Assembly: GCA_964392705.1 (NCBI GenBank)
Contig: CAYMQZ010000001.1
Coordinates: 8,155-72,154 of the forward strand
DNA from: an uncultured Gemmatimonadota bacterium
GTDB lineage: Bacteria; Gemmatimonadota; Gemmatimonadetes; Palauibacterales; Palauibacteraceae
Direction: 5' to 3'
Length of the DNA stretch: 64,000 bases
Shown here piece by piece: positions 1 to 64,000 of the stretch. The notes below the pieces were generated by a model that saw only the letters and a list, made by a program, of their open reading frames with translations, was not told where the DNA came from and made no database searches. The position numbers and the translations under genes were made by a program. The number at the start of each line of letters is the position of its first letter. Position 1 is the first letter of the stretch.

Positions 1-11
1 TCGTCATCCTG

Positions 12-1535
12 ATGATCCCCGCCGTCCTCGGGGTCACGCGCCTCGTGGACCTCCGCCAGATCGCCTTCGACCTGCAGACCCGCCACGGGGAGGCGTTCCT
101 CGCCATCGGTCGGCTGGAGACCTCGCTGGCCGAGCTGAACCGCGTCCAGAGCAATTACGTGGCGCTTCCCGGGCCCGACGCGCGGCGCACGGTGTACGAG
201 CGCCTCCAGCGGGCGGAGCGCCAGCTCAGCAGCCTGCGGGTGAGCGGCTACGGCGATGCGGTCCAGGAGCAGGCCGCGCTCGTGGATTCCCTGCGGGCCG
301 CCACGGAGAGGCTGGACCGGCTCATCCAGCGGGACCGCATCGGAGAGGCCACGGCCTATTTCGACGATGTCAAGCCGCTGTACGCGCGCGCCCAGGGCTC
401 CCTGGACGACCTGGCCCGGGTGGTCGACGACCGCAGCAGGGCGGAGGCGATCCGCGCCGAGAAGATCAGCTCGGACGTGGTCCGGACGATGGGGCTGGCG
501 TATGGAGCGGCGCTCTTCATCGCCGTGCTGGTGGGCGCCCTGGCGATCGGAGGCTTCACGGCCCTCCTCCGGCAGCTCCGTGCGGCGATGGCGAGCGTGG
601 CCGCCGGACGGTTCGTGCCCCCCGCCAGGCTGCCGTACGACCGGAAGGACGAGGTCGGCGACCTGTGTCGCTCGTTCCGGACCATGACGGAGCAACTGGC
701 CGAGCTGGAACGGCTGAAGGCGGAGTTCGTGAGCATCGCCAGCCACGAGCTCAAGACACCGGTCAGCGTGATCGAAGGGTACGCGGAGATGCTCGAGGAT
801 GGGCTCTACGGCTCCGTCACGGCCAAGCAGGTCCAGACGCTGCGCTACATCCAGGAGCAGACGGAGGTGCTGGCCGAACGGGTGAACCAGCTCCTCGCCA
901 TGAGCCGTCTGGAGGCGCGCGGGCTGGAGCTCTCGCCGCGCCAAGTGGACCCCCGGGACCTGGTGGAGGGGGTGCGTCAGGCGTTCGGCGCGCTGGCCGC
1001 CCAGAAGGGCGTGGAGTTCGTGGTCGAGACGGAGGAGACGACGCCCTCGAGGGTCGAGCTCGACCCGGATCGCATCCGGCACGAGCTGCTCGGCAACCTG
1101 ATCTCGAACGCGTTCAAGTTCACCCCTTCCGGCGGCCGGATCCTGGTGCACACCGGCGGTCGCGACGGACGCCTGGAGATCGAGGTGAGCGACACGGGAG
1201 AGGGAATTCCGACCGCGCAGCTCCCCTACATCTTCGAAAAGTACTACCAGGCCGGCCCCCGTGCGGGGAAGGTGGGGACGGGTCTCGGGCTCGCGATCGC
1301 GCGGGAGGTGGTCGAAGCGCACGGCGGCTCGATCGAGGTCGACAGCGAGCCCGGCCAGGGGACCAGCTTCCTCGTGCGGCTGCCGATCAGCCTCGAGGAT
1401 GGCACGGGCGGTCCATCGGAATCGACCGAGGCCTCCTGGCCGGAGCCGGCCCTGGCCGGGATCGGGGCGCCGGAGCGCCCGACGGGGGCGCACGGCGGGA
1501 CCGGTCGCTCCCGGGGGCTGAGCTCCGCGGGCTGA
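12..1535 (+). CDS. Sensor histidine kinase (HAMP-HisKA-HATPase); N-terminus probably continues upstream of the window
   Basis: H-box SIASHELKTPVSVIEGYAEML and G-box GTGLGLAIAREVVEAHGGSIEV are present. There is a single internal TM helix but no TM1, and the frame is open up to position 1, so the gene is probably 5'-truncated by the window edge. Confidence 0.85.
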   Translation: MIPAVLGVTRLVDLRQIAFDLQTRHGEAFLAIGRLETSLAELNRVQSNYVALPGPDARRTVYERLQRAERQLSSLRVSGYGDAVQEQAALVDSLRAATERLDRLIQRDRIGEATAYFDDVKPLYARAQGSLDDLARVVDDRSRAEAIRAEKISSDVVRTMGLAYGAALFIAVLVGALAIGGFTALLRQLRAAMASVAAGRFVPPARLPYDRKDEVGDLCRSFRTMTEQLAELERLKAEFVSIASHELKTPVSVIEGYAEMLEDGLYGSVTAKQVQTLRYIQEQTEVLAERVNQLLAMSRLEARGLELSPRQVDPRDLVEGVRQAFGALAAQKGVEFVVETEETTPSRVELDPDRIRHELLGNLISNAFKFTPSGGRILVHTGGRDGRLEIEVSDTGEGIPTAQLPYIFEKYYQAGPRAGKVGTGLGLAIAREVVEAHGGSIEVDSEPGQGTSFLVRLPISLEDGTGGPSESTEASWPEPALAGIGAPERPTGAHGGTGRSRGLSSAG

Positions 1536-1643
1536 CGTGCTCCGTTTCGCAATTCCGCCTGCATTCGCGCGCCGCTGCATCGCGCCATGCGGCGTCGCTC
1601 GTCCTCGCCCCCGCGCTCAGCTCTCGATCCGGCCTCTCCGAGC

Positions 1644-2249
1644 CTAGTTGAAGCGCACCTTCAGCCCGCCCTGCACGGCGAAGCGACTTCCGCCGACGTC
1701 GTCCCCGCCGGCCTCCGGCTCGCCGAAGTTGAAGAAGTCGAAGGCGGCCGTGCCGACCAGGCCGACCTCGTCCGAGAGCCAGTACTCGACGCCACCGACC
1801 GGTCCCGCCAGAAAGCCGCTCCTCGAGGCGGCGTCCACCGGATGACTCAGGCGGGCGTACCCGATGCGTCCGCCGAAGAAGGGATGGAGGTGGGGCATGC
1901 GGTCGGCGCGGACGCCGAACCGGTAGAGCGGCTCGGCGTAAACCGTGATCAGATCGGCGTTCTCGCCGACGCCGCCGACGTCGTGGAAGCTGATGCCCGT
2001 CCCGACGCCGAGCTCGAAGCCGCTGGCCCACGCCCGGCTCACGGTGGCCTCGAACCCCGGGCCGCCGTCCAGGCCGACGTCTCCGGGATCTCCGTCGCCC
2101 AGGTCTCCGCCGGGAATGGCGAAGCCGGCGTTCACCTTGAGTCCGAAACCGAGGTTCTGCGCGGCGCCCGTCGCCGGCAGCGCGAGACCGAAGGCCACCG
2201 TCCCGGCCAGTGCGAGGATGCTGCCGCCAAACGCTCTTCGCTTCTGCAT
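1644..2249 (-). CDS. Outer-membrane beta-barrel protein (OmpW/porin-like) with signal peptide
   Basis: Internal ATG at 2249 gives MQKRRAFGGSILALAGTVAFGLALPATGAAQ, a signal peptide. The rest has an alternating Gly/aromatic beta-strand pattern and ends ...GLKVRFN with a terminal aromatic residue. Confidence 0.7.
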   Translation of the reverse strand: MQKRRAFGGSILALAGTVAFGLALPATGAAQNLGFGLKVNAGFAIPGGDLGDGDPGDVGLDGGPGFEATVSRAWASGFELGVGTGISFHDVGGVGENADLITVYAEPLYRFGVRADRMPHLHPFFGGRIGYARLSHPVDAASRSGFLAGPVGGVEYWLSDEVGLVGTAAFDFFNFGEPEAGGDDVGGSRFAVQGGLKVRFN

Positions 2250-2394
2250 GGCGTTCGCTCCTTCCTCCACAACGGGTTCTTCTCCATCATCGCTGTCACT
2301 CAGGTTGGACGCGCCGGCGGCGCGCCCGGTCACCCGGACCGGATCCATGCAACCTCCGTGCGAAGGTGATCAAGTGTATGTGAAAGCATGCGTT

Positions 2395-3521
<1,127 letters not shown>

Positions 3522-3525
<4 letters not shown>

Positions 3526-4865
3526 GGATCGTGATCGTCGGCGCGGGCCAGGTGGGCTTCCATCTGGCGGAGCGCCTCTCGGAGGAGGGCCAGGACGTCG
3601 TCGTGATCGAGTCGGATCCCGGCACGGCGGAGCTGATCGAGGACCGCCTCGACGTGATGGCGGTGGTGGGAAACGGCGCGTCCGTGCACGTGCTGGAGCG
3701 GGCCGGCGTGGCGGGCGCCTCCCTCCTGCTCGCGGTCACGAACAAGGACGAGGTGAACATCCTGGCCTGCCTCGCGGCGGCCGCGATGGACGTGGGCGTC
3801 AAGGTGGCCCGGATCAGCAACCCCGAGTTCTTCACCGAGGAGGGGGTCCTCTCGCAGGAGCGGCTCGGGATCGACCTCATGATCAACCCGGAGCGCGAGT
3901 GCGCCTGGGAGACCTTCCAGCTCCTGGGAAGCGAGGCGGCCACCGAGCTGGTGCGCTTCGCCGACGGCAAGGTCCAGCTCATGGGCCTGCGAGTGCACGA
4001 GGGGGCCCAGGTGGCGGGGAAGACCCTGGCCGACCTGGATCGCGAGCTGGAGGGCCGGCGTTACGTGACCGTGGCGATCGCCCGGGACGGCGTCACGACG
4101 ATCCCCACCGGGGCCAGCCGGATCGAGGCCGGAGACCTGATCTTCGTGCTCAGCCCGGCGGCCGAGATGAAGGAGATCCCGCCCATGGCCGGTTACTCCC
4201 CCTACAAGCTGCGCCGGGTGATGATCGCGGGCGGGAGCCTCGAGGCGACCTATCTGGCCCAGCACCTGGCGGACCACGACGTGAGCTGCACGATCCTGGA
4301 GATCGACCGCGAGCGTTGCGTCGAGCTCTCGGAACAGCTGCCCGGCGCGCTGGTGCTGCACGGGGACGCCACCGACATGGATCTCCTCGAGATGGAGGGG
4401 ATCGAGGGGATCGACGGCTTCGTCGCCTTCACGGACCACGACGAGACGAACATGCTCTCCAGCCTCCTGGCGAAGGCCGCGGGCGCGAAGAAGGTGATCA
4501 GCCTCCTGCACCGGTTCGAGTACGTGCCCCTGGTCAGCCGGGTCGGGATCGACGCGGCCGTCTCGCCCCGGATGTCGGCCGTGAACACCATCCTGCGGTA
4601 CGTGCGGCACGGCAACGTGGCGCGGGTGGCGATCATGAAGGGGATCGACGCCGAGGCGATCGAGGTGCGGATCGGGCCGAAGGCCAAGTCGCTGGGCGTC
4701 CCGTTGAAGGATGTGGACTTTCCCGAGGGCGGACTGGTGGGCGCGATCATCCGCCGGGGCGACGTGATCACGCCCCGCGGCGGCGACGCGGTCCAGGAGG
4801 GGGATCACGTGATCCTGTTCGCCGTCCCGGAGGCCGTGAGCAAGCTCGAGCAACTGTTCGCGTGA
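3522..4865 (+). CDS. trkA: Trk potassium uptake protein TrkA (two NAD-binding KTN domains)
   Basis: MRIVIVGAGQVGFHLAERL... is followed by a second MIAGGSLEATYLAQHL Rossmann repeat. The in-frame ATG at 3522 lies inside the 825-aa composite ORF. Confidence 0.9.
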
Positions 4866-4947
4866 GCCGAGGCCGCGGGGACGCGCCGGTCGGCGGTGCG
4901 GCGCGAGCGGGCGCCGAGCCGGCGTCGCGAGCGGGGGGTGGGGCCGC

Positions 4948-6450
4948 GTGAGATTCGCTCATCTGGTCAACGTGGTGGGCGTCATCCTCATGGCGCTGTC
5001 GGGCGCGCTGGCGGTCTCGGCGGGGGTGGCCGTCCTGTACGGCGACGGCGACGCGCTGGCGTTCGTCGTCTCGGCGGCCCTCTCGGCCGGAGCCGGCTGG
5101 CTCGCCTGGCGGCGCACCTCCCTGGAGCGCGACCTGTCCCTGCGGGAGGGGTACGCCGTGGTCTCGCTGGCGTGGCTCGCCGTGGGGGTGGTGGGCGCCA
5201 TCCCCTACCTGCTGAGCGGAAGCCTCGCCTCGCCCGCCGCCGCCCTGTTCGAGTCCGTATCGGGCTTCACCACCACCGGAGCGACGGTCTTCGGAGAGAT
5301 CGAGAGGCTGCCCCACGGGATCCACTTCTGGCGCTGCCTCACCCAGTGGCTCGGCGGCATGGGCATCATCGTGCTCGGCGTGGCGATCCTCCCCTTTCTC
5401 GGGATCGGGGGCATGCAGCTGTTCCGCGCCGAGGTTCCCGGCCCCACGCCGGAGCGCCTCGCGCCGCGGATCACGCAGACGGCGAAGCTGCTGTGGTACG
5501 TGTACGGCGGGCTGACCGTGGCGGAGGCCGCCCTCTTGATGCTGGGCGGGCTCTCCCCGTTCGAGGCCGTGACGCACGCGTTCACCACCCTGTCGACGGG
5601 GGGCTTCTCGCCCAGGAACGCCTCGATCGCCGCCTACGACTCCGCGTGGGTCCAGTACGTGATCATCCTGTTCATGTACCTGGCGGCGGTGAACTTCACG
5701 CTGCATTTCCGGGCGGCGGTGGGAAGGCCGGGCTACTGGAGGGACCCGGAGTGGCGGTTCTTCACGGCCGTGCTTCTCGGAGCCGCCGCGATGATCCTGG
5801 GGATCGTGTGGGTCGGCGGAAGCTACGAGGGCGTGGGGGTCGAGCGCGCCTTCCGCGACGCCCTCTTCCAGGCCGTCTCCATCGGAACCACGACGGGGTA
5901 CGTCACGTTCGACTACGAGCAGTGGGCGACGGGGGCCCAGCTCCTGCTGCTCGGCCTCATGTTCATGGGCGGCATGGCCGGCTCCACCGGCGGCGGGATG
6001 AAGGCGATGCGCGTCTACATCCTCTTTCGTCACGGGATCGCCGAGCTCAAGCGGAGCCTGCACCCCAGGGCCATCGTCCCGACGCGGCTGGGCGACCGGC
6101 CGGTGCGCGAGGGCGTGCTGCAGCGGATCCTGGCGTTCGCGCTCTTCTACATCGTGCTCCACGTGGCGGGGGTCTTCGCCATGGCCCTGCTGGGCCACGA
6201 CCTGGTCACCTCGATCGGGTCGAGCGCCGCGACGATCGGGAACATCGGCCCCGGGATCGGCGATGTGGGAGCCGTGGACAACTACGGCTGGATGGGCCCG
6301 ATCTCGCATCTGGTCCTGGTCTTCCTCATGCTGGCGGGGCGGCTGGAGATCTTCACCGTGCTGCTGCTCTTCCATCCCGATCTGTGGCGCCGCGATCGCA
6401 GGCGACCGCCTGAGCCAGGAGCGGTCCGAGAAACGCGGCTCGCCCCATGA
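4948..6450 (+). CDS. trkH: Trk-type K+ transporter membrane subunit TrkH
   Basis: Polytopic membrane protein with TrkH/KtrB pore-loop repeats (ESVSGFTTTGATVF, TLSTGGFSP, SIGTTTGY, STGGGMK). It follows trkA. Confidence 0.9.
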   Translation: MRFAHLVNVVGVILMALSGALAVSAGVAVLYGDGDALAFVVSAALSAGAGWLAWRRTSLERDLSLREGYAVVSLAWLAVGVVGAIPYLLSGSLASPAAALFESVSGFTTTGATVFGEIERLPHGIHFWRCLTQWLGGMGIIVLGVAILPFLGIGGMQLFRAEVPGPTPERLAPRITQTAKLLWYVYGGLTVAEAALLMLGGLSPFEAVTHAFTTLSTGGFSPRNASIAAYDSAWVQYVIILFMYLAAVNFTLHFRAAVGRPGYWRDPEWRFFTAVLLGAAAMILGIVWVGGSYEGVGVERAFRDALFQAVSIGTTTGYVTFDYEQWATGAQLLLLGLMFMGGMAGSTGGGMKAMRVYILFRHGIAELKRSLHPRAIVPTRLGDRPVREGVLQRILAFALFYIVLHVAGVFAMALLGHDLVTSIGSSAATIGNIGPGIGDVGAVDNYGWMGPISHLVLVFLMLAGRLEIFTVLLLFHPDLWRRDRRRPPEPGAVRETRLAP

Positions 6451-6508
6451 CTGGGACAGGCCTCTGGTCGCTGGCCCGGGGCGGGCCTCCCCTCCATCTT
6501 GGCCCGCG

Positions 6509-8182
6509 ATGAGCGAGCCGAGCCGCGAAGGCGCGATCGTCCCGTCCCGGCACCAGCCGCCCCTCCCGGAGGCGCGTCTACTGCGCGAGGAGGCGCCCGG
6601 CGAGGAGGCCGTGCCGCTGGACGTCCTGATCGTCGGGGGCGGCCCGGCCGGACTCGCCGCGGCGATCGAGCTGGCCAGGCTCGCCCGACGGGACGCCGAG
6701 GCGGGCGGGGAACCCGCCGAGCTCGAGATCGGCGTGCTGGAGAAGTCCGGCGAGCTGGGGGAGCATTGCCTCTCGGGGGCGGTCGTGAACCCCGCCCCCT
6801 TCCGCGAGCTGTTCCCGGAGGTGCCCGAGGAGGATCTGCCCTTCCGCGGCCCCGTGGAGCGGGACCGGGTCTACCTGCTCACCGAGCGGCGGAGGGTCCG
6901 GCTGCCGGCCCCGCCCACCATGCGCAACGGCGGGAACCACGTCGGCTCGATCTGCGAGATCGTCCGCTGGATGGGCGAGCGCGCCGAGGCGCTCGGCGTG
7001 AACCTGTTCACGGGCTTCCCGGCCGACGCCTTGCTGCTGGACGGGGGCCGGGTCTCCGGGGTTCGCACGACGCCCGCCGGGCTGGAGCGCGACGGGGCTC
7101 CGGGGGCCGGATACATGCCTCCGACCGACCTGTCGGCCCGCGTCACGATCCTGGCCGAGGGTACCCGCGGCGCGCTCGCCGGGGCCTGGATGGATCGCGA
7201 GGGGATCGGCTCGCCCAACCCCCAGATCTGGGCGCTGGGCGTGAAGGAGCTGTGGCGGGTAGAGCGGCCGCTGGACGCCGTCGTGCACACCCTCGGCTGG
7301 CCGCTCCCGCGGGACGCGTTCGGGGGGAGCTGGATCTATCCCATGGGGCCGCACCTCATCTCCCTCGGCCTCGTCGTGGGTCTGGACTACCGGCAGCACA
7401 CCCTGGATGTGCACGTGCTGCTCCAGCGGATGAAGGAGCACCCGTTCGTGGCCGAGCTGCTGGAAGGCGGCGAGCTGGTGGAGTGGGGCGGAAAGACGAT
7501 CCCGGAGGGTGGCTACTGGTCGTTGCCCGATCGGCTCCACGGGGACGGGCTGCTCGTGGTCGGCGACGCCGCGGGGCTGGTGAACGTGGCCTCGCTGAAG
7601 GGGATCCACTACGCGGTGCAGTCGGGCACCTTCGCCGCCCGCGCGGCGTTCGAGGCGCTGCGGAACGGCGACGTCTCGGCGGCCGGGCTGTCCTCGTACG
7701 ACCGGGCGCTGCGCGAGAGCTTCGTCGTCCGCGACCTGTACCGGACGCGTAACATGCGACTGGCGTTCCGGAGCGGCTTCTGGACCGGCGGAGTCAAGGC
7801 CGGCCTCATGCAGCTCACGGGGGGCGCGTTCCCGGGCGGCCGGATCCCGGCCGAGCCGGACGCCGAGGTCGCTCGCCGGATCGTCCCCGCTCCGGACTTC
7901 CGCCCGGACGGGGAGCGGACCTTCGCGAAGCCCGATGCGGTGTTCCGCTCGGGCAACGCCACGCGCGACGACATCCCCTCCCATCTGGTGGTGAGGGACG
8001 ATGTGCCGCCCGAGGTGGCCGAGTTCTACGAGCACATGTGCCCGGCCTCCGTCTACGAGCGGGACGGGGACCGCCTCGTCGTGAACGCGCCGAACTGCAT
8101 CGACTGCAAGGCGACGGACGTGCTGGGTCCCCGCTGGACGCCGAGGGAGGGAGGGAGCGGCCCGGCTTACAAGCGCATGTGA
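6509..8182 (+). CDS. Electron-transfer flavoprotein-ubiquinone oxidoreductase (ETF-QO)
   Basis: FAD-binding VLIVGGGPAGLAAAIELARL and a C-terminal 4Fe-4S motif CPASVYE...NAPNCIDCKATDV. The internal ATG at 6509 follows the trkH stop; the ORF N-terminus overlapping trkH was rejected. Confidence 0.88.
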   Translation: MSEPSREGAIVPSRHQPPLPEARLLREEAPGEEAVPLDVLIVGGGPAGLAAAIELARLARRDAEAGGEPAELEIGVLEKSGELGEHCLSGAVVNPAPFRELFPEVPEEDLPFRGPVERDRVYLLTERRRVRLPAPPTMRNGGNHVGSICEIVRWMGERAEALGVNLFTGFPADALLLDGGRVSGVRTTPAGLERDGAPGAGYMPPTDLSARVTILAEGTRGALAGAWMDREGIGSPNPQIWALGVKELWRVERPLDAVVHTLGWPLPRDAFGGSWIYPMGPHLISLGLVVGLDYRQHTLDVHVLLQRMKEHPFVAELLEGGELVEWGGKTIPEGGYWSLPDRLHGDGLLVVGDAAGLVNVASLKGIHYAVQSGTFAARAAFEALRNGDVSAAGLSSYDRALRESFVVRDLYRTRNMRLAFRSGFWTGGVKAGLMQLTGGAFPGGRIPAEPDAEVARRIVPAPDFRPDGERTFAKPDAVFRSGNATRDDIPSHLVVRDDVPPEVAEFYEHMCPASVYERDGDRLVVNAPNCIDCKATDVLGPRWTPREGGSGPAYKRM

Positions 8183-8231
8183 AGCGGGGTCGGGCCGTGC
8201 CGGTTCGCCCGCACCGGAAGGGCGGGGGAGG

Positions 8232-9530
8232 TCAGGAAGCGACCCGTTCCCGTTCCGCGTCGGACCCTTCGAACCCGCGCCGGAGGAGCGTGAAGGCGTC
8301 CTCCACCTGCTCGTAGCCGTTGCGGAGCAGAAACGCCGCGTTCCGGCCGTAGCTCTTCATGCCCAGGATGAAGAAGCCGGGCTCCGGGTTCTCGAGCGCC
8401 TCGGGCCCGAACCCGCCCAGCTCGAGGCAGTCGACGGGTCCGTCGCCGGCCGCTCCCAGCAGCGCGGCGGCCAGCTTCATGGGCCCTCGCGACGCGTAGC
8501 ATTCGTGGATCTGTAGCTGCCGGTAGATCCGGTCGTCGGGCTCGTAGCCCACGTTGGCCACGACCTCGTCCACCTCGACCGTCTCGACGCGGGCCCCTTC
8601 CGACTCGCCCTCCCCAAGGCGCGCCTCGCGCCTCGCTCCCCGCGCTTCGAAGCTCACCCGGATGGGGCCGGCCACCGGCTCCACGGCCAGGACGCGCGCG
8701 CCGCCTCGCCAGGCGCTCCCCGGTGGCGGATCTCCGGCCAGCCCGTTGGCCCGATCCACGAGCGCCGCGCGCTCGGGCAGCGGGTCGTCGGGGATGCGCT
8801 CGAGGGCGCCGGGCGTGGCACGCGTGAGCCACAGGAAGCTCGTCCCCGGCTCGCGGGCGGCCAGCTCGGTCAGCGCGAGCACCGTCGTGGCCGCGGAGTG
8901 ACCCCCGCCGACCACCAGGGTCCGCCGTCCCGCGTAGCGGGCCCGGTCCCGCCCCGTCACGTCGGGGAGCCCGTACTGGATGCGCGTCCGAAGCGCGCGC
9001 TCTCCACGCGCGGGCAGCCCGCCGGGACCCAGCCGGTTCGGGCGCCCGTAGGTCCCGGTGCAGTCGAGCACGACGTCGGCCTCCCGCTCCTCCTCGACGC
9101 CGCCCCGCTCGACCAGGATCCGGAAGGGATCGGCCGCTCGGGCCGCCGAGCCGATCGACTCCCCCTTGAGCAACCGGCTCCGGCCCACGCAGACGACGCG
9201 CGTGCCGGGCTCCACCGGCGCCCGGGCCGCGAGGGCGCGGGCCAGCGGAAGGAGATACGATCGCCGGAGCTCGGCGCCCGTGAGCATCGCGTCGGCAGCG
9301 GGGAACGGATCGCCGGGTCCCTCGGAGGAGCGCAGGAGCTCGAGGCCGGCGGGCCCGGCGTTCATCCCGAACGGGCTGAACAGCCGGACGTGCCCCCATC
9401 GCCTCACGTGCTCGGCGGGCTCGCCCGCCTCCAGCACGCGGACCCGCCAGCCCTCGGCCAGCGCCCGCGCCGCGGCCTCCAGGCCCACGGGCCCGGCGCC
9501 GAGCACGGCGAGGCGCCGGGCCCCGGTCAC
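8232..9530 (-). CDS. FAD/NAD(P)-binding flavoprotein oxidoreductase (two Rossmann motifs; YpdA / N-hydroxylating monooxygenase-like)
   Basis: RRLAVLGAGPVGLEAAARALAEGWRVRVLEAGE and a second TLVVGGGHSAATTVLAL motif. The GTG start at 9530 overlaps the S46 peptidase stop (GTGA). Only the C-terminal 432 aa of the 1138-aa ORF are used. Confidence 0.7.
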   Translation of the reverse strand: MTGARRLAVLGAGPVGLEAAARALAEGWRVRVLEAGEPAEHVRRWGHVRLFSPFGMNAGPAGLELLRSSEGPGDPFPAADAMLTGAELRRSYLLPLARALAARAPVEPGTRVVCVGRSRLLKGESIGSAARAADPFRILVERGGVEEEREADVVLDCTGTYGRPNRLGPGGLPARGERALRTRIQYGLPDVTGRDRARYAGRRTLVVGGGHSAATTVLALTELAAREPGTSFLWLTRATPGALERIPDDPLPERAALVDRANGLAGDPPPGSAWRGGARVLAVEPVAGPIRVSFEARGARREARLGEGESEGARVETVEVDEVVANVGYEPDDRIYRQLQIHECYASRGPMKLAAALLGAAGDGPVDCLELGGFGPEALENPEPGFFILGMKSYGRNAAFLLRNGYEQVEDAFTLLRRGFEGSDAERERVAS

Positions 9531-11872
9531 GGGCGGATGCTCCCCTCCGCGTCCGGAGGGGGAGCGACAGGCCTGCGGGCGCCGGCGCCGGCCTCGGCGG
9601 AGCCCGTGGGGATCGCGCCGGCGCGCGGCCCGGCCTCCTCGTCCCCGTCGTCTCCCAGCAGCTCCGCGAGCAGCGCGTCGGCCCGATAGATGCTGCGGAG
9701 CGCCTCGACGATCCCGGCCGAGTGCACGCCGATGGACCGGGCCGCCTCCGTCGTGAACACGAACTCGTTCGGGAGCTGCTCGATGTTCCCGTCGAAGGCG
9801 AGCCCCACGATCCGGGCTTCGCGGTCGATCATCGGACTCCCGCTGTTCCCGCCCGTGATGTCGTTCGTGGTGACGAAGTCGAGGGGAGCGGCGAGGGCGA
9901 CCTCGTCCCGTCGCGCCGCGAAGCTCGCGGGGAGCGTCCACGGGTCCTCGTTCCCGAACTCGGCGGCCCTCGCGTAGAGGCCGAAGTAGGTCGTGTAGGA
10001 TGGGGCGAACGTGCCGTTGTAGGGATAGCGGCGCATCACGCCGTCGCTGATGCGCAGCGTGAAGGTGGCATCCGGGGGAATCTCGGTCCCGTAGACGGCG
10101 AACAGGGCGTCGGCCAGGCGCTCCTCCGTGGCGCTCTCGGAGGCCGTGATCTCCTCCCATCGTCGCTGGAGCCCGGGCAGCGCTTCGACCATGTGCGCCG
10201 CGATTCGCAGCAGCGGGTCCTCGGCCTCCGCCGGCGCCGCCGCGCCCCCCTCCATGATCCGGTTCCGGAATTCCGGATCCAGCACCGACGTCTGGCGGAT
10301 GAGGCGCCCGGCCGCGGCCTCCGGCGACTCGCCCGACCGGAAGGCCAGCGCGCGGAACGGGTCGTCCGGGGGCAGGAACCGGTGGGCGATCCGCAGCCGC
10401 AGCTCGAGAAGCCGCGCGGCGACTTCGGGGTCGGCCCGGATCGGGCCGCGGAGCCCGGCCTCGGTCTCGGCCAGGGCCTCGCCCCGGTAGGCCGAATCCC
10501 GCTCCGCCTCGGGCAGCGCCATCTGGCGCGCGTAGCGCACGAGCGAGGCGGCGGTCGCCTCGTACGGCCCCCCGAGGAAGTCCGGATTGTTCACGTTGAG
10601 GGGCGGGCTCGTGGCGAGCTTCTCCGTCTGGATGCCGGCCATCCGATCCCAGGCTCCGGAGTAGCCGTCCGCCAGCTCGGGACGCGCGGCCACGCGGTCC
10701 CGGAACGCCCGCTGCCAGGCGATCTTCCGGCCGATCAGGGTGGTGTCGCGAAGGCCGGCGAGCTGGCCGCTGAACGCCTTCAGGCTGTTCTCGACGCTGA
10801 ACAGGTCGTCCCGGACCGCGCGCTCGGCCTCCGGTCCGCGGACGGCGATCGAGCGAAGCAGCTCCCGCTGTCCCTCGAGAATCGTCACGATGAAGGGATG
10901 CCGGAAGCGCTGCTCGTACATGACCTGGGCGACCGTCGCCAGGCGGCTGGTCGATCCGGGGTTGCCGGTGAGGAAGACGGGCTCGCCCTCCGCGGCCCCC
11001 TCCGGGTCCCATTCGAAATGGTGCGGGGTCCGGGCCGCCGTCGACCCGTCCGCCTCGTAGGCCCGGGCGAAAGCGACGTCCAGGGCGTATCGGGGATAGG
11101 TGAAATTGTCGGGATCCCCTCCGAAGAAGCCCGCCTGCAGCTCGGGGAGGAAGACCAGCTTCACCGGGCTGTAGCGGCGATACGTGTAGAGCTGGTACTG
11201 GCCCCCGTGGTAGAGCGAGACGACCTGGCACTCGAGTCCCGAGTCCGCCTCGCACGCCTCCTCGATCGCCTCGCGCTCGGCCTCCCGCGCGGCCACGGCG
11301 GCGCTGTCCGAGGCGCCCTCCGGGGCCGCCGCCTTCACGCGCGCCGTCACCTCCTCGATCTCGACCAGCTGGTCCAGGTACAGATCCGGGCAGACCAGCT
11401 CCTCCTCGGGGCTCGCGGCGTAGAACCCCTGCGTCACGTAGTCCACCGATTCCGTGGAGACCGCCTCCGCGCAGTCCCGCGCGCAGTGATGGTTGGTCAT
11501 CACGAGGCCGGCGGCCGAGACGAAGGAGGCCGAGCAGATCTCCCCGTAGCGGACCGATGAGAGGCGGACATGCTCCAGCCACGCGTCGTCGGGACGGAAT
11601 CCGTACGTCGCCTCCCAGTAGTCGAGCGGCGGGTTCTCGAACGTCCACATCGTCCCGGTCTCGAGCCCGGTCAGCTCGATGCCTTCGGCCGCCCGGAGGG
11701 AGGCCTCCGAGGGGCGAAGGGGAGCCTCCGTCGCGACCCGCTCCGGCGTCTCGCCCGGAGCCGGCACGGCTCGCGGCTCGGGCTGGGGACCAGCGGCGCT
11801 GGCGCAGCCCGCCAGGGCCACACAGCCGGCGAGCACGAACGTGGCGAGGCGAGGCGAGAGCCCGTAGCGCAT
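9527..11872 (-). CDS. S46-family dipeptidyl-peptidase (DPP7/DPP11-like serine peptidase), lipoprotein-type signal peptide
   Basis: Catalytic region TNDITGGNSGSPMIDREARIVGLAFDGN and LVMTNHHCARD are present. The start MRYGLSPRLATFVLAGCVALAGCASA has a lipobox. Confidence 0.85.
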   Translation of the reverse strand: MRYGLSPRLATFVLAGCVALAGCASAAGPQPEPRAVPAPGETPERVATEAPLRPSEASLRAAEGIELTGLETGTMWTFENPPLDYWEATYGFRPDDAWLEHVRLSSVRYGEICSASFVSAAGLVMTNHHCARDCAEAVSTESVDYVTQGFYAASPEEELVCPDLYLDQLVEIEEVTARVKAAAPEGASDSAAVAAREAEREAIEEACEADSGLECQVVSLYHGGQYQLYTYRRYSPVKLVFLPELQAGFFGGDPDNFTYPRYALDVAFARAYEADGSTAARTPHHFEWDPEGAAEGEPVFLTGNPGSTSRLATVAQVMYEQRFRHPFIVTILEGQRELLRSIAVRGPEAERAVRDDLFSVENSLKAFSGQLAGLRDTTLIGRKIAWQRAFRDRVAARPELADGYSGAWDRMAGIQTEKLATSPPLNVNNPDFLGGPYEATAASLVRYARQMALPEAERDSAYRGEALAETEAGLRGPIRADPEVAARLLELRLRIAHRFLPPDDPFRALAFRSGESPEAAAGRLIRQTSVLDPEFRNRIMEGGAAAPAEAEDPLLRIAAHMVEALPGLQRRWEEITASESATEERLADALFAVYGTEIPPDATFTLRISDGVMRRYPYNGTFAPSYTTYFGLYARAAEFGNEDPWTLPASFAARRDEVALAAPLDFVTTNDITGGNSGSPMIDREARIVGLAFDGNIEQLPNEFVFTTEAARSIGVHSAGIVEALRSIYRADALLAELLGDDGDEEAGPRAGAIPTGSAEAGAGARRPVAPPPDAEGSIRP

Positions 11873-12081
11873 CGAGCCTCCTGCGAGTTTCCGTGATCGG
11901 CTCCGGACGGTCGCCACCGCGACGACCGGACGCCTATTCTAGAGCCCCGGGCGCCGATATCATAGCGAGCCGCGGGGGGGACGGGGCGGTCGGATGCCGC
12001 GATGGGCGGGGCCGCGGTCTCCGGACAGGGGCGGGCGCGAGCCGCGCTCGGGTCGATGAGGTCACGACGCGAGGGCCGAGG

Positions 12082-12825
12082 ATGGCGGAAGGCTACAGGG
12101 CGGACCACCGCGGGCGGCTCTTCAACCTGCTGTGGCCGTTCACGCGCTACCTCGTGACCAACCTCTCGGTCTTCGCCATCGGCTGCCTCTTCTTCGTGCT
12201 GAACCGGACCCGCGTGATCGGGCGGGAGCGCGTGCCGCGCGAGAAGAACACGCTCCTCCTCTCCAACCATCAGTCGATGATCGATTCGTTCCTGGTGGGC
12301 ACCTGCGCCTACTATCCCTGGTCGTGGCTGAAGCCGTACCTGATCCCCTGGAATCCGGCCGCCGAGGAGAACTTCTACAGCAACCCGGTCCTGGCCTGGT
12401 TCTCCGACCAGTGGAAGTGCATCCCGGTGCGCGAGGGGCGGCGCGACCTGCGGGCGCTCTACCGCATGATGGAGGCGCTGCGCGACGGCACCATGACGCT
12501 GTTCCCGGAGGGGACCCGGACCCGGGACGGCTCCATCCGGGCCGGACGTCCCGGAGCCGGCCTCCTGATCCTCGGGAACCACCCTATCGTGATCCCGGTG
12601 GCGATCGACGGGATGAGCGAGGTGCTGCCGGTCGGGGCGTGGTGGCCCCGGGCGGGGAAGGAGATCTGGGTCTACTACGGGGAGCCGGTCGACTACTCGG
12701 ATCTTCTGGGTCGCGAGCGCTCCAAGGAGACCGCCCAGGAGCTCGTGGACCGGATCGTGGAGAGGATGCGCCGTCAGCTGGAGGCGATCCGGCGGCTGAG
12801 GCGGATCCGGCGGACGCGATCGTGA
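12082..12825 (+). CDS. 1-acyl-sn-glycerol-3-phosphate acyltransferase family (PlsC-like)
   Basis: HX4D motif NHQSMIDS and the FPEGTRT motif are present, with an N-terminal TM segment. ATG at 12082 with GAGG upstream. Confidence 0.8.
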   Translation: MAEGYRADHRGRLFNLLWPFTRYLVTNLSVFAIGCLFFVLNRTRVIGRERVPREKNTLLLSNHQSMIDSFLVGTCAYYPWSWLKPYLIPWNPAAEENFYSNPVLAWFSDQWKCIPVREGRRDLRALYRMMEALRDGTMTLFPEGTRTRDGSIRAGRPGAGLLILGNHPIVIPVAIDGMSEVLPVGAWWPRAGKEIWVYYGEPVDYSDLLGRERSKETAQELVDRIVERMRRQLEAIRRLRRIRRTRS

Positions 12826-13094
12826 TCGAGGGCCGAGGCGTGCGCGGGGCAGGTGCGTCTCCCGGCGCCTTTCGATAGCTTGTACCGGCGAATGGCCGAT
12901 GGCGGCGTTGCCCGTTCCAGCGCGGGAAGCCGCGAACCGTTGTCCGAATCGGTGAGATCGAGGGAGGCTCCACCATTTTCTACTGGCTCGTGACGCTGCT
13001 CATCGGACTCCTCATCGTGGGCTACGGGGTGGGATTCGCCCTCGGCTGCCGGCTGCCGGCGACGGACGAGGTCGACTCGGACCTCTAAGCTGGT

Positions 13095-13110
13095 CGCGCT
13101 GGCTAGCGCG
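13095..13110 (+). terminator. GC hairpin CGCGCU-GGCU-AGCGCG (6-bp stem, tetraloop) in the plsC-downstream spacer
   Basis: Read from the sequence. It lies 7 nt after the TAA of a candidate 30-40-aa hydrophobic peptide ORF. There is no U-tract, which is common for terminator-like hairpins in high-GC genomes. Confidence 0.3.
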
Positions 13111-13275
13111 GGTGCGCCCCGGCCCGGCTCCCGCGACAGCGAAGCCACCGCGGTCCGTCCGGACCGCAAGTGCAAGTGATCCCTGTCGATACTCCGGTGG
13201 ACATCGAGGTCTTTCCCGTGTAGTTTGGTCGAGGAGACCCGACATCTCGAGTCGAACCCGAAACCCGAGGCGACG

Positions 13276-13527
13276 ATGACGAAAACCTTCCGCGACGAGG
13301 CAGGCCGACGATGGAAGGCCTGGCTGGCGTCCCGCGACGTCTTCTGGCCGGATCCGGATGAGCCGGAGCCCGAGCCGGGATACGACGCGGTCCTCTTCGT
13401 CTGCTTTTCCGACCCGAAGGAGCCCCAGCGACGGGCGCGCGTGCCCAGTGGCTCGTTCGAGTCCCTGACCCTGGAAGACCTCAAGAAGCGCTTCCTGAGC
13501 GCGACGGCCGACCCCGCCATCCGCTGA
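13276..13527 (+). CDS. Hypothetical small protein (84 aa)
   Basis: ATG with a GAGG Shine-Dalgarno sequence 8 nt upstream. Clean ORF between plsC and pepA in a 0.8-kb otherwise non-coding stretch. I recognise no domain. Confidence 0.4.
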   Translation: MTKTFRDEAGRRWKAWLASRDVFWPDPDEPEPEPGYDAVLFVCFSDPKEPQRRARVPSGSFESLTLEDLKKRFLSATADPAIR

Positions 13528-13637
13528 GGAGGTGCGGCCGAGGCGGCGGGCCGCTGGACCGCTCGCGGCCGCGCGCGTCGTGAGGCGCGAGGGATGACCG
13601 GAACTCGAGGGCGGGCCGCTCGGCCCGCCCTTTCCAT

Positions 13638-15170
13638 ATGCCGCAGGACCCGAACCTCCGGACGGGAGAGCCGATGCGCCGGATCGAGGTGACCCGAGGG
13701 TCGCCGGAGGAGCTCGACGTGGACGTCGTGGCGGTCCCGGTGTCCCTGGGGGAGGAGACGCGGCTGGAGGGCGCGGGCGCGGTCGCCGACGCGCTCGTCG
13801 ACGGCGCCCTGGCTCGTCTGGCGCAGCGGAAGGCCTTCCGTGGCGAGGAGGGAGAGGCGCGCTGGCTGGTCCGCGCCTCGGGACCGGACGTGCTGGCAGT
13901 GGGTCTGGGTGAGGAGGGGGAGACGCCGGAGGGCGTGCGGCGGGCGGCCGGCGTGGGCGTCCGGGCCGCTCGCGAGGCCCGCGCCCGGTCCCTGGCGTTC
14001 CTCATGCCAGAGGCCGGAAGCGAAGGCTCGGCCGTCGAGATGTGGCAGGCCGCCGCCGAGGGCCTGGTCCTGGGCGACTGGAGATACGACGCCCTGCGGA
14101 GCGCGGAGGAGAGGGAGCGTCGGGCCCCGCCCCCCGAGCGAGCCCTGCTCGCGGCGGGCCGGGGCGCCGAGGGACCCTGGGAGGCGCGCCGGGAGGCGGC
14201 CGAGCGGGGACGCATCGTGGCCGAGGCCCAGAACGCGGCCCGGGAGCTGGTCACTTTGCCGGGAAACGTGGCCACCCCGCGCCGGCTGGCCGCGGCCGCG
14301 GAGGAGCTGGCAGCCGATCGCGGTCTGGCGGTCCAGGTCTGGGGCCCGGACGAGCTCCGGGAGCGCGGCTTCGGCGCGCTCCTCGCGGTGGCGCGCGGCT
14401 CGACCGAGGAGCCGCGCTTCATCATCCTGCAGCACGAAGGCGACGGGGGACGGCCCTGGTGCGTCGTGGGGAAGGGCGTCACCTTCGACAGCGGCGGGAT
14501 CTCGCTGAAGCCGGCCAGCGGCATGGAGGCCATGAAGTACGACATGGCCGGGGCCGCCGCCGTCCTCGGCATCCTGCACGCCGCTTCCCGGCTGGGACTG
14601 TCGCGCCGCGTGGTGGGCCTGATCCCGGCGACCGAGAACCTTCCCTCGGGCTCGGCGCTCAAGCCGGCCGACGTGATCCGGGGCGTGTCGGGGACGTCGA
14701 TCGAGGTGGTGAACACCGACGCCGAGGGTCGGCTCATCCTCTCCGACGCGCTGACCTACGCCTGCGGCCTGGATCCGGCGGCCGTGGTCGACCTGGCCAC
14801 CCTGACCGGAGGCTGCGTCGTGGCGCTGGGCCACCACGCGATCGGCATGATGAGCCCCGACGACGGGCTCGCGGCCGAGCTGGAGAGGGCGGGCGCCCGG
14901 AGCGGAGAGCGGGTCTGGCGGCTGCCGCTGTGGTCGGAATACCGGAAGCAGCTGGACAGCGACATCGCGGACATCAAGAACTCGGGGGGACGTGAGGCGA
15001 GTCCGATCACGGCGGGGCGGTTCCTCCAGGAGTTCGTGGGGGACGCCCGGTGGGCCCATCTGGACATCGCCGGAACGGCGTGGGCCGACGAGGAGAAGCG
15101 CTACCAGCCGAAGGGAGCGACCGGCGTCGGGGTGCGCCTCCTGGTCGACTGGCTCCGTCACGCCGACTGA
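13638..15170 (+). CDS. pepA: Leucyl aminopeptidase (M17)
   Basis: M17 signature NTDAEGRLILSDALTYA, VGKGVTFDSGGISLKP and VVGLIPATENLPSGSALKPADV. Confidence 0.92.
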   Translation: MPQDPNLRTGEPMRRIEVTRGSPEELDVDVVAVPVSLGEETRLEGAGAVADALVDGALARLAQRKAFRGEEGEARWLVRASGPDVLAVGLGEEGETPEGVRRAAGVGVRAAREARARSLAFLMPEAGSEGSAVEMWQAAAEGLVLGDWRYDALRSAEERERRAPPPERALLAAGRGAEGPWEARREAAERGRIVAEAQNAARELVTLPGNVATPRRLAAAAEELAADRGLAVQVWGPDELRERGFGALLAVARGSTEEPRFIILQHEGDGGRPWCVVGKGVTFDSGGISLKPASGMEAMKYDMAGAAAVLGILHAASRLGLSRRVVGLIPATENLPSGSALKPADVIRGVSGTSIEVVNTDAEGRLILSDALTYACGLDPAAVVDLATLTGGCVVALGHHAIGMMSPDDGLAAELERAGARSGERVWRLPLWSEYRKQLDSDIADIKNSGGREASPITAGRFLQEFVGDARWAHLDIAGTAWADEEKRYQPKGATGVGVRLLVDWLRHAD

Positions 15171-15174
15171 GCCC

Positions 15175-17007
15175 GTCCGCGGGCGCCGGCTGGCTCCCGT
15201 CGCGGCCGCGGGCCTGCTCGCCGCGGCGACGTTGCTCCCGCCGACCGGCGGGGCGGCCCAGGAGCTGCCGCCGGTGGACTCGCTGGCGGCCGTCGACACG
15301 ACCGGAGCCGCCCGGGACACGACGGAGCAGGCCCAGGAGCCTCGGCGCGTGCAGGCGTTCCCCGCTCGCCCGGCCCGCTCGCCCGGCGCCGCGCCGGAGT
15401 GGGAGTGCGACCGGGACTGTCTCCTGGCCAACCCGGACCTGACGCTCGTGGAGCTCCTGGAGCGGCACGTGCCGGGGGTGGTTCCCCTGCGCGGGGGGTA
15501 TTTCGGGGGTCCGCATCACCTGCTGCACGGGGCGTTCGGTCCCGGCTCCCTGCGATTGACGGTCGACGGTCGCGAGATCGCTCCGCTCGAGAGCGGACAG
15601 GTGGATCTGACCCGTATCTCGCTCGTCCAGCTCGATCGGGTCCGGATCGCGCGGCGCGCGGACGAGGTCTGGCTCGATCTCACCACCCACCGACACGACA
15701 GCCCGGTGGCCTACTCCCGGATCACGGCCGGAACCGGACAGCCGGGCGCCCAGATCCTCCGGGGCGTCTTCACGAACGGCCTGGGGCGCGACATCACGCT
15801 GGGCGGATGGGTCGACCTGCTGGACGTCGACGCGCCGGCGGGCAACAACGACCGGCTGGAGTTCCGGGGCCGAGCGAGCTGGATGCCGGGTACCGACCGG
15901 TTGGGCGTGCAGCTCGAATACGGGAATCAGGCGGTCTCTCGGGCCGCCGCCGATTCCGTGGAGTTCGCGCGGCGCGAGCTGCTGCTGCGGGGCCGGGCGG
16001 ATCTCTCGGAGGCCGTCCAGGCCGAGATCCGCCTGGCCACGAGCCGCTGGCGGGAGGACGCTCCGCCGGGAGCGGGCGACGAGGGGGACGAGGGCTCGGA
16101 CGACGGCGCGCGCACGGTGCGCGAGGCGGCCCTGGCGCTCCGCGCGGCGGCCGGAGACCTGGACGCGAGCGCCGAGGTGCGTTTCCTGGATGCGGCGTGG
16201 CAGCCCTCGGTCGCCGCGCGGGGCGAGGTCACGTGGCGCCCGCTCGCCCCTCTGACCCTGGACGCGGGTGCCGAGGCGGCTTCGTGGGAGGGCTTCGGCA
16301 GCTCCGAGGTGCGGGGCGGACTGCTCCTGGCTCCGGCGCTCCCGATCCCGCTTCGGCTCCGCGCGGATGCGGCGACCGGAACGCGGGGGATCCCGCGGCC
16401 GCTCACGGGCGGCGCCGAGAGCGTCTCCTTCGACGCGCTCGCCGCGGGCCTGGAGGCCGAGCTGGGCCCCTATCGGGTGCACGGGCGGGCCGGCTTCCAG
16501 AGTCTCGGACGTCGACTGCCCTTCGGGGACGCCTTCGATCGCGAGTTGACCCCGGGCCCGGAGCTGGAGGCTACGGGTCTGGAAGCGGGGATCGAGGGCC
16601 CGCTGCTTCCGGTGGGGCTCGTGGTCCCCGGTCTGGAGCCGGTTCGCCTGCGCGGATGGTGGCGGAGGGTCGAGCCGGAGATCGGCCAGCCTTTCTACCT
16701 GCCGGAAAACGTGCTGTATGGCCAGCTGGCCTTCCACGACAGCTTCTTCGAGGATGAGCTGGAGATCCGATTGGTCGCCCACGTGACGCGTCGTGACGCG
16801 GCGCTCTCGGCGCGGCCCGGCCAGACCGAGGCCGTGCCCCTGGCCGCCCACACCTGGGGAGGGGGACACTTCACCTTTCGCGTGGGCCACCTCCGGTTCT
16901 GGTACAAGACGCTGAACCCGGCCGGCCTGGACGCGCAGGAGGTTGCCGACGTCGCGTTTCCCGCCCGCGTAAACATCGTCGGTGTGCATTGGGAATTTCA
17001 TAATTGA
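15175..17007 (+). CDS. Outer-membrane protein with TonB-dependent-receptor plug-like domain; start codon unresolved
   Basis: Signal-peptide-like RGRRLAPVAAAGLLAAATLLPPTGGAAQE. Plug-like LVELLERHVPGVVPLRGGYFGG...LRLTVDGREIAPL...ISLVQLDRVRI. Beta-strand-rich C-terminus ending ...HWEFHN. There is no ATG, GTG or TTG between the pepA stop and the signal peptide. Confidence 0.5.
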   Translation, partial: VRGRRLAPVAAAGLLAAATLLPPTGGAAQELPPVDSLAAVDTTGAARDTTEQAQEPRRVQAFPARPARSPGAAPEWECDRDCLLANPDLTLVELLERHVPGVVPLRGGYFGGPHHLLHGAFGPGSLRLTVDGREIAPLESGQVDLTRISLVQLDRVRIARRADEVWLDLTTHRHDSPVAYSRITAGTGQPGAQILRGVFTNGLGRDITLGGWVDLLDVDAPAGNNDRLEFRGRASWMPGTDRLGVQLEYGNQAVSRAAADSVEFARRELLLRGRADLSEAVQAEIRLATSRWREDAPPGAGDEGDEGSDDGARTVREAALALRAAAGDLDASAEVRFLDAAWQPSVAARGEVTWRPLAPLTLDAGAEAASWEGFGSSEVRGGLLLAPALPIPLRLRADAATGTRGIPRPLTGGAESVSFDALAAGLEAELGPYRVHGRAGFQSLGRRLPFGDAFDRELTPGPELEATGLEAGIEGPLLPVGLVVPGLEPVRLRGWWRRVEPEIGQPFYLPENVLYGQLAFHDSFFEDELEIRLVAHVTRRDAALSARPGQTEAVPLAAHTWGGGHFTFRVGHLRFWYKTLNPAGLDAQEVADVAFPARVNIVGVHWEFHN

Positions 17008-17094
17008 CAACTCGTTGACGGCACTTGTATGAAGCGTTTTCATGGCATCGTTTGACCTGTCCGGAGAAGGAGACCTATCGTTACGGAGAAGAAG

Positions 17095-17979
17095 ATGATC
17101 CGGAGCATGACGGGGTTCGGCTCGGCGACCGGGGAGCGGGAGGGCGGCGCGGTGACGGCGGAGCTGCGGTCGGTGAACTCGCGTAACCTGAAGCTCGCCT
17201 TCCGGCTGCCCGAAGGCGCCGATGGCTGGGAGTCGACGCTCCGCGACCGCATCGCGGAACGCATCGGCCGCGGGTACGTGGAGGTTCGGGTCTCGACGGC
17301 CGAATCGACGTCGCCCCGCCCCGATCTGGAGCTGGACGAGGCGCGCGCCGAGGCGTTCCTGGAGGCGATCGAGGCGCTGCGGGCGAAGTACGGCCTGGCG
17401 GACGCCCCCGACCTCTCGCTCCTCCTGCAATTCGGCGGCGTGCTGCGCGAGCGGGAGGCGAGCGGCCCCGGGCCGCTGGAGGTCGAGCGGGTCGCGGAAG
17501 TGGTGGATCGCGCGCTGGTTGGACTCGTCGAGATGCGCGAGCGGGAGGGGGGGCGGTTGGAGGCCGACCTGCGCGAGCGCCTCTCGGCGCTTCGAGGCGG
17601 CGTGAGCGAGGTGGCGCGCCTGGCGCCGGCCCGGCTCGATCGGGAGCGGGAGCGGCTCCGGTCGGCCGTCTCGGAGCTCGTGGAAGGGACGGCCCTGGCC
17701 GAGGACCGGCTGGCGCGGGAGGTTGCCCTGATCGCCGACAAGTGGGACATCGGCGAGGAGATCGTGCGCACGCGCTCGCACCTCGACGCCTTCGAGGAGT
17801 ACCTGGCGGCTCCCGCGGCCGAGCCCGTCGGCAAGCGGCTGTCGTTCCTCGTCCAGGAGCTCCAGCGGGAGATCAACACCATGGGCGCGAAGGCGAACGA
17901 CCCGGGGATCACCCGGGTGGTGGTGGAGATGAAGAACGAGGTGGAACGGCTCCGGGAACAGGTGGAGAACGTCGAGTGA
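17095..17979 (+). CDS. yicC: YicC/YloC-family stress-induced protein (endoribonuclease)
   Basis: N-terminal MIRSMTGFG and full-length YicC architecture. Conserved position upstream of gmk-rpoZ. Confidence 0.88.
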   Translation: MIRSMTGFGSATGEREGGAVTAELRSVNSRNLKLAFRLPEGADGWESTLRDRIAERIGRGYVEVRVSTAESTSPRPDLELDEARAEAFLEAIEALRAKYGLADAPDLSLLLQFGGVLREREASGPGPLEVERVAEVVDRALVGLVEMREREGGRLEADLRERLSALRGGVSEVARLAPARLDRERERLRSAVSELVEGTALAEDRLAREVALIADKWDIGEEIVRTRSHLDAFEEYLAAPAAEPVGKRLSFLVQELQREINTMGAKANDPGITRVVVEMKNEVERLREQVENVE

Positions 17980-18004
17980 GCGGGCCGGGCCGGGGCAGAG
18001 GCCG

Positions 18005-18673
18005 GTGAGGGGGCGCGGAGAGGGCGGCGACGGCCTGCTGGCGCCGCCGTTCCCCGTCGCGCTGGCGGGCCCGTCCGGCGCGGGAAAGACGACCCTGTGT
18101 CGCGGTCTGGTCGAGCGGCGGGACGACCTCCGCTTCTCGGTCTCGGTCACCAGTCGCGCGCGCCGGGGGGACGAGGTGGAGGGGAGGGACTACCGCTTCC
18201 TGGAGCGCCGCGCGTTCGAGCGGCTGGCCCGCGACGAGGAGCTGCTGGAATGGGCGGAAGTCCACGGCGAGCTGTACGGCACGCCGCGCTCGGAGCTGGA
18301 GGCCGCCCGGGCCGCCGGTCGGCACCTGCTGCTGGACATCGACGTGCAGGGAGTGCGATCGGTGAAGCGGCACGTGCCCGAGACGCTCGCCATCTTCATC
18401 CTTCCTCCGACCGGCGAGCGGGTCCTGACCCGACTTCGCGGACGGGGCAGCGAAGACGAGGCGACGCTCCGCGGGCGGATGCGCACGGCCGTGGCCGAGC
18501 TCCGGGCCATCCAGGAGTTCGACTACGCGGTGGTCAACGACGAGCTGGAGGAGGCGCTCGACGCGATCGGCGCCATTCTGGACGCCGAGGCCCGGCGCCT
18601 GAGCCGCATCGGGGAGCGAGCCGCGGCTCGCGGCCGGCGGCTGGCGGATGAAATCGAACGTGCGATGGCGTAA
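18005..18673 (+). CDS. gmk: Guanylate kinase
   Basis: P-loop GPSGAGKTTL, SVTSRARRGDEVEGRDYRF, GELYGTP. GTG start. Confidence 0.92.
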   Translation: MRGRGEGGDGLLAPPFPVALAGPSGAGKTTLCRGLVERRDDLRFSVSVTSRARRGDEVEGRDYRFLERRAFERLARDEELLEWAEVHGELYGTPRSELEAARAAGRHLLLDIDVQGVRSVKRHVPETLAIFILPPTGERVLTRLRGRGSEDEATLRGRMRTAVAELRAIQEFDYAVVNDELEEALDAIGAILDAEARRLSRIGERAAARGRRLADEIERAMA

Positions 18674-18775
18674 GTTGTATCACTCCGGACCGGGCGCGGT
18701 GGCGATGGCCCGGCTCGGGGCCCGAAAAGCCACGATGCGGAACGAACGCGGGAATCGATACAGGAGAGGTCGGGG

Positions 18776-18994
18776 ATGAAGGTCTTCACGCCGGATGAAG
18801 TCGCGAGCGCTGCGGGCAACAAGTATCTGGGAGTGCTCGTGACGGCGAAGTACGCGCGCGAGCTCAACGCGTTGCCGCTCGAGCGGTCGCCGTACGGAGC
18901 GGTCAAGCTCACCACGCTGGCGCTGCGGGCGCTCACGGATCCCGAGGGCGGGCTGGACTTCCGACTCGTGACGCATCGGGGCGCTTCGCCCTGA
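18776..18994 (+). CDS. rpoZ: DNA-directed RNA polymerase subunit omega
   Basis: NKYLGVLVTAKYARELN matches the omega-subunit core. 72 aa, between gmk and coaBC as in many bacteria. Confidence 0.88.
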   Translation: MKVFTPDEVASAAGNKYLGVLVTAKYARELNALPLERSPYGAVKLTTLALRALTDPEGGLDFRLVTHRGASP

Positions 18995-20184
18995 GGCCGT
19001 TCGACGGACGCCGCATCCTCCTGGTCGTCTCCGGGGGGATCGCGGCGTACAAGAGCGCCTATCTCGCCCGGCGGCTGATCGAAGCCGGCGCGACTGTTGA
19101 CGTCCTGCTGACGCGGGGCGCGCAGAAATTCATCGGAGAGGCCACCTTCGAGGGCCTTACCGGGCGCCCCGTCCACCTCGACCTGTGGGAGCGGCCGATG
19201 GCCCACCTCCAGCTCGGTCTGCGGGCCGACGTGGCGGTGGTCGCCCCGGCCACGGCGGACCTGCTGTCGCGGCTCGCCCGGGGGGCGGCCGACGACCTGG
19301 CTACGGCGGCGTTGCTGGCGGCGCCCTGCCCGGTGCTGCTCTGCCCGGCGATGAACCCGCGCATGTGGGAGCACCCGGCCACGCGCCGAAACGTGGAGCT
19401 GCTGAAGGGCTTCGGGCACCGCGTTCTCGGTCCGGCCCGCGGAGAGCTGGCGGAGGGCGAGACCGGGGTGGGTCGGATGGCGGAGCCGGAGGAGATCCGG
19501 GCCAGGCTGGGGCGGATCCTGGAGCCGCGGGGCCCGCTGCGGGGCCGGAGGGTGGTCGTGACGGCGGGCCCGACTCGGGCCCCGCTGGACCCGGTCCGTT
19601 ACGTCGGCAACCGTTCGTCGGGCCGGATGGGCTTCGCGCTGGCGGGCTCGGCCTGGCGCCGGGGCGCCGACGTCGTGCTCATCTCGGGGCCGTCCTCGGC
19701 CCCGCGTCCGGCGGGGCCGAGGACGGTCGAGGTGGAGACGTCGGAGGAGATGCTGACGGCGCTCCGCGAGGAGCTCGGCGCGGCGTCGGTGCTCCTGATG
19801 GCCGCGGCGGTCTCGGACTTCGAGGCAGAAAGGCCCCGGGACCGGAAGATCAAGAAGGAGGAGGCCGAGACCCTGGAGGTCGAGCTCCGGGCGGGTCCCG
19901 ACCTCCTGGAGGAGACGCTGGAGGCCCGTAGCGCGGCGGGCATCCTCACGGTCGGGTTCGCTCTCGAGACCGAGGATGCCCTGGAGAACGGCCGTCGCAA
20001 GCTGGAGCGCAAGGGCCTGGACTTCGTCGCCGTCAACGAGACGGGAGCGGACTCGGGCTTCGAGGCCGAGACGAACCGCGTCACCCTCCTGGACCGGTGG
20101 GGAAACGTGGAGGAGCTGCCGCTCCTTCGGAAGGAGGAGGTGGCCGACCGACTGCTGGACCGGGTGGAGGAACGGCTGGCCTGA
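18991..20184 (+). CDS. coaBC: Bifunctional phosphopantothenoylcysteine decarboxylase / phosphopantothenate-cysteine ligase; no canonical start codon found
   Basis: Flavoprotein N-terminus RILLVVSGGIAAYKSAYLARRL and ligase domain GPTRAPLDPVRYVGNRSSGRMG. The frame is open back to the rpoZ stop. The nearest candidate start is CTG at 18991, overlapping the rpoZ TGA. Confidence 0.8.
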   Translation: MRPFDGRRILLVVSGGIAAYKSAYLARRLIEAGATVDVLLTRGAQKFIGEATFEGLTGRPVHLDLWERPMAHLQLGLRADVAVVAPATADLLSRLARGAADDLATAALLAAPCPVLLCPAMNPRMWEHPATRRNVELLKGFGHRVLGPARGELAEGETGVGRMAEPEEIRARLGRILEPRGPLRGRRVVVTAGPTRAPLDPVRYVGNRSSGRMGFALAGSAWRRGADVVLISGPSSAPRPAGPRTVEVETSEEMLTALREELGAASVLLMAAAVSDFEAERPRDRKIKKEEAETLEVELRAGPDLLEETLEARSAAGILTVGFALETEDALENGRRKLERKGLDFVAVNETGADSGFEAETNRVTLLDRWGNVEELPLLRKEEVADRLLDRVEERLA

Positions 20185-20268
20185 GCGAAGCTCCCGGCGC
20201 GGCTCCCCAAGGGGTCCCGTGACGCGACCCGCTCGAGCCCGTCGGCGACCGGCTGCCATGGGAGGGAC

Positions 20269-21210
20269 GTGAAAGAGCTGCTGCAGCGGTACCTGGAGAC
20301 CCGCATCTCGCTGGACGATCCCGAGGTCGTCCTCGCCGGGATGAGCCGGTCCGACGCCCTGCGGGCCGCCCGCCGGCTCGCGCTCGGCGGCCGCCGCCGG
20401 CCGGGCTCCCGCGCGACGGGAGCGAGCGCCTCGGAGCCGAAGGCCGCGCCTCGTGCGTCGGCGAAGCGCGCCGCAGATGCCGGCGATCCCTCCACGCCGC
20501 GCCCCGGCGCCCCGGCTCCGGCGAGCGCCTCGGAGGGCGAGGTGGAGCTGCGCGAGGAGGAGATCGCCCGACTCCGCTCCGAGGCCGACGCGGCCGAGCT
20601 GCGCGTCCTCCCCAACCTCGCCACCCTGCGCGGCGTCGCCGTCGGCTGCACGCGCTGCGGGCTTCAGGCGGGGCGGCGGAACGTCGTGTTCGGGGAGGGC
20701 AGCCCCGGCGCTCGGGTCGTTTGTGTGGGCGAGGCGCCGGGCGCGAAGGAGGACGAGACCGGCCGACCGTTCGTGGGGCGGGCGGGACAGCTGCTCGACC
20801 GGCTGCTGCTCACGGCGGGGTTCGCGCGGGAGGAGGTCTACATCTGCAACGTCCTCAAGTGTCGGCCGCCGGGAAATCGGGATCCCCGGCCCGAAGAGAT
20901 CGAGGCCTGCTCCCCCTACCTGTTGCGCCAGCTGGAGCTGATCGATCCGGAGGTGATCGTGGCGTTCGGGACCTTCGCGGCGCGGACCCTCCTGGAGGCG
21001 CGGGAGTCGCTGGGCAGGCTCCGCGGCCGGACCCACCTGTACGCCGGGTACCCCGTCGTGGTCACCTATCACCCGGCGGCCCTGCTCCGGAATCCGGGCT
21101 GGACGCGACCCACGTGGGAGGATCTCCAGCGCGCCCGGCGCATCGTGGAGGAGGGAGGAGGGCGGGTCGCCGCGAGGACGGGCCCGGCCCAGGGAGGCCT
21201 GTTTGGCTGA
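20269..21210 (+). CDS. Uracil-DNA glycosylase, family 4 (4Fe-4S), with about 120-aa low-complexity N-terminal extension
   Basis: [21 protein letters not shown] and [14 protein letters not shown], with a CTRCGL cysteine cluster. GTG start at 20269 preceded by GGGAGGGA. Confidence 0.85.
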
Positions 21211-22597
21211 TCCCGCGCTCTCCGTCCGGGACGTCGAGTCGTTCGGCGGTCGCCAGCCCCCCTGGTCCGAGGAGGCCGAGATCTCCGTCCTCGGCGCCAT
21301 GCTCATCGACGGAGACGCGGTGGCGCAGGCCGTCGAGCTGGTCGACGACGCGGCGTTCTACCGGGAGGCGAACCGGCGGATCTTCCGCGCGATGGCGCGC
21401 CTCTACAACCGCGGCGAAGTGATCGACGTCGTCACGCTGGCCGACGATCTCAAGTCGGCCGGCGAGCTGGAATCCGCGGGTGGGATGGCCTACCTGGCCC
21501 AGCTGGTCGACGCCGTCCCGACGGCCGCCAACGTCGAGTATCACTGCCGCATCCTGCGGGACAAGGCGGTCCTGCGCCGCCTCATCGAGTCGGCCACCGA
21601 GATCGTTCGGGACGCCTACGAGGCTCCGGCGGGCGAGGTGGACGAGACGCTCGACCGGGCCGAGCAGCGGATCTTCGAGATCGCGCAGGCGAGCCAGCGA
21701 TCGGGCTTCGTCTGGATCAAGGAGATCCTGTGGCCTACGTTCGAGCGGATCGAGGAGCTGCAGCGCAGCCCCGGCACCGTCACGGGGGTCCCGACGGGGT
21801 TCCCGGACCTGGACCACATGACCTCGGGCCTCCAGACGTCCGATCTGGTCATCCTGGCCGGCCGGCCCTCGATGGGGAAGACGGCGCTGGCGCTCAACCT
21901 GGCCCAGCACGCGGCGATCGAGGCCGAGATCCCGGTGGCGATCTTCTCCCTCGAGATGGCGAAGGAGCAGCTCGTCCAGCGCCTGCTGTGCGCCGAGGGA
22001 CGCGTCGACTCGAGCCGCCTGCGACGAGGGAGCCTGGAGGACGACGAATACGCCCGCCTCGCGACCGCGGCGGGCCACCTGAACACGGCGCCGATCTGGA
22101 TCGACGACACGCCGGCGATCTCGGCGCTCGAGCTGCGGGCCAAGGCCCGGCGCCTCCGCGCCGAGGTGGACCTCGGCCTCATCATCGTGGACTACCTGCA
22201 GCTGATGTCCGGGCCCCGCAACGTGGAGAACCGCCAGCAGGAGATCAGCACGATCTCCCGCTCGCTGAAGGCCGTGGCCAAGGAGCTGGGCGTCCCGATC
22301 CTGGCCATCTCGCAGCTCTCCCGCGCTCCGGAGCAGCGTACGGATCACCGCCCCGTGCTGGCGGACCTCCGGGAATCGGGAGCGATCGAGCAGGACGCCG
22401 ACCTGGTCCTGTTCGTCTTCCGCGAGGAGGTGTACAAGAGCCGGGACGAGATCCTGGCCGACCCCTCGCTCGAGGGGAAGGCCGAGCTGATCATCGGGAA
22501 GCAGCGCAACGGTCCGACGGGCGACGTTCCGCTCTACTTCCACAAGCCCTACACGCTGTTCGACTCGGTCTCGCGCCGCGAGCGGGACGAGGCTTGA
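21203..22597 (+). CDS. dnaB: Replicative DNA helicase DnaB
   Basis: EAEISVLGAMLID, Walker A GRPSMGKTALAL and IIVDYLQLM. TTG start at 21203 with AGGGAGG 5 nt upstream. It overlaps the udg end by 8 nt. No intein is present. Confidence 0.9.
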   Translation: MADPALSVRDVESFGGRQPPWSEEAEISVLGAMLIDGDAVAQAVELVDDAAFYREANRRIFRAMARLYNRGEVIDVVTLADDLKSAGELESAGGMAYLAQLVDAVPTAANVEYHCRILRDKAVLRRLIESATEIVRDAYEAPAGEVDETLDRAEQRIFEIAQASQRSGFVWIKEILWPTFERIEELQRSPGTVTGVPTGFPDLDHMTSGLQTSDLVILAGRPSMGKTALALNLAQHAAIEAEIPVAIFSLEMAKEQLVQRLLCAEGRVDSSRLRRGSLEDDEYARLATAAGHLNTAPIWIDDTPAISALELRAKARRLRAEVDLGLIIVDYLQLMSGPRNVENRQQEISTISRSLKAVAKELGVPILAISQLSRAPEQRTDHRPVLADLRESGAIEQDADLVLFVFREEVYKSRDEILADPSLEGKAELIIGKQRNGPTGDVPLYFHKPYTLFDSVSRRERDEA

Positions 22598-22621
22598 CGA
22601 AGCGGGATCGCGCATAGCCCG

Positions 22622-23992
22622 GTGCCCTCCGTCGAGGTCCGCTTCGCCTGTACGGCCTGCAGCCGCGAGACGCTTCGCTGGGAGGGGCGCTGCCCCGGAT
22701 GCGGCGAGTGGAACTCCCTCGTCGAGGTGCGGCGCGAGACGGGAGGTACGCCCCTCCGCTCGCGGACCCCCGGACGGGCGGAAGCCGCGCCCCTGCCCCT
22801 CTCCGCCGCCGGAGACGGCACGCCCGAGCGGGCGGCGACGGGTCTCGGCGAGCTGGATCTCGTGCTGGGAGGCGGTCTCGTGCCGGGATCGCTGGTCCTG
22901 CTGGGGGGTCCCCCCGGTATCGGCAAGTCCACCCTGCTCCTGCAGCTGGCGGCCCGTCACCGGGCCGGCCGGGGGCGCGTCCTCTACGCCTCCGGGGAGG
23001 AGTCGGCCGAGCAGGTGCGCCTGCGGGCGAGGCGCCTCGGCGGAGGTGCCGAGGCCGTCCACTTCCTGGCCGAGACGGAGGTCGAGCGCCTCGTCGCGGC
23101 CGCCTCCCGGCTCGAGCCCACGCTGCTCTGCGTGGATTCGGTCCAGACGTTGCGGAGTCGCGAGCGGAGCTCGCCCCCCGGGACGGTGAACCAGGTACGG
23201 GAATGCGCCGCCGGCCTCCAGGGGTGGGCGAAGGCGGCCGGCACGGCGACCTTCCTGGTCGGGCACGTGACGAAGGGGGGCGCGCTGGCCGGGCCGCGCA
23301 CGCTGGAGCACCTGGTGGACGTCGTGCTCCATTTCGAGGGACCGAGCGGCTCGGCGCACCGTATCCTGCGAGCGACGAAGAACCGGTTCGGCGGCGTGGG
23401 CGAGGTGGCCGTGTTCCGCATGACGGAGGCGGGCCTCCTGCCCGTCCCGGATCCGGCCACCGCCTTCCTCGAGGGCCGGCGGCGCGGGGCGAGCGGCTCG
23501 GCGGTGGCCGTGCCCCTGGAGGGCTCCCGCCCGTTGCTGGCCGAGGTGCAGGCGCTGAGCGCTCCGAGCCGCGTGGCCTCGCCGCGGCGGATGACGACCG
23601 GCTTCCCGTCGCGACGGCTCTCGATGCTGTTGGCGGTGCTGGAGCGACGCGCCGGCCTGGCGCTGGGCGCGGCCGACGTGTTCGTGAACGTGGCGGGCGG
23701 GCTCCGGCTGGGCGACCCGGCCACGGATCTGGCCGTGGTGGCGGCCCTCGTCTCGGCGGAGCTCGACCGGCCGGTCCCGGGCGAGTTGGCCTTCATCGGC
23801 GAGGTGGGCCTCGGGGGCGAGGTGCGGGGCGCCGCCCAGATCGAGCGCCGGCTCCGGGAGGTGGCCCGCGGCGGGCTCGCCGGCGCCGTCCTGCCCCCGG
23901 GGACGGCCGTCGAGCTCGACGGCCTTCCCGCGCGCGAGGTGGAGCACGTGGGCGAGGTGGTGGCGCTGATCCGGCGAGGCCGGAGCCCGTGA
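22622..23992 (+). CDS. radA: DNA repair protein RadA/Sms
   Basis: N-terminal zinc finger CTACSRETLRWEGRCPGCGEW, Walker A GGPPGIGKSTLLLQ, KNRFG motif, and a Lon-like C-terminal domain. Confidence 0.92.
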   Translation: MPSVEVRFACTACSRETLRWEGRCPGCGEWNSLVEVRRETGGTPLRSRTPGRAEAAPLPLSAAGDGTPERAATGLGELDLVLGGGLVPGSLVLLGGPPGIGKSTLLLQLAARHRAGRGRVLYASGEESAEQVRLRARRLGGGAEAVHFLAETEVERLVAAASRLEPTLLCVDSVQTLRSRERSSPPGTVNQVRECAAGLQGWAKAAGTATFLVGHVTKGGALAGPRTLEHLVDVVLHFEGPSGSAHRILRATKNRFGGVGEVAVFRMTEAGLLPVPDPATAFLEGRRRGASGSAVAVPLEGSRPLLAEVQALSAPSRVASPRRMTTGFPSRRLSMLLAVLERRAGLALGAADVFVNVAGGLRLGDPATDLAVVAALVSAELDRPVPGELAFIGEVGLGGEVRGAAQIERRLREVARGGLAGAVLPPGTAVELDGLPAREVEHVGEVVALIRRGRSP

Positions 23993-24636
23993 GGTTCGAG
24001 GAGATCGCGGCGCCCGCCGAGGGGCCGGGCTCGAGGAGGGCGGTGCGGCGCGCGGCGAGTCGGCTGCGGCGCGGGGGCATCGTCGTGCATCCGACCGCGA
24101 CGGTGTACGGGTTGGGGGCGCGGGTGACGCGCGACCTGGACGAAGAGCTGGCCCGGCTCAAGAGCCGTCCTCCGGGGAAGCCGTTCGTACGCCTGGCCCC
24201 GGATCTGGAGGCGGCCCGCTCGGCCGCGGCTCGGGACGGATGGGACGATCGGGCGGAGCGGCTGGCCCGCGAGTTCTGGCCAGGTGCGCTCACGTTGGTG
24301 CTGGACGACGGGTCGCCCGACGGCCTCGCGGTGCGGGTGGACTCGCACCCGGTCGTCCTGGCGCTGCTGGCGGAGCTGCGGGAGCTGATGAGCTCGACGA
24401 GCGTGAACCGCGGCGGCGACCGGCCCGCGTGGGATCCCCCGGACGTTCGTGCCGAGCTCGAGCGGATGCCGGGCACGGAGCGGCCGGTGCTGCTCCTCGA
24501 TGCGGGGCCGGCGGCGCGGAAGGTGCCCTCCACGCTCCTCTCGCTGCGCGAGCGCGGCCCGCCGCGGCTGCTCAGGGCCGGGGCGGTCGACGTACGGGAG
24601 ATCGAGGCGTGCCTCGAGGAGACGGTGGTCCGATGA
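23989..24636 (+). CDS. tsaC: L-threonylcarbamoyladenylate synthase (TsaC/YrdC domain)
   Basis: HPTATVYGLGA core and YrdC length. GTG start overlaps the radA stop (GTGA). It occupies the tail of an alternative-frame 645-aa ORF. Confidence 0.8.
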   Translation: MRFEEIAAPAEGPGSRRAVRRAASRLRRGGIVVHPTATVYGLGARVTRDLDEELARLKSRPPGKPFVRLAPDLEAARSAAARDGWDDRAERLAREFWPGALTLVLDDGSPDGLAVRVDSHPVVLALLAELRELMSSTSVNRGGDRPAWDPPDVRAELERMPGTERPVLLLDAGPAARKVPSTLLSLRERGPPRLLRAGAVDVREIEACLEETVVR

Positions 24637-25160
24637 GCGGCGACAAGGCGCGGAAGAAGGCGGCGGAGGGGCGACGAGCGGAGGGGACGCCGTACCGGAT
24701 CCTGTTCGTGTGCACCGGCAACACGTGCCGCAGCCCCATGGCGGAGGCGATCGGGCGCGCCGAGGCGGAGCGCCGGGGCCGGACCGAGGTGGAGGTCGGA
24801 TCGGCGGGCACCTTCGCGGTGGAGGGCGAGCCCGCTGCCGAGCCGGCCGAGATCGTGGTCCGGCGACACGGGCTGGACCTCGGTCCCCATCGGTCCCGAC
24901 CCCTGCTTCCGGACCTGGTGGCGAAGGCCGACCTGGTGCTCGGCATGACGCGCTCCCACGCGCAGATCGCGCGGGAGCTGGCCTCCGGAACCGACGTGAG
25001 GCTTCTCACCGCCTACCTGCCGGAAGGCCACGAGCGTCGGAACGCTCCCTTGCCCGATCCGGTGGGGGGGAGCCTGGACCAGTACGAGGAGACCTTCGAG
25101 GTGTTGCGCCAGGCGGTGGAGAGGCTGTTCGACACGCTGGAGGAGGAGAGGCGGGGTTGA
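24633..25160 (+). CDS. Low-molecular-weight protein-tyrosine phosphatase
   Basis: CX5R P-loop ILFVCTGNTCRSPMAEA and a DP motif. ATG overlaps the tsaC stop (ATGA). Confidence 0.85.
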   Translation: MSGDKARKKAAEGRRAEGTPYRILFVCTGNTCRSPMAEAIGRAEAERRGRTEVEVGSAGTFAVEGEPAAEPAEIVVRRHGLDLGPHRSRPLLPDLVAKADLVLGMTRSHAQIARELASGTDVRLLTAYLPEGHERRNAPLPDPVGGSLDQYEETFEVLRQAVERLFDTLEEERRG

Positions 25161-25981
25161 GGCTGGCGTTCGGCGTGCTCGGCTCTCCCGTGGCCCACTC
25201 CGTCTCGCCGGCGATCCACCGGGCCGCGTTCGACGCATTGGGCTTCGACGCCACGTACGAGGCGGTCGAGGTCGGGGCGGAGGGGCTTCCGGAGGCGGTT
25301 CGCGCGTGGGCGGCGCGCGGAGGCGGGAACGTCACTCTCCCTCACAAGGAGCGGGCGGCCGCCCTGCTGGATCGTCGATTCGAGGCCGTGATCGCCACCG
25401 GGGCCTGCAACTGCTTCTGGGGCGACGGAGGCGGCGCCCTGGCGGGCGACAACACGGATGTGGGGGGAATACTCGCCGCCGCCGCCGAGCTCCTGGGGGA
25501 GGATGGCCTGACCGGCCGGCGCGTGCTGCTCCTCGGGGCCGGGGGTGCGGCGCGCGCGGCGCTCGCGGCCTGCCTGCGGGCCGGCGCGGCGGCCGTGCAC
25601 GTGCGAAACCGGACGATCGCCCGGGCGCGTCGCATGGTCGCCGAGGTGGCACCGGAGGGTGCCGCCGTGGAGATCCTGGAGGCGGGCCGGGCGATCGAGC
25701 CCGGCTACGACCTCGCGATCAACGCGACCAGCCTGGGCCTCGAGCCGGACGACCCCCCTCCTCCGGGGGCGGCCGCCTGCGCGGGAGCGGCCCTGGACCT
25801 GGTCTACGCCGCCGGCGAGACCCGCTGGGTCCGGGACGCGCGGGCCGAGGGAATCCCGGCCCTGGATGGGCTGAGCGCCCTCGTCGGTCAGGCCGCGCTC
25901 TCGCTCCGACGCTGGTTCCCGGGCGTGGAGCCGCCGCTGGCGGCCATGCGCCGCGCCGCCGAGCGGAGCCTGGGCCGGTGA
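25157..25981 (+). CDS. aroE: Shikimate dehydrogenase
   Basis: LGSPVAHSVSPAIH, NVTLPHK, GDNTD and LLGAGGAARA. TTG start overlaps the phosphatase stop (TTGA), with AGGAGGAGAGG upstream. Confidence 0.85.
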   Translation: MRLAFGVLGSPVAHSVSPAIHRAAFDALGFDATYEAVEVGAEGLPEAVRAWAARGGGNVTLPHKERAAALLDRRFEAVIATGACNCFWGDGGGALAGDNTDVGGILAAAAELLGEDGLTGRRVLLLGAGGAARAALAACLRAGAAAVHVRNRTIARARRMVAEVAPEGAAVEILEAGRAIEPGYDLAINATSLGLEPDDPPPPGAAACAGAALDLVYAAGETRWVRDARAEGIPALDGLSALVGQAALSLRRWFPGVEPPLAAMRRAAERSLGR

Positions 25982-26736
25982 GAGCGCGGATCGCCGGGAC
26001 CCTGGGCCGACGCTTGCGGGCCGCGGCGGAGCTTCTCGTCCCGCCGGCCTGCGTCGTGTGCGGTCGCGGACAGCCTCCCGGCCGTCCGCCGCTGTGCCGC
26101 TTGTGTCGGAGCCGGCTGCCCGCCCTCCCACCTCCGCTCTGCGCACGCTGCGGCGCGCCCTCGACGGGGCCGGTCGCCGCGTGCGCCTCCTGCCAGGGCT
26201 GGTCGCCGGATGTGCCCCGCTGCGCGGCGCCCTTCGCGATGAGGGACGGGGCCGCCCGCCTGGTGCGGGCGCTCAAGTACGGGCGCTGGGAGGCCCTGGC
26301 GGAGCCGATGGGGCGGACGATGCTCGGGAGCGCGCTGCGGCTGGCCGGCCCGGAGAAGCCGCGGCCGACGTTGGTCCCGGTGCCCCTGTCGCCCGCCCGC
26401 CTCCGCGAGCGGGGGTTCAACCAGGCGGAGCGGCTGGCGACGGGACTCGCCTCCGTCGCCGGCTGGCCGGTGGCGGCGGCCCTGGAGCGGCGGCGGCCCG
26501 CGCGCCGTCAGGCCCGATTGGGACGGCGCGGGCGGAGCGCGAACGTCCGGGGTCTGTTCCGGGTCGCCGACGCGACGACCCGCGGCCCGGCGCCGGCGCG
26601 GGTCCTGCTCGTCGACGACGTCGTGACGACGGGCGCGACGGCCGAGGCGTGCGCCCGGGCGTTGCGGAAGGCTGGATCGACCCCGGTCGGCGTGGTAAGC
26701 TTCGCACGGGCCTTGCACCGCCTGGAGGTGCCGTAG
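25978..26736 (+). CDS. comF: ComF-family protein (phosphoribosyltransferase domain with N-terminal Cys-rich zinc ribbon)
   Basis: CVVCGR...CRLC...CARCG...CASC cysteine cluster. PRTase motif VLLVDDVVTTGATAEA. GTG start overlaps the aroE stop (GTGA). Confidence 0.8.
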   Translation: MRARIAGTLGRRLRAAAELLVPPACVVCGRGQPPGRPPLCRLCRSRLPALPPPLCARCGAPSTGPVAACASCQGWSPDVPRCAAPFAMRDGAARLVRALKYGRWEALAEPMGRTMLGSALRLAGPEKPRPTLVPVPLSPARLRERGFNQAERLATGLASVAGWPVAAALERRRPARRQARLGRRGRSANVRGLFRVADATTRGPAPARVLLVDDVVTTGATAEACARALRKAGSTPVGVVSFARALHRLEVP

Positions 26737-26790
26737 CGGCACGCGGCGACCGCCGGCAGGGGGGCGAGCCGCGGCGAGCGAGACGACCAG

Positions 26791-26810
26791 ACTGACCCAA
26801 ACTGACCCAA
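26791..26810 (+). repeat. Perfect tandem direct repeat (ACTGACCCAA)x2 immediately upstream of gap
   Basis: Read directly from the sequence: cag ACTGACCCAA ACTGACCCAA caag. It sits 21-40 nt upstream of the gap ATG at 26831, in a locally AT-richer spacer. Confidence 0.6.
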
Positions 26811-26830
26811 CAAGAGCGAGGCGGAGCCTC

Positions 26831-27856
26831 ATGTCCCTTCGAGTCGCGATCAACGGGTTCGGACGCATCGGGCGCAACATCCTGCGAGCCGCCAGGCAGG
26901 CGGGAGCGGACCTGGACTTCGTCGCGGTCAACGACCTGACGGATGCCGAGACCCTGGGCCACCTCCTGCGCTACGATTCCGTCCACGGCCGGTTCGCCGG
27001 AGAGGTCGAGGTCGCCGACGGCGAGCTGCTCGTGAACGGAGACCGGATGCAGGTGCTCTCGGAGCGGGACCCGGCGGAGCTGCCCTGGGACGACCTGGGA
27101 GTGGACGTCGTGTTCGAGTCGACCGGCGTGTTCCGGGAGCGTGCCGCGGCCGCCAAGCACCTCGAGGGCGGGGCCCGGAAGGTCATCATCACGGCCCCGG
27201 CCAAGGGGCCGGACGTGACCATCGTGGTCGGCGTGAACTCGGACGACTACGATCCGGAGGCGCACGACGTCGTCTCCAACGCCAGCTGCACGACGAACTG
27301 CATCGCGCCGGTCGTCAAGGTGGTCCTGGAGGAGTTCGGGTTCGACAGCGGCCTGATGACGACCGTTCACAGCTACACGAACGACCAGCAGCTCCTGGAC
27401 CTCCCTCACAAGGACCTGCGCCGGGCGCGGGCGGCGGCCATGTCCATCATTCCCACGACGACGGGGGCGGCGCGGGCCACCGGCCTGGTGATCCCCGAGG
27501 TGCAGGGGAAGCTCGACGGCATGGCGATGCGCGTGCCGACCCCCGACGTCTCGATCGTGGACCTGGTGGCCCGGGTGGAGCGCCCCACGTCCGTCGAGGA
27601 GGTGAACGACGCCTTCCGTCGCAGGGCGGAGGGAGACCTGTCGGGCATCCTGGCCTACAGCGACGAGCCGCTCGTGTCGGTCGATTATACGGGGCACCCG
27701 GCCAGCTCGATCCTGGACGCCCTCTCGACCGCCGTGATCGACGGAAGGCTGGTGAAGGTCGTCGCCTGGTACGACAACGAGTGGGGCTACTCCCGCCGCT
27801 GCGTGGACCTGGCGACCTTCGTCGGCGAGCGGTTGCCGGCCCGGGCCGGGGCGTGA
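26831..27856 (+). CDS. gap: Glyceraldehyde-3-phosphate dehydrogenase
   Basis: INGFGRIGR and SNASCTTNCIAPV, full length. Confidence 0.95.
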   Translation: MSLRVAINGFGRIGRNILRAARQAGADLDFVAVNDLTDAETLGHLLRYDSVHGRFAGEVEVADGELLVNGDRMQVLSERDPAELPWDDLGVDVVFESTGVFRERAAAAKHLEGGARKVIITAPAKGPDVTIVVGVNSDDYDPEAHDVVSNASCTTNCIAPVVKVVLEEFGFDSGLMTTVHSYTNDQQLLDLPHKDLRRARAAAMSIIPTTTGAARATGLVIPEVQGKLDGMAMRVPTPDVSIVDLVARVERPTSVEEVNDAFRRRAEGDLSGILAYSDEPLVSVDYTGHPASSILDALSTAVIDGRLVKVVAWYDNEWGYSRRCVDLATFVGERLPARAGA

Positions 27857-27947
27857 CGCGGACCGCCCATCCGACGTCGCCAGCCGCAGCGCCGGCGCTC
27901 CCGCCGCCGGATCGCCCCGCGGTCGGCGCCGCGATCCCCCGCGCGCG

Positions 27948-29144
27948 GTGAAGCGCTCGGTCCGCGACCTCTCGGCCGCCGAGCTGTCGGGCCGGCGAGC
28001 TTTCGTGCGCGTCGACTACAACGTGCCGCTCGAAGGGGAGCGGGTCGCCGACTCCACGCGCCTCGAGGCGAGCGAGCCCACGCTGCGCTTCCTGCTGGAG
28101 CGCGGCGTGCGACCCGTGCTCGCCTCGCATCTGGGCCGTCCGGGCGGCGAGCCGGATCCCCGCTTCTCGCTGGCGCCGGTGGCCGACGAGCTGGAGCGGC
28201 GGCTCGGGCTGCGCGTGCACTTCGTCGGGCCGGCCGATTCGCTGGAAGCCCTGGAAGCGAGCCGCTCGCTGGGGGGCGACGCGGCGCTGCTGCTCGAGAA
28301 CACCCGCTTCCTGCCCGGCGAGACGGCGAACGACGACGGGCTGGCCCGCCGGCTGTCCGAGCTGGGCGACTTCTTCGTGAGCGATGCGTTCGGCAGCCTG
28401 CACCGGGCTCACGCCTCCACGGTCGGGGTCGCCCGCCACCTCCGTCCGGCCGTGGCCGGGCTGCTCGTGCTGCGAGAGCTGGAGGCGCTGGGACGCCTGC
28501 GGGACGATCCGGAGCGGCCGTTCGTGATCGCGCTGGGCGGCGCGAAGATCGCGGACAAGATCGACCTGCTCGAAGCCTTCGCCGAGCGCGCCGACACGAT
28601 GCTGGTGGGAGGCGCGATGGCGAACACGTTCCTGGCGGCCGGGGGCGTGGAGATGGGGCGCTCGCTGGTCGAGGCGGAGGCCCTGGAGGCGGCGCGCCGC
28701 CTGGAGCGGCGGTTCGGCGATAAGCTGCGGGTGCCCTCGGACCTGGTCGTCACGTCCGACCCGGAGGCCGAGCGGCCGGAGGGGCGGACGGTCGCCGTCC
28801 GCGAGGTGGGCTCGCGAGAGGCGGCCGTGGACATCGGCGAGGACACCCGGGCGGCCTTCGCGCAGGCCGTGCGCGGAGCGCGGACCTTCTTCTGGAACGG
28901 GCCCATGGGCTTGTTCGAGCGGGAGCCTTTCGACGCCGGGACCGCCTCCCTGGCGCAGGCCGCCGCGGGCGCCACGGAGAGCGGGGCGTTCACCGTGGTC
29001 GGCGGAGGGGACTCGGCGAGCGCGGTGCGGCGCGCGGGCGTGGCGGAACGGGTGTCGCACGTGTCCACCGGAGGCGGCGCCGCGCTCGAATTCCTCGCCG
29101 GGAAGACGCTGCCGGGCCTCGAGGCGCTGGACGATGCGGCGTAG
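27948..29144 (+). CDS. pgk: Phosphoglycerate kinase
   Basis: RVDYNVPL, ASHLGRP and GGGDSASAV motifs. Confidence 0.95.
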   Translation: MKRSVRDLSAAELSGRRAFVRVDYNVPLEGERVADSTRLEASEPTLRFLLERGVRPVLASHLGRPGGEPDPRFSLAPVADELERRLGLRVHFVGPADSLEALEASRSLGGDAALLLENTRFLPGETANDDGLARRLSELGDFFVSDAFGSLHRAHASTVGVARHLRPAVAGLLVLRELEALGRLRDDPERPFVIALGGAKIADKIDLLEAFAERADTMLVGGAMANTFLAAGGVEMGRSLVEAEALEAARRLERRFGDKLRVPSDLVVTSDPEAERPEGRTVAVREVGSREAAVDIGEDTRAAFAQAVRGARTFFWNGPMGLFEREPFDAGTASLAQAAAGATESGAFTVVGGGDSASAVRRAGVAERVSHVSTGGGAALEFLAGKTLPGLEALDDAA

Positions 29145-29249
29145 CGCCTCTGGCCGCTGCGGACGCGCTCCGTGGTCGCCGGCGGCCCCGGAGCGGGTTC
29201 GCCCGCCACCGCCCGCCGCGCCGCGCGAGACGACGGGGAAGGAGGTGCG

Positions 29250-30014
<765 letters not shown>

Positions 30015-30146
30015 CGGACTCCGGGGCACCGGGCCCCCGGGCTCGGCGTTCGCTCGTTGCCCCGGGCGGGCGGGTTCGGTAAGTTTTTCCACCGGTCCGG
30101 GGCCCGGCGGGAGTGTCCTCGGCGAACCCGAACAGCACACGAGGCG

Positions 30147-30569
30147 ATGTTCACTCTACTCGTAGTCCTGACCAGCGTGCTGGCCGTGCTCCTGTGTGTC
30201 ATCATCCTGCTCCAGTCGGGCAAGGGAGGCGGCCTCGCAGCCACGTTCGGCGGGGCCTCCTCGTCCACGGAGTCCTTCATGGGGGGACGCCAGGCGGCCA
30301 CGGTGCTCACGAAGCTCACCTGGGCCGGCGGGGGGATCTTCCTGTTCCTGTCGCTCGTCCTGGCCATTCTTTCGGCCAGCGGCTCCGAGACGCCGGGATC
30401 GATCCTGCGCGAGGGATTGGGGCCGACCCAGCAGGTGCCCGCGCAGCCGAGCTCGATCCTGGAGACCGAGACGACGGGCGGCGCGCAGGATGAGGGTGGA
30501 GGCTCCGGGGGCGGTCCGGCCTCGGAGACCGGATCCGGCGGCGAGGGGGGCGAAGGCGCGGGATCTTGA
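30147..30569 (+). CDS. secG: Preprotein translocase subunit SecG
   Basis: LLQSGKGGGLAATFGG motif and two TM helices. Conserved position after tpiA. Confidence 0.85.
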   Translation: MFTLLVVLTSVLAVLLCVIILLQSGKGGGLAATFGGASSSTESFMGGRQAATVLTKLTWAGGGIFLFLSLVLAILSASGSETPGSILREGLGPTQQVPAQPSSILETETTGGAQDEGGGSGGGPASETGSGGEGGEGAGS

Positions 30570-30605
30570 TCGAGGCCCCGATCCACGGGGAACGGGGCAT
30601 CCGGC

Positions 30606-31214
30606 TCAACCGGCCTCGGGGTCGGGAGGTGGCGGGTCGGGGCGGAACGGGTCGTCGGGAGGAAGATCCAGGAAGTCCGTGAAGCGGCCGGCGTCGATCC
30701 GGGCCTGGACCCACGCTTCGAATCCCGACTCCAGGAGCCCGTTCGAGCGCTTGCGCTCGCGGGCCGCCGTCACGGCGAGGTGGTTCGCGTACTCGTTCTT
30801 CGGATGAGCCGCGTGCCCGCGCACCCATCGCCATTCCACCTCGTGGCGGCGCGCGGTCGCCGCCAACCGCTTCCAGAGCGCGAGGTTCTCGATCCGTCCC
30901 CGCTTTCGCCGCCAGCCGCGGCGCGCCCATCCGTGGATCCACTCCTTCATCCCCTTCACCAGGTATTCGCTGTCGCTGGTGAACACCACGCGGCACGGCC
31001 GCCGCAGGGCGCCGAGCCCGAGAATCCCCGAGACGATCGCCATGCGGTTGTTCGTGGTGTCGGCTTCGAACCGATAGTAGTCCTTCCGGTACCAGCCACG
31101 TCGCTCCTCGAAGCGCTCCAGCATGCCCGCCGCGGCGCCGGGGTTCGCCCGGTCGCCGAACTGGTTGCCCAGACAGGATTCGTCGGCGAAGATGTAGATC
31201 GGTGTGTCGGCCAC
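30606..31214 (-). CDS. rnhA: Ribonuclease HI with about 50-aa C-terminal extension
   Basis: IYIFADESCLGN...GWYRKDYYRFEADTTNNRMA...TSDSEYLV...HAAHPKNEYANHLA. Start is GTG at 31214, or TTG at 31250. Divergent from carA. Confidence 0.82.
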   Translation of the reverse strand: MADTPIYIFADESCLGNQFGDRANPGAAAGMLERFEERRGWYRKDYYRFEADTTNNRMAIVSGILGLGALRRPCRVVFTSDSEYLVKGMKEWIHGWARRGWRRKRGRIENLALWKRLAATARRHEVEWRWVRGHAAHPKNEYANHLAVTAARERKRSNGLLESGFEAWVQARIDAGRFTDFLDLPPDDPFRPDPPPPDPEAG

Positions 31215-31258
31215 GGCTCTCCGTCCCTGCGGGTTCGACCCCCTATTCAAGGAGCAGG

Positions 31259-32377
31259 ATGAGCCTCACGCAAGAACGCGACGGCTACCTGCTCCTCGAG
31301 GACGGCCGCCGCTTCGACGGATCCTATCTCGGCCCGGCGGACGGCGCTCGGGGGGAGGCCGTGTTCACCACCGTCCACGCCGGATACGAGGAGACCCTCA
31401 CGGATCCGTCCTTCGCCGGCCAGATCGTCGTGATGACCGCGCCGGAGATGGGCGTGTACGGGACGCGCTCGGGGGACGCCCAGTCCCGGCGACCCTGGGT
31501 GGCCGGCTTCGTGGTGCGGCACCTCTCGCGCTTCACGGGAGCCGGGCCGGCGGAGGGCACGCTCCCGGCGTACCTCGAGGGCCACGGGATCCCGACCCTG
31601 GCCGGCGCGGACACGCGGGCGATCACCCGACACATCCGCGAAGCGGGCGCCATGCGGGCGGCCCTCGTCCCGGCCGGAGTCGACGAAGAGGAGGCCCGGC
31701 GTCGCCTGCTGGAGGAGCCGGGCATGGAGGGCCGGGACCTGGCGAGCCGCGTCACGGCCCCGGAGCCGCGCGAGCTCGCGCCGGAGGGCGAGGCGCGGGG
31801 ACTCGTGGTCTGTCTCGACTACGGGGTGAAGGCCCGCAGCCTGGAGCTGCTGCGGGCGGAGGGGTTCGGGGTGCGCGTGGTTCCCGCCCGAGCGCCGGTG
31901 GCGCGGCTGCTGGAGGCCGGCGCGCGCGGCGTCTTCGTCTCGAACGGGCCGGGCGATCCGGAGGCGGTGCCCGGCGCGGTCGAGCGGATCCGCGCCCTCA
32001 GCGACGCGGGCCTTCCGGTCTTCGGGATCTGCCTGGGACACCAGCTCGTCGCGCGGGCGTTCGGGGGGCGCAACTTCAAGCTTCCCTACGGGCACCGCGG
32101 CGGGAACCATCCCGTGAAGAACCTGGAGACCGGCGCGGTCGAGATCACCTCGCAGAACCACGGGTTCGCCGTGGTCGAGGAAGGGGGAGAGGTGGCCGGG
32201 GCTCCCAAGCTGCGGATCACGCATCGAAACCTGAACGACGGGACGATCGAGGGCCTCGCGCACCGGGAGAGGGCCGTGTTCGCCGTGCAATACCATCCCG
32301 AGTCCGCGCCTGGTCCCCACGACAGTCGCTACCTGTTCCGCCGTTTCGTCGACGCGATGATGGAGGCGGAACTGTAG
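31259..32377 (+). CDS. carA: Carbamoyl-phosphate synthase small (glutaminase) subunit
   Basis: Class-I glutamine amidotransferase triad region GICLGHQL and the N-terminal CPSase small-chain domain. Confidence 0.92.
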   Translation: MSLTQERDGYLLLEDGRRFDGSYLGPADGARGEAVFTTVHAGYEETLTDPSFAGQIVVMTAPEMGVYGTRSGDAQSRRPWVAGFVVRHLSRFTGAGPAEGTLPAYLEGHGIPTLAGADTRAITRHIREAGAMRAALVPAGVDEEEARRRLLEEPGMEGRDLASRVTAPEPRELAPEGEARGLVVCLDYGVKARSLELLRAEGFGVRVVPARAPVARLLEAGARGVFVSNGPGDPEAVPGAVERIRALSDAGLPVFGICLGHQLVARAFGGRNFKLPYGHRGGNHPVKNLETGAVEITSQNHGFAVVEEGGEVAGAPKLRITHRNLNDGTIEGLAHRERAVFAVQYHPESAPGPHDSRYLFRRFVDAMMEAEL

Positions 32378-32533
32378 GTATCCCAACGGATTGACACCCC
32401 TCCGTGGATGAGGTTACGTTAACACGGCTCCGTATCCGACGTCCGATCGGCCCTGCCGGCACCCGACGGCGCAGGTCCGCACGGGCATCACACGATACCG
32501 ACTCGCCGCCGTCCCTGGGACCGGATCGATCTC

Positions 32534-33439
32534 GTGTCTGACAATCGGCGCTCCACGTTGCTGGCCATAGGGCTCCTCCTCCTCTTCTTCGGGGTCGGTG
32601 CCTACCTTTCGGCGCGGCTGCTGGGAGGCGCCGGGGTGCCCCTGCTCGAAGGCCGGCGGGTCGCCATCCTCCCGCTGGAGGGGGCGATCCTGAGCGATCG
32701 GGCGTTCCTGGAGAACCTGGACCGGTATCGCGGGCAGGGGGGCGTGGCGGCCTTCGTGCTCGAGATCCGTTCCCCCGGCGGCACGGTCGGCGCCTCGCAG
32801 GCGATCTACCGGACGGTGAGACGCCTGCGGGAGGAGGAGGACCGTCCGGTGGTGGCGTGGATCGGCGACGTGGGCGCCTCGGGCGGCTACTACGTGGCGC
32901 TCGCGGCGGACAGCATCTACGCGCTCCCGGGGTCCCTGACGGGCTCGATCGGCGTGATCATGGAGTTCCCCCACGCCCAGGAGCTGTTGCGGAAGGTGGG
33001 GGTGGGCGTGGAGGTGGTGAAGAGCGGCGAGCACAAGGACCTCGGTTCGCCGCTTCGCCCGCTCTCCCCGGAGGATCGAGCCGTGCTGGAGGAGCTGGTC
33101 GGGGACGTCTACGGTCAGTTCGTGGACGCCGTCGCGCAGAACCGTCCGCTGCCGCGAGACAGCGTGGTGAGGCTGGCCGACGGCCGCGTCTTCTCGGGCG
33201 AGCAGGCCGTGGAGCTGGGTCTGGTCGACCGGATCGGGTCCCTGGAGGAGGCCATCGACGCGGCCGGCCGGATGGCCGGGCTGGGGGAGCGCCCGCCCAC
33301 CGTGCGGCCGGGCGAGCGGAAGGGTCCGACCCTGCTGGACCTCTTGACGGGCATCTCCGGACGCGACCTGAGAGGTGTGATCGAGACGGTGCGGGGCGTC
33401 GCGGGCTCGACGCCCCGCCTCCTGTACGAGTGGCGTTGA
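32534..33439 (+). CDS. sppA: Signal peptide peptidase SppA (S49, 36K type)
   Basis: N-terminal TM helix, GDVGASGGYYVA and SLTGSIGV serine-lysine dyad region. Confidence 0.85.
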   Translation: MSDNRRSTLLAIGLLLLFFGVGAYLSARLLGGAGVPLLEGRRVAILPLEGAILSDRAFLENLDRYRGQGGVAAFVLEIRSPGGTVGASQAIYRTVRRLREEEDRPVVAWIGDVGASGGYYVALAADSIYALPGSLTGSIGVIMEFPHAQELLRKVGVGVEVVKSGEHKDLGSPLRPLSPEDRAVLEELVGDVYGQFVDAVAQNRPLPRDSVVRLADGRVFSGEQAVELGLVDRIGSLEEAIDAAGRMAGLGERPPTVRPGERKGPTLLDLLTGISGRDLRGVIETVRGVAGSTPRLLYEWR

Positions 33440-33518
33440 GCCGTCGATCGAGCCCGGGGGCGCTCGCCCCGGACTCGGCGACGCGTGCCGTGCCGTGGAC
33501 AGAGGAGGGAGCTGAGCG

Positions 33519-33815
33519 ATGACGAAAGCGGATCTGGTCGAGCAGGTGTACGAGGCCATCGGCCCCGGGATCACCAAGAAGGACTGCGCGGCGGTAGTCG
33601 ATGCGTTCCTGAACGCCGTCAAGCAGGCGATGGCCGCCGAGGAGCACATCGAGATTCGCGGGTTCGGCACGTTCAAGGTGAGGCACCGGAAGTCGCGCAT
33701 GGCGCGCAACCCGCGAACGGGCGAGCCCGTGCGCGTGCCCGCGCGAGCCGTGCCGGTCTTCAAGCCATCGCGACTGTTCAAGGAGGAGGTGGCCGAAGAG
33801 GCCGATTATCCCTGA
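33519..33815 (+). CDS. HU/IHF-family DNA-binding protein
   Basis: MTKADLVEQV...IEIRGFGTFKVRHRKSRMARNPRTGEPVRVPARAVPVFKPS, with arm and proline typical of the HU/IHF fold. Confidence 0.85.
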   Translation: MTKADLVEQVYEAIGPGITKKDCAAVVDAFLNAVKQAMAAEEHIEIRGFGTFKVRHRKSRMARNPRTGEPVRVPARAVPVFKPSRLFKEEVAEEADYP

Positions 33816-34984
33816 CGCGCCTCGAAGAAGTGCCGGATCCTCTCCATCCCCTCGCGGATCGTCCGTCCGTCGACCGCGAAATTGAAGCGGAGATGGCCGG
33901 GCGAGCCGAAGGGCTCTCCCGGAATCGAGGCGACGCCGGCTTCCAGAAGCAGCCGCTCGGCCACCTCCATGGACGCCTCGCCTCCGCGCAGCCGGGCGTA
34001 CAGGTAGATCGCGCCGGGCGGGGGTCGAACCTCCAGCGCCTCCAGGCTCGACAGGGCCTCCAGGCCGAGGCGGCGGGCCCCCCGCAGGCGCTCCAGCATC
34101 TCCCCGACGGCGCGCTCGCGGTCCTCGGCGTTCCCCAACGCGGCCGCGGCGGCGTGTTGCGAGGGCGTCGCCGCCCCGGACGTCGTCTGGCTCTGGAAGT
34201 CGGTCGCCACCCCGATCAGCTCTCGCGGACCCGCCGCGAACCCGATGCGCCAGCCCGTCATGCAGAACGCCTTCGACACGCCGTCGAGCAGCACCACGTG
34301 CTCGGGTCGATCGGCGACGTCCCAGACCGACGGGGCCGGGCCCTCGGCGGCGTAATGGAGGCGGCGGTAGATCTCGTCGGACAGCGCCCAGATCCCGTGC
34401 TCTCCGCACCACCCGAGGATCCGCTCCAGGCGCCGGAGTCCGTAGACCGCCCCGGTCGGGTTGGCCGGCGAGTTGAGCAGCAGGCCGCGGGTGCGATCCG
34501 TCCGGGCGGCCTCGAGGGCGCCGACGTCGAGCAGGAACTCGTCTTCCCAGCTCGCCGGGACCACCACGGGCCGGGCGCCCGCGAGCTCGACCAGGGCGGG
34601 GTAGGTGGGCCAGTACGGGGCGGGGACCAGCACCTCGTCTCCGGGTCCGAACAGGCAGAAGATGCAGTTCCACAGCGCCTGCTTCACGCCGGCGCTCACC
34701 AGGACGCTTCGCTCGTCGCCTCCCGGGTGTGCGGTCGTGTCGGCCAGGTAGCCCGCGATCGCGAGACGCAGCCTCGGAATGCCGGGGGTCGGCGGATATC
34801 CCGTGTGACCGGCCCGGATGGCCTCGATGCCCGCCTCGGCCGCGTACGCGGGGGTTCCGAACTCCGGCTCTCCGGCCGAGAGGTCGACCACGGAGCGCCC
34901 CTCGGCCCGGAGCTCCCGAGCCCGGGCGGCGAGGGCCAGCGTGGCCGAGGGCGAGAGGGAGTCGACGTTGCTGGAGAAGCGCAC
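33806..34984 (-). CDS. Class I/II pyridoxal-phosphate aminotransferase (aspartate/aromatic aminotransferase-like)
   Basis: SKAFCMTGWRIGF PLP-lysine region and NSPANPTG. Convergent with the HU gene, overlapping by about 10 nt. Confidence 0.85.
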   Translation of the reverse strand: MRFSSNVDSLSPSATLALAARARELRAEGRSVVDLSAGEPEFGTPAYAAEAGIEAIRAGHTGYPPTPGIPRLRLAIAGYLADTTAHPGGDERSVLVSAGVKQALWNCIFCLFGPGDEVLVPAPYWPTYPALVELAGARPVVVPASWEDEFLLDVGALEAARTDRTRGLLLNSPANPTGAVYGLRRLERILGWCGEHGIWALSDEIYRRLHYAAEGPAPSVWDVADRPEHVVLLDGVSKAFCMTGWRIGFAAGPRELIGVATDFQSQTTSGAATPSQHAAAAALGNAEDRERAVGEMLERLRGARRLGLEALSSLEALEVRPPPGAIYLYARLRGGEASMEVAERLLLEAGVASIPGEPFGSPGHLRFNFAVDGRTIREGMERIRHFFEARQG

Positions 34985-35167
34985 GGTAACGCCGCTGCTA
35001 ATTGAAGGACGGGAAAGCCGCCGCTATCTTGGGATCGAGGGAGGAGACGGACGGTCCGTCCCTCTTCCCGTGGCGTGATATAGGCGCGCTGCGCCGCGGC
35101 CGTCAAGAGAGGGTGCGAAAGCCGGCGGCGGGTCGTCGCGGGCCGAGGCAGCGAGGAAGGGGATCGG

Positions 35168-35494
35168 ATGAGGGTCGAGGTCGCGAGCGAGCTGTCACCC
35201 GAGGAGGTGCTGCAGGCGACGCGGGCGTTCTTCATGGGCCCGGATGCCTACGAGAGCGCCTGGCTCGAGACGGAGAGCGATGCGCACCTGAGCTTCGGCA
35301 CCTTCCGCGGCAACCTCGCGGTGGCCGCGTTCCCGGACCCCGAGGAGGAGGCGCCCACCCGCATCCGCATCTCGACGCTTCGCGAGGAGGGCATCGTCCC
35401 GCGGCTGCTCACCTACCTGCGGACGCTGCGGCCGGAAGCGGCCGCCTCGGGACCGACCGGGTCCGTCGCGCGCGGGGAGGGCGAGGGCGTCTGA
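35168..35494 (+). CDS. Hypothetical protein (108 aa)
   Basis: Clean ORF upstream of moaD. Acidic; no domain recognised. Confidence 0.4.
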   Translation: MRVEVASELSPEEVLQATRAFFMGPDAYESAWLETESDAHLSFGTFRGNLAVAAFPDPEEEAPTRIRISTLREEGIVPRLLTYLRTLRPEAAASGPTGSVARGEGEGV

Positions 35495-35520
35495 ACGAAC
35501 CAGAAGCGGGAGCGGGACGG

Positions 35521-35847
35521 ATGAGCGAGGATCTCGGGGCGGCGGAGGCGGCCCGACCGCCGGCCGGGCGAGCCCCTCCGACGGCGGATCGCGAACCGCT
35601 GTCCGTCCGGGTGCGCCTCTTCGGGATCTTCCGCGAGCTGGCGGGGGAAGGCGAGCGAGAGGCGTCGCTGCCGGCGGGGGCCACCGCCGCCGACCTGGTG
35701 GCCGCGCTGCGCGGCTCCGGCGGGCTGGACTTCCTCCCGGAGCGCCCCGCGGTGGCCGTGAACCGGGAGTACGTCGGCCTGGAGCGGCCTCTCTCCGCGG
35801 GGGACGAGGTGGCGCTCATCCCCCCGGTCTCGGGAGGTCGGGGGTGA
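35521..35847 (+). CDS. moaD: Molybdopterin synthase sulfur-carrier subunit MoaD
   Basis: VRLFGIFRELAG...AVAVNREYV...GDEVALIPPVSGG, a ubiquitin-like carrier ending in the Gly-Gly region. Overlaps the moaE start (GTGA). Confidence 0.8.
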   Translation: MSEDLGAAEAARPPAGRAPPTADREPLSVRVRLFGIFRELAGEGEREASLPAGATAADLVAALRGSGGLDFLPERPAVAVNREYVGLERPLSAGDEVALIPPVSGGRG

Positions 35848-36443
35848 GCGGAGATCGCGCGGGCCCGATCGCCCCCGGTTCGCCCACCGGGGAGCGGCGC
35901 CGGGAGTTCGACGGCGAGCGCGCCCGGGAGCCCGACCTTCGGACCTGGATCTCGTCCGAGCCGCTCGATCCGGGAGGGCTGCTGAAACGGTTGGGCGACC
36001 GCCGGGACGGCGGGCTCGCGCTCTTCGTGGGCCGGGTTCGCGAGTGGAACCGGGGCCGCCGCGTCGAGCGACTGGTGTACGAGGCCTATCGCGAGATGGC
36101 GGAGGAGGAGCTGGCCCGGATCGCGGCCGAGGTGGCCGCCCGGTCGGACGTGGGGGCGATCTCGGCCGTCCACCGGGTCGGGGAGCTCGCCCCGGGCGAG
36201 CCGAGCGTCGCGGTGGCCGTGGCCGCGCCCCACCGGGCGGCCGCCTTCGAGGCCTCCCGGGCCGTGATCGAGGAGATCAAGACCCGCCTGCCGGTGTGGA
36301 AGCGCGAGGTGTACGCGGACGGCACGGATCGGTGGCTGGGCGCCCCGGACCTTCCCGGCCCGGCCCCCGCGGGCGAGGAGGCGTCCCCGTCGTCGACGGG
36401 CGAGAGGTCGCGGGCCGCGGGGACGTCGGCGAGGCGCACGTGA
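35844..36443 (+). CDS. moaE: Molybdopterin synthase catalytic subunit MoaE
   Basis: AISAVHRVGELAPGEPSVAVAVAAPHRAAAFEASRAVIEEIKTRLPVWKRE. Confidence 0.85.
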   Translation: MSGDRAGPIAPGSPTGERRREFDGERAREPDLRTWISSEPLDPGGLLKRLGDRRDGGLALFVGRVREWNRGRRVERLVYEAYREMAEEELARIAAEVAARSDVGAISAVHRVGELAPGEPSVAVAVAAPHRAAAFEASRAVIEEIKTRLPVWKREVYADGTDRWLGAPDLPGPAPAGEEASPSSTGERSRAAGTSARRT

Positions 36444-36457
36444 GCGGAGGGGAGGGC

Positions 36458-37438
36458 ATGCGCGACCAGTTCGGCCGTCGGATCCGCTACCTGCGCATCT
36501 CGGTCACGGACAAGTGCAACCTCCGCTGCACCTATTGCATGCCGGTCGAGGGGCTCGAGTGGATCCCGAAGCCGGAGCTCCTGAGCTACGAGGAGATCGG
36601 GGAGATCGTGAGCCAGATGGCCGCGATGGGGCTCGAGAGGCTGCGGATCACGGGTGGCGAGCCCCTGGTGCGGCGCGACCTGCCCGTGCTGGTCGAGCGG
36701 CTGGCCGCGGTCCCCGGCATCCAGGACATCGCGCTCTCGACGAACGCGATCCTGCTGCCGCGCTTCGCGGAGCGGCTGCGGGCCGCGGGCGTGCGGCGGG
36801 TCAACATCAGCCTGGACACGCTGCGGCGGGATCGATTCGAGACGATCGCCCGGCGACCCGCCCGGTTCTACGACCAGACGCTCGAGGGGATCGAGGCCGC
36901 GGAGGCGGCGGGGTTCGACCCGATCAAGATCAACACGGTGGTGCTGCGGGACCTGAACGACGACGAGGTTCCGGATTTCGCCGAGATCACGCGCGAGCGA
37001 CCGTGGCACGTGCGCTTCATCGAGCTGATGCCGGTGGGGGAGAACCTCCACCTCACCGACCGCTTCGTCTCGATGGACGAAGTGCTCGAGAGCATTGGAG
37101 ATGTCGGAGGGCTGGAGCCCACCGAGGGACCGATCGGGAACGGGCCGGCACGGTACTTCCGTTTTCCGGACGGAAAGGGCACGATCGGCGTCATCACGCC
37201 GCTCTCCCACAACTACTGCGACCGCTGCAACCGGATGCGGCTCACCGCGGACGGACGGCTCCGGACGTGCCTGTTCGGCGACCACGAGGTGGACCTGAAG
37301 GGACCCCTCCGCGAGACCGGTCGCGTGGAGGGCGCTGTGGAGCGGGCGTTGGCCGGAAAGCCGAAGAGACATTATCTGCAACTGGGGACCGCCGCCGGGA
37401 GCGGCGGTCTGGCCGCGCTCAGCCAGGTCGGCGGCTGA
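36458..37438 (+). CDS. moaA: GTP 3',8-cyclase MoaA (radical SAM)
   Basis: CNLRCTYC radical-SAM cluster and C-terminal CDRCNRMRLTADGRLRTCLF. ATG at 36458 preceded by GGAGGGGAGGG. Confidence 0.92.
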   Translation: MRDQFGRRIRYLRISVTDKCNLRCTYCMPVEGLEWIPKPELLSYEEIGEIVSQMAAMGLERLRITGGEPLVRRDLPVLVERLAAVPGIQDIALSTNAILLPRFAERLRAAGVRRVNISLDTLRRDRFETIARRPARFYDQTLEGIEAAEAAGFDPIKINTVVLRDLNDDEVPDFAEITRERPWHVRFIELMPVGENLHLTDRFVSMDEVLESIGDVGGLEPTEGPIGNGPARYFRFPDGKGTIGVITPLSHNYCDRCNRMRLTADGRLRTCLFGDHEVDLKGPLRETGRVEGAVERALAGKPKRHYLQLGTAAGSGGLAALSQVGG

Positions 37439-37478
37439 GCGCCGGGACGGGGACGACGCCGGGGGAAGGAATCGACGG

Positions 37479-37715
37479 GTGACCTATGAAGAGAGGCTGA
37501 GGTACCGGGAGCTCATCGAGCGCACCGCCGGCCTGCGCGAGCGCCTGGAGGAGGGCGATGCATCGGCGCCGGTGACGCGGGAGGAGGGGCGGGAGCTGGC
37601 CGCCCTGGTCCAGGAGGCCCTCCTCAAGCTGAGCCCGGAGCGGTTCGATCGGATGATGGAGACGATCGTCCAGGAGGCCGCCCGCCGGGCGGGAACCGTC
37701 GCGTCGATGAAGTGA
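37479..37715 (+). CDS. Hypothetical small helical protein (78 aa)
   Basis: GTG start with GGGGGAAGGA upstream. Charged and helical. It is in the same frame as mdh, separated by a single TGA. Confidence 0.4.
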   Translation: MTYEERLRYRELIERTAGLRERLEEGDASAPVTREEGRELAALVQEALLKLSPERFDRMMETIVQEAARRAGTVASMK

Positions 37716-37739
37716 CGCCGTGAACGACGGGGAAGACCC

Positions 37740-38666
37740 ATAGACAAGATCACCGTCGTCGGCGCCGGGCACGTGGGCGCCACCGCCGCGCAACGGATCG
37801 CCGAGCGCGAGCTGGCGCGCCAGGTCGTGCTCGTCGACATCGTGGAGGGGATGCCCCAGGGGAAGGCGTTGGACCAGTGGGAGTCCGCTCCGGTCGAGGG
37901 TTTCGACACGCGAGTGACGGGTAGCCAGGGCTACGAGCCCACGGCCGGCTCGGGCCTCTACATCGTGACGGCGGGCCTGGCCAGGAAGCCGGGCATGAGC
38001 CGGGACGACCTGGTCTCCAGGAACGCCGAGATCATCGCGGGGATCTCGAGGGAGATCCGGAAGCACAGCCCCGAGGCCATCGTCGTGATGGTGACGAACC
38101 CGCTGGACGCGATGGCCTACGTGGCCAAGCGGGTGACCGGGTTCCCCCGCCGACGGGTGATCGGGATGGCCGGGGTGCTGGACACCGCCCGCTTCCGCAG
38201 CTTCATCGCGCTGGAGCTGGAGGTGAGCGTCGAGGACGTGCAGGCCCTGGTCCTGGGCGGGCACGGGGACAGCATGGTGCCGCTCGTGAGCACCGTGTCC
38301 GTGGGCGGGATCCCGCTCACCCAGCTTCTCCCCCCGGACCGCATCGAGGCGCTCGTGGAGCGGACCCGGAAGGGCGGAGGGGAGATCGTAAGCCTCCTGA
38401 AGGAGGGGAGCGCCTATTACGCGCCGTCGTCGGCGGTGGCCCAGATGGTCGAATCCATCGTTCGCGACAAGAAGCGGGTGCTTCCGTGCGCGGCCTGGCT
38501 CGAGGGCGAGTACGGCCTCCAGGGGCTCTTCCTCGGGGTCCCGTGCAAGCTCGGTCGGGAGGGGCTCGAGGCGGTCCTGGAAGTGGAGCTGTCGGAGGAC
38601 GAGCGGGCGGCACTCGAGCGCTCGGCGGCCGACGTGCGGGAGACGATGGAGAAGGTGTCCGTCTGA
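37740..38666 (+). CDS. mdh: Malate dehydrogenase (LDH-like, NAD-dependent); no canonical start codon found
   Basis: [32 protein letters not shown] and VTNPLD. The conserved N-terminus begins 8 codons after the TGA at 37713-37715. The only candidates are ATA at 37740 or ATC at 37749, with GGGGAAG 4 nt upstream. Confidence 0.82.
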
Positions 38667-38700
38667 GGACGCGCTCGCGTCCGCGGGCTCAGTGGACCAC

Positions 38701-40041
38701 CTAGGTGATCGGGACCTCGGCCTCGTGCAGGGGGCGGCGGATCGACACGTCCGGGTGCTCGGCCAGCTCCAGGAGCCGGGGCTCGGCGAGCGGCTCCCAG
38801 TCGGCGTCCCACAGGACCTCCACCGTGGGCCGCATCAGGTTCGTCGCGTTCGCGGCCACCACGCGTCCGATGTCGCCGGTGTCGAGCTGCACGTAGCTGT
38901 CCACCGGGAAGACGGAGATCTCGCTCGCCAGCGCGTCCACGACCTCCGGATCGAAGTACTCCTCCCGCATCGACGTCACCTTCTCCAGCGCCTCGAACAG
39001 GGTGAAGGGCGAGCGGTGGGTCCGGACCTGCGAGAGGGCCTCGAACACGTCGGCGGCGCCCAGGATGCGGGCGAGGGGATCGATCTCTTCGCCCCGGAGC
39101 CCCTCCGGGTAGCCCTGTCCACCGAGCCGCTCGTGCTCCTGCCGGACCGCGCGCCGGAGCCACGCCCACTCGTCCCCGAGGTCGGACAGGATGCTCGCGC
39201 CGTGCTCGGGATGCCGCTCCATCTCCTCCCGCTCCAGCGACGTGAGGCTGCCCTCCTTCAGCAGGATCCGCTCGGGCACCCGCGTCATCCCGATGTCGTG
39301 CAGGAGGCCCGCCAGGACCGCGCGCTGGGTCTCCTCGACCGGGAGGCCGAGCCCGATCGAGACCTTGCCCGCGATGACGGCCACGTTCGCGCAGTGATGC
39401 GCGAGGTCGAACCGGGCGTACGGCTCGAGCGCGCGCAGGAGCAGCAGGTTCGACTGGAGCAGGGAGGTGTGGATGCGCTCGGCGAGCACGCGACCCGGCG
39501 TGGGATCGGGCACCCCCCCGCCACGAGCTTCCTCGAGCGCGCTCCGCACCCAGGCCGCCGTCTCGCCGTACAGGGGTCGGGCGCTGAAGCGAGTCGGCTC
39601 GCGCAGCCGTACCGCGCGCCGCTCGCTCGGGCGGGCGCCGGCGGCCTGGACCGAGCCCGCGGAAGCCAGGGAGCGGCAGATCACCGCCAGGGTGGCGGCG
39701 CGGAAGGGGCGGGCCAGCACGTGCTCGCCCCCCGATCCGAGCGCTGCGGCGGAGCCGCCCTCCGGCAACAGGATCACGGCCGGGATGGGCTCGGCTCCCG
39801 GTTCCCGGATCCGGGCCAGGAAGGGGGCGAGGTCGACGTCCGCGTGCGCGGCATCGGCCACCACCAGACTCACGTTCGGCTCGGCGGCCGTCTCCCGCAC
39901 CCGGTCCGGATCGGCGGAGGCGTAGAAGGCGAGACCCGCCTGCGCCAGGGCCTCGCGGGTCACCGCGTCCAGGTCGGACCGTCCGCAGAGCAGGGCGACG
40001 GCGTCCGGCCCGCCGACCGCGCTCGGATCTCCCATCTCCAT
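38701..40041 (-). CDS. HD-GYP domain phosphodiesterase with N-terminal receiver-like domain
   Basis: HD...HHCANV...LLHDIGM...HPEHG...GGQGYPEGL (HD-GYP). The N-terminal roughly 130 aa resemble a CheY-like fold, with a weak acidic pocket and no KP motif. ATG at 40041 preceded by GGGGAGGAGAGAGGA. Confidence 0.78.
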   Translation of the reverse strand: MEMGDPSAVGGPDAVALLCGRSDLDAVTREALAQAGLAFYASADPDRVRETAAEPNVSLVVADAAHADVDLAPFLARIREPGAEPIPAVILLPEGGSAAALGSGGEHVLARPFRAATLAVICRSLASAGSVQAAGARPSERRAVRLREPTRFSARPLYGETAAWVRSALEEARGGGVPDPTPGRVLAERIHTSLLQSNLLLLRALEPYARFDLAHHCANVAVIAGKVSIGLGLPVEETQRAVLAGLLHDIGMTRVPERILLKEGSLTSLEREEMERHPEHGASILSDLGDEWAWLRRAVRQEHERLGGQGYPEGLRGEEIDPLARILGAADVFEALSQVRTHRSPFTLFEALEKVTSMREEYFDPEVVDALASEISVFPVDSYVQLDTGDIGRVVAANATNLMRPTVEVLWDADWEPLAEPRLLELAEHPDVSIRRPLHEAEVPIT

Positions 40042-40185
40042 CCTCTCTCCTCCCCTCGGGCGGGCGGCTCGGAGGGCGAACGTCGCGCGCGCCCGCCGGC
40101 ACCGGCGGCCGCCTTCCCTCCCTTTCGAAGACAGCCCAAACATAACCAGGGTGGCGCGCTCCCGCCTCCGCCGTAGCTTCAGGGC

Positions 40186-40557
40186 ATGGACCGGACCTTC
40201 GTGATCCTGGGCGCGACCCTCGGCCTGTTGGCCGTCGCCGCCGGCGCGTTCGGGGCCCACGCCCTTCGGGAGACGTTGACGCCTCCTGACCTGGCGGTCT
40301 TCGAAACGGCCGCCCGCTACCAGATGTACCACGCCCTGGCGCTGCTCCTGGTGGGCGGGCTCGCCGGCCGCTGGCCGGGGGGCCTGTGGGCGGCCGGCGG
40401 GTGGCTGTTCGTCGTCGGGACGCTGGTCTTCTCGGGGAGCCTCTACCTGCTCGCGCTCACCGGGGTCCGGTGGCTGGGCGCGGTCACCCCCTTCGGCGGC
40501 GCCTGCCTGCTCGGCGGCTGGGGCTGCCTGGCACTGGCCGCGCTGCGGGAGGGGTAG
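40186..40557 (+). CDS. DUF423-family small membrane protein (YgdD-like)
   Basis: GAFGAH motif and four TM helices. Divergent from the HD-GYP gene. Confidence 0.7.
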   Translation: MDRTFVILGATLGLLAVAAGAFGAHALRETLTPPDLAVFETAARYQMYHALALLLVGGLAGRWPGGLWAAGGWLFVVGTLVFSGSLYLLALTGVRWLGAVTPFGGACLLGGWGCLALAALREG

Positions 40558-40588
40558 CGACCTCGCGGACGCGGGCGGCGTAGCGACC

Positions 40589-42373
40589 TCACAGACGCGG
40601 CGGGGTCACCCCCTCCTGCTTCTGGTACTTCCCGCGCTTGTCGGCGTAGCTCACCTCGCACGGCTCGTCCGATTCGAAGAAGAGCACCTGGGCGATCCCC
40701 TCGTTCGCGTAGATCCTCGCCGGCAGGGGGGTCGTGTTGCTGATCTCCAGCGTCACGTATCCCTCCCATTCGGGCTCGAACGGGGTGACGTTGGTGATGA
40801 TCCCGCAGCGGGCATACGTTGAATTGTGGGCGAAGATTCCATTTGCCAGGAAGTTGTGTGCGCCGGGGACCGTGAGGTCGAAGACCTCCTCCTCGCCCGC
40901 GGGCTCGATGGAGCGCACGGCATCCCACAAAGGGCCGCCGCCGTCCGTGAGCGCTTCCAGCTCCTCATCCTCCGTGATCGCCGCCACCGCCGAAGCTGCC
41001 GCGTACGGCACCGACTGCGCGGGCTGAGTGCCTCGGACCCCCATGCTGCGGAGACTCCTGCCATGCTCGCGCGCGCCGCGCCGGAGCAGCTCCCAGCCCT
41101 CGCGCGGCAGCGTGTGGAAGTTCGACTTCCGCCGCGGACGAGCGCGCAGCGCGGGCAATCGCTCTTCGAGTCGATCCTGCTTTTCGGATCCGGGCCAAAA
41201 GCCGATCCGTTCCGCGAAGCGAAGCACCTGACGCCGATCCGTGATCTGGAGGCGAAAGGCCCGCGTCTTCGCCCGGGTGCGGCGCTCGCGAATGAGCGAC
41301 ACGATGCCGTAGCGCAGGAGGAGGTGGTGGACGTCCTCGATCAGACGCCGGGACTTGGAATAGTACTCGAGGAAAACCCCCTCGCCCGTGTAGAACGACC
41401 CGTCGCAGGAAAAGAGCGCGCGCAGGAAGCGCCTCACCGACGGCTCCGGTGCCGTGAAGACCGCCTGCGGGACGTGCTTCGCTCCCGCGCCGACGCACAG
41501 TCCATGGCTCGCCAGCCATCGGCTGCATGCGTTGCGTTCCATGGTCCCTCCGCGCCCGCGCCTGTTCACGATACGGTAGCCGTATGTTCCCTTGGGGGAG
41601 ACTTCCGCTCCGATCCCCACGACCGACTCCTCGAGTAGCCGCACGAGGACCGGGTCCGCCGAGGTGAACGTGGGGCTGTGGCCCGGCGCCTTGCACTGGC
41701 CCTCGGAGATCATGAGCCCGAGCAGGGCGGCCTCCCAGGCGGGAAGCGTCGTCCGGCCGAACACCGGTACCTCGCGCGCGACCGCGATCCGGTCGCCGGG
41801 CCGCAGGCTCTCGAGCGCCGTCCAGCCGTCGAGCTTGCGGAAGGGGTGGTTGGCCGTGGCGCGAACCTTGAGTCCGAGGCGCGTCGTCAGTTCGAAGACG
41901 GGCTTCCGGCCCTGCGGCAGGAACCGGCTCACCGGAAGCTCGCCTCCGCGCCAGCCGTCCAGACCGAACGTGCGGGCGCCCCCGGCAAACTCCGCGATCG
42001 GCAGATAGGCCCCGGTGTCGGCATCCACGACGCGCGTGTCTCCGGCGACGCACTTGCCCACGCAGATCGTGAGCACGTTCCGGGGGATGCGGAAGTACTC
42101 CACCGAGCGCGCCAGCGCGAAGGAGTTGGGCGGGATGATGCAGGTGTCGGACTGGACCTCGATGAAGGAGCGCTCGTCGAACGCCTTCGGGTCCACCACC
42201 TGCGAGAGGGCGTTGTGGAAGATCCGGAACTCGTCGGCCACGCGCATGTCGTAGCCGTAGCTGCTGAGCCCGTACGAGATGGCCCCTTCGCGGACCCCCC
42301 GGTCGGCGAACGGCTCGATCATCCCTCGTTCGGTCGCCATCCGGCGGATCCAGCGGTCGCTCTTGATCGTCAT
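40589..42373 (-). CDS. dcd: dCTP deaminase interrupted by an intein (extein 184 aa plus intein 410 aa)
   Basis: Exteins [11 protein letters not shown]...DMRVADEF...NVLTICVGK / [49 protein letters not shown] match Dcd across the KSS-AR-G motif. An ORF between them starts Cys and ends His-Asn followed by Ser. ATG at 42373 overlaps the hydrolase stop (ATGA). Confidence 0.85.
40823..42052 (-). mobile_element. Intein with LAGLIDADG-type homing endonuclease domain inside dcd
   Basis: N-terminal splice junction K|CVAGDTRVV; C-terminal junction FAHN|S. Two LAGLIDADG-like blocks ([24 protein letters not shown]). Flanking exteins rejoin to a canonical ...VGKSTYARCG... Dcd motif. Codon positions checked: TGC at 42052-42050, AAT at 40825-40823. 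Confidence 0.8.
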
Positions 42374-43233
42374 CGGACGGTTCTCCGGTCCTCTCTCCCC
42401 GGGGGGATCCTTCGGCCTTCGATCGCTCTCGCCACCTCGACCACGGCGCGCGCCACCACCTCCGGGGCCTCCTCCGGCACGACGTGGCCGGCGGCCGGAA
42501 GCGCCGCGAACTCGAATCCCAGTCGACCCGCCAGTCGGGCCGGGCCCCGAAGCCCGATGCGACGATCCCGCGCGCCTCCCACGACCCGGCCGACCAGGGG
42601 CCGCGCCGGGAGGTGACGCTCCAGCGCGCTCGGCTCCCAGTCGGCCAGGACGCGGAGGAGCAGGCGCGCCCGGTCGGGGTCGGCGTACGGCCCCGCGTAG
42701 CGGTCGACATCCGCACGGGACGGCGCGCGTCCGGACCCGTAGGTGCGTCGAAGGATATAGGCCGCGAGGGGACGGCGCAGGGGTACGAGCGCGCTGGCGG
42801 TCAGGAGACGGACGGGGCGGGCCCGCAGCAGGTGGAGGATCGACGGACGCCGGGTCCAGGGATGCACGGGGTTCAGCAGCACGAGGCCCTCGACCCGGGT
42901 GTCGGCCGCCGCCAGGGCGAGGGCCAGCGCGGCTCCGTGGGAATGTCCGACGACCAGACGGGGGACGAAGCGGAGCGCCTCCAGAACGGATCCGAGGCGT
43001 GCCAGCTCGTGCTCCAGGCCGTGGGGGAGGTCGGGTCGGGGCTCCGATTCGCCGCGTCCGGGCAGGTCCGGCAGGCACAGCTCGAACCGTCCCTCGAGCC
43101 GGGGGACCAGGGCGTCCCAGGTTCGACGGTTCGCGCTCAACCCGTGCAGGAGCAGGAGGGGGACCCCCCGACCGCGGCGCTCGACCCGCACCCGGCCCCC
43201 CGACGTCGCCACGTCGCTCGTTGTCGCAGCCAT
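42370..43233 (-). CDS. Alpha/beta-hydrolase fold protein
   Basis: HG oxyanion motif [10 protein letters not shown] and nucleophile elbow VGHSHGAAL. Start ATG at 43233, or 43275. Confidence 0.75.
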
Positions 43234-43401
43234 AGCCCTCACGGGGGGGCGTCCCGAAGCCCGGCCGCCGGCCATACGGTCCCCGCCCGAGGACCGAACG
43301 CCGGATCGTCCGGGAGGGGCGCCGCGCCGTTCGGTGGAGGGGCGAAAACGGCTCCCGCTTCCTTGCTCGCCCGTCGGCTGCGCGCTATGTTCGCCGGGTT
43401 C

Positions 43402-43419
43402 AAGTGAAACATTTCACAA
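43402..43419 (+). promoter_or_regulatory. CRP/FNR-family-like palindrome aaGTGAaacattTCACaa, 28 bp upstream of the nuoA start
   Basis: Read from the sequence: 5-bp inverted arms GTGA(A)/(T)TCAC with a 6-nt spacer, matching the TGTGA-N6-TCACA architecture. It lies in the divergent intergenic region between the hydrolase-dcd unit and nuoA. Confidence 0.45.
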
Positions 43420-43445
43420 GGCGCGTTTCCGCCACCGGGTGAGGC

Positions 43446-43802
43446 ATGCTCGACTCGTATCTTGGCATCCTGTTCCTGGGCGTCGTGGCTCTCCTGAACG
43501 GGGCCCTCATGCTGGGCCTGTCCCACGCCATGGGCTCGCGCCGACCGACCGCCGCGAAGGCGAGCCCGTACGAGTCCGGCATGGTGCCCCTGGGAACGAC
43601 CCGGGAGCGTTTCTCGGTCAACTTCTACATCGTGGCGATGCTGTTCATCGTCCTCGACATCGAGACGCTGTTCCTCATTCCGTGGGCCGTCGTGTTCCGG
43701 GACCTGGGCCTCGTCGGGTTTCTCGAGATGACCGTCTTCATTCTCGTCCTCCTGGTCGGGCTCGTCTACGCCTGGCGCAAGGGAGCCCTGAAGTGGGACT
43801 GA
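43446..43802 (+). CDS. nuoA: NADH-quinone oxidoreductase subunit A
   Basis: Three-TM protein ...YESGMVPLGTTRERFSVNFYIVAMLFIVLDIE. Confidence 0.93.
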   Translation: MLDSYLGILFLGVVALLNGALMLGLSHAMGSRRPTAAKASPYESGMVPLGTTRERFSVNFYIVAMLFIVLDIETLFLIPWAVVFRDLGLVGFLEMTVFILVLLVGLVYAWRKGALKWD

Positions 43803-43887
43803 GTGCTCCGCTTCGTAATTACGCCTGCATTCGTGCGCCGCTGCATCGCGCCATGCGGCGCGGGCGGCCGCGCGCGCGAGGGACGTG

Positions 43888-44586
43888 ATGGCGAAGGAGC
43901 TCAGCACGCTGACGGCGACGAGCGACGCCGAGCGCGTCGACACCGGCATTCCGCGGAACTGGCTCACGACCAAGCTGGACTACGTGATCAACTGGGCCCG
44001 GCGAAACTCCCTGTGGCCCATGCCGTTCGGCACCGCCTGCTGTGCCATCGAGATGATGGCGGCCGCCGCTTCCAAATACGACATCGGCCGCTTCGGCATG
44101 GAGCGCATGTCGTTCAGCCCGCGGCAGGCGGACCTGATGATCGTGGCGGGCCGCGTGAGCTACAAGCTGGCGCCGGTCCTGCGCACGATCTGGGACCAGA
44201 TGCCGCAGCCCAAGTGGTGCGTGTCCATGGGAGCGTGCGCGAGCTCGGGCGGCATGTTCGACAACTACACGATCATCCAGGGCATCGACCAGGTGATCCC
44301 GGTGGACGTCTACGTGCCCGGTTGCCCGCCCCGACCCGAGGGGCTCATCTACGGGCTCCTGATGGTCCAGGAGAAGATCAAGGGGGAGTCGCTGGTCGAC
44401 CCGGCGGCCCGGGAGGAGACGGCGGATTCGATCGGCCGACCCAACCTCCCCCCGGAGGCGATCGAGCTCGTGGCCCAGCCCTTCGGCAACTCCACGAACC
44501 AGAACAAGGTGAGCGGTCTCGCCCCGACCCACGCCGTGGCCCGGCCCGGCGATCGGCGGGAGCGGCTGCTGGAGCATCGCGACTGA
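43888..44586 (+). CDS. nuoB: NADH-quinone oxidoreductase subunit B
   Basis: Cluster-N2 cysteines ...[11 protein letters not shown]...GACASSGG...PGCPP. Confidence 0.95.
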
Positions 44587-44588
44587 CC

Positions 44589-46496
44589 GTGACGGGTCCC
44601 GAAGTCGGGGCTAGGCTGGAGCCCGAGGTGCTGAGGCGCCTCGTGGTCCCGGAGTCTCCGGAGGCCGGGTCGCCGGAGGACCATCCGGGCGTCCGCGCGC
44701 TGCGCGACCGCTTCGGGGACGCGGTTCGCCGCGTCGTCGACGACCCGGCCGGCTACCCCGCCGCCTACGTCGATCCGGGCCGCAATCTCGAGGTCCTGGA
44801 GTTCCTGCGCGACGAGCCCTCCCAGTCCTACGAGATGCTGCTGGACGTGATGGGCGTGGACCTGGGGGGAGGACGGCCGATCCAGGTCTGGTACCAGCTC
44901 TGGTCGCTGCGGCACGGCCGCCGGCTCCGCGTGACCTGCGAGGTGCCGCTGGACGACCTTTCGCTGGAGAGCGCGACCGGGCTGTGGCGCTCGGCCGACT
45001 GGCTGGAGCGCGAGGTGTACGACATGTTCGGCGTCACCTTCCGGGGCCACCCGGACCTGCGCCGGATCCTGATGCCCGAGAACTACGAGGAGGGGTTCCC
45101 CCTCCGAAAGGACTTTCCGCTCCGCGGCCGCTTCAGCCGCTCCGAGCAGGTGCGCCGCGCCCTCACCCGTTCCCTGGAGGACGTCTACGCGGCCGAGGAG
45201 CTGGAGCTGGCCGGGTACGGGGGCCGGGCGGCCGCGCGGGTGGCCGACGTGCGCGATCTGGCCCCGGACGAGCGGCCGGAGGAGATCCTGCGGGCGGTCT
45301 CCGGCAACGGCGCCCCCCGCGGCGAGACCGAGGCCGAGCCGATGCTGATCAACATCGGGCCGCAGCATCCGGCCACGCACGGCGTGCTCCGGCTCGTCCT
45401 TCTCCTCGACGGCGAGCGGGTGCTGCGCTGCATCCCCCACATCGGGTACCTGCACACGGGATTCGAGAAGACGTGCGAGTACCGCGAGTGGAACCAGGTG
45501 ATCCCGTACACCGACCGCATGGATTACCTGGCCCCGATGATCTACAACATCGGCTACGCGATGGGCGTGGAAGCCCTGCTCGGGGTGGAGATCACGCCGC
45601 GCTGTCGGGTCACCCGCGTGATCCTCTGCGAGCTGAACCGGATCCTGGGCCACCTGCTGTGGCTCGGGACGACCGGCATCGACCTGGGGGCGTTCACCGT
45701 CTTCCTCTACACCTTCCAGGAGCGGGAGCGCATCTACAACCTCCACGAGGCCTACTGCGGAGGCCGGATCACCACCAGCGTCACGCGCGTGGGCGGGATG
45801 CTGGCCGACCTGCCCGTGGGCTGGGTCGAAGGCGTGCGGGAGTTCGTCGAGACCTTCCCGAAGACGGTCGACGAGTGCGAACGGTTGCTCACGCGCAACG
45901 CGATCTGGGTCTCCCGCACCGAGGACGTCGGGACGATCGGCCCGGAGGAGGCGGTGAGCTTCGGGCTCACGGGACCGAACCTGCGCGCGAGCGGCGTGCC
46001 CTACGACATCCGGAAGGCGCGCCCGTATCTGGGCTACGACGAGTACGACTTCGACGTGCCGGTGGGCGAGCGGGGCGACACGTACGACCGCTACCTGGTG
46101 CGGGTCGAGGAGATGCGGCAGAGCGTCCGCATCATCGAGCAGGCGCTGGACCGGCTCCCGGACGGGCCGATGAACGTGGACGACCCGAAGGTGATCCTCC
46201 CGCCCAAGAGCGCCGCGATGGGCTCGATCGACGCCATGATCTCGCACTTCAAGCTGGTGATGGAGGGCCTGCAGGTGCCGGCCGGCGAGACCTGGTTCTC
46301 GCTCGAGGGCTCCAAGGGCGAGCTGGGGTTCGGGATCGTCTCGGACGGGGGGACGAAGCCCGTGCGCTGCCGGTTCCGAGGCCCCTCCTTCGTGAACGTC
46401 GCCGCGCTGCCGTACCTGGTCGAGGGGGAGCTGGTGGCCGACGTGATCGCGATCAATGCTTCTCTCGATGTCGTACTCGGCGAGATCGACCGGTGA
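44589..46496 (+). CDS. nuoCD: NADH-quinone oxidoreductase fused subunit C/D
   Basis: NuoC block ([19 protein letters not shown]...[22 protein letters not shown]) continues in frame, without a stop, into NuoD ([25 protein letters not shown]...). Only 3 residues precede the GPQHP motif. GTG start directly after the nuoB stop. Confidence 0.85.
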
Positions 46497-46518
46497 GGCG
46501 CGCGGGACGGGACGGCTG

Positions 46519-47100
46519 ATGGCGAAGCGGATCCATCCGGCGGTCGTCGGGGCCCAGCCGTACCAGCTGGCCGAGCGCGATCCCCCCGACGGGCCCCTGT
46601 TCGCGGACGAGGAGGGACGGGACCGGCTGGAGAAGGCGCTCGGCCGCTATCCCGAGAAGCGCGGCGCGCTGCTCCCGCTCCTGAATTACGCGCACGAGCG
46701 CCGGGGCTGGATCTCGACGGAGGACATGGGGGAGATCGCCGCGGCGCTGGAGCTGACGCCCGCGTACGTCCACTCCGTGGCCACCTTCTACACGATGTAC
46801 AACAAGCACCCGACGGGAACCTGGCTCGTCCAGGTGTGCACGAACATCTCCTGTCACCTGAACGGCGCGGACGAGGTGTTCGAGCGGTTCCTGGCCGAGA
46901 CGGGGACGCGGCCCGGCGAGACCTCGGAGGACGGGCTCTTCACCTGCATGGAGGTCGAGTGCCTGGGCGCCTGCGGCTTCGCCACCGTGGCCCAGATCAA
47001 CGACGAGTACTGGGAGGAGCTGACGCCGGACCGGGTGGCGGACGTGCTCGACGAATTGCGGCTGCGGACCGACGGCGCGGGCGGGGAAGGGGGGGGCTGA
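46519..47100 (+). CDS. nuoE: NADH-quinone oxidoreductase subunit E (2Fe-2S)
   Basis: CTNISCHLNGADEV...CMEVECLGACGFATV. Confidence 0.93.
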   Translation: MAKRIHPAVVGAQPYQLAERDPPDGPLFADEEGRDRLEKALGRYPEKRGALLPLLNYAHERRGWISTEDMGEIAAALELTPAYVHSVATFYTMYNKHPTGTWLVQVCTNISCHLNGADEVFERFLAETGTRPGETSEDGLFTCMEVECLGACGFATVAQINDEYWEELTPDRVADVLDELRLRTDGAGGEGGG

Positions 47101-48389
47101 TGGGCTTCCCCCACGGGCACGAGCGCGAGACGACGACGCTTCTCTCCCGTCACTTCGGCGACGCCGAGGCGCGGGGGATCGACGCCTGGCTGGAGCGGGG
47201 GGGCTACGATGGCCTCCAGCGCGCGCTCGAGATGGAGCCGGGCGAGATCACGGAGGTGGTGAAGGACTCCGGACTCCGGGGAAGGGGGGGCGCGGGCTTC
47301 CCGACCGGCGTCAAGTGGAGCTTCATGCCCCAGGAGGGGAAGGGTGCGCGTTACCTGTGCTGCAACGCGGACGAGAGCGAGCCGGGCGCCTTCAAGGACC
47401 GCGAGATCCTGCGCTGGGTCCCACACCTGCTGATCGAGGGCTGCCTGATCGCGGCGCGCGCCATCCGGGCCGAGCACATCTACGTCTACGTGCGGGGCGA
47501 GTACTTCCCGTACACGCGGGTCCTGAACGACGCCGTCGTGGAGGCGTACGAGCGCGGCTTCCTCGGGCGGGACATCCGGGGGAGCGGGTGGAGCTGCGAG
47601 CTCACGGTCCACATCGGCGCCGGGGCGTACATCGCGGGCGAGGAGACGGGCCTCATGGCGTCGCTCCAGGGGGGGCGGGCCGAGCCGTGGGTCAAGCCTC
47701 CGTTCCCGGCCCAGCGGGGCGTCTTCGGGAAGCCGACCACGGTGAACAACGTAGAGACGCTGGCGGCCGTCCCGATGATCGTCACGAACGGGGCGGGGTG
47801 GTATCGCCAGTGGGGAAGCGAGAAGAGCCCCGGGACGAAGCTGTGGTGCTGCTCCGGTCACCTGAACCGTCCGGGCAACTACGAGCTGGAGCTGGGCGTG
47901 CCGCTCAGGGACATCATCTTCGACGTGTGCGGCGGGATTCCGGAGGGCCGTAAGGTGCGCGCCGTCATCCCGGGGGGCTCGTCGACCGCCCTCCTGGGGG
48001 CCGACGAGCTGGACTGCGCCACGACCTACGAGGGGCTGCAGGAGGCCGGGAGCGCGCTCGGCACCGCCTCGCCGATCGTGATGGACGAGAGCGCCTGCCT
48101 GCTGCGCGCCATGCGGAGGATCGCCCATTTCTACGCCCACGAGTCGTGCGGCCAGTGCGTCCAGTGTCGGGAAGGGACGGCCTGGATCACGAAGATCCTC
48201 CGCCGCATCGAGGAGGGCGACGGGCGGATGGTGGACATCGACACGCTCTACGACCTGTGCGAGCAGCTCACCGGGCGGACGATCTGCGTGCTCGCCGACA
48301 GCGTGGTGTTTCCGCTCAAGTCCTCGCTGGACAAGTTCCGCGACGAGTACGAGGCGCACATCGCGAGGGACGCGTGCACGGCCAGCTGA
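47100..48389 (+). CDS. nuoF: NADH-quinone oxidoreductase subunit F (FMN, 4Fe-4S)
   Basis: GRGGAGFPTGVKW, NADESEPGAFKDR and ESCGQCVQCREGT. ATG overlaps the nuoE stop (TGATG). Confidence 0.95.
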   Translation: MGFPHGHERETTTLLSRHFGDAEARGIDAWLERGGYDGLQRALEMEPGEITEVVKDSGLRGRGGAGFPTGVKWSFMPQEGKGARYLCCNADESEPGAFKDREILRWVPHLLIEGCLIAARAIRAEHIYVYVRGEYFPYTRVLNDAVVEAYERGFLGRDIRGSGWSCELTVHIGAGAYIAGEETGLMASLQGGRAEPWVKPPFPAQRGVFGKPTTVNNVETLAAVPMIVTNGAGWYRQWGSEKSPGTKLWCCSGHLNRPGNYELELGVPLRDIIFDVCGGIPEGRKVRAVIPGGSSTALLGADELDCATTYEGLQEAGSALGTASPIVMDESACLLRAMRRIAHFYAHESCGQCVQCREGTAWITKILRRIEEGDGRMVDIDTLYDLCEQLTGRTICVLADSVVFPLKSSLDKFRDEYEAHIARDACTAS

Positions 48390-48413
48390 TGGTCCCCGGA
48401 ACGTTGGCTGGCC

Positions 48414-50093
48414 GTGCCCTCGTCCGGCGAGGGGAGGGACGGCATGGTTGACGGGGCCGGCGAGCGGGTCGGGCTGACGGTCGACGGGGTCCCGGTCACG
48501 GTTCCCAAGGGGACGCGCGTGATCGAGGCCGCGGAGCGGGCGGGGGTCGTGGTGCCCCGCTACTGCTATCATCCCGGGATCCCGGGCCGGCCGGCGCAGT
48601 GCCGGATCTGCCTGGTGGAGGTCGAGGGCCAGGCGAAGCTGCAGCCGTCGTGCATCCTCCCGGCGCAGGACGGGATGGAGGTGTGGACCGACAGCGAGAA
48701 GGCCCGGCAGGCCCGCAAGTCGGTCATCGAGTTCCTGCTCGTGAACCACCCGCTGGACTGCCCGATCTGCGACGCGGCCGGGCAGTGCATGCTGCAGGAT
48801 TACGCGTTCGAGACCGGGCAGCTCGAGAGCCGGCTGAACGAGGAAAAGCTGGTGATGGGCCGCGACCGGATCGCGGACGACATCCTCTACTTCGCCGACC
48901 GCTGCATCATCTGCACCCGCTGCGTGCGCTTCATGCGGGAGGTCGCGCAGGATGACGCGCTGATCGTCGCCCAGCGGGGCCACAAGGCCTACATCGACAC
49001 CTTTCCCGGGGCGACGCTGGACAACCCGTTCCGGGGCAACATCGTGGATGTGTGCCCCGTGGGGGCGCTGGTCCACGAGGACTTCCTGTTCAAAGCCCGC
49101 GCCTGGGACCTGGACAAGACGCCGTCCGTCTGCCCGGGCTGCTCCACCGGCTGCAACGTGACGATCGACACGAAGGAGAACCAGATCGTCCGGCTGAAGC
49201 CGCGCTACAACGCCGACGTGAACTCCTACTGGATGTGCGATTACGGCCGGAAGCACCTGGTGATGTCGAACCGGGGGCTGCGACTGGAGGTCCCGTTCGT
49301 CCGCGAGGACGGCGAGCTGGTCCCCACCGACTGGAAGCCGGCCCTGGACCGCGCCGCCGAACGGATCCGGGAGCTGCGCGAGTCCGGCGGCGGAGCGGGG
49401 AAGGGATCGGCCATCGTCTCGGCGGGCTCTTCGAACGAGAGCCTGTTCTACTTCCGACGCCTCCTCGAGCTGCTCGGGATCCGGGGCGGCGCGTTTCGCG
49501 TCGAGACCGGCGATACGGCGGCGCTCCCCGGCTTCCCGAAGCTCGAGCTGCGGGCGGATCGCGCCCCGAACGCGACGGGGGCGGAGGCGCTCGGCTTCCG
49601 GCGGGAGCGCGATCTCCCGGTTCCGGGCGAGGACGCGATCGTGGCGGTGCTCGAGGAGGAGCTGACCGAAGCGCCGGAGGATTTCGGGGCGGAAGCGGCG
49701 TTCTTCCTCTACCTGGGGACGCGGCTCGGCCCGGCGGCACGGAACGCGGACCTGGCTCTCCCCGTCACCACGTTCGCCGAGACGGAGGGCACCTTCACGA
49801 ACTTCGAGGGGCGCGTGCAACGGTTCGGCCAGGCACTGCAGCCGCCGGGCATCGCGCGTCCCGCCTGGATGGTCCTGAGCCGGATCCTGGCGGAGCTGGA
49901 CGAGGGCGAGACCGCGCTCGACGCCCGGAGGGCGTTCGGGGTCATGACGGCGGCTGTCCCGACCTTCCGCGGGCTGGATTGGGATCGGCTCGGCCTCAAG
50001 GGAGCGCCGGCCCCGGGAGCTTCCGGGGTCGAGGCGGGAGCCTCCGCGGCCGGGACGGGCGCCGGCGCGGCGGCGGGTCCGGAGGGCGGCTGA
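48414..50093 (+). CDS. nuoG: NADH-quinone oxidoreductase subunit G (short, about 550-aa form)
   Basis: 2Fe-2S/4Fe-4S N-terminal domain CYHPGIPGRPAQCRICLVEV...HPLDCPICDAAGQCMLQD...CIICTRCVRF...VCPVGAL. Confidence 0.9.
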   Translation: MPSSGEGRDGMVDGAGERVGLTVDGVPVTVPKGTRVIEAAERAGVVVPRYCYHPGIPGRPAQCRICLVEVEGQAKLQPSCILPAQDGMEVWTDSEKARQARKSVIEFLLVNHPLDCPICDAAGQCMLQDYAFETGQLESRLNEEKLVMGRDRIADDILYFADRCIICTRCVRFMREVAQDDALIVAQRGHKAYIDTFPGATLDNPFRGNIVDVCPVGALVHEDFLFKARAWDLDKTPSVCPGCSTGCNVTIDTKENQIVRLKPRYNADVNSYWMCDYGRKHLVMSNRGLRLEVPFVREDGELVPTDWKPALDRAAERIRELRESGGGAGKGSAIVSAGSSNESLFYFRRLLELLGIRGGAFRVETGDTAALPGFPKLELRADRAPNATGAEALGFRRERDLPVPGEDAIVAVLEEELTEAPEDFGAEAAFFLYLGTRLGPAARNADLALPVTTFAETEGTFTNFEGRVQRFGQALQPPGIARPAWMVLSRILAELDEGETALDARRAFGVMTAAVPTFRGLDWDRLGLKGAPAPGASGVEAGASAAGTGAGAAAGPEGG

Positions 50094-51343
50094 TGGTGCC
50101 GACGGGTCTCGCGGCGGGGCTGCTCGGGGTGGCGAAGACCGTCGCCTTCTTCACGATCCTGATGCTCCTGATCCCGCTCCTGGTGTTGATGGAGCGGAAG
50201 GTGGCGGGCTTCATCCAGGACCGGAGCGGGCCCAACCGCGTGGGGCCGTGGGGGCTCCTCCAGGCGGTGGCCGACGGGCTCAAGTTCCTACTCAAGGAGG
50301 ACCTCATCCCGCGGGAAGCGAACCGCGGATTCTTCCTGCTCGCGCCGCTCATGGCGATGGTTCCGGCCACGGTGTTGTTCGCCGTGATCCCGTTCGCCTC
50401 GCCCGCCCCCACGCCCTGGGGCGTGACGGAGATGATGGTGGCCGACGCCCCGATCGGCTTCCTCTACGTCCTCGCCATCGCGTCGCTCGGCGTCTACGGC
50501 GTGGTCATGGCGGGCTGGTCGTCGGGAAGCAAGTATTCCTTCCTCGGCGGCCTGCGCGGGTCCGCGCAGATGGTCAGCTACGAGGTCGGCCTGGCGCTGA
50601 GCCTCGTCCCGGTCGTGCTGCTGGCGGGCGACGTCCGCGTTCCCCGGCTCGTGGCGCTCCAGCAGGGGTTCGGGGCCGGCGGGCCGGACAGCCTGGGCGT
50701 CTGGCTCGTGCTGCCGCTGTTCCTGGGCGCCTTCTTCTTCTTCGTCTCCGGTCTGGCCGAGACCAACCGGCTCCCCTTCGACCTTCCCGAGGCGGAGGCG
50801 GAGCTGATCGCCGGGTATCACACGGAGTACTCGGCCATGAAGTTCGGGATGTTCTTCCTGGGCGAGTACGCGCACATTCTCACCACGGCGGCGCTCGTGA
50901 CGGTCTTCTTCCTCGGCGGCTGGGACATCCCGTTCTGGCGCGGCGACAACATCGCGATCCTGGCCGACGGCACGGTGGTGGGGGAGCCGGCCTGGTGGAA
51001 GACGCTGCTCACGATGGGGGCCTTCGGGCTCAAGACCGGCGTCGTCGTGCTCCTGTTCATGTGGATCCGCTGGACGCTGCCCCGCTTCCGGTACGATCAG
51101 CTCATGGACCTGGGGTGGAAGTTCGTGATCGAGGCCGTCACCCTGTACATCCTGATCGTGGCCGGCGCGATCCTCGCGCTGGATGCGGCGGCGGTTCCGT
51201 TCGGCCTCGCGTACGCAGGGATCCTGACCGGGCTGAACGTCGTGCTGGCGGGCCTGCTGTTCTTCGCCGTGGACCGGGGCGTCCGGATCCGCGGCGCCGC
51301 CTACCGCGGCGGGCGCGGGGGCCCGGGGCGGCGGGCAGCCTAG
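50093..51343 (+). CDS. nuoH: NADH-quinone oxidoreductase subunit H
   Basis: MERKVAGFIQDRSGPNRVGPWGLLQ and NRLPFDLPEAEAELIAGYHTEYS. ATG overlaps the nuoG stop by 1 nt. Confidence 0.95.
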   Translation: MVPTGLAAGLLGVAKTVAFFTILMLLIPLLVLMERKVAGFIQDRSGPNRVGPWGLLQAVADGLKFLLKEDLIPREANRGFFLLAPLMAMVPATVLFAVIPFASPAPTPWGVTEMMVADAPIGFLYVLAIASLGVYGVVMAGWSSGSKYSFLGGLRGSAQMVSYEVGLALSLVPVVLLAGDVRVPRLVALQQGFGAGGPDSLGVWLVLPLFLGAFFFFVSGLAETNRLPFDLPEAEAELIAGYHTEYSAMKFGMFFLGEYAHILTTAALVTVFFLGGWDIPFWRGDNIAILADGTVVGEPAWWKTLLTMGAFGLKTGVVVLLFMWIRWTLPRFRYDQLMDLGWKFVIEAVTLYILIVAGAILALDAAAVPFGLAYAGILTGLNVVLAGLLFFAVDRGVRIRGAAYRGGRGGPGRRAA

Positions 51344-51394
51344 GAGCCTGGGCGCCGAGAGTCGCGACCACGGACCTTTAGGGGAAGAGGAGCC

Positions 51395-51892
51395 ATGCCG
51401 GGAGGAATCAAAGTCGTCGAGCGGCCGGAGCGCGAGAGCTCCTACGTGCGGGCGGCCGTGAAGGGGATGGGGGTGACCCTGAAGCATCTGGTGAACCCCC
51501 ACAAGGTCACGCAGCAGTATCCGGACGAGAAGTGGGAGCTCGCCCCCCGCACGCGCGGAACGCACCGGATGGCCACGCACGAGGACGGGCGGGCCAAGTG
51601 CGTGGCGTGCGGGCTGTGTCCGACGGTGTGCCCGGTGAACTGCATCAAGCTGATCCCGGCAGAGGACGAGAACGGGGAGCGCTACGCCGCGGTCTACGAG
51701 ATCGACGAGTTCCGCTGCATCTTCTGCGGATACTGCCAGGAGGTGTGTCCGGTCGAGGCGATCCATCTGGGCGTGCACTACGAGAACTCGGAGTACACCC
51801 GGGAACGCTGGGTCTACGACCTGGAGCGGCTCTGCGAGCAGGACCACCCGTTCACGGCCCTGTGGGAGCCGTCGGACCCGCTGTCGGAGTGA
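51395..51892 (+). CDS. nuoI: NADH-quinone oxidoreductase subunit I (2x 4Fe-4S ferredoxin)
   Basis: CVACGLCPTVCP and CIFCGYCQEVCP. Confidence 0.95.
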   Translation: MPGGIKVVERPERESSYVRAAVKGMGVTLKHLVNPHKVTQQYPDEKWELAPRTRGTHRMATHEDGRAKCVACGLCPTVCPVNCIKLIPAEDENGERYAAVYEIDEFRCIFCGYCQEVCPVEAIHLGVHYENSEYTRERWVYDLERLCEQDHPFTALWEPSDPLSE

Positions 51893-51947
51893 GGCCGGCG
51901 CCGGTGGTCCCGGAGGCGGGATCCGCGGGACGGGACGGACGGCGCCG

Positions 51948-52466
51948 ATGATCGCCGACCTCCTCTTCTTCGCCTTCGCGGCGGCATCCATCCTGGGGGC
52001 CGTGCTCGTGATCACGCGCAAGAACCCCGTCGCGAGCGTGCTGTGGCTCGTGGTCGTGTTCTTCAGCCTGTCGGGGCTGTTCGTGCTCCTGGAGGCCCAC
52101 TTCATCGCGGCGCTGCAGGTGATCCTCTACGCGGGCGCCATCATGGTGCTGTTCCTGTTCGTGGTGATGCTCCTGAACCTGGGACACGGCTCGGCCGAGG
52201 ACATCCGGGGCCCGACCGGACGGTTCGTGGCGGGGACCCTGGGCCTGGCCCTGGCGGGGACGGTGACGAAGCTACTGCTCGCCGAGCCCTCCTCGCTGCC
52301 CCGCGGCGAGCACGCCATGCGGGCGGCCCTGTCCGAGAAGGGAGTGGTGGGCGCGGTGGCCGAGCCGCTGTTCCGGGACTACATGGTGCCGTTCGAGCTG
52401 ACGGGCCTCCTGCTGCTCGTGGCGATGGTGGGGGCGATCGTGCTGGCGCGGAGGCGCGCGCCGTGA
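51948..52466 (+). CDS. nuoJ: NADH-quinone oxidoreductase subunit J
   Basis: Five-TM protein with the typical [20 protein letters not shown] block. Confidence 0.9.
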
Positions 52467-52774
52467 CCGGATTCCCGGGCCACGGCGAGATGGCGCTGGT
52501 GGTGAGCGCGATCCTGTTCGCGGTCGGGGTGGCCGGGGTCCTCCTGCGACGGAACGCGATCATCGTCTTCATGTGCGTGGAGCTGATGCTGAACGCCGTG
52601 AACCTGACCCTCGTCGCGCTCTCCGGGGCGCACGGGGTCGAGGGCCAATTGCTGGTGTTCTTCGCGATGGCCGTGGCGGCGGCGGAGGCGGCGGTGGGGC
52701 TGGCCATCATCATCGCCATCTTCCGCCACTACGAGAGCGTGGACCTCGGGCGCTTCAACCTGCTGCGATGGTGA
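52463..52774 (+). CDS. nuoK: NADH-quinone oxidoreductase subunit K
   Basis: [35 protein letters not shown]... GTG start overlaps the nuoJ stop (GTGA). An alternative ATG at 52490 is possible. Confidence 0.88.
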
Positions 52775-54882
52775 GGCCGACCGGCCGCAGCGCCCGCGTC
52801 GCGCCCGGGCTGGCGGCGATCGGAGCCGTGCTCGCCGGGCTTCCCCAGCCCCTGGGCGCCCTGCAGGAGGCCGGGGCGGCCGGGGCCGCGCACGGGGCGG
52901 ACTTCGACCCCATCCTCCCGGGGCTGATCCTGCTGCTCCCGCTCCTGGGCGCCCTGGTGAACGGCGTCGGCGCGTTCGCGTGGCGGGAAAGCCGCACGGT
53001 CCCCGCGATCGTGGGTCCCGCCTCCGTGCTGGCGGCCTTCGCGCTGGTCGTCGCCAACTTCCTCGCCATGGTGCCCGCCTCGCCGCACGATCCCGCGATC
53101 GTCTCGCTCTGGACCTGGATCGCCGCCGGCGGGCTCGAGATCGGGGTCGACCTGCAGTTCGACCGGCTCTCGGTCCTCATGGGGCTCATCGTGACGGGCG
53201 TGGGAGGGATCATCCACGTCTACAGCGTGGGCTACATGCGCGAGGACCCCGGATTCTCGCGGTATTTCGCCTACCTGAACCTGTTCGTCTTCTTCATGCT
53301 GGCGCTCGTGTTCGGGGCGAACTTCCCGGTGATGTTCGTGGGCTGGGAGGGCGTCGGGCTCTGCTCGTATCTGCTGATCGGCTTCTGGTACGAGGTCCCC
53401 GAGTACTCCGACGCGGGGAAGAAGGCGTTCATCGTGAACCGCATCGGCGACGCGGGCTTCCTGGTCGCCATGTTCCTCCTGTTCACGGCCTTCGGGACGC
53501 TCGACTTCCTGCCGATCTTCGAGCGGGCTCCGGCCGCGCTGGAAGGCGGGGGGCCGCTGGTCACGGCGATCACGCTGCTGCTCTTCCTGGGCTGCACGGG
53601 GAAGTCGGCCCAGATCCCGCTCCACGTCTGGCTGCCGGACGCCATGGCGGGTCCGACGCCCGTCTCCGCCCTGATCCACGCGGCCACCATGGTGACCGCC
53701 GGCGTCTACCTCGTGGCGCGGGCCGGGGTGCTGTTCGCCCTGGCCCCCGTCTCGCAGGCGGTCGTGGCGGCGGTGGGGGCCGGCACGGCGCTGTTCGCGG
53801 CCACGATCGCGCTCCAGCAGTACGACATCAAGAAGGTGCTGGCCTACAGCACGATCTCGCAGCTGGGCTACATGTTCCTGGCGGTCGGGATCGGGGCCTT
53901 CACGGCCGGGATCTTCCACCTGATGACGCACGCCTTCTTCAAGGCGCTCCTCTTCCTCGGGGCGGGGGCGGTGATCCACGCGGTCGAGGGCGCCTGGCAC
54001 GCGGTGGGCGAAGGCGGGGACCCGAACGACATGCGGAACCACGGCGGACTGCGGCGGGCGATGCCGATCACCACCGCGACCATGTGGGTCGCCACCTTGG
54101 CGATCGCCGGCGTCTTCCCGTTCGCCGGGTTCTTCTCGAAGGACGAGATCATCTGGGCGGCCGGCGCGCGCGGCTACGGGGTCCTGTGGGGCGTGGCGAT
54201 CGTGACGGCTCTCCTCACGGCCGCCTACATGACGCGCCTCATGGTCATGACCTTCCACGGGGAGTCCCGCACGGGAGAGGAGGCCCGGTCCCGCCTGCAC
54301 GAGGCGCCGGCCGTGATGTGGGTGCCGCTCGTCATCCTCGGGCTCCTCTCCGTCGTCGGGGGATGGGTGAACATCCCCGAGGCGCTTCCGCTCCCTCACA
54401 TCGAGGCGCTCCACGCCTGGCTCGAGCCGGTCTTCGAGCCGGCCCTGGCCCTCGCGACGGCGGAGGGCGCCGGGATGGCCCACGCGGCGCCGCTCGGCGG
54501 CGGGGAAGCCCTGTGGGCCGCCATCTCCACCACCCTCGCGCTGGTGGTCGTCCTCCTCACCTTCCGGGCGCTGGCGGCGCGGCGTTACCCATCCGCGGCC
54601 GAGGCTCCCGAGCCGACCGGTCTCGGCCGGGTCCTGTACCGGAAATGGTACGTGGACGAGCTGTACGATCGGATCGTGGTGCGTCCGCTCCTGGCGTTGT
54701 GGCGGGCCTGCTGGCGCGTGGTGGACGAGGGCCTGGTGGACGGGGCCGTGAACGGCGTGGCCGGAGCGAGCCGGATCGCGGGCTGGTTGGGCAGCCAGCT
54801 GCAGAGCGGGCGCGTGAGCACGTACGTGTTCTTCTTCGTGGTGGGCGCGATCCTGATCCTCGGGTCCTTCGCGTTCGGATAG
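52768..54882 (+). CDS. nuoL: NADH-quinone oxidoreductase subunit L (with about 50-aa N-terminal extension)
   Basis: Antiporter-like core ([28 protein letters not shown]). The start region overlaps the nuoK end (ATGGTGA). Confidence 0.9.
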
Positions 54883-54884
54883 AT

Positions 54885-56561
54885 ATGATCGAGAGCCTGT
54901 ACGAGAGCCACTGGATCCTGACGTCCCTGCTGGCGGTGCCGCTGGCGGGGGGGCTGGCGTGCTTCGCCGTCCCGGAGGAGCGCGCGAGGAGCGTGGCGCT
55001 GGCGACGACCCTGGTCGAGCTGGCCCTGGCCCTGCCGCTGTTCTGGACCTTCGAGACGGGCACCGCCGCCTTCCAGAACCAGGCCTCGGTGCCCTGGATC
55101 GAGGCGTGGGGGATCCGGTACGCCGTGGGGCTGGACGGGATCTCGCTCCTCATGCTGCTGCTCACGGCGTTCGTGATGCCGCTCGCCGTGGCGGGCTCCT
55201 TCGCCTACATCGAGCGTCGCCGGCGCAGCTACTACGCCCTGCTGCTGCTGCTCGAGACGGGCATGCTCGGGGTGTTCGTCGCGCTCGACCTCTTCCTCTT
55301 CTACGTGTTCTGGGAGATCACCCTGATCCCGATGTACTTCATCATCGGGGTGTGGGGGAGCGACCGTCGGATCTACTCGGCGGTCAAGTTCATCCTCTAC
55401 ACGGCCGCCGGCTCGCTCCTGATGCTGGTGGCGATCGTCGGGCTCGTGTACCTGTCCGCCGGGCAGACGGGCGAGCCCACCTTCGCCTACGAGCGCCTCC
55501 TGGAGCTGGAGATCGCGAAGGGGGTGCAGCTCTGGCTGTTCGGAGCCTTCGCCCTCGCCTTCGCCATCAAAGTTCCGCTGTTCCCGTTCCACACCTGGCT
55601 GCCCGACGCGCACGTGGACGCGCCGACGGCGGGGTCGGTGATCCTGGCCGGCGTGCTGCTGAAGCTGGGGGGCTACGGCTTCCTTCGCTACGGGCTGCCC
55701 CTGTTCCCCGACGCGGCCACCGATCCGGCGGTGGTGGGCGCGGTGATGACGCTGGGAGTGGTGGGCGTCCTCTACGGCGCCTGGGTGGCGGCGGTGCAGC
55801 CGGACGCCAAGAAGTTGATCGCCTACACGTCGGTGGCCCACATGGGCTTCGTGATGCTGGGGCTCTTCGCCCTGACCGCGCAGGGGTTGCAGGGAGGGAT
55901 CCTCCAGATGGTGAACCACGGGATCTCCACGGGCGCCCTGTTCCTGCTGGTCGGGATGCTGTACGAGCGAAGACACACCCGGGCGATCGCGGACTTCGGA
56001 GGGATCGCGAAGGTGATGCCCGCCTTCGCCCTCGCCTTCGTGGTGGTCGCGCTCTCCTCGATCGGCCTGCCCGGCACGAACGGCTTCGTGGGAGAGTTCC
56101 TGATCCTGCTCGGGACGTTCCGTACGCACCCGGTGACCGCGATCGTGGCCACGGCGGGCGTGATCTTCGCGGCCTGCTACATGCTCCCGATGGTGCAGCG
56201 CATCCTGTTCGAGCGGCTCGACCGCGAGGAGAACCGGCGGCTCGGCGACCTGACGGGCCGGGAGAAAGCGCTCCTCGCCCCGGTCCTCGCCCTCATCCTG
56301 CTGATCGGGGTCCACCCGACGCCGTTCCTGGCTCGGACCGAGGCGTCGGTGGACGCGCTGATCGCCCGGGTCGAGGCGACGCGGACGGTCGGGGCGGCCG
56401 AGGTCGGTTCGGTGACGGGCAGCGACGACCGAGCCCCGTCGAAGACGATCGCCCGCGGCTCGGTCGGGGGGAACGAGCCGGGGGCGTCGGTTCCGGCCGA
56501 AGCGCGCCGGGCCGGGGCCTCGGCGGCGCTTCGCGCCCGGGCCGGAGGCGACGCGCCGTGA
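54885..56561 (+). CDS. nuoM: NADH-quinone oxidoreductase subunit M
   Basis: FHTWLPDAHVDAPTAGSVILAGVLLKLGGYG, a MrpD-like antiporter subunit. Confidence 0.93.
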   Translation: MIESLYESHWILTSLLAVPLAGGLACFAVPEERARSVALATTLVELALALPLFWTFETGTAAFQNQASVPWIEAWGIRYAVGLDGISLLMLLLTAFVMPLAVAGSFAYIERRRRSYYALLLLLETGMLGVFVALDLFLFYVFWEITLIPMYFIIGVWGSDRRIYSAVKFILYTAAGSLLMLVAIVGLVYLSAGQTGEPTFAYERLLELEIAKGVQLWLFGAFALAFAIKVPLFPFHTWLPDAHVDAPTAGSVILAGVLLKLGGYGFLRYGLPLFPDAATDPAVVGAVMTLGVVGVLYGAWVAAVQPDAKKLIAYTSVAHMGFVMLGLFALTAQGLQGGILQMVNHGISTGALFLLVGMLYERRHTRAIADFGGIAKVMPAFALAFVVVALSSIGLPGTNGFVGEFLILLGTFRTHPVTAIVATAGVIFAACYMLPMVQRILFERLDREENRRLGDLTGREKALLAPVLALILLIGVHPTPFLARTEASVDALIARVEATRTVGAAEVGSVTGSDDRAPSKTIARGSVGGNEPGASVPAEARRAGASAALRARAGGDAP

Positions 56562-58138
56562 GCCCCTCGCACGGCGAGCTGCTCCGGGCCCTGCTGCCCG
56601 AGGTCGTGCTGGCCACCGGGGCGATCGTCCTGCTGGTGACCGACGTCTTCGTCCGCGGGGAGGGGGAGCGTCAGAGCGGCCGGTGGGTCGAGCTGCTGGC
56701 CGGGCTGACCGTCCTCGCCTCGGCCGCGACCCTGGTCTGGGTGGCGCGCGGCGGGTCGTCCGGCGGAATGATCGCCACGGACGCCTTCCGGCTCGTCGCG
56801 GGGCTCATCGTGCTGGGCGGCGCGCTGCTGGGGATCGTCTTCTCCTCCGACTACCTGGAGCGGGAGGGGCTGCGCGTCGGGGAGTACTACGTGCTCCTGC
56901 TGCTTTCGACGATCGGGATGCTGGTGCTGGTCGCCGCCCGGGACCTCATCCTGCTGTTCGTGGGCATCGAGCTGATGTCGATCGCCGTCTACGTGCTGAC
57001 GGGCTTCGACCGGCGCCGACCGCGCTCCTCCGAGGCCGGGCTCAAATACTTCCTCGTGGGGGCGTTCGCGAGCGCCTTCCTGCTCTACGGCATCGCCCTG
57101 CTCTACGGGGCCGCGGGGACGACCAGCCTCGTCGGGATCGGTCCGCGGGTGGCCGAGGCGGCCGCGAGGGGGGACCCGTTCCTGGTGGCCGGCCTGGGCC
57201 TCCTGCTGGTCGGGTTGGGCTTCAAGATCTCGGCCGTGCCGTTCCACATGTGGACGCCCGACGCCTACGAGGGCGCCCCGACGCCGGTGACCGGCTTCAT
57301 GGCGGCGGGCGTGAAGGCGGCTGCGTTCGCGGCGCTCCTCCGGGTCGTCACGATCGACCTGGCGCCTGCAGCGGAGGTGTGGCGGATCGTGGTGTGGTGG
57401 CTGGCGATGCTCACCATGATCGTGCCGAACCTGATCGCGCTCGCGCAGGAGGACGTGAAGCGCATGCTGGCCTACTCCTCGGTGGCGCACGCCGGCTACC
57501 TGCTGGTGGGAGTGGTGGCGGGTGGCGCCCTCGGCCGGTCGGCCGCCCTCTTCTACCTGGCCGTCTACACGCTGATGACGCTGGGCGCCTTCGCGATCGT
57601 GTATCACGTGGCGGGAGAGGGCGACGAGAGACAGAGCCTGGCCGACTACCGCGGGCTGGGCTGGCGCCGGCCGGCGCTGGGGCTCGCGCTCGTGGTCTTC
57701 CTCCTCTCCCTGGCGGGCTTCCCCCCGACGGGCGGCTTCGTGGGGAAGCTCTACCTCCTCCGGGCGGCCGTGGACGCGAGGGAGGTGGCCCTGGCGGTCA
57801 CGCTCGTCGTCACCAGCCTGGTCTCCTACTACTACTATTTCCGCGTGGTCTGGAAGATGTACTTCGACGAGGCCCCCGAGCGCGTCGCCGCCCCCGGGGT
57901 TCCGGGTTCCGGGTTCCGGTTGGCGGGTCTCGCCTGCGTTCTGGGGATCCTGCTCGCCGGCCTGCTGCCGGGGCCGGCCGTGCGAGCCCTGGAGCGGGCC
58001 GACGCCGGACCCCCCGCTCCGGTCCGCGTCGAGGCGCTCGAGGCCGCGGCCTCCGGCCGCTCTGCTCCCGGGGAGCTCCGCGGCCCGACCCCCGCGCCGG
58101 CCGATCGTCCGCGGATCGCTAGACAGGAGGCGAGATGA
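56558..58138 (+). CDS. nuoN: NADH-quinone oxidoreductase subunit N
   Basis: FHMWTPDAYEGAPTPVTGFMAAGVKAAAF. GTG overlaps the nuoM stop (GTGA). Confidence 0.92.
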   Translation: MSPSHGELLRALLPEVVLATGAIVLLVTDVFVRGEGERQSGRWVELLAGLTVLASAATLVWVARGGSSGGMIATDAFRLVAGLIVLGGALLGIVFSSDYLEREGLRVGEYYVLLLLSTIGMLVLVAARDLILLFVGIELMSIAVYVLTGFDRRRPRSSEAGLKYFLVGAFASAFLLYGIALLYGAAGTTSLVGIGPRVAEAAARGDPFLVAGLGLLLVGLGFKISAVPFHMWTPDAYEGAPTPVTGFMAAGVKAAAFAALLRVVTIDLAPAAEVWRIVVWWLAMLTMIVPNLIALAQEDVKRMLAYSSVAHAGYLLVGVVAGGALGRSAALFYLAVYTLMTLGAFAIVYHVAGEGDERQSLADYRGLGWRRPALGLALVVFLLSLAGFPPTGGFVGKLYLLRAAVDAREVALAVTLVVTSLVSYYYYFRVVWKMYFDEAPERVAAPGVPGSGFRLAGLACVLGILLAGLLPGPAVRALERADAGPPAPVRVEALEAAASGRSAPGELRGPTPAPADRPRIARQEAR

Positions 58139-59511
58139 AGGTACGGCCGGAGATCTTTCGGGAATACGACGTGCGCGGGATCGTGGGCGACGCGCTGACG
58201 CCCGAGGTGGCGCGCGCCGTGGCCCGCGCGTACGGGAGCGGACTGGCCGACCGCGAGCGGCCGCTGGTGGCCGTGGGCCACGACAACCGTCCCAGCTCGC
58301 CGGACCTGGGGGCCGCCGTCTGCCGGGGGCTGAACGAGGCCGGAGTGCGGGCGGCGCTCGTGGGCACGGTGCCCACGCCCGTCCTCTATTTCGCCGCCCG
58401 GGACCTCTCGGCCGACGGGGGGATCCAGGTGACCGGGTCCCACAACCCGCCGGAGTACAACGGGATCAAGATGGTCCGGGACGGGCGCGCCATCTACGGC
58501 GAGGAGATCCAGGGACTCCGCGCCCGGATCGAGGCGGACGCCTACGCCTCGGGGAGCGCCGGCACGGAGCGGGTGGAGATCCTGGACCGATACGTGGAGA
58601 GCTTCGCCGAGCGGGCTCGCGTCGCCGCTCCCGTGCGCCTGGTCCTGGACTGCGGCAACGGGGCCGGCAGCGTCGTCGCGGTCCGGGCGCTCGAGGCGGC
58701 CGGCCTCGAGGTGGACCCCCTCTACTGCGAGTCCGACGGGACCTTCCCGAACCATCACCCGGATCCGACGGTGGACGAGAACGTGCAGGACCTGATCGTC
58801 CGGGTGCGGGAGACGGGCGCGCGGCTCGGCGTCGGGCTGGACGGCGACGCGGACCGCATCGGCGCCGTGACCGGCGAGGGCGAAATCGTCCGGGGCGACC
58901 ACCTGCTCCTGCTGTTCGCGATCGACCTGCTTCGGGAGCGACCGGGAGCGAAGGTCGTCTTCGACGTGAAGTGCTCCCAGGCGCTTCCCGAGGTGATCGA
59001 GGCCCGGGGCGGAGAGCCGATCCTCTGGAAGACCGGCCACTCGCTGATCAAGGAGAAGATGGCGGAGGTCGGCGCTCCACTGGCGGGTGAGATGAGTGGA
59101 CACATCTGCTTTGCGGACAGATACTTCGGGTTCGACGACGCTATCTACGCGGCGGCCCGGCTCGCCGACCTGGTGGCCAAGAGCGGCCGAAGCCTGGGCG
59201 ACCTCGCGAGAGAGATCCCGAGCTACCCGTCCACCCCGGAGCTGCGGGTGGACTGCCCCGAGGATCGGAAGTTCGACGTGGTCCGGCAGGCGGTCGAGCA
59301 TTACCGGCGCTCCCACGACGTGATCGACATCGACGGGGCGCGGGTGCGCTTCGAGGGAGGATGGGCGCTGATCCGGGCCAGCAACACGCAGCCGGTCATC
59401 GTGGTACGGGTCGAGGCGGAGGACCGGGAGCGCCTGGCTGAGATCCATGGCGAGGTGGGAGCCTGGCTGGCCGACCGGGGGGTCGCGCTGCCGCCGCTGG
59501 AGGGAGCCTGA
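58135..59511 (+). CDS. Phosphomannomutase/phosphoglucomutase (alpha-D-phosphohexomutase)
   Basis: Active-site TGSHNPPEYNG, metal loop GLDGDADR and GEMSGH. ATG overlaps the nuoN stop (ATGA), with CAGGAGG upstream. Confidence 0.88.
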   Translation: MKVRPEIFREYDVRGIVGDALTPEVARAVARAYGSGLADRERPLVAVGHDNRPSSPDLGAAVCRGLNEAGVRAALVGTVPTPVLYFAARDLSADGGIQVTGSHNPPEYNGIKMVRDGRAIYGEEIQGLRARIEADAYASGSAGTERVEILDRYVESFAERARVAAPVRLVLDCGNGAGSVVAVRALEAAGLEVDPLYCESDGTFPNHHPDPTVDENVQDLIVRVRETGARLGVGLDGDADRIGAVTGEGEIVRGDHLLLLFAIDLLRERPGAKVVFDVKCSQALPEVIEARGGEPILWKTGHSLIKEKMAEVGAPLAGEMSGHICFADRYFGFDDAIYAAARLADLVAKSGRSLGDLAREIPSYPSTPELRVDCPEDRKFDVVRQAVEHYRRSHDVIDIDGARVRFEGGWALIRASNTQPVIVVRVEAEDRERLAEIHGEVGAWLADRGVALPPLEGA

Positions 59512-59558
59512 GCCCCTCGGGGGAGGGGCGCGAGGCGGGGGAGGCGGGGACCGCGGTC

Positions 59559-60482
59559 GTGGCAATCGGCGGGAACGCGCTCTCCCCCGCCGGCGAGCCC
59601 GCGACGATCGCCAACCAGTTCCGGCACACGCGGGAGAGCCTGGTTTCGGTGGTCGACCTCGCCCGCCGGGGCTGGAAGCTGGCGGTGGTCCACGGCAACG
59701 GCCCGCAGGTGGGAGACGAGCTGCTGCGCAACGAGCGGGCGCGAGGAGCGCTGCCGGAGATGCCGCTCGGCGTGCTCGTCGCCGCCACCGCGGGATGGAT
59801 CGGCTACATGATCCAGCAGTCGCTGCAGAACGCCCTGGGGCGGGCCGGGGTTCGCCGGGGCGTGGTCAGCGTGATCACGCAGGTGCGGGTCGATCCGGAC
59901 GATCCGCGGACGCGCGAGCCCCGGAAGTTCATCGGCCGGCCGCTGGACCCCGACGTGGCGGAGCTGCTGCGGGGGGACGGGATCCCCGTGGAGGCGGACG
60001 ACGAGGGGCGGCTCAGGCGTCGGGTGCCGAGCCCGGAGCCGCTGGAAGTCGTCGAGGGCCCGGTGGTGGCGGGCCTGGTGGCGGACGGCCAGGTCGTGGT
60101 AGCGGCCGGCGGCGGCGGGATCCCCGCGTATCGGCACCCGGTGCTCGGCCTGGAGGGCGTGGACGCCGTCGTGGACAAGGATCTCGCCGCCGCGCTGCTG
60201 GCGCGGGAGATCGGCGCCGGCCTCCTGCTCATCCTCACGGACGTGGAGGCGGTCTACCGCGACTACGGGACGCCACAGGCGCGGCCGATCGCCCGCCTGA
60301 CGGCGGAGGAGGCCCGCCGGCTGGCACGGGACGGACAGCTCGGCGTGGGCTCGATGGAGCCCAAGGTGCGGGCGGCCGTGGAGTTCGTGGAGCGCGCCGG
60401 CGGCCGTGCGGTGATCGCGGCGCTCGAGGACGCCGGGCGGGCGGCGACGGGCGAGGTGGGGACCACGATCGTCCGGGCGTGA
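59559..60482 (+). CDS. arcC: Carbamate kinase
   Basis: AIGGNAL...VVHGNGPQVG...GGGGIP, amino-acid kinase family. GTG start. Confidence 0.85.
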   Translation: MAIGGNALSPAGEPATIANQFRHTRESLVSVVDLARRGWKLAVVHGNGPQVGDELLRNERARGALPEMPLGVLVAATAGWIGYMIQQSLQNALGRAGVRRGVVSVITQVRVDPDDPRTREPRKFIGRPLDPDVAELLRGDGIPVEADDEGRLRRRVPSPEPLEVVEGPVVAGLVADGQVVVAAGGGGIPAYRHPVLGLEGVDAVVDKDLAAALLAREIGAGLLLILTDVEAVYRDYGTPQARPIARLTAEEARRLARDGQLGVGSMEPKVRAAVEFVERAGGRAVIAALEDAGRAATGEVGTTIVRA

Positions 60483-60585
60483 GGGACGAGGAGCCTGTCC
60501 GAGTCATGGGGTGCGGCCGCGCGCAGGGGTCTTGCGGAGACCAGACGCTAGGGTCGTTGGCCGGAGCGAAAGGAATGACGTCGCG

Positions 60586-61722
60586 ATGAACGTGCACGAG
60601 TACCAGGCGCGGGACATCTTCCGGGCGCACGGCATCCCGGTCCCGCCGGGGGAGGTGGCGACGACGCCCGAGGAGGCGGAACGGATCGCCGCGGCCCAGG
60701 GAGGCGGGGTGGTGGTGAAGGCCCAGGTCCACGCCGGCGGTCGTGGCAAGGCCGGCGGCGTCAAGCTGGCCGACGAGCCGCGCGAAGCCCGCGCCGCCGC
60801 GAAGACGATCCTGGGCATGCGGATCAAGGGCCTCACCGTCCGTCGCGTGCTCGTGGCGCCCGCCGTGGAGATCGAGCGCGAGGCGTACGTGGGGATCGTC
60901 ATGGACCGGAGCTCGGGGGCGGACATCGTGATGGTCTCCCCCGAGGGGGGCATGGACATCGAGGAGGTCGCGGCCACGAAGCCGGAGGCGATCCACCGCC
61001 GGACAGTCGACCCTCGCTACGGGCTCCTCACCCATCAGGCGATGGGGCTGGCTTACCGGCTGTACGACGACCGGGAGCTGGCCGGGCAGGCGTCCGAGCT
61101 CATCCAGGACCTCTACGCCGCGTACCGGGACTCGGGCGCCACCCTGGCGGAGATCAACCCGCTGGTCGTCACGCCCGAGGGCGCGCTGCTGGCGATCGAC
61201 GCGAAGCTGAACATCGACGACAACGCCCTGTTCCGGCTGCCGGAGATCGCCGAGCTGCGCGATGAAGAGGCGGAGGCCGCCTCCGAGCGGAAGGCCCGGG
61301 AGGCCGGGCTGAGCTATGTGAAGCTCGAGGGCGACGTGGGCTGCTGCGTGAACGGCGCGGGTCTCGCGATGGCCACGATGGACCTCATCAAGTACTACGG
61401 CGGCGACCCCGCCAACTTCCTCGACATCGGCGGCTCCTCCAGCCCGGACAAGGTGGTGGCCGCGCTCGAGATCATCACGGCCGACCCGAACGTCCGCTCC
61501 ATCCTGTTCAACATCTTCGGGGGAATCACGCGCTGCGACGACGTGGCGAACGGGATCGTGGAGGCGACGAAGCGGATCGAGCTGGACGTTCCGGTCACGA
61601 TCCGGCTGACGGGAACGAACGAGGAGGAGGCGGTCGAGATTCTCGAAGCGCACGGGTACGAGGCGATGGTGGACATGGACGAGGCCGTTCGGACGGCGGT
61701 CGAGCGCGCGGGGCGGGCATGA
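60586..61722 (+). CDS. sucC: Succinyl-CoA synthetase beta subunit
   Basis: [12 protein letters not shown]...[21 protein letters not shown]-grasp domain and [13 protein letters not shown] ligase-CoA domain. Confidence 0.95.
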
Positions 61723-62603
61723 GCATCTTCATCGGGGAGGACACGCGGCTGGTCGTCCAGGGGATCACGGGACGGGACGGCTCCTTCCACACGCGCCAGA
61801 TGATGGAGTACGGGACGAAGGTCGTCGCCGGCGTGACCCCGGGGAAGGGCGGTCGGACCTTCGACGGCGAGGTGCCGATCTTCCACACGGTCGAGGACGC
61901 CGTGGAGGCGCGGGGAGCGAACACGAGCGTCATCTACGTGCCGGCCCGCTTCGCCGCGGACGCGATCTTCGAGGCCGCCGATGCGGGGGTCGGGCTGATC
62001 GTCTGCATCACGGAAGGGATTCCCGTGGCCGACATGATGCGAGTCCTGCCCTACGTTCGGGAGAAAGGCGCTCGGCTGATCGGCCCGAACTGTCCGGGAG
62101 CGATCGCGCCGGGCGCCTGCAAGGTCGGGATCCTGCCGGGCCAGATCGTCCGGAAGGGGCCCGTGGGGATCGTGAGCCGGTCGGGCACGCTCACCTACGA
62201 GGTCGTCTTCCAGCTCACCCGGCGCGAGATCGGCCAGTCGACCTGCGTCGGGATCGGCGGCGATCCCCTGATCGGCACGGATTTCGTCGACTGTCTGCGG
62301 GCGTTCGAGGCGGACGGGGAAACGCGGGCGGTCGTGCTGATCGGCGAGATCGGCGGCACCGACGAGCAGGTGGCGGCGCGCTTCGCCCGCGAAGAGATGA
62401 GCAAGCCGGTGGTCGGCTTCGTGGCCGGCCAGACGGCGCCTCCCGGCCGCAGGATGGGGCACGCCGGAGCGATCATCAGCGGCTCGGAGGGGACCGCCGA
62501 GGAGAAGATGCGGTCGTTCCGCGACCACGGGGTCGCGGTGGCCGAGCGGCCGGCCGACATCGTCGGCCTCATCCAGGAGCGGCTCGAGGGCCTGTCCGAG
62601 TAA
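61719..62603 (+). CDS. sucD: Succinyl-CoA synthetase alpha subunit
   Basis: [21 protein letters not shown] and the catalytic-His region GHAGAII. ATG overlaps the sucC stop (ATGA). Confidence 0.95.
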
Positions 62604-62695
62604 CGGGGCGAGCCGCGTTACGAGCGCTCGCGCGTACAGTCACGAACCGAGAGCGTCGACGCGCGCGCCGGACCGGGCGCGCCGGGGAGGACCTC

Positions 62696-63613
62696 ATGGC
62701 CTCGACGAAGGGAAGGGGGCCGCGGGCCGAGAGGCCGCGGTCGCTGTACGACCTGCTGGAGGAGCGGATCGTGATCCCGCTGCCGGCCGATTCCCTGGCG
62801 GCCGCGCTGGAAGCCCTGGCGGCCGGCCTGTCCTCCGGCGCGGAAGGGGGACTGCGCGACGATATGGGCCGGCTCGACCGATCCGCCCTCGTGGCGCTGG
62901 GCGAGCGGGCGGTCCTGGCCCATCTGCGCACGGAGCACATCGACGGGAGGATCGGCGTCGCGATCGGCGTCGCGGAGCGTCCCATGGAATTCGCGCCGGA
63001 CACCGCGCCGGGCGCGCGGACGCTCGTGCTCGTCGCGTCGCGGCCGGCCAACACCCGTGTCTACCTCCAGACGCTGGGTGCCCTGGGCCGGGCACTGCGG
63101 AGCCCGGACGTCGCGAGCCGGATCCTGAACGCTCGCGATGCGCTCGAGGTCCTGCGGATCCCGGCCCTCAGGGAGCCGATCCTCGGGTCCGATTTGCGGG
63201 TCCGGGACGTGATGACGGTGGACGTGGTCTCCGTGCTGACCGAGACTTCGCTGGCCGAGGTCGCCGACCTGATGATCCGGCGCCACCTCCGGGCGCTGCC
63301 GGTGGTGAACGAGGAGGGCGAGGTGATGGGAATGATCACCGACCGTCAGGTGATGGAGCACTTCCTTCCACGAATCGCCGGCGCGGAGGAGTCGGATGCG
63401 ACCCGGGGACCGGGCCCGCCCGTCCGCGACGTCATGCTCCGGAGCGTCCTGTGCGTGAAGGAGGACGAGAACCTGCGGGACGTGGCCGCGCTCATGATCA
63501 ACAAGGACGTGGAGCGCTTTCCCGTGTGCGTGGAAGGGTCCCTGGTGGGCTTCCTCACGCGAGGGGACATCATCCGCAAGCTGCTGGGCACGCGGGGCGA
63601 GGCGCGGTCCTGA
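62696..63613 (+). CDS. CBS-domain pair protein with N-terminal PTS EIIA(Ntr/fructose)-like regulatory domain
   Basis: The C-terminus has two CBS repeats (VRDVMTVDVVSV...LPVVNEEGEVMGMITDRQV; VRDVMLRSVLCV...FPVCVEGSLVGFLTRGDI). The N-terminal roughly 150 aa resemble an EIIA type-2 fold; that assignment is tentative. Confidence 0.6.
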   Translation: MASTKGRGPRAERPRSLYDLLEERIVIPLPADSLAAALEALAAGLSSGAEGGLRDDMGRLDRSALVALGERAVLAHLRTEHIDGRIGVAIGVAERPMEFAPDTAPGARTLVLVASRPANTRVYLQTLGALGRALRSPDVASRILNARDALEVLRIPALREPILGSDLRVRDVMTVDVVSVLTETSLAEVADLMIRRHLRALPVVNEEGEVMGMITDRQVMEHFLPRIAGAEESDATRGPGPPVRDVMLRSVLCVKEDENLRDVAALMINKDVERFPVCVEGSLVGFLTRGDIIRKLLGTRGEARS

Positions 63614-63640
63614 GCACCAAGCCATCGGGAGGCCATCGGC

Positions 63641-64000
63641 ATGAGCGATGAGCGCACGCTCGCGATCATCAAGCCGGACGCGTTCGAGGGCGGGCGGGCG
63701 GGACAGATCCTCGCCCATCTGGAGGCCGAGGGATTCCACGTCCTCACGGCGCGGGTCACGCGACTGTCGCCCGCCCAGGCGGGGGAGTTCTACGCCGTCC
63801 ACCGCGAGAAACCTTTCTTCACCTCGCTGGTAGAGTTCATGACCTCGGGACCGTGCATGCCCCTCGCTCTGGCGCGGGAGGACGCGGTCGCCCACCTCCG
63901 GCGCGTGATCGGCGCCACCGACCCCGCGGAGGCCGAAGAAGGGACGATCCGGGCGCTGTACGCGGAGAGCACGGAGCGCAACGCGATCCACGCCTCGGAC
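63641..64000 (+). CDS. ndk: Nucleoside-diphosphate kinase (3' end beyond window)
   Basis: ERTLAIIKPDAF and NAIHASD. ATG with GGGAGG upstream. No stop before the window edge. Confidence 0.9.
   Translation, partial: MSDERTLAIIKPDAFEGGRAGQILAHLEAEGFHVLTARVTRLSPAQAGEFYAVHREKPFFTSLVEFMTSGPCMPLALAREDAVAHLRRVIGATDPAEAEEGTIRALYAESTERNAIHASD

Follow-up and report, generated by a model that had tools for sequence, protein, structure and literature searches.

Near-cognate start codons in an uncultured Gemmatimonadota bacterium: a probable ATA start of the malate dehydrogenase gene mdh

Results

Organization of the mdh Locus

The analyzed window, a 64-kb stretch of DNA from an uncultured Gemmatimonadota bacterium, has a G+C content of 72%. 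It contains a gene for a malate dehydrogenase (MDH), mdh, whose product has database matches labelled as Gemmatimonadota. The gene is located on the forward strand in the order moaD–moaE–moaA–small ORF–mdh (Table 1). The encoded protein matches both Pfam families PF00056 and PF02866, and with 467.5 bits it exceeds, over its full length, the cut-off of 351.85 of the equivalog model TIGR01763. In its translation the loop G-x-x-R-K-P-G-M-S-R carries an arginine, and not a glutamine, at the substrate-discriminating position, which we take, following the established knowledge of the LDH/MDH family, as the mark of a malate-type enzyme.

Table 1. Coordinates of the features discussed in the text, given as positions of the window.
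Feature	Position	Strand	Remarks
78-aa small ORF	37479..37715	+	GTG start 37479, TGA stop 37713-37715
TGA stop codon of the small ORF, context TGA-C	37713..37715	+	taken as genuine; homologues stop at the corresponding alignment column
24-nt spacer, apparently untranslated	37716..37739	+	purine-rich, Shine-Dalgarno (SD)-like GGGGAAG at 37729-37735
Seven-codon mini-ORF	37720..37743	+	+1 frame; GTG AAC GAC GGG GAA GAC CCA TAG
ATA, proposed mdh initiation codon	37740..37742	+	orthologue register, profile position 1
mdh CDS with the proposed start	37740..38666	+	308 aa + stop; LDH-like NAD-dependent malate dehydrogenase
GTG, annotated mdh start	37773..37775	+	used by public annotation and gene callers; V of GAGHVG
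Exported plug-like protein, N-terminal region	15160..15232	+	candidate starts ACG 15160 and CTG 15190
coaBC, predicted CTG start 18991	18991..20184	+	overlaps the rpoZ stop (CTGA; TGA 18992-18994)
Carbamate kinase gene arcC, probable CTG start 59508	59508..60482	+	CTGA over the upstream stop, TGA 59509-59511

The reading frame of the small ORF runs past its TGA straight into mdh, and it contains no further stop codon in between. The in-frame codons after the TGA are CGC CGT GAA CGA CGG GGA AGA CCC ATA (37740) GAC AAG ATC (37749), and the frame continues with ACC GTC GTC GGC GCC GGG CAC GTG (37773). None of the codons ATG, GTG and TTG occurs in this frame between the TGA at 37713 and the GTG at 37773, the latter being located within the sequence encoding GAGHVG. 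This confirms the layout given in a preliminary description of the DNA, which had reported two ORFs in frame across a single TGA, an mdh gene lacking a canonical start, and the GGGGAAG block ahead of ATA and ATC. A run of 19 codons without a start codon is in itself not rare by chance. The missing start is significant because of the homology, as the conserved MDH N-terminus is encoded ahead of any canonical start codon.

In the public annotation (P0001) the mdh gene encodes a protein of 297 aa that begins at GTG 37773, and the gene calls on the contigs L109–L112 from four other assemblies use the same codon. In Rossmann folds, the first β-strand and the GxGxxG motif constitute the dinucleotide-binding part. 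The product starting at GTG 37773 has neither the first β-strand nor two of the glycines of the motif; these elements are retained only with a start at position 37749 or further upstream. Because it is located inside the GAGHVG sequence, GTG 37773 is almost certainly not the genuine start of mdh, as far as the sequence allows this to be judged.

Assignment of the mdh Start Codon

The position of the start was derived from the best 120 MDH homologues, which apart from the self-match are 79–85% identical to the window protein and mostly 306–312 aa long; its identity to the 308-aa orthologues is 85%. Approximately 115 of the 120 sequences begin with M/V/L-[DE]-[KR]-ITVVGAG, and their initiator codon aligns with ATA 37740. 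This position also matches position 1 of the TIGR01763 model, whose positions 3–303 of 305 align with the residues 3–304 counted from the ATA. The preliminary description had recommended comparing the start context of mdh in relatives. In the 19 close-clade loci that reach mdh (L001, L002 and L085–L101), the codon at the ATA position is GTG in 17 cases and TTG in two, and the syntenic relative GCA_046757485.1 carries ATG there. As a broad control, a scan of genome contigs supplied 80 loci of more distant relatives (73% identity or less), which are spread over many phyla. All 80 have a canonical start codon 0–4 codons upstream of the ATA position. Starts downstream of KITVVGAG are found in none of the 80 distant and 19 close relatives. 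The earlier suggestion that orthologues might begin further downstream is thus contradicted by all 99 relatives examined at the DNA level.

As a sense codon ATA is used only twice among the 13,062 codons of the window (0.15 per 1000), yet its position coincides exactly with the start of the orthologues, which would not be expected of an internal isoleucine codon. We regard mdh as functional, and the alignment data suggest that its translation probably begins at ATA 37740, a near-cognate codon. Non-canonical initiation had been considered earlier for both ATA 37740 and ATC 37749; this proposal is supported, for ATA rather than for ATC. An ATA at the start of mdh was found only in this species, and the relatives carry GTG, TTG or ATG. 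Three orthologues (P0009, P0015 and P0099) initially appeared to be further cases of non-canonical mdh starts. Two of them have a TTG that was missed by the gene caller, and the third is truncated by the contig end.

The Small ORF and the Spacer

The small ORF upstream of mdh shows an in-frame GC3 of 0.93–0.97. Homologues of 78–80 aa are encoded immediately before mdh in each of the 19 close-clade loci and additionally in L106/L107. The protein is predicted to fold into three helices (pLDDT 74). Profile and fold searches returned no Pfam, NCBIfam or meaningful fold match for it, and approximately 14 short clusters of 48–129 aa match it among 1.84 billion representatives. Its coding composition and conserved position indicate that the small ORF is a genuine gene in its own right. 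In the relatives, the members of this family end with TGA or TAG, the latter in six of the 19 loci; within the window, TGA terminates 29 of 36 genes. Within the small ORF a promoter scan detected no sigma-70-like site, and a scan for tRNA genes found none in the 64-kb window.

The location of the TGA raises the possibility that it is read through, either by a near-cognate tRNA-Trp at TGA-C or by recoding, and that a fusion of approximately 395 aa is the main functional product. The uninterrupted frame is in line with this, as is the C following the stop, since a TGA followed by C is considered a weak terminator. The small ORF and mdh are also in frame in the two closest mdh relatives (L001 and L002), which have similarly short spacers and TTG starts. 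However, an in-frame position of the small ORF is not the rule. Among the 19 relatives the frames 0, 1 and 2 are represented 8, 6 and 5 times, the spacer varies from 24 to 169 nt and often contains in-frame stops, and in L106 the small ORF is out of frame with mdh. Because the frame, the stop codon and the spacer vary in the relatives, the shared frame of the two ORFs in the window is regarded as a coincidence of the short spacer. The spacer itself has a GC3 of 3/8, compared to 0.915 in genes (P = 2e-4 under coding composition), and includes the rare codons AGA, CGA, CGT, GGA and GAA. The eight-codon spacer looks non-coding. A fused homologue is found neither among the 120 best MDH matches nor among the matches of the small ORF, and the Rfam scan of the window returned no SECIS or other Rfam element that could act as a recoding RNA. 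A fusion would also leave the exact placement of the rare ATA on the orthologous start unaccounted for. The read-through option of the preliminary description is therefore unlikely. Low-level read-through at TGA-C may take place, and nothing marks it as a selected route.

It is quite unlikely that mdh is translated from another site, that is, from ATC 37749 as M-TVVGAG or from the annotated GTG 37773 as a shortened protein. ATC is likewise a near-cognate codon and is located only three codons downstream of the ATA, and the GTG is the choice of the gene callers. However, at least M-x-K/R precedes ITVVGAG in every relative, the coding signal of mdh begins at 37743, and the GTG, besides removing a part of the dinucleotide-binding fold, is preceded by a region with an SD score of only -3.0.

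The GGGGAAG block ends 4 nt before ATA 37740, and a purine-rich block also precedes the mdh start in L001 and L002. For the ATA site the predicted pairing amounts to -5.7 kcal/mol with a generic anti-SD sequence, which may differ from that of the host; with it, the 30 canonical starts in the window give a mean of -8.1 and random 20-mers give -5.0. The idea that a strong SD sequence compensates for the ATA was dismissed, as the pairing is weak on this scale.

Conservation of the ATA Codon and Selection on mdh

Using the exact 78-aa small protein as a query, four contigs originating from the separate sequencing runs DRR815011, SRR32548264, SRR32548263 and SRR12687321 were retrieved. They are 99.4–100% identical to the window over 0.9–2.0 kb and contain no indels. 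The 91 bases from 37700 to 37790, including the TGA, GGGGAAGACCC and the ATA, are the same in all five assemblies, which differ at 0–11 other sites. A further contig of the same species (L108, 8.6 kb) is 99.85% identical to the window, with 13 mismatches and no gaps. Within this species the ATA codon is fixed. Ten sites within mdh vary among the strains, of which eight are synonymous and two lead to conservative exchanges (A>S and A>V). This corresponds to a within-species pN/pS of 0.088, and the probability of at least 8 of 10 synonymous changes under neutrality is P = 5.6e-4. The low pN/pS shows that mdh is under purifying selection while carrying the ATA and is thus not a decaying pseudogene.

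These data bear on the possibility that the species carries a start-loss allele of mdh, which is poorly translated and replaced in its function by a malate:quinone oxidoreductase or a second MDH. Such an allele would fit the weak SD sequence and the low strength of ATA as a start in Escherichia coli. It is nevertheless very unlikely, given that the ORF is intact and retains its high identity to the orthologues, that selection within the species is strong with the ATA fixed in five assemblies, and that two other housekeeping genes of the window show the same kind of start conserved across lineages (see below). A sequencing or assembly error, the third option of the preliminary description, could be suspected because a single G/A exchange separates ATA from ATG and because one extra G in GGGG or one extra C in CCC would bring GTG 37720 into frame, but it is ruled out for practical purposes because four further assemblies agree base for base without indels, to which the ungapped alignment of L108 and the lack of any relative with an 8-residue N-terminal extension can be added. 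The region 23,990–26,736, which was at first suspected to be one frameshifted gene in an error-prone assembly, consists of four separate genes (yrdC-like, LMW phosphatase, aroE and comF-like).

Start Codons of Other Genes in the Window

Prediction of the start codons was extended to approximately 45 other genes. Thirty-seven genes were compared singly with the syntenic relative GCA_046757485.1 (L104/L106, 38 kb), and a further dozen or so were checked against full-length profiles. In nearly all of them ATG, GTG or TTG is found at or next to the aligned start. The genes for an HD-GYP protein, gmk, moaD, moaE, aroE, nuoB and nuoL were initially flagged or ambiguous, and all of them have canonical options. 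Besides mdh, three exceptions were left: coaBC, the carbamate kinase gene and the gene of an exported plug-like protein.

The coaBC gene begins with CTG AGG CCG TTC GAC GGA CGC CGC, and in 115 of 120 homologues MRPFDGRR starts at exactly the codon corresponding to CTG 18991. The conserved N-terminus (RRILLVVSGGIAAYK from 19009) is encoded upstream of the first canonical codon, ATG 19198, which lies 69 codons beyond the CTG; the preliminary description had already pointed this out, and we arrived at the same result. The model TIGR00521 covers CoaBC from residue 5. The two closest coaBC relatives (L102 and L103; 83% and 80% identity), which come from other samples, have the same CTGA junction and are also called as truncated genes, and L108 is identical at the coaBC start. 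On the basis of this register, CTG 18991 is predicted as the coaBC start.

The arcC gene follows a phosphoglucomutase/phosphomannomutase gene, which is the upstream partner at the junction. Its coding signal begins at 59508, and the matches to both the Pfam and the NCBIfam profile set in ahead of GTG 59559, the annotated start. In L113 and L114 a CTGA junction is likewise in frame with arcC despite a differing spacer. The stretch up to the annotated GTG comprises 17, 20 and 8 codons in the window and the two related lineages, and most homologues have 8–12 residues before IGGNA. Carbamate kinase therefore probably starts at CTG 59508, as judged from the profiles and the conserved junction.

The case of the plug-like protein is less defined. 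Its Pfam Plug match reaches only 20.3 bits and is below the cut-off. The stop codon of pepA at 15168-70 is closely followed by the beginning of the signal peptide RGRRLAPVAAAGLLAAATLLPPTGGAAQ. The only canonical options are GTG 14992, which is located 59 codons upstream inside pepA and would create a 179-nt overlap with this gene, and TTG 15232, which lies in the hydrophobic core of the signal peptide. Since neither of them is usable, the earlier claim that the plug protein is devoid of a canonical start is borne out in substance. The relative's plug-like protein has a GTG ahead of the signal peptide. The region is identical in L108.

Stop and start codons overlap by 4 nt at six places in the window: as ATGA at 61719, GTGA at 23989 and 52771, TTGA at 25157, and CTGA at 18991 and 59508. 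The number of near-cognate starts amounts to approximately 3–4 in approximately 50 genes, or 6–8% of the genes checked. Near-cognate starts thus tend, as far as the alignments suggest, to be tolerated locally in housekeeping genes. The preliminary description had supposed a wider property of the genome and not a local error. Within the 64-kb window this view is supported by the CTG codons of coaBC and the carbamate kinase gene, with the plug-like protein as a further, less defined case.

Discussion

Proposed Initiation Mechanism

We propose that the initiator fMet-tRNA reads ATA 37740 as methionine, which would yield a normal MDH of 308 aa. The purine-rich GGGGAAG block 4 nt upstream may help initiation at this codon. 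The small gene is likely to be co-transcribed with mdh, and ribosomes terminating 24 nt upstream may help to load the ATA site. The CTG starts of coaBC and arcC, which are placed on the upstream stop codon as CTGA, would fit a coupling of termination and reinitiation. At coaBC (18991-18994) and arcC (59508-59511) the stop/start overlap is present and conserved in L102, L103, L113 and L114; the stop codon upstream of mdh is 24 nt away and does not overlap with the start.

In E. coli, AUA and CUG initiate translation at 1–2% of the AUG level (bioRxiv 10.1101/063800). This implies that either MDH is made at a low rate per mRNA or the lineage discriminates less strictly between start codons. We infer both the initiation by the ribosome at the ATA and its efficiency from the sequence comparisons. 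If the codon behaves as in E. coli, the output from ATA would be approximately 1–2% of that from ATG, which is low for an enzyme of the TCA cycle.

A relaxed discrimination of start codons in this lineage, with a few per cent of the genes, essential ones included, starting at near-cognate codons (CTG, ATA, perhaps ACG), is conceivable but doubtful; the extrapolation to the whole genome relies on one 64-kb window. Under this assumption near-cognate starts would be used especially where they overlap with, or closely follow, an upstream stop, in a reinitiation of the NUGA type in which the first base is irrelevant. If true, the initiation machinery (IF3, initiator tRNA or 16S rRNA) would have changed specifically in this lineage, and the current annotations would truncate or miss hundreds of proteins per genome.

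Relation to Known Systems

The near-cognate starts AUA, AUU, AUC and CUG belong to translation table 11, and AUU/AUA in infC is a known example. Like these starts, the ATA of mdh differs by one base from AUG, stands where the orthologues have ATG, GTG or TTG, and belongs to a conserved housekeeping gene whose true start is missed by gene callers with a shortened annotation as the result. For Deinococcus, N-terminal proteomics has demonstrated ATC as the start of dnaA, CTG of rpsL and ATA of infC (PMC2830850). As in Deinococcus, several such genes appear to be present in one high-GC lineage. In contrast to the Deinococcus and infC cases, the genes concerned here are mdh, coaBC and arcC, the phylum is Gemmatimonadota, and the starts are predicted from the sequence. 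Unlike for infC, no autoregulatory logic is obvious for mdh, coaBC or arcC. The local density of 3–4 in approximately 50 genes is also far higher than in usual annotations. Near-cognate starts as such are already known; what is unusual here is how densely they occur locally, which genes they affect, and that the CTGA junctions are conserved. A literature search for non-canonical start codons in Gemmatimonadetes returned nothing relevant.

Termination-reinitiation at 4-nt overlaps such as ATGA is well described (PMC6728339; reviewed in PMC12548453). The starts of coaBC and arcC share this 4-nt arrangement with the preceding TGA. They differ from the described systems in that the overlapping start is CTG, and for mdh, with the upstream stop codon 24 nt away, coupling is only possible. 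In PMC6728339 and PMC12548453 a term search turned up no near-cognate overlaps, CTGA included. The mdh locus also resembles UGA read-through and selenocysteine recoding, as a single in-frame TGA in a TGA-C context splits two coding regions. It is distinguished from such systems by the unconserved frame, the spacer lacking a coding signature, the missing recoding element and the missing fused homologues.

The annotation and the gene callers shorten at least three housekeeping enzymes of the window, giving an MDH of 297 aa, a CoaBC of 328 aa and a carbamate kinase of 307 aa. The 297-aa MDH model is deprived of the NAD-binding motif, and the 328-aa CoaBC model of most of the N-terminal flavoprotein (decarboxylase) domain. 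Metabolic reconstructions or structure predictions based on these shortened models would be wrong. With an ATA fixed in the species under strong purifying selection, and two CTG starts conserved across related lineages at stop/start overlaps, the window provides a clean natural case and contributes data on the variation of start-codon stringency among bacteria outside the model organisms. If the density of 6–8% holds genome-wide, the lineage would offer a natural setting in which to study relaxed initiation fidelity and a reinitiation that does not depend on the start codon.

The mini-ORF in the spacer upstream of mdh begins with GTG 37720, for which the SD score is weak (-3.3), and neither L001 nor L002 shows conservation of this ORF. 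Its TAG stop codon (37741-43) overlaps with the ATA as ATAG, in the same geometry as ATGA and CTGA, and one may speculate that it acts as a reinitiation relay for mdh.

Small gene and spacer upstream of mdh

The small gene upstream of the malate dehydrogenase gene mdh belongs to a clade-restricted family of three-helix proteins of 78–80 amino acids with the conserved sequence MTYEER...SPERWDR...EAARR. No known domain or fold match was found for this family, and in a set of 1.84 billion representatives no more than about 14 clusters belong to it. In the window and in the loci of the relatives carrying homologues, the gene is always flanked by moaA and mdh.

In the relatives' loci L090–L101 the spacer between the small gene and mdh is long and contains conserved blocks about 165 nt upstream of mdh (...ggttgcgg...ccggtagctt... 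and ttccaacctgaagaacggacggttcatcGTG). These blocks may represent a dedicated mdh promoter and leader that was lost in the organism of the window. In the window, a seven-codon mini-ORF begins 4 nt past the stop codon of the small gene, and its end overlaps the proposed ATA start codon of mdh as ATAG. The mini-ORF may act as a relay for reinitiation, or its presence may be coincidental.

Features of the window discussed in this section
Feature	Position	Strand or frame	Remarks
Exported plug-like protein, N-terminal region	15160-15232		weak Pfam Plug match
coaBC	18991-20184		start CTG overlapping the rpoZ stop (CTGA)
Small three-helix protein gene	37479-37715		homologues in L001, L002, L084-L101, L106, L107
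Mini-ORF, seven codons	37720-37743	+1 frame	GTG...TAG
dCTP deaminase gene with intein	40589-42375	- strand	start ATG 42373
Carbamate kinase	59508-60482		probable CTG start overlapping the phosphoglucomutase/phosphomannomutase gene stop (CTGA)

Start codons of other genes

The CTGA junction of rpoZ and coaBC is kept in two related lineages (L102 and L103) and in the same-species contig L108; CoaBC is cut to 328 amino acids in the public annotation. Carbamate kinase probably also starts at the CTG of such an overlap, the junction being in frame in two relatives (L113 and L114) though the spacer lengths differ. The annotated start, GTG 59559, trims its first beta-strand. No usable canonical start is present upstream of the signal peptide of the plug-like protein. 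ACG 15160 and CTG 15190 are candidate starts, and the gene callers place the start at GTG 15274, downstream of the signal peptide.

Gene content and intein

Window regions 13276-13674 and 38667-38700 were compared with L104 (3241-4380) and L106 (11053-12057) of the syntenic relative GCA_046757485.1. In the relative, a citrate synthase gene separates pepA from the 83-aa gene, and mdh is followed by a 334-aa gene that lies before the HD-GYP gene. For the citrate synthase gene and the 334-aa gene alike, tblastn found no match at E <= 1e-5 in the whole window.

The dCTP deaminase gene is split by an intein of about 410 amino acids. The intein contains a LAGLIDADG homing-endonuclease domain; the Pfam matches are DCD, Intein_splicing and LAGLIDADG_3. 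The orthologue of the syntenic relative has 184 amino acids and no intein.

Follow-up and report, generated by a model that had tools for sequence, protein, structure and literature searches.

A predicted LAGLIDADG-bearing intein in the dCTP deaminase gene of a probable Gemmatimonadota bacterium

In a bacterium that probably belongs to the Gemmatimonadota, the chromosomal dcd gene is interrupted by an insert that is very probably a canonical intein of class 1, within which lies a LAGLIDADG homing endonuclease with two motifs. The gene, encoding dCTP deaminase (Dcd), lies on the minus strand of the window (the whole 64-kb stretch of DNA analysed here). Within a large intein family, the window copy is a fairly divergent new member with a Gemmatimonadota host. 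It is a well-documented case of an intein hosted by an enzyme of nucleotide metabolism rather than by one of the classic hosts DnaB, RecA, RNR and DnaE.

The interrupted dcd gene

The reading frame was translated from the minus strand and its boundaries were set by script. The coordinates given in the preliminary description, 40589-42373 for the frame and 40823-42052 for an insert of 410 residues, proved exact. The insert begins with CVAGDT and ends with GIFAHN, after which the sequence continues as STYARCG. Pfam recognizes in the 594-aa precursor the DCD domain in two pieces together with LAGLIDADG_3 and Intein_splicing, each scoring higher than its curated cut-off. The features, in window coordinates, are as follows.

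40589..42373, minus strand: dcd precursor ORF, 594 aa and stop; its ATG shares the sequence ATGA with the TGA of the upstream ORF
42053..42373, minus strand: N-extein, Dcd residues 1-107, C-terminal end ...NVLTICVGK, Pfam DCD profile positions 1-100
40823..42052, minus strand: intein, 410 aa, precursor residues 108-517
40589..40822, minus strand: C-extein, 77 aa and stop
42050..42052, minus strand: Cys1 codon, predicted nucleophile of the first acyl shift; invariant in 84 of 84 alleles
41753..42052, minus strand: N-terminal splicing (Hint) region, aa 1-100, with blocks A and B (TIGR01445, alignment with the Npu and Ssp DnaB mini-inteins)
41846..41857, minus strand: block B T-A-N-H (T66, H69)
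40943..41752, minus strand: homing-endonuclease region, aa 101-370, two LAGLIDADG half-domains and a helical C-terminal part (Pfam LAGLIDADG_3, fold match)
41699..41725, minus strand: LAGLIDADG motif 1, LLGLMISEG, acidic residue E117; E117 and G118 conserved in 84 of 84
41399..41425, minus strand: LAGLIDADG motif 2, LRALFSCDG, acidic residue D217; D217 and G218 conserved in 84 of 84
40823..40942, minus strand: C-terminal splicing region, aa 371-410, with blocks F and G (TIGR01443)
40820..40822, minus strand: +1 Ser codon TCA, predicted transesterification nucleophile; aligns with Ser111 of E. coli Dcd

For the 184-aa protein formed by the joined flanks, the NCBIfam equivalog TIGR02274 (dCTP deaminase; cut-off 92.8) gives 165.6 bits and Pfam gives one contiguous DCD match. 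The protein aligns without a gap over the junction with the Dcd of Burkholderia thailandensis (PDB 4dhk, E 1.5e-90), and likewise with PDB 3km3. The contiguous alignment with Dcd structures that the preliminary description had named as a check is thereby in hand. That description had also held that joining the flanks restores the conserved Dcd motif. The motif is indeed restored, but its reading as K-S-S has to be corrected, the actual sequence being G-K-S-T-Y-A-R-C-G, i.e. K-S-T. In genome annotation, this dcd should be regarded as functional and not as disrupted.

The insertion point is between Lys107 and the Ser equivalent to Ser111 of E. coli Dcd (G-K↓S-T-Y-A-R; arrow, insertion point). 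Residues S108 (the +1 Ser), R112 and E133 of the extein align with Ser111, Arg115 and Glu138 of the E. coli enzyme, which Johansson and colleagues reportedly described in 2005 as active-site residues. In the alignment, the pattern G-K-S-[ST]-x-[AG]-R-x-G is kept even in the distant Dcd of M. tuberculosis, and G-K-S-T-Y-A-R-C is kept in the 75 intein-less loci examined. Thus the predicted intein interrupts the catalytic loop of Dcd, in agreement with the earlier placement of the insert in the active-site motif. A synthetic intein-less dcd site of about 60 bp would read CGGAACGTGCTCACGATCTGCGTGGGCAAG up to the insertion point and TCAACGTATGCCCGCTGCGGGATCATCACC after it.

An alpha/beta-hydrolase ORF lies upstream of dcd, and its stop codon overlaps the dcd start in the sequence ATGA (window 42370-42373). 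The overlap suggests co-transcription and translational coupling of the two ORFs. The dcd neighbours include DUF423, an HD-domain protein and nuoA/nuoB, showing that the setting is an ordinary chromosomal one among housekeeping genes. A search of the 64-kb window with an extein profile found no second dcd, and a Dcd-intein profile run against its six-frame translation found no further inteins. The dnaB gene (21203-22597, plus strand) encodes a single contiguous DnaB helicase of 464 aa without an intein, as had been noted before. At the DnaB-b intein insertion position, this protein reads LRESG↓AIEQDAD, with Ala instead of Ser at +1.

The splicing domain and the homing endonuclease

The profile search of the excised 410 aa, proposed earlier as a check, found both the splicing blocks and the LAGLIDADG domain. 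The Hint fold is matched by PF14890 (Intein_splicing) with 64-66 bits against a cut-off of 35.8. TIGR01443 (intein_Cterm) scores 37.3 bits against a cut-off of 15.6, and TIGR01445 (intein N-terminal splicing region) scores 23.4 bits, slightly below its cut-off of 24.5. In the NCBIfam model for intein-containing DnaB, the intein segment is matched by the insert over the full length (E 1.5e-69), and among PDB sequences the insert scores best with the Npu and Ssp DnaB mini-inteins (4o1r, 1mi8).

The residues of the splicing blocks agree with these matches. The insert begins CVAGDTRV, with the nucleophile Cys1 of block A; D392 of block F, H409-N410 of block G and the +1 Ser of the C-extein are all present. 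The Cys1 and the terminal HN with +1 Ser that the preliminary description had pointed out are thus seen in the translation, and Cys1, H409 and N410 are conserved in 84 of 84 alleles. Self-splicing of the window intein is very likely on these grounds.

LAGLIDADG_3 (PF14528) matches with 70-71 bits against a cut-off of 22.5. Each LAGLIDADG motif keeps its acidic-Gly pair, LLGLMISE117G in the first and LRALFSCD217G in the second. The two blocks had been recognized earlier, and with E117 and D217 in place the endonuclease does look intact. Endonuclease activity of the window intein is likely.

An AlphaFold2 model of the intein, built with 96 homologues, has a pLDDT of 94.2 and a pTM of 0.93. In the model, the LAGLIDADG fold sits inside the Hint domain. 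Foldseek against the PDB gives the TliVMA intein as the top full-length match (E 5e-21, TM 0.72), followed by PI-PfuI, the Tko Pol-II intein and PI-SceI; the mini-inteins 4o1r and 1mi8 are matched by the model as well, and the endonuclease part also matches I-DmoI. In TliVMA (7qss), PI-PfuI (1dq3), Tko Pol-II (2cw7) and PI-SceI (1vde), the Hint domain is broken by a two-motif LAGLIDADG domain as in the window model. However, these four show only 12-19% identity to the window intein, and their hosts are archaeal or yeast proteins (VMA, RNR, Pol). The earlier reading of the dcd insert as an intein is therefore borne out by splicing-block and LAGLIDADG profiles in Pfam and NCBIfam and by the full-length fold match to bifunctional inteins.

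A mechanism is proposed in which we infer both the splicing and the DNA cleavage from sequence. The 594-aa precursor would be translated with the loop G-K↓S-T-Y-A-R interrupted, and the precursor should therefore be inactive. Cys1 would undergo an N-S acyl shift, and the +1 Ser would attack the thioester to give a branched ester. Cyclization of Asn410, aided by His409, would then release the intein, and an O-N shift would leave a native peptide bond in the 184-aa Dcd. Once released, or when made in a cell that also has an empty allele, the intein would serve as a site-specific endonuclease that cuts dcd alleles lacking the insert, in the highly conserved coding sequence for ...CVGK↓STYARCG..., and recombinational repair would copy the intein into the cut allele, i.e. 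homing.

Relatives of the intein in Dcd and in other proteins

The precursor was searched against 5.8 billion proteins, giving 2387 matches at E <= 1e-10, and the best 120 of them were examined. All 120 carry DCD, LAGLIDADG_3 and Intein_splicing, and the intein is always at the same K↓C...HN↓S site. Some homologues bear the JGI name 'deoxycytidine triphosphate deaminase/intein/homing endonuclease'. The family comprises at least 120 protein clusters, and intein-only patterns detected 238 related metagenome stretches. It is abundant in soil and freshwater metagenomes and common in environmental bacteria, so the window finding is genuine but fairly ordinary.

DNA sequences were available for 84 alleles, namely the window, four species-representative genomes and 79 metagenome loci. 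In all 84, the intein is an intact ORF of 408-412 aa, and no truncated mini-intein form was found among them at the GK↓S site. C1, T66, H69, E117, G118, K192, D217, G218, D392, H409 and N410 are conserved in 84 of 84, with an overall identity of only about 60%. We read such invariance of catalytic residues at this level of identity as pointing to purifying selection on the splicing and endonuclease functions alike. The invariant endonuclease residues suggest a homing element that is still active, which could yield new splicing domains or meganuclease specificity.

We refer to the insertion point after GK as site a. The 'site-a' LAGLIDADG inteins of environmental bacteria share with the window intein the insertion point (GK↓C...HN↓STYAR), a length of 408-416 aa, the domain order and the catalytic residues. 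The window copy differs from them in its identity, at most 67% among those listed, and in its extein of Gemmatimonadota type.

The one Dcd intein studied by experiment is that of the cyanophage vB_AphaS-CL131, whose gp069 intein self-excises in E. coli (PMC6293099). Apart from CL131, Dcd inteins had been seen in only two bacteria (PMC6293099, citing MacGregor 2013). The CL131 intein shares with the window intein the host enzyme, the catalytic loop, the class-1 type and Cys1. Translation of the CL131 gene shows that its intein is inserted five residues downstream (GKSTYAR↓CFTGD...VKN↓CGII), with a +1 Cys, a length of 352 aa and an HNH motif, whereas the window intein follows GK, has a +1 Ser and carries LAGLIDADG; it lies outside the CL131-type site b class. 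Given the different position and the HNH endonuclease of the CL131 intein, the window intein represents a different allele. The Dcd catalytic loop therefore holds two intein points five residues apart, one used by a LAGLIDADG intein and the other by an HNH intein.

Site b (STYAR↓C...N↓CG[IL]I), homologous to the CL131 intein, is also occupied in relatives. Its inteins occur as forms of roughly 376 aa and as mini forms of 191-223 aa; the long forms and some short ones match a loose HNH-like pattern. The second site was found in the proteins P0019, P0027, P0031, P0034, P0035, P0041, P0052 and others (784-974 aa) and at the loci L009, L052 and L070. Some of the proteins carry both inteins, with the pentapeptide STYAR alone between them, and in three genomes site b is filled and site a is empty. 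In the window, site a alone is occupied.

In an exhaustive search of representatives, the Dcd-hosted relatives reach down to about 36% identity. Beyond them come the DnaB inteins, at the P-loop site MGK↓T and at RESG↓S, together with inteins at Walker-A-like GK↓S/T junctions of other proteins. The DnaB inteins (Ssp/Npu at RESG↓S; P-loop at MGK↓T; NF005852) are the nearest non-Dcd relatives, being 36-39% identical to the window intein along all 410 aa, the endonuclease included. They share the block motifs with the window intein, but differ in host protein and insertion site and fall into separate clades. In a neighbour-joining tree, the Dcd inteins were monophyletic in 39 of 50 bootstraps.

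The searchable literature yielded no description of a LAGLIDADG intein in Dcd. The allele is essentially undescribed in print, yet abundant and partly auto-annotated in databases. The earlier remark that dcd would be an uncommon intein host thus holds for the searchable literature and not for the sequence databases, where this allele is abundant.

Distribution, mobility and alternative readings

The 120 best listed matches to the extein show 84-92% identity, have 183-211 aa and contain the DCD domain alone, and are thus intein-less. The names among them are Gemmatimonadota, Palauibacterales or 'marine benthic group'. The nearest loci in species-representative genomes are also intein-less Gemmatimonadota, and empty sites with conserved target sequence were found at 75 loci. 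Two intein-bearing proteins, P0001 (extein 100% identical) and P0002 (extein 89% identical), were missing from the list of the extein-only search; split matches were apparently under-ranked. Intein-bearing close relatives were counted from the precursor-based comparison and not from that search. Among the intein-bearing proteins listed there, the extein identity exceeds 80% in P0002 alone (89%), and no other member listed is more than 67% identical to the window intein. The 80 best species-representative loci include four genome-derived carriers, three Betaproteobacteria (a Casimicrobiaceae, a Burkholderiaceae and an uncultured one) and one Planctomycetia. With the nearest listed exteins intein-less, the intein is distributed sporadically across its clade, the pattern to be expected of a mobile homing element.

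The intein has 69.4% GC, compared with 65.7% and 64.1% for the two exteins. Its 3' end has a GC content of about 0.60-0.62, only marginally below that of the exteins, and the statement of the preliminary description that the 3' end is noticeably less GC-rich than the host gene does not hold; only the GC3 of the intein is reduced, being 0.85 against 0.97 and 0.91 in the exteins. The genes of the window range from 0.86 to 0.93, so the GC3 of the intein lies near the host range and gives no sign of a very recent arrival. The dcd exteins themselves have 64-66% GC against 72% for the window, yet a GC3 of 0.91-0.97. Amino-acid composition, and not a foreign origin, probably accounts for their lower GC.

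Over the family, intein and extein identities are correlated (r = 0.76). The window and P0002, compared for signs that they acquired their inteins independently, are 89% identical in the extein and 65% in the intein; this pair ranks 150th of 684 comparable pairs and is no outlier. Long vertical residence with many losses therefore fits the data no less well than recent homing does. A scan of viral contigs was swamped by an extein-derived pattern and found no viral vector with the window allele, only one relative of 30% identity. This distant relative is on a 194-kb viral contig (L082, IMG/VR IMGVR_UViG_3300048837_000984). Another distant relative, also of 30% identity, is in a Saccharibacteria MAG (L005).

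These data bear on a second reading, in which the intein splices but is immobile, its endonuclease being inactive or its targets exhausted, and is kept because a precise deletion from an essential loop is hard. The co-variation of intein and extein identities is consistent with much vertical descent, the GC3 has almost come into the host range, and the endonuclease region is somewhat more diverged than the splicing region (60% and 67% mean identity to the family, respectively). However, E117, D217, K192 and both LAGLIDADG Gly residues are kept in 84 of 84 alleles at about 60% identity and truncated mini-inteins are absent among these alleles at this site, which argues for continuing selection on the endonuclease, and the intein is sporadic among close relatives. 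An immobile intein is thus a possibility to be taken seriously, yet not the one we would expect.

Conditional splicing is known in other inteins. Here, redox or stress could act on splicing through Cys1 and the extein Cys residues at -4 (ICVGK↓C) and +6 (STYARC), giving a post-translational switch on the dUTP/dTTP supply. Insertion in the catalytic loop would suit such a switch, since the precursor should be inactive. If this were true, the intein would be more than a parasite, controlling Dcd activity and so the dUTP/dTTP supply. However, Cys(-4) is not kept in the more distant intein-bearing Dcd representatives (e.g. GIVLGK, VLLLGK, ALLLTK), most close relatives do without the intein, and the sequence shows no specific regulatory sign. 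We consider a switch of this kind improbable.

A domain inserted or fused without splicing is a very improbable reading of the insert, and so is a disabled dcd pseudogene: the ORF is intact with all splicing residues present, and the extein is seamless and strongly conserved (GC3 0.91-0.97; 84-92% identity to the 120 best listed intein-less relatives). An assembly chimera is hardly credible, for although the source is probably a metagenome-assembled genome and the identical protein occurs once in the protein collection, more than 80 independent contigs show the exact in-frame insertion at this very codon boundary.

The preferred reading remains that of a splicing intein with a homing endonuclease. 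The +1 Ser codon was considered as a possible mark of endonuclease susceptibility or co-conversion. It is TCN in 81 of 84 intein-bearing alleles against 36 of 75 empty alleles (Fisher 8e-13; junctions including L001-L004 and L083-L162). In the window the codon is TCA, and in the nearest empty relative (L006) it is AGC. No single synonymous step connects TCN and AGY. When each of these 81 TCN alleles with an intein is set beside the empty allele closest to it in N-extein identity, the empty partner has TCN too in 70 cases; the association is thus largely confounded by lineage, and TCN versus AGY was not retained as such a mark.

The sequence at the insertion point, G-K↓S-T (42053-42058 / 40817-40822), equals the local sequence of the Walker-A P-loop, GK↓S/T. 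Many intein relatives are at GK↓S/T junctions, in DnaB (MGK↓T) and other hosts (P0129, P0175, P0187, P0202, P0222-P0269). The likeness may explain how the lineage arrived in Dcd; a P-loop-targeting intein endonuclease may have captured the look-alike GK↓ST site and so given rise to it.
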